From positions 1 through 34,416 of IMG/VR virus record IMGVR_UViG_3300032227_000349: DNA of 34,416 nt. One strand, written 5' to 3'. The position numbers were made by a program, and so were the translations under genes. Numbering within the stretch: position 1 is the first letter of the stretch; each line of letters opens with the position of its first letter. Shown one piece after another: positions 1-34,416 of the stretch. The notes below the pieces were generated by a model that worked only from the letters and a program-made list of their open reading frames with translations, searched no databases and was not told where the DNA came from. The DNA is from a virus. Taxonomy: Duplodnaviria > Caudoviricetes.

Positions 1-2
1 GC

Positions 3-1034
3 AACAGCCTCAGCAAGTGCTTGCTTACCTGCAACGATTGTGCGGTAAACAGCAGTTACTGGAGTAACTGTTACTGTCGCTCCAACTGTGACCGCAGCAG
101 TGTTTGCTGTGTCTACAGTAATTGTTGTTGTTGAACCTGATGTAACCAAAGAAACAATCTTTGCACCAGATGCAATACCTGTTGCTGCAATCTTATCTCC
201 TGCTTCTGCAGTAGTAGCGATTACAGATGAAGAAGCCACACCGATTGTAAGTCCTGCTGATGTTCCAGCAACAGTTACTGTTGTTGTAGCAAGAGCGGTG
301 GCATCTGCACCATCTACGCCACGGTACATACGAGGTGTTTCAACAAAGAAAGCGCCTTCATAAGTTCCGATGTTTCCAGCCCAGAAGTTGCCTGTGCCAG
401 TCTCTGCGTACTTGTGCATTTCTAGCCAACCAGTTGAACCTGTTTCTGCACGAAGGTCGTGTGAAACTTCTGGGTGGATACCTGTCCAGTAAAGTGAACC
501 TTCACGAGGAACAGCCTTGTTTGAACGAAGTTTAGCAACCGCACGGCGGATGTTAGCAGCAGTGATTGTGTCAGTTGCTGTAACTGTTGCTGTTGATGTG
601 CGTGCTGTTGATGATGCTGAGTAAATCACATTGTCACCCTGGCGCAATGTATTCATTGCAAGGCGGTCAAGTGAGTCAGCCATGTTGTAAGCGATGATGT
701 CTGCTACTGCAGGGTCAACATCTGATAGTGAGAACAACTGTAGTTTACGAGTAACGAGTGAGGCATTGCCGTATTCGTTAAGTGTAACTGAAACAGTTGT
801 TACATCTGATAGTGCTACTGCATCTGGGTCAGTTGTTTCTGACAGTGATGCTGTTGCTGGTGCCAAGTCGTTGTAAATTGAGAATACAACGCTTGAACCT
901 GGCATCGCCTGTTGAGCAGGGCGCTTGTCTGCAACCGAACGAATCATTGGCTGAGAACGAAGCGCGAACTCTACATAGCGGTCATACGCGGTTTTGATTA
1001 ACCCTGCGAGTGCAGAGGTATCTGTGTATGCCAT
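3..1034 (-). CDS. Major capsid protein (N4-gp56-like, HK97 fold), 3' end outside the window
   Basis: Absent from the ORF track because it has no stop in the window. Hand translation from ATG 1034: MAYTDTSALAGLIKTAYDRYVEFALRSQPMIR...VTLNEYGNA...AYNMADSLD...IHPEVSHDLR...IGTYEGAFFVETPR. RBS GGAGGTG at 1039-1045. Directly downstream of the scaffold gene. Confidence 0.9.
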   Translation of the reverse strand, partial: MAYTDTSALAGLIKTAYDRYVEFALRSQPMIRSVADKRPAQQAMPGSSVVFSIYNDLAPATASLSETTDPDAVALSDVTTVSVTLNEYGNASLVTRKLQLFSLSDVDPAVADIIAYNMADSLDRLAMNTLRQGDNVIYSASSTARTSTATVTATDTITAANIRRAVAKLRSNKAVPREGSLYWTGIHPEVSHDLRAETGSTGWLEMHKYAETGTGNFWAGNIGTYEGAFFVETPRMYRGVDGADATALATTTVTVAGTSAGLTIGVASSSVIATTAEAGDKIAATGIASGAKIVSLVTSGSTTTITVDTANTAAVTVGATVTVTPVTAVYRTIVAGKQALAEAV

Positions 1035-1063
1035 AGTTCACCTCCTGGTGATTGGTAGTTTGT

Positions 1064-1534
1064 TTAGTTAACTGAAATACCGAGAAGTGCGTTGAGTTCA
1101 GCAGCATTTTTCACATTAGCCATCTTTGCGTACATATCTTCATCTACTCCTGGAGGAGTGCCAGTTGATACGACATCATTGATTCGCTGTTGTGCTTGTA
1201 ATGCTGGGTTGTTTGATGTAGATTTGCTTTCGCTTTCTTCACCAGACTTAACTCCAAATACATCGCCGTATTCGTTTAGCCAATTTGTAACTGCTTCTTC
1301 CGAGGCATCCAAATCTTGCGGAACAAATGCTGCGACTTTTGGGTTAATACCTTTTGCTGTCAACACATCCTTGACGGTGCGCTGACGAGTTTGAGTTTTC
1401 AAAGATGTCGCTTCTTGTTCAAGTTCCTTAAGGCGCTTTTCAAGTGTGCGGTTTACTTTGCGTAACTGCTTGACGACATCTTGAGGTTGACCCTCGAAAT
1501 CGAAATCGTCATCTTCGTCATAATTGGTAGTCAT
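1064..1534 (-). CDS. Capsid scaffolding protein
   Basis: Acidic N-terminus, coiled coil (LRKVNRTLEKRLKELEQEA), 156 aa, immediately upstream of the major capsid gene. Confidence 0.75.
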   Translation of the reverse strand: MTTNYDEDDDFDFEGQPQDVVKQLRKVNRTLEKRLKELEQEATSLKTQTRQRTVKDVLTAKGINPKVAAFVPQDLDASEEAVTNWLNEYGDVFGVKSGEESESKSTSNNPALQAQQRINDVVSTGTPPGVDEDMYAKMANVKNAAELNALLGISVN

Positions 1535-1656
1535 CTACCTATCTCCCTTTGTTAGTTGTATTCGCAATCCACAAACAAGGTTCGGGGAAACCAAGTTGGC
1601 TATCGCTACCAGTCTTATTACGCTCATCTGGGCTGGTGGGTCTGATGAGGATTCTT

Positions 1657-3078
1657 TTATATGTTGCTTTCTGTCTTAAGCGATGAACTTGAAATGCCGC
1701 TTTGTCCAGCAAAGCGAGCCTGTTCACGCAGTGCTCTGCGCTGTGACTCAAGCATACGCTGTTGGTCAGCACCAAGGGTTGTCGCCACGGCTTGAAGTTC
1801 GTTGTAACTCTTGTCGCTTTCAATACTAGCAAGACGACTTTGAGTATCAGCCAAGATTCTAGCCCTACCAAAAGATTCCTTAAGTGCATTAAGGTCAGTA
1901 GTTCCAGAGACATTGATGTAACTTTCGGCAGCAGCCTTGTCCAAGTCAAACTTGTACATGTCTGCAGCAGCACCAATCTCAGCAGCACGAATCTGCTTCT
2001 TAACAATATCCATACCCAACTTAGGGTCAAGGAGATATGAGATAGCGCCTGTAATGTCTACACCGTAGAACTCATTAAGAGATGCAAGAACATCTGAATT
2101 CTTCTTTACCTTATCAGCAGCAATAGATACACGCTGCTCATACTCAGCAACAGATACTTGGTTAGCAATAACTGCTCCAAGTTTTTCTGTAGTTCCAAAA
2201 ATCTTATCATCCAGACCATAAGCCTTAAGGATGCTAGTCATACCCTTTTCCATAGAAATGTATGTTGCTTCATTTACAGCGCGACCTGCCTTGGCTAGGT
2301 CAGCCATACCAGGGAAGCGTGCCTTGTATGCATCTGTGCCAACTAGGTTAATTTTAATTTGTGATGCAGTCATATCTTGTTTGATATAACCATCAATGAC
2401 ATCAGCCAATGAATCAAGACCAGCCAACTTAAGGTTAGCCTTAAAATCTTCAAGCGCAGTGGTGACTTGAGCCTGTTGGTTAGCCTTTTGAGTTGCTGTT
2501 AAAGCATCTAATTTACTTTGCCATGTAGCATTGAGTGCAGCAACAGCATCGGCTACAGCCTTTGTTACATCATCGGTTGTAATTTGCTTTGTAGGTGTAC
2601 CAACAACCGTACTTGTACCATCGCTATAAATAATAGTTGTAGTTCCATCTGCGTTTTGAATAGTATTTACTACAGTTTTTGCAGTTGGCTCAGTAGTTGT
2701 AGGATTAGTAGTCGTAGGGTTTGTAGTCGTTGGGTTGGTAGTTGTAGGATTAGTTGTAGTTGTGGTTGTTGTATATCCAGTGCTTGTACGAGTGGTTCCA
2801 ACTGGAATAGGACCAACAAATAAACCGCTTGTGTTAGCACCCATTGTTACTGTTGGAGTAAAGTTTGGTACTACACCAGAAGCAGCAGCAATACCAGCAA
2901 GCGTTGTTGTATTAACGGTTGGAGCAGTTGGTTTTGCAGCAGGAATTGTAATTACCTGTCCAGGTTTAATAAGACTGGGATTGGTAATTTGTGGGTTAGC
3001 AGCAACAATTTTTGCTACTGTTGTATTATTGGCTGCAGCAATTCCACTGAGCGTGTCACCTTTTTTTACGACTGGCAT
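1657..3078 (-). CDS. Virion protein with N-terminal LysM domain and Thr-rich linker
   Basis: VVKKGDTLSGIAAANNTTVAKIVAANPQITNPSLIKPGQVITIP is a canonical LysM; followed by (TTTNP)n linker and a helical C-terminal domain. Confidence 0.85.
   Translation of the reverse strand: MPVVKKGDTLSGIAAANNTTVAKIVAANPQITNPSLIKPGQVITIPAAKPTAPTVNTTTLAGIAAASGVVPNFTPTVTMGANTSGLFVGPIPVGTTRTSTGYTTTTTTTNPTTTNPTTTNPTTTNPTTTEPTAKTVVNTIQNADGTTTIIYSDGTSTVVGTPTKQITTDDVTKAVADAVAALNATWQSKLDALTATQKANQQAQVTTALEDFKANLKLAGLDSLADVIDGYIKQDMTASQIKINLVGTDAYKARFPGMADLAKAGRAVNEATYISMEKGMTSILKAYGLDDKIFGTTEKLGAVIANQVSVAEYEQRVSIAADKVKKNSDVLASLNEFYGVDITGAISYLLDPKLGMDIVKKQIRAAEIGAAADMYKFDLDKAAAESYINVSGTTDLNALKESFGRARILADTQSRLASIESDKSYNELQAVATTLGADQQRMLESQRRALREQARFAGQSGISSSSLKTESNI
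2692..2772 (-). repeat. 15-nt coding tandem repeat x4 (NPTTT) plus poly-Thr run
   Basis: Units agtagttgtaggatt / agtagtcgtagggtt / tgtagtcgttgggtt / ggtagttgtaggatt. Confidence 0.9.
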
Positions 3079-4520
3079 TATCCCATAAATCCAAACTGCT
3101 TCATTAAATCAAGCGCCGTATTTGAGTAGGTTTCCTTAGCGTTCTTTGTGTACTGCCAAAGTGGGTCCTGCTTAACCTGCTTATTAAAGTCAGCAAAGGT
3201 ACGAGCATTACCAGTTGTAGGGTCTACAACCTTAGCCATAAGGTCTTTCCATGTAAGGTTAGTTGAGTCTACCTCAAGCAATGTAGCCATCTGATTACGA
3301 TAACTATTTGTTACCTCATACAGTGAGCGACCTTCTTTAATTGAAGATGCAAAAGGCTTATACAAATCCATAGCCTGAGCCTTCATTTCATTAAGGTAAT
3401 ACTGTGTATCACGACCATCTGTTGGGTCAAGAAGTGAACGCTGAATTGTATCAAGATAATTATTGTCAATAGAGATGCCGTAGTTAAGAGCCTGCTTCTT
3501 GATGTTGTCTACAGATGAACCGATAATTCCGCCACCTGTGAATAACAACTGTGCATTGTCGCCCAGATGCTGTTGGATTTGTACATCGGTCCAACCATTT
3601 TTCATGGCTTCCATTGCAATACCCTGAATAGTTTTAGCGTTGTCAACAACCTTGCCAGTTACAGGGTCTACTTGCTGTGCACGAATACCCAACTTCTCAA
3701 GACTTGCTGCCACATTTGCTGTATTGATATTTAAACTTTCAGCAAAAGTTCCCGCGTTGCGTGGGTCATGTGTCTCAATAAAGAAAGCGCGAAGGCTAGG
3801 TAGAGTCTCTTGCCACCATTTAGTCTGTTTAAGAGCCTCGGTAAATGTACCTTCTTGCCAGTTTTCAGCCTTGGCAGTTGCAAGCAATTTGTCAATCTGA
3901 CCTTTGTATTCCTTAGGCAATGTCTTAAATGTAGCATCAAGGTAACCAACCCAAGCGGTTTTAATCTTATCTGCTTCTGGAGTTTTTGAAACGCTGCCAG
4001 AACCGCTAGGTTTGGTTGTTGTACCAGATGTTGTACTAGATGTTGTGCCAGATGTTTTACTGCTTGTTACTGTTGGTCTAACGGTAGAACCGCTTTCGTA
4101 TGCGGTTGTACCTGGTACTAGGCTTTCGCCCCCTGGACCATAACGAAGTTGAGCGTTGCCATCTGAGGATACAAACGGATTCTTTCCGTCAAAATTTTCT
4201 AAGGCTGTCTTAGCCTTTGTTACTTCTGCTGGTGTTCCATAATCTTCTGCACGCTGTAAATCTTCTTTAAGTTTTGCACGCTCTTTAGCAGATTTTTCAT
4301 TAGCAATAGTTGAGCGTTCAGCCTTGTCAAGTTTTTCTAATTCTTCAATACGCTTTTCAGTAGCCTTCTTTGCAGCAAGGGCTTTCTTGTATTCAGGTGA
4401 ACCAACCTTAGCGCGAGATAACTGCTTTTTAATTTGGTCCAAGCCCATGTATTGCTGGCGTAATTCTTGAGCAGGAGTAACTGTATCTGGGCGATAGTAT
4501 GGGTTATTTGTTTCAGCCAT
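3078..4520 (-). CDS. Putative internal virion (ejection) protein
   Basis: 480-aa ORF translationally coupled to both neighbours in the structural operon; coiled-coil N-terminus and Ser/Thr/Gly linker. Confidence 0.6.
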   Translation of the reverse strand: MAETNNPYYRPDTVTPAQELRQQYMGLDQIKKQLSRAKVGSPEYKKALAAKKATEKRIEELEKLDKAERSTIANEKSAKERAKLKEDLQRAEDYGTPAEVTKAKTALENFDGKNPFVSSDGNAQLRYGPGGESLVPGTTAYESGSTVRPTVTSSKTSGTTSSTTSGTTTKPSGSGSVSKTPEADKIKTAWVGYLDATFKTLPKEYKGQIDKLLATAKAENWQEGTFTEALKQTKWWQETLPSLRAFFIETHDPRNAGTFAESLNINTANVAASLEKLGIRAQQVDPVTGKVVDNAKTIQGIAMEAMKNGWTDVQIQQHLGDNAQLLFTGGGIIGSSVDNIKKQALNYGISIDNNYLDTIQRSLLDPTDGRDTQYYLNEMKAQAMDLYKPFASSIKEGRSLYEVTNSYRNQMATLLEVDSTNLTWKDLMAKVVDPTTGNARTFADFNKQVKQDPLWQYTKNAKETYSNTALDLMKQFGFMG

Positions 4521-4870
4521 TAACTTCTCGCCTTCTGTACATCTGCTTGGATAGCACCGTAGATAGCATCTAGGTAGCGATTTTCTTGGCGAGCCTCGAA
4601 CTCAGGTGTGCTTTGAAGATATGCTGCTACAGCCTGTTGGCGACCAGGGGCACCTGTATCTTGAGACTGATTAAGGTAAATACCAAGAGCCTTTTTGTAA
4701 TCAACACCTACGCCAGAGCGACCAAACATTTGAGTAAACAAAGCCTGGACATCTGCCTCGGCATCCTGTTTTGTAACAACAGCGCCAGTTGCAGCATTGC
4801 CAGAGTTGTTAGCCTGTGCAATTTTAATTGCATCTGCAAGTTGCTCAGCAACAGTTTGCTTCTTCGTCAT
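4520..4870 (-). CDS. Hypothetical virion protein
   Basis: 116-aa ORF with 1-nt stop/start overlaps on both sides. Confidence 0.65.
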   Translation of the reverse strand: MTKKQTVAEQLADAIKIAQANNSGNAATGAVVTKQDAEADVQALFTQMFGRSGVGVDYKKALGIYLNQSQDTGAPGRQQAVAAYLQSTPEFEARQENRYLDAIYGAIQADVQKARS

Positions 4871-7800
4871 TAGATTACCACCGTATCATTTGCAAAATAG
4901 CGATTGATGAATTGCTCAAACTCAGGGCTTCCTGCGATTAAGTTGGTTCTAAACATATCAAATGCTGCAGCAATATCTTCGTTTGAATTAGCATCAATAC
5001 TGCGTGAACCACCCGCTGCATCTCTTTGTTTAAGGATTTCTCCAATTTGGTTTCGTGCCTCTAGGTAAAGAGCCATACTCTTTACTACTGCACGGTTACC
5101 ATTTTGAGCCATCCACTTTTTATCTTTCAGTGCCTTGTCAAGGACATCGGCACGGCGTGCATATTTAGCACGGTCAGGGGATACATACTCAGAATACCAG
5201 TCAAGATTATCTCCTGACTTCTGTTGAATCCAGATTGACTTAGCCTGTTTAACGACCTTCATCTGAGGGTCTTTATCATCGGTAATGCCATTTTGAATCT
5301 TGTAAGTATTGATTGCCTGCTCTAGTTGCTGATACTCAGCCCAGCCACGCTTAATGTTTGCCTCACGAAGCAACTCACCTGGAGTACGGTTTTGACGGTA
5401 TGTGCTACCGCCACCTGGTGTAGCGCCATGGTTGTACTGCCATTGATATGCAGCCTGGCTAAATGTGTAGGCATCATCGCCATCGTCAGCCAAGAAGCCA
5501 ATCAACTCAGGGTCACCCTTGCCGTCAGCGTATGCCATAAGGTCACTGTGCTTGCGTAGGTTGCGTACTGTCTGGAGGCTAGGCTCTAGCCCTCCTTCGT
5601 TCTTAGACAGGCTCACAGTGGCTTCAAAGAAGTCTGGATACTGCTCTAGGAACTTAGCCTCAGCCATGCCGTATACACGCTTGCCAGTAGTTGGGTCACG
5701 GTAGTCAGCAAATTGTTCTTGGTACTGACGGAAAGTTTGAGCGTAGAAATCAACCTCAGGGGCAATAGCAAATGGTGCTGAGATAGATGTCAGAGCACGA
5801 AGGAAGAAGAATTTGTTTGTTTTATCCTTAATCTCCGATGGAGTCGGAGCATCTGTACGCTTGCCTTGGTTATAGAGGTAAGTCTCATAACGAAGCATCT
5901 GGTTATATGAACGAACATATAGTTCATCCTGTCGCCATACTGTATTAAGACGGCGGATAACCGATGGAGTAAAGATGTCAGTTGCTGACTGCGGTGCACC
6001 TACTGGGAAGAAAGGCTTGAGAGCATCTTCTAATTCAGGGCGTTGCTTAAGAACTAAGTACGCAGGCAATGTAGCGTAAGGACCAAACCCTGGGTTGCCC
6101 ACTTGACCTTGTGTAATTACATCAAGGCTTGCTAGTGGGATGTTGATATTCTTAAATGAGTTCTCAACGATTGGCTTCCATGATGCTGGCAACGCATCAA
6201 TAAATGATTGCGGTACATTAACAACAAGGTTTGCACCCTGGTTTCCTTGCAACTGCTCAGGACTTGTAAGACGGTTACCATCACGGTCAACAACCATTTG
6301 AGCATTAACAACCTGTGCGATGGTGCGTGCTGCTGTTGCAACCAACTGTGGGTTATCCATAGACATACCGCCCCAGCGCTTAAGAGTATTCTCATAGGCT
6401 GCGTAGAACGGGAATAGTAATTTCATTGAACGGCTAGACGATGCACCAGTACGGCGAACGATAGTAAACAATGTACGCTCAACTTCTTGGCGTGCTGTTT
6501 CACGAGCGTTAGATACTGCACGGTTAATCTCATCTGGAGTTAGACGGTCAGCACCCTTAGCATCTGCCATTGAAGCCATGTTAAGGCGAAGTTCTTTTTC
6601 GTAGATAGCCACTGTAAGTGGGTGACGAGCAAACACATCTTCTGGCATTGAGCCAAGGAAGCGCATAACACGGCGGTTAATAGTATCAATCAGGCGCTCT
6701 TGGTCTTTGTATTCTTTTGAAGAAGTAACCAACATACCATTGAGTGGTTTCAAATCTTCTGGATTCTTACCAAAGCGTTCAACAAGGAACTGTTGTATTT
6801 CTCCACCAGAAAGCGGCTTGCCTGTTTCTTTGGCAGCACTAAGCATAAGTGCTGTCTCGTTATCTGGAATATAAGCAGCAACTGCTTGACGAGTCTCGTG
6901 CAACTTAGCCATAAGGTGCTCGTCTAGTTCGCCACCCTTTAACTTGGTGACACCCTTGCCAGCGCCTACAAGTGTGTAGGCTTCTGTTGCATACATTGAA
7001 CCCTTGCTTGTATGGAACCAACTAAGGATTTTTTCATTATCCTCACCGTCAAGAATCATACGAACCACTGGGTCCATGATGCCTGACTCAGGGTCACGGA
7101 AGTGCATGTTCAAAATGTTTGACCAACCCTCAAAATACTTAGGGTCTGCAGGGTCAATAGTACGGACTGAGCGTGAACCAATGCCCGCTGTAAACGCCAT
7201 CTCTTGTGAAGATACCAATGCGTTCCATGTGCTTTCAGCAGATGTGCGACCAAGGAACCATGATGCTTCTTCAAAAGCCTTAGGCAATGAGTAGTTATGA
7301 CCATTTGCTTCGTAATCAAATCTACCAAAACCTGTGCGCTGTTTGATTGCAGTTGATTCTGCACGGTCAATAACAGCGCCTAAGCGTGAGAACAAGTCAT
7401 CTAGGTGAGCATGAGCCTGTGCATAGTCACGAGCAAGATTAGCAGCAGCATCTTCAATGCCGTTGTTAATCATTGCATTGACTGAATCTTCTGCGTAGTA
7501 AGGAGAGACTGCGTAGTCTTTCTTTTGTAAACGAGCCTTCTTGCCTACATAGCGCTTTTCAGCACGGCGTGCCTTAGGTGTATCAAAGCGTGGTTCAAGA
7601 CCAGCAGTGGCATCCATCTCCCAGACTTGTGCCTCCTTTTCCATCCTGGATTTGATGTATGCATTTACCTCAGCAGTACGACCTTTATCCCCAATGGATT
7701 CTGGAAGGGCAATGTGCGAAAGACCGCCAGCACGCTTGTCATCAGCGACAACAGCACGACCGTATCCGTTTTCGCGCATGTATTTAAACACTGGGTCGTT

Positions 7801-10800
7801 AGGTTCGTTCCAACCCTTTGACTTAATCCATGATTTAAAGTTAGTAAGTTTGTTGCCGAAGGCAGACTCACGAAGTTCTATTGGGATGTCAGACCATTGT
7901 TGTAAGTACAAAGGCTTGCCGTATACACGGTATGGTTGAACGCTACCCTTGGTTGCATTAACACGGAAGATAGGGCGGTTAGTCCAATTTTTAAATAGGA
8001 CTATCTCTGCCTCATCAGTTTCGGCTGCAAGGATAAGTGTCTCGTAGTCAATGCTCTTGACTTTCTTCCACTGCCCAGCAGAGTCTTTGTATTCAACAAG
8101 TTTGCCAGCGTTAACAGCATCAATCATGTCTGATTGCAGTTTAAGAGTTGCCTCATTAAGAACATCTGCACGCTTTGCAGATGGAGCAGGCGCTTCTTGA
8201 ACAATGGCTCGCAGCGTAACAACTGGTTTAATAGCAGGAAAATCTTTAGTTGCTGCCTGTCCTTCAATTACATTAACAACTTCAAACTTTGTTCCCGCTG
8301 GAAGCAATACTTCGCTTTCGCCAGTTATATCAATATCAGTTAATTTTGCATCTATACCTTGTGTTTTAGAAAGTTCTGAATCTAATTTAGAAAAACCTCT
8401 ATAAGATGCAACAATATCTAATCCATTTGTACCTTTAGGTAATTGAATTCTAATAACTGTGCTATCTTCTTTACTATTAAAAGCAAATTTTTCTGCAACT
8501 CTATATTTTTTTGAAGTTGATACAAAACCTTTTTCAGTTACAATATCGCCAAGTTTTGCATTAAGAATATCTGGATTAGATGTTCCTCTAAATACAACTG
8601 TATTTTCTTTAATAACACTGCGTTGAATTGCGCGTTGAAGCATTTGTGGAATTTCTGCTTTTCCAACTTTTCCGTATGAAGCCCAACGATTTGGGTCACG
8701 CAAATCTAATTGCGTTTCAGCGTACCCACCACGAACATATTGTTTTATTTCTTGAAATTCCTCAAGTGGCATTTGCTCAATAACGCCACGAGTGCCAGCC
8801 TCTGCGCCAGGTGCAAGTTCTGGTTTCTGACCAAGGCGACCCATGCGACCAGTCTTAGTTGGGATGTACTGTTCGACAGAGTGGAGAGTTCCACCTTCTG
8901 CATAACGGCGAGCAATCGCAGGTGATGCAGATGTAGCCAAAGCGCGAGACTTGTCAAGGTTAAATAAACCAGGTGCACCGTGGTAAAGAGTTACTGACTC
9001 TAGGTCAGCAAGCACTCCCTTAAGTGTGCGAAGTTCTACTTCAAATGCAAACTTCTCTGCTTCATCTACAGTGATTGCTGCTTCACCAGTGATGTCAGAA
9101 GTTATAGCCTTGGTGAATCCTTTTACAGTTTTACCAACACGCATGCCTTCAAGTTCGGCAATACGAACAGAAACTTCCTTAGCCAGTTGCTGGCGACCCA
9201 TATCAACTGAGCGAAGCATGTCAAACTGAGAACCAATTTCATGCTGAATAACATTAAAGTCATCTGCTTTGCCAGTTACTACATTAAGGTTATCAACAAG
9301 ACGGTTAACGCCTGCCTTGCGGTTGTTAAAGAAGCGACCAACTGCATCCTTACCACCTGAGGCAACCATAGATGGGAGAGCAAAGCCCTTAGCCATCATA
9401 GATAGTTGCGCTTCTGTAAGGTTACGAACTGTGTAACCAAGGCGCATAAGCACAGATGTTTTAAAAATATCATTGATTGTGTCAAGTGCAGCCATTGACT
9501 TGTTAGTACGGATGGCTAGGTTATCAACATCAATACCCTGCAAGATGGTTGGAAGCACACGCTCGTGGGCATCAATACCCTGCTTAAGACGAGCAAGGTC
9601 TGCAATGATTACTGTGTTTGCACCTTGGCGCTCAAGCAATGGAGACTTAGCGTTAATAAACTGGTCACCATCGAAGTATCCAAGGAATCCCTGGTTGTTG
9701 TGGCGCTCAATAAGTGAAGCACGGCGTGCATCGTAAATCTTGTAAATCTTATCTAGCGTATCTTGGTCATAGTTAGGAAAGAGCGTGTTGATTGCACGGC
9801 GCTCGGCTTCTTTAATAATCTCAAGGCGTTCAGCAGGAAGTGCTGCTGCTAGGTAACGGTCAGCAAGTTCTCTTGATGCTTCTTGAAACTTATTGCCAGA
9901 TAGGTCATTAGTCTGTCTTAAGAAAGTATTAAACTCCATATATGAGTTACCATCATTGACATTGAATACACCACTTGGTACATCTTCTTTGAAGAAATGT
10001 ACAATTTTAACTAGCGGGTGAAGTGATGTCTTAAGATAGGTGATTGACTCTGGGTCACCAAATGTACGAGCAGCCATCTTCTCAGCCTTATTGACTGCAC
10101 CAAAGCGTGACTTCTGTAAAAATTCTTTTTCAAATCCGTAACGGAACGGGCGACCAGTAGCAACCTTGTCGTATGCTGCAAGAAATGCTGGGTCTGTCTT
10201 TTTCAAATCTTCAATGTATGTACCAATGGCGTTGTTATATTCTGGAGTTGTAAGAACATCTCCATCTAACTTACCATCCATCAACTGGCGCTGTGGGTGT
10301 GTTGCACCATCGCTCATATTGTCAAGCATTACAGCAAGTTCTGAATCCTTTTCAGCAATTTCAGACATAGCCTTTGTGTCTTTAAGCATAACGGCACGGA
10401 AAATTGTAACTACTTCTTCTTTGGTCTGAGCCTTACCAAACATGTAAGCCAAAGCATCAGGGTTAGTTACCTTCTTCTTTGCCCAGTAGCCATACTGACC
10501 CTTGGCATCTGTTTGTGCAAGGAACTCAACATCTTTAACAGCAGCACCTTCACCAACAAGTGCACGCTCAAGAAGATTATCCATCTTCTCGTTAGTCATG
10601 GCAGCCTTGCCAAATACTGTACGAGCCAACTTACCGTTGATGTTCTCGTACATTAAACCTTTACTTGCAATTACTGCGCCTTTACCTAAGAAACCAGTAA
10701 ATGTCAGTGGGTCAACAACTGTTGATGCAACTAAATCCTGTGCACCAGAAAGAAACTTACCTGTGAACTGGTCATCAAAAGCAACCTTACGGTCATTGGC

Positions 10801-11274
10801 ATCAAAGATGTCAAAGCCTCCAGAAAGGAAAGCAAGATTGTTATCAAGTGCATCGGCAAACCAACCGCTGCGGTCAGCAGAGTTCTTGCCTGGAGATAAA
10901 AGAGCAAGTGATGCTTGACCTAAAGAAATCTGTTCTTTGTTAGCAGCAACGCGGGTGCGGTAATCTTCGTAAGATTCATTTGGATTCTTGTACTTGTTGT
11001 ACATCAAAGGTGTGTCAAGTAATCCCTCAACCATCTTCTCACGAACAACTCCGCCTGCTTCGTATGACTTCTCGCCTACATAGAATAAACCTTTAACTGC
11101 ACCACGAACTGGAGTAGTTCCAATCTTGGCTACATCTTTAACAAGGTTCAAACCATCTACATACCATGGGTCATCGTTAGATAAAGTGTTAGACATATCG
11201 TGAATAAGCCCTGGAATACCAGTGAAATCCGCGACACCTTTTGCAATTTTGCCTAAGTTATCGGTCCATGACAT
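4870..11274 (-). CDS. Giant internal virion/ejection protein with ADP-ribosyltransferase domain(s)
   Basis: 2134 aa. R-S-E ART motifs: VFRG (R at 8587-8589), FVSTS (8512-8520), GESEVLLP (8311-8319). Size and position typical of podovirus core proteins. Confidence 0.8.
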   Translation of the reverse strand: MSWTDNLGKIAKGVADFTGIPGLIHDMSNTLSNDDPWYVDGLNLVKDVAKIGTTPVRGAVKGLFYVGEKSYEAGGVVREKMVEGLLDTPLMYNKYKNPNESYEDYRTRVAANKEQISLGQASLALLSPGKNSADRSGWFADALDNNLAFLSGGFDIFDANDRKVAFDDQFTGKFLSGAQDLVASTVVDPLTFTGFLGKGAVIASKGLMYENINGKLARTVFGKAAMTNEKMDNLLERALVGEGAAVKDVEFLAQTDAKGQYGYWAKKKVTNPDALAYMFGKAQTKEEVVTIFRAVMLKDTKAMSEIAEKDSELAVMLDNMSDGATHPQRQLMDGKLDGDVLTTPEYNNAIGTYIEDLKKTDPAFLAAYDKVATGRPFRYGFEKEFLQKSRFGAVNKAEKMAARTFGDPESITYLKTSLHPLVKIVHFFKEDVPSGVFNVNDGNSYMEFNTFLRQTNDLSGNKFQEASRELADRYLAAALPAERLEIIKEAERRAINTLFPNYDQDTLDKIYKIYDARRASLIERHNNQGFLGYFDGDQFINAKSPLLERQGANTVIIADLARLKQGIDAHERVLPTILQGIDVDNLAIRTNKSMAALDTINDIFKTSVLMRLGYTVRNLTEAQLSMMAKGFALPSMVASGGKDAVGRFFNNRKAGVNRLVDNLNVVTGKADDFNVIQHEIGSQFDMLRSVDMGRQQLAKEVSVRIAELEGMRVGKTVKGFTKAITSDITGEAAITVDEAEKFAFEVELRTLKGVLADLESVTLYHGAPGLFNLDKSRALATSASPAIARRYAEGGTLHSVEQYIPTKTGRMGRLGQKPELAPGAEAGTRGVIEQMPLEEFQEIKQYVRGGYAETQLDLRDPNRWASYGKVGKAEIPQMLQRAIQRSVIKENTVVFRGTSNPDILNAKLGDIVTEKGFVSTSKKYRVAEKFAFNSKEDSTVIRIQLPKGTNGLDIVASYRGFSKLDSELSKTQGIDAKLTDIDITGESEVLLPAGTKFEVVNVIEGQAATKDFPAIKPVVTLRAIVQEAPAPSAKRADVLNEATLKLQSDMIDAVNAGKLVEYKDSAGQWKKVKSIDYETLILAAETDEAEIVLFKNWTNRPIFRVNATKGSVQPYRVYGKPLYLQQWSDIPIELRESAFGNKLTNFKSWIKSKGWNEPNDPVFKYMRENGYGRAVVADDKRAGGLSHIALPESIGDKGRTAEVNAYIKSRMEKEAQVWEMDATAGLEPRFDTPKARRAEKRYVGKKARLQKKDYAVSPYYAEDSVNAMINNGIEDAAANLARDYAQAHAHLDDLFSRLGAVIDRAESTAIKQRTGFGRFDYEANGHNYSLPKAFEEASWFLGRTSAESTWNALVSSQEMAFTAGIGSRSVRTIDPADPKYFEGWSNILNMHFRDPESGIMDPVVRMILDGEDNEKILSWFHTSKGSMYATEAYTLVGAGKGVTKLKGGELDEHLMAKLHETRQAVAAYIPDNETALMLSAAKETGKPLSGGEIQQFLVERFGKNPEDLKPLNGMLVTSSKEYKDQERLIDTINRRVMRFLGSMPEDVFARHPLTVAIYEKELRLNMASMADAKGADRLTPDEINRAVSNARETARQEVERTLFTIVRRTGASSSRSMKLLFPFYAAYENTLKRWGGMSMDNPQLVATAARTIAQVVNAQMVVDRDGNRLTSPEQLQGNQGANLVVNVPQSFIDALPASWKPIVENSFKNINIPLASLDVITQGQVGNPGFGPYATLPAYLVLKQRPELEDALKPFFPVGAPQSATDIFTPSVIRRLNTVWRQDELYVRSYNQMLRYETYLYNQGKRTDAPTPSEIKDKTNKFFFLRALTSISAPFAIAPEVDFYAQTFRQYQEQFADYRDPTTGKRVYGMAEAKFLEQYPDFFEATVSLSKNEGGLEPSLQTVRNLRKHSDLMAYADGKGDPELIGFLADDGDDAYTFSQAAYQWQYNHGATPGGGSTYRQNRTPGELLREANIKRGWAEYQQLEQAINTYKIQNGITDDKDPQMKVVKQAKSIWIQQKSGDNLDWYSEYVSPDRAKYARRADVLDKALKDKKWMAQNGNRAVVKSMALYLEARNQIGEILKQRDAAGGSRSIDANSNEDIAAAFDMFRTNLIAGSPEFEQFINRYFANDTVVI

Positions 11275-11726
11275 TAGACATTAGCCTTTAACCAGCGGTA
11301 AAAGTTACGAGTTGCGTTTGTTGCTGTTGGAGATTCTGCAATACGAGCGTAAATTGGAAGGAACGCTGCAAGTTTTGCCATATCTTCGTTTTGCTGTGCA
11401 TTTAACATACCTGGTGTAGAAAGAACCTCAGGTCCTGCTCCTGGTCCTAGTGTTGCACCTGTTGAAGGATACTCATCTGGTCGCTGTGTAGCAGCATCTA
11501 AAGGAACAACCTCATCGCCCCCACCCATCATTGCTGACATAGCAGAAAGGGTTGGTGTTGGTCCTACATTAACGCCAGACTTGTTCATCTTGGCAGCAGT
11601 TTGCAATTCCATGTTTTCTTTACCTTCACCGTAGGCACCTCCAGCCATATATTGCGCTGGTTGTCCTGCACTACCTGCACCGCCTGTAGCGGATACTTGA
11701 AAGTTACTTGATGCTGCTTCTGCCAT
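11274..11726 (-). CDS. Gly/Ala/Pro-rich hypothetical virion protein
   Basis: Start moved to MAEAASSN (ATG 11726), which follows AAGGAAA; stop overlaps the start of the next gene. Confidence 0.7.
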   Translation of the reverse strand: MAEAASSNFQVSATGGAGSAGQPAQYMAGGAYGEGKENMELQTAAKMNKSGVNVGPTPTLSAMSAMMGGGDEVVPLDAATQRPDEYPSTGATLGPGAGPEVLSTPGMLNAQQNEDMAKLAAFLPIYARIAESPTATNATRNFYRWLKANV

Positions 11727-11840
11727 TTTGGTTTCCTTCGCTATAAGAGCGTTAATAAAATTATGAGCCTTTTTGCAACTTGCCCAGGTTGGTTCTCGCC
11801 ATTTATTTATAGTTGCTGTACGGTGGCAACTGCGCAAAAA

Positions 11841-12032
11841 TTACTTTGAGCCGTGTGTGCCTGCTGGTTGTGCTGAGAACATTGTTACGGATGCGCCAGG
11901 CTTTGAAGCCTTCGGCATACCAGCGTTAGTAGGCTGTTGTGTAGGTGCCTTTCCAGAACCGCCCTGATTAGCAGGCTTTGATGCCTTGCCTGGTTGGTTG
12001 TTTGGATACTTTGCTGTACTTGTATTCGCCAT
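11841..12032 (-). CDS. Small low-complexity basic protein
   Basis: 63-aa ORF with strong GGAGGAGG RBS just after the portal stop. Confidence 0.65.
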   Translation of the reverse strand: MANTSTAKYPNNQPGKASKPANQGGSGKAPTQQPTNAGMPKASKPGASVTMFSAQPAGTHGSK

Positions 12033-12047
12033 GGTTACCCTCCTCCC

Positions 12048-13862
12048 CTAAATAGGTAGTCGTCTAGCGACTGTCGCTTGTAGATTAGGTTCACCACGAG
12101 CACCGAGAGATGCAAGTAGTGATTGAACATCTGGTCTACCGCCTGGGGCGAGTTGTCCTGGGGCTACGCCTTGCATACGCCCTGATTCACTCATGCCCAT
12201 TGGAAGTTGCCCGTCACCTGCCGCGCTCTCACTTGGCATGCCCATAGATTCAGGACTTACTGAGCCAGGGGCTGCAGCAGGTGCGGGATTCTGCGGTTGG
12301 AACGCCTCGGAAATTGCTATTTCAATAGCAGTACCCTTTTGGCGAGCGCTAATTACATACGAAAGTTTGCGTAGGATGTCGGATGGGTCTTGTCCTTGGC
12401 TTGCAAGGGCTGGAATTGCTTGTGCGTATGAGGCAATAGCCTGTTTCATAGCATCACGCAGTTCTTCTGTTTCAATCTTTTCTTCTTCTTGTGTTGCATT
12501 GAAAGAAAAAGGCATTTGACGGCGTAGGAAATCACGAGAAATCAACTTATCACCGCGTGCTTGTAGTCCAAAGACCAATGCGCGGTTAGGGTCGAGTCCT
12601 GCCATCAAGCCATACTGGACATCTACGGTGTAATCACCATCAATATCGCGTGCTGGCTTATATTTAAGGTTGTAAGGAGTACCGTTGTATACACCACGGA
12701 GTTCTTTTTCCTGCATACCAAAGATTTGCTCATCAACTTTAAGAGCAAGTGCTAACAATTCAGTAAAGGCACGGGCAAACATTGCATGTGCAGTCTTGAT
12801 TTGTGTATCAAAACCACCCATAAGCGCCTTAACGCCCTGACCTGTAATGATAGAAGCATCTGAATTACCAGTTCTTGCTTCTGGAAAGCGTGAACCTAGA
12901 CGGAGTTCGCTTTCAAGAACTGATGACTGTGCGAACACATTATTAGGTAGTTCAAGCGGTACTCTACGAATCTCGTTAGGCTTACTGGAACGCATAATTG
13001 CATCTGGTCCAAGGGCTAACTCCTGACTATCAAGTGGCATAGCAATAGGTGCTTGCACTGATTTGGTTGCTGCCTCAAGTGAAAGCAACGCATAGCGTGC
13101 CTTGGCAACCTGAATAGCAAGGACATCATCAAACTGTCCACGGGATTGGTCATCAAGTGAAGGTCGCATAACAACGCGAATCATGCACTCGCCCATTACA
13201 TTTTTAGCACGCTCCAGAACAAGGTTGTTTTTGTTTGGCATGAATAGGACATCTTGGTCTTTGTCATGGAAACGAACAATCTCAGACATGGTTGTCGTGT
13301 TGTTTTTGTCGTAAATAAGGTGGGCTACTTCTGGATACTTAGCCATTAGTTCTTCTGTTGGCTTGTTCATGCGCTGGAAGAACATAGTTACGCGACCATA
13401 ACGGTCAATAACTGGGTAAGAACCTAGTGAATCAAAGAACTTGATACGAGGCATTTGCTCATCAATATCAATTTCAACCTGTGCTGGTACGAATCCGTAA
13501 GTTACATAACGGTCTGCAGCATTAAACATCTGGGTCTGTAGGTCAGAGAAGTTAACGATACCGTTGACAATCTCTCCACGCTTATCTGCTTTTCTACGAG
13601 CAGTTTCAGTGGACATAGATGTTGATGTGCAACCAAAGGATGGCAAAGGTGCAATAACTTCTGCAATATCACGGGCAGCAATATCTACCATATTTGCCAC
13701 GATAGGATTCTCGAAAGGACCATCGGGGAAAAGGTCTGGGTAAACATCGCGCATTTTTCCTTGACGAACTAGGAGAACTTGATTCATACGCTGGTCGCGG
13801 TCATCATACATACGGCGATAGCGGTCATAATAGTTCTTAATTTCTTCAATGGTAAATGGCAT
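12048..13862 (-). CDS. Portal protein
   Basis: About 604 aa directly downstream of the terminase; helical body with Pro/Gly-rich tail; RBS AGGAGGTG before ATG 13862. Confidence 0.85.
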   Translation of the reverse strand: MPFTIEEIKNYYDRYRRMYDDRDQRMNQVLLVRQGKMRDVYPDLFPDGPFENPIVANMVDIAARDIAEVIAPLPSFGCTSTSMSTETARRKADKRGEIVNGIVNFSDLQTQMFNAADRYVTYGFVPAQVEIDIDEQMPRIKFFDSLGSYPVIDRYGRVTMFFQRMNKPTEELMAKYPEVAHLIYDKNNTTTMSEIVRFHDKDQDVLFMPNKNNLVLERAKNVMGECMIRVVMRPSLDDQSRGQFDDVLAIQVAKARYALLSLEAATKSVQAPIAMPLDSQELALGPDAIMRSSKPNEIRRVPLELPNNVFAQSSVLESELRLGSRFPEARTGNSDASIITGQGVKALMGGFDTQIKTAHAMFARAFTELLALALKVDEQIFGMQEKELRGVYNGTPYNLKYKPARDIDGDYTVDVQYGLMAGLDPNRALVFGLQARGDKLISRDFLRRQMPFSFNATQEEEKIETEELRDAMKQAIASYAQAIPALASQGQDPSDILRKLSYVISARQKGTAIEIAISEAFQPQNPAPAAAPGSVSPESMGMPSESAAGDGQLPMGMSESGRMQGVAPGQLAPGGRPDVQSLLASLGARGEPNLQATVARRLPI

Positions 13863-13876
13863 GTTCACCTCCTATC

Positions 13877-15739
13877 TTAGTTGTATGCGTAATCACTCAA
13901 GTTAACGGTGAATTGTTGGCTTTTGTCGTACTTAGTTTGGAACATATTTGTATAACTGTGGTTGCGAGCAAAGTTACTTGCGTTAGTAACTCTGTCTCGT
14001 ACTGCTAATTCTGTAAACCAAAGTGCCATAACGCAGTCAGTCTTTTGGCTTCGTGGTGAATCTGGGTACCAGGTAATAAGTTGCTCGATGAGAGCCTTTA
14101 ATCCTTCGGACTGGTGTGTAGATGGGAACTCAATGAGGGCATTGCCTTCCTCGTAACCATGGAACAATGTAGTAAGAGATGCCACACCAAAGTCTGTATC
14201 CCACTTATTGTTTCCAGTGTGGTGTTCTTTGAGTATGGCACCCCTTGCCTGTAGGTATTCTCGTACCTCGCGGTCCTGGGTGAGCATTGCCTGAAATGCA
14301 TTTTTTTCTACACGCCACTCAGAAACTGAATACTTGTCTGTCCAGTCTTTAATCAATTCTCTAATCTCATCAGGCTTCATGCCCTGTTTGTTAGACACAT
14401 CCAGCACATATCGCTTTTGAGTAGCAACATCTACGCCAATACAAACGGCAGCAGTATGACCAGCCATAGCGGGGTCAAGACCTGCAACCACAATCAGACC
14501 ATCCATACCAGCAAGTCTGTTGCCAGCCTTATTCTTCGGGATGATTCCAATGTTGCGTGCGCCGTTGATTACACCCTTGACCGCATCTTGCGGGAAGGCG
14601 CTATCTTCGTGAACCTGTTGCTGTTGATAAACCATTGCCCAGAGATTGGGAGACATACGGCTTCTTTTTTTATTGAGGGCGTGTCCATCCCATTTGGTAT
14701 ACAGTCCGTCAGCATCTGGGGTACCTCTGCCTGAAACTGGAGGCATGTTGGTTTTAGCCCAAAGCGTTGACCACTCAGCGGGGTCATCTTTAAATTCCAA
14801 GACAGCAGGCTGAGCAAAGTAAGTCCAGGGGGAAGTTTCATCTGGATAGCGCATAGGGTCGCGCAATTCAGAGTACAAGTCCTTTGGGCGTAGGCGGGTT
14901 CCGACTACAAGAAGTTTTCCGCCATCGTAGTCAATACGAGACATAACTTCTGATTGAATCCAGTCAATTTGCTTTTCATACTCATGGGCGTTGGTATGGT
15001 CAACACAGTCATCCATGATGATGAGGTCAGCACGGGCACCGTAGATATGTCCACGAATACCGATAGCCTGAACTGTCGGGTCCTTTTCACCTGAGTTGCG
15101 TGCCTCAGACGATAGGTAAATTAGGTCCTGCTTCCATGAATCAGAATTCTTTTCAAATCCGCCTGGAGGTCCAAAGGCGAGGTGTAAATCCTGATAACGA
15201 GGATGGGTGAGTCTGTTCTTAATGGAGAGCAGGAACTTTTGCGCCATAGCCTGTGTCTTAGACACAATCAGAATACGGATATTCGGGTTCTGGCAAATCT
15301 GGTACACGGCATAGTTGACTGTGATAGTCGTTGACTTGGCGTGTTCTGGTGGCGTATTGACAATCAGTAGGTCAGGGTCGCCAGGTTCATAGGTAATGCT
15401 AGGGTGCACATCGGAGGGGGGTGTACCCTCCAATAAATCAATCCAGTGCTTCTGGTGGGTAAATACATCTACCCCCAGATACTTAGATGAAAACTCAGGG
15501 AACGGAGGCAGAGGCACGGTACCAGTCTGGAGTTCCCCTCGTTGGGTCATAGACCGAACTTTGTCTATCTGGGTGGCGAAGTCGGGGTCTGTCTTTCGGT
15601 AGTATTCGTAACTCTTGACTGACCGACCAACTGAGTCCATTGCTTTCTGGACTGACATGCCTTCCATTAAAAATTCTATAATCTGCTTTTTGATGGCATC
15701 CGACTTATGGGATGCAGCAGTAACTCTTTTTCTTTCCAT
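13877..15739 (-). CDS. terL: Terminase large subunit with N-terminal HTH-like extension
   Basis: Walker A-like PPEHAKST, GARADLIIMDD (Walker B), VVGTR coupling motif, RNase H-like GLDPA...VEKN...DCVMALW. Confidence 0.93.
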   Translation of the reverse strand: MERKRVTAASHKSDAIKKQIIEFLMEGMSVQKAMDSVGRSVKSYEYYRKTDPDFATQIDKVRSMTQRGELQTGTVPLPPFPEFSSKYLGVDVFTHQKHWIDLLEGTPPSDVHPSITYEPGDPDLLIVNTPPEHAKSTTITVNYAVYQICQNPNIRILIVSKTQAMAQKFLLSIKNRLTHPRYQDLHLAFGPPGGFEKNSDSWKQDLIYLSSEARNSGEKDPTVQAIGIRGHIYGARADLIIMDDCVDHTNAHEYEKQIDWIQSEVMSRIDYDGGKLLVVGTRLRPKDLYSELRDPMRYPDETSPWTYFAQPAVLEFKDDPAEWSTLWAKTNMPPVSGRGTPDADGLYTKWDGHALNKKRSRMSPNLWAMVYQQQQVHEDSAFPQDAVKGVINGARNIGIIPKNKAGNRLAGMDGLIVVAGLDPAMAGHTAAVCIGVDVATQKRYVLDVSNKQGMKPDEIRELIKDWTDKYSVSEWRVEKNAFQAMLTQDREVREYLQARGAILKEHHTGNNKWDTDFGVASLTTLFHGYEEGNALIEFPSTHQSEGLKALIEQLITWYPDSPRSQKTDCVMALWFTELAVRDRVTNASNFARNHSYTNMFQTKYDKSQQFTVNLSDYAYN

Positions 15740-16280
15740 AGGCGTAGTAAGCAGCGCGACAAATAATAGAGCGCTGCAGTATCCTTTCTAACCGAAGCCG
15801 TAGCCCCAAGGCGAAGGCGAAGGTTAGGGCATACTATAGGGGGCAACCTTGGTGGTTGCCTTAGCAGTACAGAGGGGCGAATATATCGTTGCCCCTCACT
15901 ATACTATTAGGTGTCCAAAGGACACTAATTGGACATCTTTTTTTAATATATTTTTTGTTACCTATGTCACTGCGCCAAAAGCGCAGGTCAAGTGCCACAT
16001 GACGACCCCTATCAAAGTTATGTGGAGTGATACACATACACATACACGCACACATATTTAAAACCCTGGGGTCACTGACCCCGCAAAGTCTCCTCAAGAT
16101 GCAAGCCCTGCACGCCTTGCCTTGCTTTCATGTCTTAAGAACTAGCAATGAGGAGGGCTAGACCTTGCGAGGGCGACAACTCTCAAGCCTGCCCCGTCTC
16201 AATCGCGGGGGGCGCATCGCTTGCCTTGCCTTGCTTGCTTGCGTGTCTCACATATTGAGACACAAGCACGCTTGAGGGGA

Positions 16281-16357
16281 TGTGATGCAACTCACAAAAA
16301 TAATTTTGAAATGTCCGAATTGTCGGTTGACACCGCATGCATGAGGCATGAGAGAGT
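16281..16357 (+). promoter_or_regulatory. Early promoter 1 with CRP/GlxR box
   Basis: TGTGAtgcaacTCACA at 16281-16296; TTGACA at 16327-16332; candidate -10 GAGAGT at 16352-16357. Confidence 0.7.
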
Positions 16358-16407
16358 TCTCTCATCGCTTAAGTCACAACGGCTTAACGAGAACAGGAGA
16401 AACGAAC

Positions 16408-17046
16408 ATGAACGCAACAACAGCAACCAAGGCGAACAAGGCAACCAAGGCGGAGGCGCTTTCAACAATCACCAAGGCGCTTGAATCTGCTCATGAACTC
16501 ATCAAGGCAGAAACAGGCGCACCGCGTGCAACTCTCTTGGTGACCCGCGACCTCAAGGGGCGCAAGGGACATTTCACCCCTTTCACACCTTGGCAGAATG
16601 GCGAGGAATCTTTCTCGGAGATTGCTTTCAATCTTGAGCATTTCACAACACCCGAGGAATTACTCTCGACTCTCTTGCATGAGGTTGCACACTCAATCAA
16701 CCACATGAACGGCATCGAGGATTGTTCCTCGAATCAGTACCACAACGCCAAATTCAAGACACAAGCCGAGGCGCTCGGTCTTAAGACACTAGAAATCAAG
16801 GGCAAGGGGCACGCCTCAACAGAACTCACCGAGTTTGGCGCTAAGCGATGGGCTAAGGCGTTGCGAATCCTTGCGGGTGCATTTGATTTGGTTGCACTTG
16901 GTGGCGAATCTGCCAAGAAGAAAGGGCGCAACACCAACCTAATCAAAGCACAATGCGATTGTGAGCAGATAATCCGCGCAAGCGCATCAGTAATCCAATC
17001 AGGCGTGATGTGCTCACAATGTGAGACATACTTCAAGGCGGTGTGA
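16408..17046 (+). CDS. SprT-like zinc metallopeptidase with C-terminal Zn ribbon
   Basis: TLLHEVAH zincin motif, YHNAKFK third-ligand region, CDC...CSQC; start at ATG 16408 after ACAGGAGA. Confidence 0.85.
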   Translation: MNATTATKANKATKAEALSTITKALESAHELIKAETGAPRATLLVTRDLKGRKGHFTPFTPWQNGEESFSEIAFNLEHFTTPEELLSTLLHEVAHSINHMNGIEDCSSNQYHNAKFKTQAEALGLKTLEIKGKGHASTELTEFGAKRWAKALRILAGAFDLVALGGESAKKKGRNTNLIKAQCDCEQIIRASASVIQSGVMCSQCETYFKAV

Positions 17047-17132
17047 CTTAAGACACAACAGCCCCCGCCGATAGGGTACGGATTCACAATCCAACGGGGG
17101 CACGAACTCTCAACCTCAAGTTGAGGGTTAGG

Positions 17133-17188
17133 TGTGATGGACATCACATCCAAAACGCTTGACACGCTTAGGCTATGGATGAGAAGGT
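17133..17188 (+). promoter_or_regulatory. Early promoter 2 with CRP/GlxR box
   Basis: TGTGAtggacaTCACA 17133-17148; TTGACA 17159-17164; 18-bp spacer; GAAGGT. Confidence 0.75.
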
Positions 17189-17249
17189 TACACCAAGCAA
17201 GACCACAACAGGCACCGCGCAGGTTGTGTATTAAGACAGGAGACAGAAC

Positions 17250-17483
17250 ATGGCTCAAGATTACAAGCCCGCCACAGATTGGAAAGAGGCACTACGCCTA
17301 AGGATTGAAGAAGCAGAAAGCAACGCAGAAAAAAGAAGGGACAAGGCAGAGGAAGATATTTTCAAAATCATCGGCGACTTGCCACCCCTCGCGTTTATCA
17401 CACTACGCTCTTTATTTGAGGAGTGGGAAGAAGCAAGCGCGGATATGGAAAAGTTCACAGAAAGATTAACTAATCTGTATTAA
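17250..17483 (+). CDS. Hypothetical early protein (helical, acidic)
   Basis: 77-aa ORF with AGACAGGAGA RBS at 17234-17243. Confidence 0.8.
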   Translation: MAQDYKPATDWKEALRLRIEEAESNAEKRRDKAEEDIFKIIGDLPPLAFITLRSLFEEWEEASADMEKFTERLTNLY

Positions 17484-17490
17484 GACACAA

Positions 17491-17546
17491 TGTGACCAAC
17501 ATCACAGCCCCAACCCTTGACAGAAGGCGCGTGTTCACGACACGAT
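17491..17546 (+). promoter_or_regulatory. Early promoter 3 with CRP/GlxR box
   Basis: TGTGAccaacaTCACA 17491-17506; TTGACA 17517-17522; 18-bp spacer; CACGAT. Confidence 0.8.
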
Positions 17547-17612
17547 TGGGGCACAAGGTAAGGCGGGGAAGTTCCCCCCTTACTGGCACCAAAAAGAACG
17601 GGAGAAAAAAAC

Positions 17613-17981
17613 ATGGCAACAAGAAGCACAATCGGTATTAAGTCAGAAGATGGCACAATCAAAGCGATTTACTGTCATTGGGATGGATACCCCGAAGGGG
17701 TAGGGGCTGGACTTGTTCAGTTCTACAACACAGCACAACAGGCAACAGAACTCATCAACCTTGGCGGATTCTCTGCACTCATGGAGACACTAGAAGAAAC
17801 CAAGGCGGGAGCCTACAACACACCAAGCGACAGCGCCCGCACATTTACAGGCGAGGGCGATTGGTTCGAGAACTTCAACGCAGGCGAGGAGTATTTCTAT
17901 CTATACACCGAGGGCACAGGATGGCGCTACTCACAAGGTGGAAACTGGGCATGTCTTAAGACAGAAAAAGAGGTGGCGTAA
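17613..17981 (+). CDS. Conserved phage protein of unknown function (YCHWDGYP motif)
   Basis: MATRSTIGI...IYCHWDGYPEGVG...EEYFYLY pattern, familiar from phage early regions; ACGGGAGA RBS. Confidence 0.8.
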   Translation: MATRSTIGIKSEDGTIKAIYCHWDGYPEGVGAGLVQFYNTAQQATELINLGGFSALMETLEETKAGAYNTPSDSARTFTGEGDWFENFNAGEEYFYLYTEGTGWRYSQGGNWACLKTEKEVA

Positions 17982-18160
17982 TGCCTAGCACATGTGAGGA
18001 TTGCGACAGCGTGACACGAATCACACTCGCCCCCTATGGGATGCGGTTCATGGCAGAGATTGCATGTCCTAAATGCGGTGTGTCTTACGACACGAACATT
18101 GACGACAACGACATTGAAACCATCAAGAAATCATTGCTTAAGACAGGAGAAAAAAAATGA
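17981..18160 (+). CDS. Small Zn-finger protein (59 aa)
   Basis: Hand translation MPSTCEDCDS...IACPKCGVSYD...LLKTGEKK*; TAATG coupling with the upstream gene. Confidence 0.7.
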   Translation: MPSTCEDCDSVTRITLAPYGMRFMAEIACPKCGVSYDTNIDDNDIETIKKSLLKTGEKK

Positions 18161-18324
18161 GTATGCAACCCAAGAAATGCCAGCAATGCGGGGCGGATAC
18201 TTTCAAAGAGTATTACACCACCATGCAAGGAAGCGGGCGCAGACCCCGCACAGTAGAGGCATGGATATGTAGCGACACATGCGCCACCTCTTTCTTCGGA
18301 GAAAAGATTGAAAGTGTGGCTTAA
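18157..18324 (+). CDS. Small Zn-finger protein (55 aa, CxxC...CSxxC)
   Basis: MSMQPKKCQQCGAD...WICSDTCATSFFGEKIESVA*; AGACAGGAGA RBS; ATGA overlap. Confidence 0.75.
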   Translation: MSMQPKKCQQCGADTFKEYYTTMQGSGRRPRTVEAWICSDTCATSFFGEKIESVA

Positions 18325-18331
18325 GACACAA

Positions 18332-18388
18332 TGTGATTAACATCACAGCCCTAAACCATTGACAGATGGCGCATGCTCAAGACATGAT
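18332..18388 (+). promoter_or_regulatory. Early promoter 4 with CRP/GlxR box
   Basis: TGTGAttaacaTCACA 18332-18347; TTGACA 18359-18364; 18-bp spacer; CATGAT. Confidence 0.8.
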
Positions 18389-18445
18389 TAGGGCACAAGC
18401 AAGACGGGAAATCCTCGGCTTGTTTATTAAGACAGGAGAACGAAG

Positions 18446-18610
18446 ATGGATGCACGATACGCAATGGCAGATGCTTACAAGGCACTACGCCGAGCAGGTA
18501 TGGAAGCAACAGAGTTTGAGGCAGAGATAAACAACTGCACAGATTCAGAGCATGCATATCGCATCGCCCTCAAGTGGCAAGCGATTGCAAATAAGAAAGT
18601 TGTGGCTTAA
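18446..18610 (+). CDS. Hypothetical early protein (54 aa)
   Basis: MDARYAMADAYKALRRAG...IANKKVVA*; AGACAGGAGA RBS at 18430-18439. Confidence 0.75.
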   Translation: MDARYAMADAYKALRRAGMEATEFEAEINNCTDSEHAYRIALKWQAIANKKVVA

Positions 18611-18624
18611 GACAGAAGAAAAAA

Positions 18625-18681
18625 TGTGATGCAAATCACAGCCTCAAATGCTTGACGGGCACGCGGTCATCATGCGACCAT
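18625..18681 (+). promoter_or_regulatory. Early promoter 5 with CRP/GlxR box
   Basis: TGTGAtgcaaaTCACA 18625-18640; TTGACG 18652-18657; 18-bp spacer; GACCAT. Confidence 0.75.
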
Positions 18682-18731
18682 TGAGGCACTGGTAACAATC
18701 CCGTTACCTACAAGCACAGGAGAAAAAGCAG

Positions 18732-19298
18732 ATGAAGAAAGCAGAACTAAAGGCAGGCGTTGCATACTATGCAACCTCTCGCAATAACAACATGGAGACA
18801 TACCATGAGTCATGTTTTAAGACACACAAACAGCACGAACACAATCGCTACTATGTAATGTTTGATGAAGATGGACAACCAAAGACTGGATACAGAAGCC
18901 CAAGCGTTATATGGATGACCAACTGCACGACCTATGGAGCCGACTGTCCAACTCACCGACCACGCGAAGGCTGGTCAGGAATTGCATGTCCTAAGACAGA
19001 CTTCCGACTCATGGACATCCGCGATGAATACTGGTCAGTAATAAAGCGCATGATTCAGCGCCGTAAAGAGCGCCCAACTAAGGACATCAGAGCAGAGCGC
19101 CTACGCCGTATCGCCAAGCGCAATCAAACAAAACAAGAAGAACCAATCAAGGCAGAATTCTATTCTGTCTTAAGTCAGGTTACTGGAGACTACTGCTCAT
19201 CATGGCACACACTCGGTGGGTTCAGCGTTGAGGAGATGGCAAAGATTACCAAGGCACTCAAGGCAAGCATGCCAGCGGTCATGGCGGTGGCATCATGA
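18732..19298 (+). CDS. Hypothetical early protein (188 aa)
   Basis: ORF with ACAGGAGA RBS at 18716-18723. Confidence 0.8.
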   Translation: MKKAELKAGVAYYATSRNNNMETYHESCFKTHKQHEHNRYYVMFDEDGQPKTGYRSPSVIWMTNCTTYGADCPTHRPREGWSGIACPKTDFRLMDIRDEYWSVIKRMIQRRKERPTKDIRAERLRRIAKRNQTKQEEPIKAEFYSVLSQVTGDYCSSWHTLGGFSVEEMAKITKALKASMPAVMAVAS

Positions 19299-19483
19299 CC
19301 TGTAGTTTTTGCGGTGCGAAGGGTGTGAAACTTGATGCCATAAATTATGGCGGAAAGTTGGTGATGCGATGCATATCATGCAAGGTGCTTGATGGGGTGC
19401 AAGCAGACAGCACCGAGACAATCTGCGGAGACTGCCTTATCCCCCTATCCACATGCCAACATGCCAAGGAGTACAAGAGATGA
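19295..19483 (+). CDS. Cys-rich Zn-finger protein (62 aa)
   Basis: CSFC, CISC, CGDC, CQH; ATGA overlap with the upstream gene. Confidence 0.65.
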   Translation: MTCSFCGAKGVKLDAINYGGKLVMRCISCKVLDGVQADSTETICGDCLIPLSTCQHAKEYKR

Positions 19484-19641
19484 AACTAAATAGACGAGGC
19501 AAGCGAGTGCGTTCTGTCTTAATACTTATCATCATAATCGGTGGCGTTTGGTTCACATCAACACATCACCGAGTCTATGGCAACTGCCATCAGACCATTG
19601 AAGGATACACATGCGACCTAATCAGATGGGAGAAAAACTAA
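19480..19641 (+). CDS. Small single-pass membrane protein
   Basis: MKLNRRGKRVRSVLILIIIIGGVWF: basic N-terminus then a TM helix; ATGA overlap at 19480. Confidence 0.7.
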   Translation: MKLNRRGKRVRSVLILIIIIGGVWFTSTHHRVYGNCHQTIEGYTCDLIRWEKN

Positions 19642-19880
19642 TGAGCAGACAACATCACTATGCAATTATGTTTGACGAAGCAACAAATCGTTGGAGCATA
19701 GACATAGACACAGAAGAAAAAGTCTTTTACGAAGGCTCTATCTACAACACAGCAACTCGCAAGTGGGAGTATGGGTATGCAGGTGACGGCAACTTCATCG
19801 GCAGAGAACAAGAACTTACCGAAGCGATAAGCGAATTCCTAGATAAACAAAATGAATTGTTACTTAAGACAGAGATGTGA
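19641..19880 (+). CDS. Hypothetical acidic early protein
   Basis: Start at MSRQHH (TAATG coupling), 79 aa. Confidence 0.7.
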   Translation: MSRQHHYAIMFDEATNRWSIDIDTEEKVFYEGSIYNTATRKWEYGYAGDGNFIGREQELTEAISEFLDKQNELLLKTEM

Positions 19881-19931
19881 CCAACATCACACCACAAATG
19901 CTTGACTTACTATGCCAACGGATGGCAGAGT
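19876..19931 (+). promoter_or_regulatory. Early promoter 6 with CRP/GlxR box
   Basis: TGTGAccaacaTCACA 19876-19891; TTGACT 19902-19907; 18-bp spacer; TGg-CAGAGT. Confidence 0.75.
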
Positions 19932-19961
19932 AATCACTACCAACTAGAACAGGAGAACAAA

Positions 19962-20303
19962 ATGTCAGACGAAAAGATTACAATCAGTGTTGAGGTTAAC
20001 CGTCAGGAACTATGGGATGCAGTCTTTGGTTCAGCATGGGAATCCTTTGGCACTCACTGGTACTCATGTGAATACCTTGGCGATACATCTTGGGATGTCA
20101 TCGGTCAGGTCAAACTGGTAGCCATTGACGAGGTTACCTTACTTAAGACAGAAAAGATTGTCGGCATTGAGGAGTTAGCCAAAGCCTTACCTATTGCCAA
20201 CGAGCAGGTATCTATGGACTTGTTCGACTTTGATGATTACGATGCTATCTGCGGTGATGCAGTGTTACAGGTGGCTGTACTTGGAGAGGTGGTGTATGGC
20301 TAA
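19962..20303 (+). CDS. Hypothetical acidic phage protein
   Basis: Start MSDEK after ACAGGAGA (19949-19956); C-terminus DYDAICGDAVLQVAVLGEVVYG. Confidence 0.8.
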   Translation: MSDEKITISVEVNRQELWDAVFGSAWESFGTHWYSCEYLGDTSWDVIGQVKLVAIDEVTLLKTEKIVGIEELAKALPIANEQVSMDLFDFDDYDAICGDAVLQVAVLGEVVYG

Positions 20304-20476
20304 TGACTACCATGACAAAAGAGTGGGTCAGTTACTGGTATGTATGCACATCATGTGATGCCTCTATCGAGATAGTAACAAGACGAACTAAAAATCGTGC
20401 ACCTCAATGCACATGCAAGCACAGCCATGTAGTTCTATGTCAGCAATCAGTTGTTGATAAGAAAGTTATGGCTTAA
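20303..20476 (+). CDS. Small Zn-ribbon protein (57 aa)
   Basis: MTTMTKEWVSYWYVCTSCDASIE...APQCTCKH...DKKVMA*; TAATG coupling. Confidence 0.7.
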   Translation: MTTMTKEWVSYWYVCTSCDASIEIVTRRTKNRAPQCTCKHSHVVLCQQSVVDKKVMA

Positions 20477-20479
20477 GAC

Positions 20480-20629
20480 ATGAACCCAACCGAACGCAGA
20501 CAAGTACAACGCCTTGCTAAGCGAGCGCGTGACCAACGCAACGCCACGACAGACAACGAATCGTTTGACTATTGGCAAGGCGTTATGGAAAACTTACTCA
20601 ACCAACTAAAGACAGGAGACAACAAGTGA
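20480..20629 (+). CDS. Hypothetical protein (49 aa)
   Basis: MNPTERRQVQRLAKRARDQRN...LKTGDNK*; fills the gap in the operon. Confidence 0.6.
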   Translation: MNPTERRQVQRLAKRARDQRNATTDNESFDYWQGVMENLLNQLKTGDNK

Positions 20630-20739
20630 GTGAGCCACAGTACCTAGAGGGTGACGACATAGCCCTTGGTAAAGACGAAGAAGATACCGAACCCAACCCA
20701 CAATACGACACACTTGAGGAGATGTACGGAGATGACTAA
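20626..20739 (+). CDS. Highly acidic micro-protein (37 aa)
   Basis: GTG start overlapping the upstream TGA; AGACAGGAGA RBS at 20610-20619; MSEPQYLEGDDIALGKDEEDTEPNPQYDTLEEMYGDD*. Confidence 0.65.
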   Translation: MSEPQYLEGDDIALGKDEEDTEPNPQYDTLEEMYGDD

Positions 20740-20995
20740 GCAACTAGAAGTCGGTGCATTACTTAAGACAGAAACTGCATACGACAAGGACATGAACATC
20801 ACCTTTGATGGTCAGGAGATACGAGTTATCCTGCATTGGGATGACCACGATGGCTTTGATATTCAGTGGCTTGACCTTGAAGGCAGATGGATTCAGGCAC
20901 CAGCATGGGCAGACAAGATTGAGGAAGATGGCGAGATGTCGGTTGGATTCTTTCTTGATTCACTGGAGGCACACACTAAGAAGGAGACACCATGA
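20732..20995 (+). CDS. Hypothetical acidic early protein
   Basis: Start MTKQLEVG after GAGGAG, 87 aa. Confidence 0.7.
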   Translation: MTKQLEVGALLKTETAYDKDMNITFDGQEIRVILHWDDHDGFDIQWLDLEGRWIQAPAWADKIEEDGEMSVGFFLDSLEAHTKKETP

Positions 20996-21168
20996 CAGTC
21001 TTAATGCAGTGCCTTGGTTGTGGCACGACAGTAACCAATCCAAAAGTAATGAACTACATGTACGAGAAGTGCGACCCCTGCACCGACAAACAAAAAGAGA
21101 TGGAAGAAAGAGCGATAGATACTTTCTTACATGCCGAAGCCGAGAGAAAGTTGGAGCAAGATGCGTAA
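20992..21168 (+). CDS. Small Zn-finger protein (58 aa)
   Basis: MTVLMQCLGCGTT...EKCDPCTDKQKEMEE...*; AAGGAG RBS; ATGA overlap. Confidence 0.7.
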   Translation: MTVLMQCLGCGTTVTNPKVMNYMYEKCDPCTDKQKEMEERAIDTFLHAEAERKLEQDA

Positions 21169-21601
21169 TGACTTAAGACAGATACACCCACATGCCCGAC
21201 TGTGGATAGCAACTGCAATTATCTTAGGACTTATCTTAGTTCTTAAGCCAGCATCAAAGTTCATGGCACCACCACATGGCAAGGTGATTGCTTATTATCA
21301 GAACGATTACCAACGCTATGCCTTAGACAAACTCATAGAACAGGACAACCTCGAACAGTACCCCTGCCTTTATGAATTGTGGATGCGCGAGTCTAACTGG
21401 CGACCTCAAGCCCTTAACAAAAGCAGTAAGGCTCTAGGTATAGCGCAGTTAATGCCAGCCACATGGGTAAATATCAAGGCTAAGCCAACACTTGACGGAT
21501 ATAAACAGGTGGATTTTGGGTTGCGCTATCTCAAACACAGATATGGAAGCAAGGGTATATGCAGGGCATACGCCCATCACTTAGCCAAGGGGTGGTACTA
21601 A
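21161..21601 (+). CDS. Membrane-anchored lytic transglycosylase (SLT/lysozyme-like)
   Basis: N-terminal TM helix; catalytic RESNW, ALGIAQLM, YLKHRYG, C-terminal GWY. Confidence 0.85.
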   Translation: MRNDLRQIHPHARLWIATAIILGLILVLKPASKFMAPPHGKVIAYYQNDYQRYALDKLIEQDNLEQYPCLYELWMRESNWRPQALNKSSKALGIAQLMPATWVNIKAKPTLDGYKQVDFGLRYLKHRYGSKGICRAYAHHLAKGWY

Positions 21602-21945
21602 TGTTTAAGATTAAATTCTTTCGTGTATTAAGTCAGAGTTCACCACGCTATAAAGGTAACAATACAATTAGTTACCAGTTAAAGTATGACCCTAAGATGT
21701 GGCAAGGTGCATCATGTGCTGGCATAGACACCGAGTTTTTTTATCCACAACAGGATAAGTTTGAAGCAGGTGAGGCGGAGTTACTCAAGCGTATCTGTGT
21801 GGACTGCCCAGTCATGGAAGCCTGCCTTGAGTGGGGCGTAGCGATGGAAAGGTATGGAGTATGGGGTGCGACCACACCACACGAAAGGTTTGCTATCCGT
21901 AAGAGACACAACCTTATGGTCAATGACCCTCAGCACAACCCATGA
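21601..21945 (+). CDS. whiB: WhiB-family Fe-S transcription factor
   Basis: W..ASC...FFYP...ICVDCPVMEAC...YGVWGATTPHER: four Cys plus the G(V/I)WGG-like turn. Confidence 0.95.
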   Translation: MFKIKFFRVLSQSSPRYKGNNTISYQLKYDPKMWQGASCAGIDTEFFYPQQDKFEAGEAELLKRICVDCPVMEACLEWGVAMERYGVWGATTPHERFAIRKRHNLMVNDPQHNP

Positions 21946-21951
21946 TATAGT
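21923..21951 (+). promoter_or_regulatory. Promoter for the candidate small RNA
   Basis: ATGACC-17 bp-TATAGT with extended -10 TG at 21943-21944; no plus-strand gene downstream. Confidence 0.55.
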
Positions 21952-21957
21952 TCTAAT

Positions 21958-22046
21958 GTTCACCAGCCCCTACGAAGGGGAAGCGCAGAGGTTGGTGAAC
22001 TTAGAAAAGCCCATCAGATTCTCTCCTGTCTCTGGTGGGTTTCTCT
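21958..22046 (+). ncRNA. Candidate two-hairpin small RNA; second hairpin also a likely terminator between convergent operons
   Basis: Stem GTTCACCAGCC/GGTTGGTGAAC (21958-22000); stem AAGCCCATCAGA/TCTGGTGGGTTT (22007-22042) with loop TTCTCTCCTGTC. Confidence 0.55.
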
Positions 22047-22584
22047 ATGTATTAAGACCGAGTTCTTTAGCCAACATAAATACTTCATCACTTAAGTCAT
22101 CAAGAGTTCCATCGTTGTAGATAACATGACTAAACATATAGTTATCCATTGCATGTTCAGAAGCGTGACCATTAACAGCACTGTGATTGTGTCGGTTGAT
22201 ACGCCACACTGTGCCACCTAACTTCTTGATTGCATCTGCTTCATTAGGAAAGCGAACATCAGATATAACAACACGGTCATCCTGTCTTAAGTCACGCATC
22301 GCCATCTTAATCCACACATCATCGCCAATCATCTTGCGACCAAACTCTGTGCCAAGTACCTGCAATAGACGGCGAACTTCTGGATTCTTCTTTGCTATAT
22401 CCCAGCCATAGTCATCTACATAATCAGAGACACGAGTGATGCTATCTAATCTTGGGTTAATAATCTGTAACGCATGTCGCATCGGGTCAGCAAAAGCACG
22501 GCGTTGGTATTCGTAATTAAGACACAACAATTCAGCAGTTGAATCTTTACCTGACTGTGCGTACCCACTCAAACCGATAATCAT
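22045..22584 (-). CDS. Deoxynucleoside monophosphate kinase
   Basis: IIGLSGYAQSGKDS P-loop, FADPMR, RRLLQVLGTEFGR, ISDVRFPNEA, HASE. Confidence 0.92.
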   Translation of the reverse strand: MIIGLSGYAQSGKDSTAELLCLNYEYQRRAFADPMRHALQIINPRLDSITRVSDYVDDYGWDIAKKNPEVRRLLQVLGTEFGRKMIGDDVWIKMAMRDLRQDDRVVISDVRFPNEADAIKKLGGTVWRINRHNHSAVNGHASEHAMDNYMFSHVIYNDGTLDDLSDEVFMLAKELGLNT

Positions 22585-22709
22585 TTAGATATACCCCACC
22601 ATATACCAATGGCTAAGCCACCGATGTACAACTCAACGCACTTGAGGTGCTTGTAATGTACTAATCCAATACAAAACATACGCCAGTTAAACTCACTTGT
22701 TATTGTCAT
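22581..22709 (-). CDS. Small hydrophobic protein (42 aa)
   Basis: MTITSEFNWRMFCIGLVHY...GIWWGISK*; ATGA overlaps at both ends. Confidence 0.55.
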   Translation of the reverse strand: MTITSEFNWRMFCIGLVHYKHLKCVELYIGGLAIGIWWGISK

Positions 22710-23359
22710 TGCTCTTGCTCCTTGTCGGGTTTGCGGTATCTGCGATTGTTCCATTGTGGTTGTTCACCACCTAGTCTTTCTTGCAATTTAGTAAGCGCAC
22801 GAGACACACGCTTACGGATAGCCTCGTCACTAACGCCATACTCAACGGCTAGTGCATCTATATCCATGCCACCATCTGCGAACCTACGATTCAACAGCAG
22901 GTTGTCTTGTTCATTTAGTTTCTTAAGACCGAACGATACATCAGAGAGCATAGCCTCACGATTCATACCCTCATTAGGTTTACTTGTTGTGGATATGAAC
23001 TCATCTCGTGGCGTGGATGATGCAGTCCATGACTCATACGCCCACACATCTTTAAGTAACTCTTGTAGTACCTCATGTGTGTAATAGAAAGCATCCGATG
23101 GCAAAGACTTAGCACGATGTGCTCTCTCTTTAGCAGCAAACTTCTGCGATTCATTGTTAAAGGTACGCTTAAGTTTGAATATGAGTGAGTCTTGTTCTTC
23201 CCACTCCTCAATCTTATGCCAGTGTTCTAGTGCCCATAGGTTAAGGTGTTGGAACACATCATCAGCAGTGACTAGGTTGCGGTGGATACGGGTACATCTA
23301 GTAGCCGAGGCACGAGCACACCGATAGACAACTTCCCATAGTGCATCTTTCTCAGTCAT
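22706..23359 (-). CDS. Sigma70/ECF-like RNA polymerase sigma factor
   Basis: Region 2-like ADDVFQHLNLWAL; region 4 HTH LNEQDNLLLNRRF...LAVEYGVSDEAIRKRVSRALTKL. Confidence 0.8.
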   Translation of the reverse strand: MTEKDALWEVVYRCARASATRCTRIHRNLVTADDVFQHLNLWALEHWHKIEEWEEQDSLIFKLKRTFNNESQKFAAKERAHRAKSLPSDAFYYTHEVLQELLKDVWAYESWTASSTPRDEFISTTSKPNEGMNREAMLSDVSFGLKKLNEQDNLLLNRRFADGGMDIDALAVEYGVSDEAIRKRVSRALTKLQERLGGEQPQWNNRRYRKPDKEQEQ

Positions 23360-23738
23360 CCTTTAGTTTCCTCGTTGCCTCTAGTAAATCATCAACTGTA
23401 ATGAGATAGCCCTTGCTTCTATTCGGGGGAATCTCACAAGTAATCTCTCTACCACCATGTCTTAAGGCATAGTGTACATGGGAACGCGGAACCATGATGA
23501 CACCGTGCTCTAATACAAACGCCCAGTAGTCAGCCTCACTTGCCATTAAACCTGATGGCTCCCATGATTGCGACCTCTGATACCAACACTCAACTTCAAC
23601 ATATAAGTTGTTAGTCATGTGCCACTTGCGGTCACGCTTTACTTCTACTGTCTTGCCCTTGGTAAGTAGTTCTTCTACTAAGTTCTCGCCACCTTTACCG
23701 TAGCCAAAATCTAAATCAAATGAAGAAAGGTTAGCCAC
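23352..23738 (-). CDS. Conserved phage protein, PD-(D/E)XK-like fold
   Basis: GE..VE...VEVKRD...NLYVE...SGL...ADYWAF pattern. Confidence 0.55.
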   Translation of the reverse strand: MANLSSFDLDFGYGKGGENLVEELLTKGKTVEVKRDRKWHMTNNLYVEVECWYQRSQSWEPSGLMASEADYWAFVLEHGVIMVPRSHVHYALRHGGREITCEIPPNRSKGYLITVDDLLEATRKLKDD

Positions 23739-24357
23739 CTATGCCTGCTCGCCGATGTAATCCTTCTGCACCTTCGGCTAGGTACACATCATTAACATCC
23801 TGACCTTCGGGCATAAAGACAGGGAACACATTGTCTAGTTCACGACTAAGGTTCTTAGCCATCTCACGACCAGCGTTGTCACCATCACATAATAAGATTA
23901 CTTTATCCCAGTCAGCCAACACACGGGCATAAAAAGATTTCCAGTTGTTAGCACCAGGTAATCCAATGGCAGTGAACCCAGCCTGTGTTGCTACGACTGT
24001 ATCTAATTCACCTTCGCATACAACTAACGATGTTGTATCATCATTGAGTGCGTTGATATTAAAGATGTGAGTCGTTGCACCTGGGCGTGACATGTACTTC
24101 GGTCCGTTAGCATCCTGACTTAAGGCACGAAAGCGTATGTCAATGCAACCCGATGGTGTCATGTACGGGATAGATAACTTGCCAGCGTATGGCTCGTGTC
24201 CAATCTCAGGATTCTTTACGAAGCCGAGGCGAAACATACGAGCCGTTGCTTCTGTTATACCGCGACTCTCCAGATACGGAAGAATCTCTGCGAGGTTTTG
24301 ACCGTAGTTCTCCGTTGCTCTCTCCAGTAATTCTCTCTGCGATTTGCTTAGCCTCAT
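23731..24357 (-). CDS. DNA primase, TOPRIM part
   Basis: YLESRGI, PKYMS, VVCEGELD, LCDGDNAG, DVND. Confidence 0.92.
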   Translation of the reverse strand: MRLSKSQRELLERATENYGQNLAEILPYLESRGITEATARMFRLGFVKNPEIGHEPYAGKLSIPYMTPSGCIDIRFRALSQDANGPKYMSRPGATTHIFNINALNDDTTSLVVCEGELDTVVATQAGFTAIGLPGANNWKSFYARVLADWDKVILLCDGDNAGREMAKNLSRELDNVFPVFMPEGQDVNDVYLAEGAEGLHRRAGIGG

Positions 24358-24586
24358 TGAAAGTAACTCCTTCTTTCTTCATAATGATTGAGTACACATC
24401 GCCAGCCATGTCGCAGCCGAAGCATCTGAACCCACCGTTTTCTGTATTAAGACGGGCAGACTTTACTCTGTCTCCGTGAAAGGCACAACGAACTGTTATC
24501 CAGCCACGCTTACCTTGGGGTATATCAAATCCGTAATGTTCTAGTACCTTGGCAAGGTCATGCTTAGAGTTTTGCAATAGCATCAC
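24206..24586 (-). CDS. DNA primase, CHC2 zinc-binding part
   Basis: CAFHGDRVKS...FRCFGCDMAGD...EGVTFNEA. Confidence 0.9.
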   Translation of the reverse strand: MMLLQNSKHDLAKVLEHYGFDIPQGKRGWITVRCAFHGDRVKSARLNTENGGFRCFGCDMAGDVYSIIMKKEGVTFNEAKQIAERITGESNGELRSKPRRDSSVSGESRYNRSNGSYVSPRLRKES

Positions 24587-24929
24587 TGAGCCTTTGTACT
24601 ACATAGGACTCCTCAATGCCTTTGTTAGAAGCCTTGATGATAACCAATGGCGTAGGTGCTACCTTTAATTTCTTAGCGATGCGATAGTTCTCTGCCTCTA
24701 CCTGTGCCTCACGAATCCAGCCAGATAAATCTATCTTGCCATCACGCCGTGGTGCCTTGGCTTCAAGAACATAAGAATCATTTACTGTCTTAAGAAAGAC
24801 ATCGCCTATGTCATTGCGACCAGCACGAGGTAAGCGTTGTGCTTCATACTCGTTGTCAATAAACCAATCGGCAAGGTCAATCTCAAAGGCTGCACCTCTG
24901 CGTTTATTACTCTGCTGTTGTGTTGCCAT
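24564..24929 (-). CDS. Holliday junction resolvase (Hjc-like)
   Basis: Start MATQQQ; KRRGAAFE...DIGDV...VLEAK. Confidence 0.8.
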   Translation of the reverse strand: MATQQQSNKRRGAAFEIDLADWFIDNEYEAQRLPRAGRNDIGDVFLKTVNDSYVLEAKAPRRDGKIDLSGWIREAQVEAENYRIAKKLKVAPTPLVIIKASNKGIEESYVVQRLSDAIAKL

Positions 24930-25638
24930 TTGTCTGCCTTTCTGCTGCTGCTGCTGCTTGCCAATACAATGCATAGTAATTCTCATCATAAGCAAAGCGC
25001 TTCATGTGTTTAACAACGGCACCAGTGTGTGCATACACATCAACGCCAGCCTTCTTAAGGTTACGGAAGAACACAATGTCCTCTCCAACATACTTATCTC
25101 CCAGCCCTTCCTTCTCAGCAAAGACTGAGTAGTCAGGTGATACAGCACGCAACTTAGGAACAACACTGCGATGCATAAGGGTCAGACCTAATCCAGCACA
25201 GTCAACCTTTACCACTTCATCCTTAGGTAGTGGGTGTAAGTATCTAATCTCATACTCACTTACCTCATGGAACAAAGCAGGCATAGGTTGCATCAGTGAT
25301 GATTCCATTTGCTTGGAGATAAAGTAAGTACCACATACAACTGGCTTAGTATTCTTATCGGCAATTTTCCATAACATTTCAAGCACATCAGTGGTGAGTA
25401 CAATGTCAGAGTCAACCCATAACAACCAGTCTGTCTTTACCTTGTCATACCACATGTCCATCAGCGCTTGGCGTTGTCTGCCAATCTGATTACCTTGCAC
25501 ACGGATAGCGTTGTTAATCGCCATCTTGTGGGATGGTGCAGTCACCGTTGTGTACATAATACCTTCGGCAAACTTTCCATCTACCATACCGTTATCACAC
25601 CACCCAATGGATAGCGTTTCCTGATTACTGTTAGCCAT
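24907..25638 (-). CDS. Glycosyltransferase, GT-A/GT2-like
   Basis: WLLWVDSD (DxD), CAGLGLTLMHRSV, GEDIVFF, VKHMK; start MANSNQ after AGAGG. Confidence 0.85.
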   Translation of the reverse strand: MANSNQETLSIGWCDNGMVDGKFAEGIMYTTVTAPSHKMAINNAIRVQGNQIGRQRQALMDMWYDKVKTDWLLWVDSDIVLTTDVLEMLWKIADKNTKPVVCGTYFISKQMESSLMQPMPALFHEVSEYEIRYLHPLPKDEVVKVDCAGLGLTLMHRSVVPKLRAVSPDYSVFAEKEGLGDKYVGEDIVFFRNLKKAGVDVYAHTGAVVKHMKRFAYDENYYALYWQAAAAAERQTNGNTTAE

Positions 25639-25981
25639 GTATATCCTCTGTCTCGTCAAGAACTCTAAGGGCGCTCTCGCCCATATCTTTAAATGAATTA
25701 GCCATGTTGATTAACTGCTCCGCAACATCTGCAACACAGTCATCACCATGTGGTTCACGAAGATGTTTACCTAGTTGTTCAATGTAATCTGCAAACTGAA
25801 TAGCCTCTAACCAAATAGTATTGGGGTCGTATATCTGTTTAGTTGCTTCATCTATCTGCTCAATAACATTGGGTAACTCAGAGAGTATCGCTTCCTGAAT
25901 CTCCGTTGGTACCTTCATCTTCTTTAACACCTTGCTCACTTCCTCTTGTGAAAGTGACGATGTTCCCATTGATATACGCAT
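25631..25981 (-). CDS. Hypothetical acidic helical protein (start uncertain)
   Basis: Fills the gap before the glycosyltransferase; candidate starts 25981, 25969 or later. Confidence 0.6.
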   Translation of the reverse strand: MRISMGTSSLSQEEVSKVLKKMKVPTEIQEAILSELPNVIEQIDEATKQIYDPNTIWLEAIQFADYIEQLGKHLREPHGDDCVADVAEQLINMANSFKDMGESALRVLDETEDIHG

Positions 25982-26228
25982 CGAATTCTTTTTCGGTGAG
26001 GTCCAAGAACGCACCGCTTTCTTTATTTTGCCAAACAACTGCTCTCCAACCTACTGTGTATGAAAGGGTACGCGGTACGACCATGAGTTGTGCCTTAATA
26101 TCTGTAAGCAATGGATGAGTTGGCACCACCACTTCATCTTTAAACTTATGAGCAGGTACTTCACCTGAATTTTCTACTACCGTTAGTGTCCAAGGACTGT
26201 CTAACTTCTCCACAATTAACTCACCCAT
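25878..26228 (-). CDS. Hypothetical protein
   Basis: 116-aa ORF with AAGGAGA RBS after the helicase stop. Confidence 0.7.
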   Translation of the reverse strand: MGELIVEKLDSPWTLTVVENSGEVPAHKFKDEVVVPTHPLLTDIKAQLMVVPRTLSYTVGWRAVVWQNKESGAFLDLTEKEFDAYINGNIVTFTRGSEQGVKEDEGTNGDSGSDTL

Positions 26229-26237
26229 TTTATCTCC

Positions 26238-27035
26238 TTAAAATAATTTAGTTGCTTCGTAAGACACAACATCTAATATCTGCATACTTGCTGGCTCATA
26301 CGATAACCAGACTGGCGTGCCACCAGTTGCATCGGCGGGTCCGTAACGATTCTTTACTGCACACACACCCATTGTTGACTGCTGGTTATGTACTGTAAGG
26401 ATTAGTGATGGTGTCTGTGCGACCTTACCGTGAAGGGATTTCTGTGGTGGACATGGGTTACCAGGCACTGCTTCGCTGGTGTGGTGACACACAACTACTG
26501 CTGCTCCTGTTTCTCTAGCCCACCATTTAAGTTCCTTCATCAGGGTACGCAACCCACCCCACTCGTCTTGGGAATCCATGCTTACATCTACTGCGTTGTC
26601 TAACACAATCAACTGCACATCTGCACCTAAGCGTTCACGAGTAGCAAGAACTGCATCCTCAATATCCTTAAGGGTTGGTGATGAATCGAACTCCCAGTAG
26701 ATGTGGTCAGCAGGCTTGAGCATTTGTGCTGCCCAGTCTCTGTCAATCTCCATCATTGGTTCTACTTCTTGCTGTGCCTTACCAGTTAGTAAAGCAAGCA
26801 AGCGTAGACTCATCGTGTGTGAGTGTGTATCCGCAGAAATATAAAGAGTAGGTACCTTTGCACGGACTGCCAAGGACAGAGCAAGCGTTGACTTGCCTGC
26901 CCCTGGCGGTCCAGCAATCATACTTACCTCGCCGTAACGGACTGCTATTTGATTGGCAGCAAAGGATTGCCACACTGTTGGAAGTGTTGCACCCCCTCGT
27001 GATTCTGTCTTAATAGCACGGCTGAGTAGGCGCAT
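26238..27035 (-). CDS. DnaB-like replicative helicase (RecA-fold ATPase domain only)
   Basis: GPPGAGKS Walker A, LIVLDN Walker B, VKNRYGP arginine finger. Confidence 0.88.
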   Translation of the reverse strand: MRLLSRAIKTESRGGATLPTVWQSFAANQIAVRYGEVSMIAGPPGAGKSTLALSLAVRAKVPTLYISADTHSHTMSLRLLALLTGKAQQEVEPMMEIDRDWAAQMLKPADHIYWEFDSSPTLKDIEDAVLATRERLGADVQLIVLDNAVDVSMDSQDEWGGLRTLMKELKWWARETGAAVVVCHHTSEAVPGNPCPPQKSLHGKVAQTPSLILTVHNQQSTMGVCAVKNRYGPADATGGTPVWLSYEPASMQILDVVSYEATKLF

Positions 27036-27038
27036 GAG

Positions 27039-27473
27039 TTATGCAGGTACCTTGTTCTGGCATGCTGCACCTTGTGGCTTAGGACATGCATAGAACGCCT
27101 TGTATGGGCGACCTGTTGACTTAGCGATACCTGCTGGTACATGGCGCATTGCTCCGCCACCACATGTGCACTCAGGCACTGGTCGTGATGGTGTGTAACC
27201 TGCTGGTGCAGATACTGGTGCTGGTGCCTGTGTCCAGTTAGGTGCTTCAACAACTGTTGCACCTGGGAAGGCAGCAGCAATAACTTGTGCTGGTGCTTGT
27301 GGTGCAGCCATTGTTTCTACTGTCTGCTCAAGGTCAATTAACGCAGCAAGGCGCTGTGTTAATCCGTCAATGAGTGCATCAAGTTCAATAGCATCATTAG
27401 CACGAAGGTTAATCAACATGCCGTCACGCTTTGTCTTGAAGTTAATCTGAATTGCTGCTGATTCGATAGCCAT
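27039..27473 (-). CDS. Putative ssDNA-binding/recombination protein with C-terminal GRF-like Zn finger
   Basis: Ala/Pro linker then CTCGGG...STGRPYKAFYACPKPQGAAC; lies between exonuclease and helicase. Confidence 0.55.
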   Translation of the reverse strand: MAIESAAIQINFKTKRDGMLINLRANDAIELDALIDGLTQRLAALIDLEQTVETMAAPQAPAQVIAAAFPGATVVEAPNWTQAPAPVSAPAGYTPSRPVPECTCGGGAMRHVPAGIAKSTGRPYKAFYACPKPQGAACQNKVPA

Positions 27474-27474
27474 T

Positions 27475-28302
27475 TTATTCTCCTATGTTTACTTCGGGAT
27501 AGAGGTGTGAGTCTTTGCCACCCACTGCATAACATGATGAGTTTACTGAGCAAGTGCCACACATAAACCCAGGTGCTGGTATAAAGATGTTGTTAATAAC
27601 TGCTAATTCAAAGCCCTTAACCTGATTACCAAGTCGTGACTCAGTGTATCGGTCAAGGCTGACAGGTGTTGTTAGTTCCCCTGTGCGTGCCATGAAGTAA
27701 CTGCCAAGTTCGGGGCGAATACCAAAGGTTTTCTCCACGAGCACGGCATAGATACCAAGTTGTGCTTGAGACTTAGGCTCAGCACCTGTCTTAATATCTA
27801 CAATTACTAACTCTCCAGATGGTGCAACCATAACGCGGTCTAAGAACGCCTTGATGTTTACACCCTTAATCGTTTGATTCATTTCAGTTTCAATAGCGGG
27901 GATGCCAGCGGGAGTATCCCAAATCTTCCATCCGCTTTCTTCTCTGAACTGAATCCAGTAGTCAACCATCTTTGGACCGTTGGCTAACCACCAAGATGCA
28001 TCCTCTTTGTTTGGATACGCCTTGGTTGCACGACCACCAGCACGCCAAGGCATGCCGTTATCAACCATCTTGTAGTTGTGTTCCCAGCGCTCATTAAAAA
28101 TGGCTACTGAGTCAAACCCTTCTGGCTTAATGTCGTAGTATTCTGTACACTCGTGCACTGCCTTGCCTCCAGCCAACCAATAGGATGGCGCTTCGGCTAC
28201 ATGCTGTACACGAGAGAGGTAATACTGCCATCCGCACCCAAGCCATGTTGACATGGCGGAGTGAGAGACATAGTTCTTACCTGTTACGAGTTCAAGTGTC
28301 AT
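27475..28302 (-). CDS. Cas4/RecB-like PD-(D/E)XK exonuclease
   Basis: SHSAMSTWLGC, GKAVH, FLDRV, IVDIKTG, QLGIY, C-terminal CGTC...C (Fe-S ligands). Confidence 0.88.
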   Translation of the reverse strand: MTLELVTGKNYVSHSAMSTWLGCGWQYYLSRVQHVAEAPSYWLAGGKAVHECTEYYDIKPEGFDSVAIFNERWEHNYKMVDNGMPWRAGGRATKAYPNKEDASWWLANGPKMVDYWIQFREESGWKIWDTPAGIPAIETEMNQTIKGVNIKAFLDRVMVAPSGELVIVDIKTGAEPKSQAQLGIYAVLVEKTFGIRPELGSYFMARTGELTTPVSLDRYTESRLGNQVKGFELAVINNIFIPAPGFMCGTCSVNSSCYAVGGKDSHLYPEVNIGE

Positions 28303-28391
28303 TGTTTCTCCTTCAATAGAGGAGACTACTACACAATGACTGCTCTATTGTTCGACACGCCGAAAGATAATTACACAAATGTAATTCTTTT

Positions 28392-28640
28392 ATGTGTACA
28401 CTGCTGTTCGTGTTGAACAGATTAAGTAGAGGACTAGCGAGGTTCCTTAACCGAGCAGGTGTTACTGCTCCCATTGGCGCAGACTTGCGTAGCCTTGGTC
28501 CTATACATGCATGTATGTGTGGCTCACTGCTTTTTAAGGTGGGTTGCATGTTTGAAGATGGCGAAATAAGCATGTGGTTTGTTGATGCAGAGTGCGCTCT
28601 ATGTGGAGCCTTAGTGAAAGTGCCAACACCAGTTGATTAA
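28392..28640 (+). CDS. Small Cys-rich (Zn-binding) protein
   Basis: DLRSLGPIHACMCGS...ECALCGALVKVPTPVD. Confidence 0.6.
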   Translation: MCTLLFVLNRLSRGLARFLNRAGVTAPIGADLRSLGPIHACMCGSLLFKVGCMFEDGEISMWFVDAECALCGALVKVPTPVD

Positions 28641-28664
28641 AATAATTTATTTCTTAAGTTTTAT

Positions 28665-28680
28665 TGTGAGTAATATCACA
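28665..28680. promoter_or_regulatory. CRP/GlxR box
   Basis: TGTGAgtaataTCACA in an AT-rich intergenic stretch. Confidence 0.6.
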
Positions 28681-28765
28681 TCTTTTTTTTATGCTTACAA
28701 GTTAGGTATTAAGACAGAGCAACGAGCACGCCTGCGTAGGATTAACGCAGTAAAGAGATTACTTA

Positions 28766-28933
28766 ATGGCAAAATATGATTTCAAATGTAATGTATGTGG
28801 TGGCTTGCAAGAAATAGATAAGCCAATGGGTAGTGACTGGGTTCCAGTGTGTTGCGAACAGTCTATGTCTCAGGTTTATTCCCCTATACCAGTGAAGTTT
28901 AATGCCTCTGGCTTCTACAGTACGGGCGGATAA
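28766..28933 (+). CDS. FmdB-family zinc-ribbon protein (55 aa)
   Basis: MAKYDFKCNVCG...PVCCEQSMSQVYS.IPVKFNASGFYSTGG*. Confidence 0.8.
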   Translation: MAKYDFKCNVCGGLQEIDKPMGSDWVPVCCEQSMSQVYSPIPVKFNASGFYSTGG

Positions 28934-29270
28934 GCCTAAGCAGCATCGCCTGCTGCTCAAGAACCCAGACAAACGATGGGGTATCTGTGCAGTGTGTGGA
29001 CCCACAAGACTTAAGTTAAAGCAACGAGGTTACTTCTCTTGTCGAACCAAGTCCAATGTTAACCGTGTTAAGTTAGCCAAGTACAAGAAAGATTATTGCG
29101 AGGAGTGTGGCTTCGTAGCCGTACACCGTAGCCAGTTAGACATTGACCATATAGATGGTAACCATAGTAACAATTCGTTATCAAACTTACAGACCCTATG
29201 TGCTAACTGCCACCGTCTTAAGACACAAAAGAATAAAGATTGGGAAAACAAAAAAGCCCCCCGCAATTAA
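28902..29270 (+). CDS. HNH endonuclease (start uncertain)
   Basis: CEECGF...LDIDHIDGNHSNNSLSNLQTLCANCHRLKT. Confidence 0.85.
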   Translation: MPLASTVRADKPKQHRLLLKNPDKRWGICAVCGPTRLKLKQRGYFSCRTKSNVNRVKLAKYKKDYCEECGFVAVHRSQLDIDHIDGNHSNNSLSNLQTLCANCHRLKTQKNKDWENKKAPRN

Positions 29271-29280
29271 GCGAGGGGCT
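29250..29280 (-). terminator. Intrinsic terminator of the lysis operon
   Basis: Minus strand AGCCCCTCGC-TTAATT-GCGGGGGGCT-TTTTT at the convergent junction. Confidence 0.8.
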
Positions 29281-29293
29281 AATCTGTTTACTG

Positions 29294-29485
29294 TTACTTC
29301 TTAAGACCGAACTCTGGTGCTGACTTGTCTAGCGCCTTGAGGATTGGACCTACTAGACCAGCGATAAACGCTGTCGCTAGTACCTTAGGGTCGTGCTGTC
29401 CTGCTGTGTAAAGCGCAACTGCTGATGCTGCTGCTGCTCGTACATAAGACAATCCGATTTGCTTTAACTTTTCTTTATCAAACAT
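29294..29485 (-). CDS. Holin-like membrane protein
   Basis: Two hydrophobic helices, 63 aa, next to the endolysin. Confidence 0.65.
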   Translation of the reverse strand: MFDKEKLKQIGLSYVRAAAASAVALYTAGQHDPKVLATAFIAGLVGPILKALDKSAPEFGLKK

Positions 29486-29494
29486 TGTTACTCC

Positions 29495-30004
29495 TTATGA
29501 TTTGAATACAGGCTTACCAAATCCTACAACAGTCACGGCTTGTGACTTGCGGAACTTGCTGCCGTTCTTCTTCTTAAATGCACGAACCTTCTCGCACACC
29601 TGTCCACCATTGCGCTGGTCACCCTTTTTATCAGGAGCAGTGTTGCCCTCGATACAGGTGACAGTGCCATCGCCATTGTCTTTAACAACAATGCCTACAT
29701 GTGAGATGCGGTCAACGCCATCATTGGGGAAGTCAAAGAAAACGATGTCGCCAGGTAGAGGGATTGCTTCCTCTGCCTTCTCCCATGCACCCTTCTTCAT
29801 AAACGCAGTAGCACCAGCCACTGTGGATACGCAGTTAGGAATCTTTAATCCAACTTCATTGGCACACCAGTTCACAAATGAACCGCACCATGGTAGGAAG
29901 TTAGCCTTAGTAAAAGCGCCGTACTTTGTTTCATTATCCTTAGGACCCTCGATAACACCGAGTTCGCCCTTGGCTACTGCAATAAAATCTAAACGCTGAC
30001 CCAT
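29495..30004 (-). CDS. CHAP-domain endolysin
   Basis: PWCGSFVNWC, PGDIVFFDF, SHVGIV, IEGNT. Confidence 0.92.
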   Translation of the reverse strand: MGQRLDFIAVAKGELGVIEGPKDNETKYGAFTKANFLPWCGSFVNWCANEVGLKIPNCVSTVAGATAFMKKGAWEKAEEAIPLPGDIVFFDFPNDGVDRISHVGIVVKDNGDGTVTCIEGNTAPDKKGDQRNGGQVCEKVRAFKKKNGSKFRKSQAVTVVGFGKPVFKS

Positions 30005-30005
30005 A

Positions 30006-30248
30006 TTATTCCACTTTCTTCTTATCTACCTTGGCAAATGCTGCATTGATTTCATCTGCATCTAACTTGCCATCGGCAAGGAAGAAGCGAGCAAGGGCTT
30101 CAATCACTGTTGCTGCACCAAGTGCACCAGCAAGGACTGCTGCTTGCCATACTTCGATACCAACCAATGAGCCAGCACCAATTACTCCAAGAGATTCCGC
30201 TGCAATGACTGCAACAATTCTCATCATTACATTTTTAAATGTATCCAT
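30006..30248 (-). CDS. Holin-like membrane protein
   Basis: Two TM helices and charged C-terminus DGKLDADEINAAF. Confidence 0.65.
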   Translation of the reverse strand: MDTFKNVMMRIVAVIAAESLGVIGAGSLVGIEVWQAAVLAGALGAATVIEALARFFLADGKLDADEINAAFAKVDKKKVE

Positions 30249-30418
30249 TATTCATCCTTCGGGTTGCGTAGTGGATAGGTGACAGCCCAAGCAATGAGTG
30301 TGCCTGCGATGGCATAACCAACTACTGTTTTGGCTGAACCATCAAGGACTACCCAGGCAATGAACATGCCTAGTAAAGTCCATAGTTGGTCAACCATATC
30401 TTTCATTATTTTCTTCAT
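30248..30418 (-). CDS. Small two-TM membrane protein (56 aa)
   Basis: MKKIMKDMVDQLWTLLGMFIAWVVLDGSAKTVVGYAIAGTLIAWAVTYPLRNPKDE*; overlaps both neighbours; AGGAGA RBS. Confidence 0.75.
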   Translation of the reverse strand: MKKIMKDMVDQLWTLLGMFIAWVVLDGSAKTVVGYAIAGTLIAWAVTYPLRNPKDE

Positions 30419-31821
30419 GGTTTTCTCCTATAGGCTGCTGCTCCTGCCATGCCTGCTGCATTAACTGCAGCCTGCCCAGCAATAACTGATGCGACAATAA
30501 TCTTTTCTGACTCTGTTCTTTCTTCATCTGACATGTCAGCACCGATGCTTGCGATAGCAAGTAGTGCTTGTCCTGGGTCAGTAAAGATTGCTTCAACTAA
30601 CGCTGCTGGATTTTCTAATACAACAAGCGCTGCTGCTACCTCTGCTGTGATAACAACTTCGTTACCGTTCTCATCTTGACGAACTTCAACAGGGGTTTGT
30701 GGTGGTAAATCTTCATAGGTTAAGCCAGCATCTTGGATAGCCTGTGCTGAGACTGGCTCGCCATGTGCTGCTTCAATGATTGCTTCCGCTACCACTGCTC
30801 GTTCCTCTGGTGTAGAATCTTCTGTAACCACAACAGGTGGTTCAGGTTCTATAGCAGGGGGTTCGGGTGCAGGTTCAGGAGCAGGTTCGGGAACTACAGG
30901 AGCAGGAACTTCCTCTACAGGAGGAGCAGGTTCTTCAACAGGAGGCTCTGGCTCTGGAGCAGGAGGCTCTGGAACTATCTCAGGAGCAGGCTCAGGCTCT
31001 ACTGGTACAGGCTCAGGCTCAGGTGCTGGCGCTGGAGGCTCGGCAGGCGGCTCTGGCTGGACTTCTGGAGCAGGTTCGGGTTGAGGTACGGGAACTGGCT
31101 CAGGCTGTGGGGTTACCACGGGTGTCGGCATGGGTTCTGGCTGCGAGGCGGGAGGCTCAGGAATTGGCTGAGGCTGAGGTACTATCACTGGGTCAGGTTG
31201 CACCACAGGAGTAGGTTCAGGAATAGGAGTTGGTGATGGAGATGGGTTTGATTCTGGGATTGGTTCTGGGGATGGTGATGGGGATGCTGTACTCGTGGTG
31301 GTTTCTAAAGGAGTAGGTGATGGTTCAGGCAACGGAGCAGTATTGGTTGGCTCAGGTGAAGGACTTGGAGCAACAGTTGGCTCAGGCGAAGGCGAAGGAG
31401 TTGGCGTTACAGAAGGCGTTGGACTCGGCTCAACTGTCGGAGCAGGACTTGCAGTTGCAGTTGCGCCGTCTGACGGCGAAGGAGAAGGCACAGGAGTCGG
31501 CTCTACAGTGGGACTTGGAGTAGGAGTAGGCTCAGGCGCTATGCCGTTGTAATACCATGTGCTCTCAGGAGCAGTGGTGCTAATAAAAGTTTTCCATTGT
31601 CCTTGTGTGCCAATAGAACAAAACAAGGCAGCAATGTTTCCTTTGCCTTGAAAAAATGGTTCGGTTGTACTCCAACCAACATTAAATACTCTGGATTCGC
31701 CAGCCTCATTACCGCAAGTAACAGTTATTTGACCTGTGTTTTCTGCTTGGGCTGATGGTGTAAAGAAAAAAGAAGTTCCTAGTGTAAGGAACGATACTGC
31801 AAGTAAACGGGGAAGTTTCAC
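30415..31821 (-). CDS. Exported Pro/Glu/Thr-rich protein with signal peptide and C-terminal hydrophobic anchor
   Basis: Signal peptide ending AQA, small Cys-containing domain, about 240 aa of PS/PT/PE repeats, acidic domain, hydrophobic tail then RRKP. Confidence 0.8.
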   Translation of the reverse strand: MKLPRLLAVSFLTLGTSFFFTPSAQAENTGQITVTCGNEAGESRVFNVGWSTTEPFFQGKGNIAALFCSIGTQGQWKTFISTTAPESTWYYNGIAPEPTPTPSPTVEPTPVPSPSPSDGATATASPAPTVEPSPTPSVTPTPSPSPEPTVAPSPSPEPTNTAPLPEPSPTPLETTTSTASPSPSPEPIPESNPSPSPTPIPEPTPVVQPDPVIVPQPQPIPEPPASQPEPMPTPVVTPQPEPVPVPQPEPAPEVQPEPPAEPPAPAPEPEPVPVEPEPAPEIVPEPPAPEPEPPVEEPAPPVEEVPAPVVPEPAPEPAPEPPAIEPEPPVVVTEDSTPEERAVVAEAIIEAAHGEPVSAQAIQDAGLTYEDLPPQTPVEVRQDENGNEVVITAEVAAALVVLENPAALVEAIFTDPGQALLAIASIGADMSDEERTESEKIIVASVIAGQAAVNAAGMAGAAAYRRKP

Positions 31822-31833
31822 TTGTATCCTTAA

Positions 31834-32034
31834 TTATTGTTGGCGGTCACATAAGATTTCGTAGATGCGGTCAACTCTTGCCTCTAGTCTGTCAACAGAA
31901 TCACGGAGGCTTGAGCCACTGTTCGGTCTTAATTCAGAAAGATAATGCTTGACTAGCCATCGGATTGAGACTGCAAGGCTGCCTACTAAAGTTGTAATGG
32001 CTACTGCAAATGCAGCCCAATCGCTAGGTGTCAT
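31834..32034 (-). CDS. Small membrane protein (TM plus coiled coil), lysis-associated
   Basis: TM helix then ELRPNSGSSLRDSVDRLE. Confidence 0.7.
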   Translation of the reverse strand: MTPSDWAAFAVAITTLVGSLAVSIRWLVKHYLSELRPNSGSSLRDSVDRLEARVDRIYEILCDRQQ

Positions 32035-32036
32035 GG

Positions 32037-34067
32037 TTATACAACCGTTCTGGCTATGAGCGTGATGATTCCGCCAAAGCCTGTGTAGTTACGAGCAGCA
32101 GGAGTGGAACGAGTAAAGGTAACCTGGTCAATGATGACTTCGGTTGGCTCTCCACCCTGATTAAAGTCTTGAAGAATAACTGTTTGCCCGTTGGCTTCAA
32201 TAGTTTCTAGTGCGTTCAAGCGTTCTCTTGAGTAACCCTCATAGCCAATCATGTTGCCTGTCTTGTCTGTTTCTCTGTCATAGCAGAACAGAGGAATCTG
32301 TAACACACGAGCACGAGTAGGTGTTGGCAAAGCCTTAACAGCGATACCCACTACTACTGGACCAGTGGTTGCGCTAGTAGAGTTACGGGTAAGGGTAAGT
32401 TTAAACGATGCATCTGGTCCTGCTACTGTGTATGCATCACCTAAATCAATATCAGCCGTAGTGGTATTACCTTCATAAAGAGTAGCAATAACAGTGTCTG
32501 ATGTTGGACCAATTTTATAGATTTCAATATCGCCACCTGCTATGTCATCAGATGTACGAACACGAATACGCTTCCATGCTTTGTTCTCCATGGTGTCGTA
32601 ACGAATACGAGCAGTACGGATTTGTCCAGATTCAACCAACTCGGTTGCATGTTGTAGCCAAATACCTGAACCGTTAATTGCAAAGGCAACTTGGTTAGCA
32701 TTACCTAAGATACGAACACCATTTACTTGCCCAAAAATACCATCTGCATAAGCATCTGTTGCGCGGGCATATACGCCACTGGAGATAGGTTGAGCATAGC
32801 CAATAAGGGTCAATGGCTGACCGAGGTTGATGCGTGTAGTGCCTGAGTTAGTATTTACTTGGTTAGTATTGCCAGCCCAGATGTAAGAGTCACGCCCTTC
32901 AAAGTCATAGACACCGTTCTCATTGTGGAATACCAATGGTCCGTATGTCATGTCACCGTTTTGCTCTAGCGTTGCAATGCGAGCGCCCTTGTTTGTGCCA
33001 ACCATAAGGAAGGTACCAAGGTATGAGTAAAGAGATAAAACAATTTCGCCTCGTGGCATAGTGGCAGCGGTAACAATAGTACCTAGCGCACCAGTGCTAT
33101 CTACTGCTAGTTTAAAGATAGCCGAGTGGTCACCAGCATAACCACCAATGTAGATAGCGTTGGTTCCTTCCGTAATGCCTGCCCATTGCCACAATGCAGG
33201 CATTAAAGTTGAACCGTTAATAAGGTCGCCTTGAGAAGCGGTCATCGCTGGTTTAATTTGGACAACAGGTGCACCACCATGGTCTTTAAATGTAAGTTCA
33301 TAGGCTGAGTAGGTTCCATCAGTAAATCCAAACGCAGCAATAATACGATTTTTAACATATTTAAGAACTACATTTGATGCCGTTAAACCATCATAACCAT
33401 AATGTTTATGGGTGGTTCCATCAGATAGTTGAACATCGTAAATGCCAGCAGTTGTGGCAACATACATATATGTGCCATCAGATGTGGTAGCAAGAATAGT
33501 TTCATTAGTAAATGATGAGAAGTTAACCAAAGGTGTAGATGTGCCTGAACTTGTAATCTTATACATTGCTGTAGTTTGTGAAGTGCGTGGTGCTAAGTCT
33601 GTAGCAACAAGGAAAGCAACACCCGCTGTACTAGCACCTGTATCTATCTTGCATGCTCCAGTAAAAGCCTGAACAAGTGTAGTCTTTTTAAGCAGGCTTA
33701 CCTCACCTGGAGTCCATACATCTATACCAAAAGAATCACGGTAGCGGAAGCGAACTTCGTTCTCATTACCTTCCATTGGCTCAGCAAATAGAACACCCTC
33801 GCCATAATGCCATGATGATTGTGCGCGAGTCCAGTAGCCTGAGCCACCAAGGGTGTGCTCGCCTGGGTCACGCATCTGGTCTACACGCTGAACACGAAAC
33901 TCTGCAGTCTGTCGGCGGTAAGGGGTACTGTCTGTTACTGCCATAATAAATGGCAAGCCACCGATAGCCATGTCAAAGGCGTTAGCGTTTAGTTCGTAGT
34001 ATGTAGAAAGGCGACCAGATAAATCAATTATCGTGCGCTCGGATATATCGGGTGAACGACTAGCCAC
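32037..34067 (-). CDS. Tail structural protein (nozzle/tubular B-like, beta-rich)
   Basis: 676 aa, beta-propeller-like pattern, upstream of the lysis cassette; GTG start with AAGGAGA RBS. Confidence 0.6.
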   Translation of the reverse strand: MASRSPDISERTIIDLSGRLSTYYELNANAFDMAIGGLPFIMAVTDSTPYRRQTAEFRVQRVDQMRDPGEHTLGGSGYWTRAQSSWHYGEGVLFAEPMEGNENEVRFRYRDSFGIDVWTPGEVSLLKKTTLVQAFTGACKIDTGASTAGVAFLVATDLAPRTSQTTAMYKITSSGTSTPLVNFSSFTNETILATTSDGTYMYVATTAGIYDVQLSDGTTHKHYGYDGLTASNVVLKYVKNRIIAAFGFTDGTYSAYELTFKDHGGAPVVQIKPAMTASQGDLINGSTLMPALWQWAGITEGTNAIYIGGYAGDHSAIFKLAVDSTGALGTIVTAATMPRGEIVLSLYSYLGTFLMVGTNKGARIATLEQNGDMTYGPLVFHNENGVYDFEGRDSYIWAGNTNQVNTNSGTTRINLGQPLTLIGYAQPISSGVYARATDAYADGIFGQVNGVRILGNANQVAFAINGSGIWLQHATELVESGQIRTARIRYDTMENKAWKRIRVRTSDDIAGGDIEIYKIGPTSDTVIATLYEGNTTTADIDLGDAYTVAGPDASFKLTLTRNSTSATTGPVVVGIAVKALPTPTRARVLQIPLFCYDRETDKTGNMIGYEGYSRERLNALETIEANGQTVILQDFNQGGEPTEVIIDQVTFTRSTPAARNYTGFGGIITLIARTVV

Positions 34068-34127
34068 TGTATCTCCTTAGGTTAAAAATAATAGTGAGCC
34101 GTTTAAACACATGCTCAGGTGTACAGA

Positions 34128-34415
34128 TTATTCTGTTGGTAATTCAATCCATTGCTGACTTGGCTCTGACCAGTAGTATGGCTTGCCGTCAGTTGGATAT
34201 GGTGTTGGTGGTTCGTAAATATATTTAGTTGTGTTTAGTGTCCAAGATGGAAAGTTATGTGGCGGAATAAATGCCCCATCTGTTCCAACATTTGGTTCAA
34301 ACTTGTATCCAATACCAGCAAAATTATATCTAAATGGTGTTCCGCCGTTTAGATGTTCATTAGCATAGGTATTGTAAGAAGTTCTTTTTCCACCGTAGTA
34401 TTGTTCCCAGTCAAT
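34128..34415 (-). CDS. Tail-associated protein, C-terminal part only
   Basis: ...KRTSYNT...PFRYNFAGIGYKF...AFIPPHNFPSWTLN...EPPTPYPTDGKPYYWSEPSQQWI*, a pattern usually found beside tail-fibre genes. Confidence 0.7.
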   Translation of the reverse strand: MDWEQYYGGKRTSYNTYANEHLNGGTPFRYNFAGIGYKFEPNVGTDGAFIPPHNFPSWTLNTTKYIYEPPTPYPTDGKPYYWSEPSQQWIELPTE

Positions 34416-34416
34416 A

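Follow-up and report, generated by a model that had tools for sequence, protein, structure and literature searches.

Here, we describe an element at the junction between whiB and a dNMP kinase gene of an uncultured phage that is probably a small RNA, acting in trans on tagged early messages and blocking the early translation of its own phage. The loop of its terminator-like hairpin is complementary to a tag in the ribosome-binding sites of early genes and, because loop and tag change together between related phages, the RNA would likely shut off the tagged gene set at once. If true, this would be a simple switch-off of a gene class at the level of translation for phages relying on host RNA polymerase. 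The same design is found in cultured phages of laboratory strains of Streptomyces and of Mycobacterium smegmatis.

The element between whiB and the kinase gene

The window (the whole stretch of DNA analyzed, 34,416 nucleotides) is the record of a 34.4-kb virus that is 85% complete. Its plus strand carries a block of small genes from 16408 to whiB, and its minus strand a replication operon with exonuclease, helicase, primase, and sigma-like genes and the kinase gene as the last (Table 1). The terminase is ~50% identical to terminases of Streptomyces cluster BF phages, which together with WhiB suggests an actinobacterial host, likely in freshwater. We refer to the plus-strand block as early, as its position and promoter layout suggest. 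TGTGA-N6-TCACA palindromes occur at 16281, 17133, 17491, 18332, 18625, 19876, and 28665; of the six copies within the early block, five are followed after ~10 nt by a TTGAC hexamer, one copy sits upstream of the replication operon, and such palindromes are found in most long loci of class A (defined below). This layout recalls the promoter-plus-inverted-repeat layout of cluster K ESAS, and we take the palindromes to resemble a CRP/GlxR site. Elsewhere on the minus strand (30415-31821), a 468-aa frame has a signal-like N-terminus and a long Pro/Glu-rich repeat.

The element (21958-22046) consists of a predicted promoter, an optional hairpin 1, and the terminator-like hairpin 2 with its 12-nt loop. 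The initial annotation had placed TGATATAGT at 21943-21951, the start at G21958, and TCTCCTGTCT at 22022-22031, and all these coordinates are right, as are those of the AGACAGGAGA, ACAGGAGA, and ACGGGAGA sites (Table 1). The fold of 21958-22050 has an energy of −42.9 kcal/mol (z −5.2), which 0 of 200 shuffles equalled; the minus strand folds as well (z −5.5), and its loop would show GACAGGAGA. In a 19-version alignment, 98.8% of the cells in the stems pair and 15 of 28 pairs are changed on both sides, values above all 500 shuffles and all slid registers, with the proviso that these versions were picked by hand for having hairpin 1 and that related sequences can beat such a shuffle without structure. 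Hairpin 2 is paired in 100% of cells, with 5 of its 12 pairs changed on both sides. It has the G+C stem and U-rich end (UUUCUCU) of an intrinsic terminator, and its 12-nt loop exceeds the 3 to 8 nt that the terminator scan allows. The loop of hairpin 1 (21975-21983) is kept across classes A and B, and AGGGGAAG occurs in 30 of 98 versions, though the hairpin can be lost.

Table 1. Positions in the window of the element, its flanking genes, and its predicted targets
Feature	Positions	Strand	Remarks
whiB	21601..21945	+	Pfam PF02467, E 3.6e-14; closes early block; without tag
dNMP kinase gene	22045..22584	−	Pfam PF21448, E 1.3e-20; convergent with whiB; last in replication operon
Weak −35-like hexamer ATGACC	21923..21928	+	Within 3′ end of whiB
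Extended −10 box TGnTATAGT (TGATATAGT)	21943..21951	+	Predicted; shares bases with whiB stop codon; transcript predicted to begin near 21958
Hairpin 1 (optional), loop AAGGGGAAG	21958..22000	+	Fold; 10/16 pairs changed on both sides; in 42/76 versions
Hairpin 2, 12-bp terminator-like stem	22007..22042	+	A-rich 5′, U-rich 3′; between convergent whiB and kinase genes
12-nt loop UUCUCUCCUGUC	22019..22030	+	Complement of early tag GACAGGAGA; opening cost 2.2 kcal/mol
Predicted target ACAGGAGA	16393..16400	+	Before ATG 16408, SprT-like gene
Predicted target AGACAGGAGA	17234..17243	+	Before ATG 17250; −15.3 kcal/mol
Predicted weaker target ACGGGAGA	17598..17605	+	Before ATG 17613; −12.5 kcal/mol
Predicted target AGACAGGAGA	18141..18150	+	Before ATG 18157; −15.6 kcal/mol
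Predicted target AGACAGGAGA	18430..18439	+	Before ATG 18446; −15.6 kcal/mol
Predicted target ACAGGAGA	18716..18723	+	Before ATG 18732
Predicted target ACAGGAGA	19949..19956	+	Before ATG 19962
Predicted target AGACAGGAGA	20610..20619	+	Before GTG 20626; −15.3 kcal/mol

The conserved −10 box and the terminator-like end are predicted features of a putative transcript with its own promoter. With anchors set by hand after seeing the data, 74 of 76 distinct upstream sequences have a TANNNT box that precedes the first stem by 4 to 10 nt, against a mean of 13.6 and a maximum of 24 in shuffles; with an automatic anchor, the count is 42 of 77. The box tracks whichever stem is first, with or without hairpin 1. 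The TG of the extended −10 box in the window is part of the whiB stop codon, and the −35 region matches TTGACA at four of six positions in 42 of 76 distinct upstream sequences.

The element appears to be noncoding, as neither strand has a conserved start, frame, or peptide. The promoter had been annotated as lacking a plus-strand gene downstream; ATG 21956 in fact opens a frame of 54 codons, which lacks conservation (a plus-strand start is present in 26 of 52 versions, with varied frames). We likewise rejected a 14-codon minus-strand frame behind the loop, which is not conserved either: of 61 class A versions, 22 have a minus-strand start, and the lengths of the frames vary. Rfam families, including C4 (RF01695) and 6C, gave no match in the window at the gathering threshold, and a search of 21800-22200 returned two chance-level matches only (E 0.94 and 8).

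All searches pooled, we found 201 loci with a WhiB hit and 98 distinct versions of the element. Among the 80 loci found with the kinase gene, 77 hold TCTCCTGTC within 400 nt of the kinase stop codon; in the remaining three, one contig ends, one has TCTCCTGTC behind an insert, and one (L047) has another loop. The initial annotation had made conservation of the loop, and its match to early ribosome-binding sites in relatives, a test of its proposal, and where the tag is GACAGGA the loop is indeed near-invariant, with only two loop sequences among 61 class A versions. The 20 distinct class A stems contain 199 Watson-Crick, 21 G:U, and 0 A:C pairs on the plus strand, an asymmetry that points to the early strand as the one carrying the RNA. 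By energy, class B stems have no strand preference, the plus-strand fold being the better one in only 3 of 11 cases. A general hairpin detector gave hits at 13 of 47 loci, two of them (L157 and L192) probably due to chance, and did not detect class B. No DNA match to the element was present among 50,697 GenBank phage records.

Some versions depart from the common layout. In L047 (4326-4356), a single version inside the class A lineage, a 16-nt loop is complementary to GAAAGGACTAACAATA and predicts another early tag; its contig ends before the early genes, we found no relatives with this loop at the whiB-kinase site, and a metagenome pattern scan for it gave 116 loci, none with WhiB or kinase hits. 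In L077, a small gene with its own terminator and the ribosome-binding site ACGGGAGA is inserted between element and kinase gene, and other inserts follow the element in L014, L055, and L062 to L064.

Joint change of loop and early tag

In the window, ACAGGAGA occurs 8 times against 0.86 expected, a number reached in 0 of 100 shuffles. Seven copies are on the plus strand, each 5 to 8 nt before an early start codon, and the one on the minus strand is the loop. The four best duplexes of the loop in the window, the element itself aside, are with early leaders (−15.3 to −15.6 kcal/mol), and the target sites are predicted to be open, at 0.6 to 1.7 kcal/mol. The loop had been annotated as an exact 10-nt complement of the early ribosome-binding site; the complement is exact, but the 3′ arm of the stem begins with T22031 and the loop thus offers 9 nt (GACAGGAGA). 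These span the Shine-Dalgarno core (AGGAGA) plus a private extension of 3 nt (GUC against GAC). This extension parts early from replication leaders (9 versus 6 Watson-Crick pairs).

Two further claims of the initial annotation hold in part. It described the site as shared by the early genes; the tag is present at roughly one in two early starts (of 18 listed, 9 pair with the loop at −12.4 kcal/mol or better). It also assigned other Shine-Dalgarno contexts to the replication and late genes; the tag is absent from them, and replication leaders reach −11.2 kcal/mol at best, but three late leaders (13862, 12032, and 1034) pair at −12.0 to −13.9 kcal/mol via G:U, equalling the 8-nt early sites. Tagged genes are mostly preceded by an intergenic gap, and many untagged early genes abut the gene upstream. 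The sequence TTAAGAC has 15 copies on the plus strand of the early block (16100-22000), several of which run into tags (TTAAGAC-AGGAGA); class B phages have GTTTAAAC near their tags in its place.

Sister phages, found by a terminase search led by a distant member, have the loop CCAGUC at the same whiB-kinase junction, and others carry two loops, CCUUUCGUC and CCAGUC. With classes defined after viewing the sequences, and with leaders counted in the 68 of 98 versions that reach 3.5 kb or more of early DNA (the other 30 fell short of this length), the tag follows the loop. Class A (loop UCCUGUC, n = 43) has on average 6.86 GACAGGA and 0.44 GACTGG leader matches, and no member is without GACAGGA; class B (loop CCAGUC, n = 17) has 0.24 and 4.35, respectively, and no member is without GACTGG. 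Class BC (two loops, n = 8) has 0 GACAGGA, 2.12 GACTGG, and 1.75 GAYGAAAGG matches, the last being a third tag that none of the 43 class A versions has and that 4 of the 17 class B versions have. Homologous early genes bear the tag of their own phage's class: 13 of 113 B/C-tagged frames, in about four families, match an A-tagged frame. On a quick terminase tree (54 rows), five changes between A and B are needed, at least three of them on well-supported branches; since the early block adjoins the element, module exchange could give several such changes from one origin. In one instance, L158 (class B) lies beside L104 (class A), with near-identical terminases and different tags. Replication-strand leaders of class A avoid GACAGGA (10 matches in 299 kb, 44 loci). 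The phage ct2KA10 has six class A sites and four GACAGGA matches in replication-strand leaders within 7 kb (one genome), and no such loop in its whole genome; 0 of 15 ct2KA10-like loci (one whole early region, the rest partial loci) gave the hairpin. Further two-loop versions lie after whiB in L272, L273, and L309 (CCUUUCAUC with CCUUUCUGUC; CCUUUCGUC with CUCCUUGUG), which have short early regions.

Two features expected of a trans-acting anti-Shine-Dalgarno small RNA are seen in these alignments and predicted folds: a conserved structure exposing a complementary seed, and joint change of seed and targets.

Analogous hairpins in distant actinophages

The loop changes with the tag not only in the sister lineages at the same genomic position but also in distant actinophages, whose hairpins lack sequence similarity to the window element. 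In cultured Streptomyces phages of cluster BF (six genomes viewed; 29 records match), early genes are tagged GGGAGAGAG or GGGGAGAGA, and the tagged block ends in a −10-like box and two hairpins, one short and the other long, the latter with stems that vary and the loop UG(C/U/A)CUCUCUCCCC; the gene after the hairpin uses another ribosome-binding site. Prophage-like Streptomyces contigs pair the loop GCCUCUCCA with the tag GGAGAGGC, and the loop CCUCUCCC with the tag GGGAGAGG. When 11 loops were scored against 19 early regions, each loop scored best in its own group, giving a largely diagonal table with exceptions: the L228 loop also fits class A, and the ct2KA10 sites stand without a loop. L240 is a further exception, as none of its own early leaders matches its loop over 8 nt.

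A terminator hairpin with the loop UUGUUAGUCCUUUC and a partial complement just upstream is present in two other phages, L140 (9001-9032) and L141 (7157-7188), with a matching tag 320 nt upstream in L141. In L239, a distant phage-like contig, a loop UUUUACCUCCUUUUCU lies ~6890 nt upstream of the terminase gene together with AAAAGGAG tags, and may be another case or chance.

Cluster K mycobacteriophages carry start-associated sequences (SAS), with one reversed copy in four K1 phages, and the accessible text of the 2011 description leaves open whether RNA or protein binds them (PMC3203893). The role of SAS was still unknown in 2024, according to the available parts of PMC11373665. In Adephagia (L328:33608-33716; JF704105 ~58607-58715), the reversed SAS lies in the loop of a long hairpin in the gap between genes 92 and 93, preceded by a short hairpin and a −10-like TAGACT box. 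This region is matched in 146 records, and among eight cluster K versions folded, three keep the loop, two alter it, and three lose it. Pixie has 16 SAS, and no reversed copy was found in its whole genome; TM4 has the tag, and none was found in bases 3000-52797. Late transcription appears to initiate in the Adephagia gap, as stated in the accessible portion of PMC11373665, and for this analogue the timing clue points to late transcription.

Proposed mechanism, alternatives, and known systems

Altogether, we favor a model, inferred from sequence, in which an RNA of ~90 nt (~50 nt without hairpin 1) would be transcribed from its own predicted promoter (21923-21951) to the U-rich end near 22046. 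In the cell, this RNA would act in trans, its terminator loop binding across the Shine-Dalgarno core and GAC extension of tagged messages and keeping ribosomes off. Untagged early genes abutting the gene upstream would be silenced through translational coupling. The most likely purpose would be to end early translation later in infection. The initial annotation had likewise proposed a trans-acting RNA that silences the early class through an "address" in its Shine-Dalgarno sequences; the joint change of loop and tag supports this proposal, and the discrete RNA, the repression, and the early-to-middle timing are predictions that follow from it.

The same pairing could instead silence a second phage with the same tag, or hold the phage dormant, with tag classes corresponding to immunity groups, for which c4 of P1 and P7 is a precedent. 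The different tags of phages with near-identical terminases, two-loop versions that cover two tags, and the position of the relatives L229, L230, L234, and L240 in Streptomyces contigs of 90 to 580 kb are consistent with such a role. We nevertheless consider it unlikely, because no integrase or repressor was seen among the window frames (14 and 13 proteins scanned in this 85% complete record) and the Adephagia gap is described, in the accessible part of PMC11373665, as a start of late lytic transcription.

We find it improbable that information flows in the reverse direction, with the hairpin as a sensor in which early messages binding the loop, in cis or in trans, set termination or read-through. 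The hairpins of cluster BF, the prophage-like contigs, and Adephagia do precede same-strand genes and have no clear U tail. However, the window has no conserved plus-strand gene downstream of the element, read-through there would make only antisense RNA to the kinase operon, and, with the loop lying over the Shine-Dalgarno sequence, a paired message would be blocked even under this reading.

A protein, either a translational repressor or a nuclease, might read the tag, leaving the loop as a decoy on the minus-strand kinase transcript or as a DNA site. A protein reader of a Shine-Dalgarno motif is known in T4 RegB, as reported in the available text of PMC1702504, the minus strand of the element would show the tag itself in a loop, and class B stems have no strand preference. 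This idea appears very improbable to us given the G:U asymmetry of class A stems, the conserved −10 box facing the plus strand, and the lack in cluster BF of an annotated minus-side gene ending at the hairpin. Finally, that the element is an ordinary two-way terminator with a loop captured by chance from a nearby ribosome-binding site is hardly credible: its A and U tails and its place between convergent genes would suit a terminator, and several tagged phages lack the loop, but the loop is near-invariant while the stems vary, it changes with the tag in the three freshwater classes as well as in four distant groups, and the element has its own −10 box.

Returning to the small RNA, we regard it as evenly balanced whether actinophages widely run a translation barcode, in which one cognate RNA would read a private tag in the ribosome-binding sites of a gene class, could be given a new address by a few base changes, and may hold two addresses. 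Such a barcode would be the RNA counterpart of T4 RegB, would explain the mycobacteriophage SAS, and may double as same-tag immunity.

In the literature searched, subscription journals excepted, we found no description of the element, nor of a phage RNA directed at an early tag common to several genes. The six supplementary files of PMC10690425 that were searched contain no copy of the loop, and the fold may be an unnamed candidate elsewhere in that work. What is new at the window is that a single orthologous site has three tag classes, with two-address versions among them, together with analogues in cultured Streptomyces phages. Natural tag-RNA pairs with little cross-match could serve as orthogonal translation switches for Actinobacteria.

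The closest parallel to the tag is the SAS of cluster K mycobacteriophages and cluster EF Microbacterium phages, which the accessible parts of PMC3203893, PMC11373665, and PMC7302621 describe as a private, over-conserved ribosome-binding-site tag before nonstructural genes, often after a promoter with an inverted repeat, and with a lone reversed copy in four K1 phages. An SAS is an asymmetric motif 3 to 9 nt before nonstructural starts in one orientation, as are the seven plus-strand ACAGGAGA sites. By contrast, the window tag differs in sequence and length (9 versus 13 nt) and belongs to an unrelated virion type, and the K1 loop, complementary to the 13-nt cluster K consensus, has 0 matches to the early leaders of the window. 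The portions of the SAS papers available give no role and do not mention a hairpin, whereas the window family has covariation of loop and tag and thereby offers a testable RNA partner for actinophage SAS.

Among phage RNAs, c4 is trans-acting and uses short segments left unpaired to target a phage ribosome-binding region, with specificity set by matching base changes; it is directed at one antirepressor operon for immunity. It is known from phages P1 and P7 and corresponds to Rfam RF01695 (listed in PMC2864571). The window RNA is likewise predicted to act in trans through a short unpaired segment on phage ribosome-binding sites with matching base changes; unlike c4, it has no Rfam match, has one or two hairpins, and is predicted to act on 7 to 13 unrelated early genes, mostly without an assigned function, through their shared tag. 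Pyrimidine-rich hairpin loops that pair with purine-rich sites on many messages are also known from the bacterial small RNAs CyaR, RsaE, and LhrC. The 6C RNA is another such small RNA, and its loop-mRNA pairing appears to need no chaperone in Actinobacteria, as far as the accessible text of PMC6486639 goes, which gives the proposed pairing a precedent. These small RNAs are encoded by the host and use generic C-rich seeds, whereas the window RNA would be encoded by the phage and directed at its own genes through a lineage-specific tag that changes with the loop. In the excerpts available (PMC1702504 and PMC3014915), T4 RegB inactivates early phage messages as a class via their Shine-Dalgarno sequences; RegB, however, is a protein cutting GGAG, whereas the reader in the window phage would be an RNA, re-addressed by a few base changes. 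Judged by these analogies, the element resembles c4 and the loop-seed small RNAs in its predicted mode of action and T4 RegB in its predicted purpose, and it belongs to none of them.
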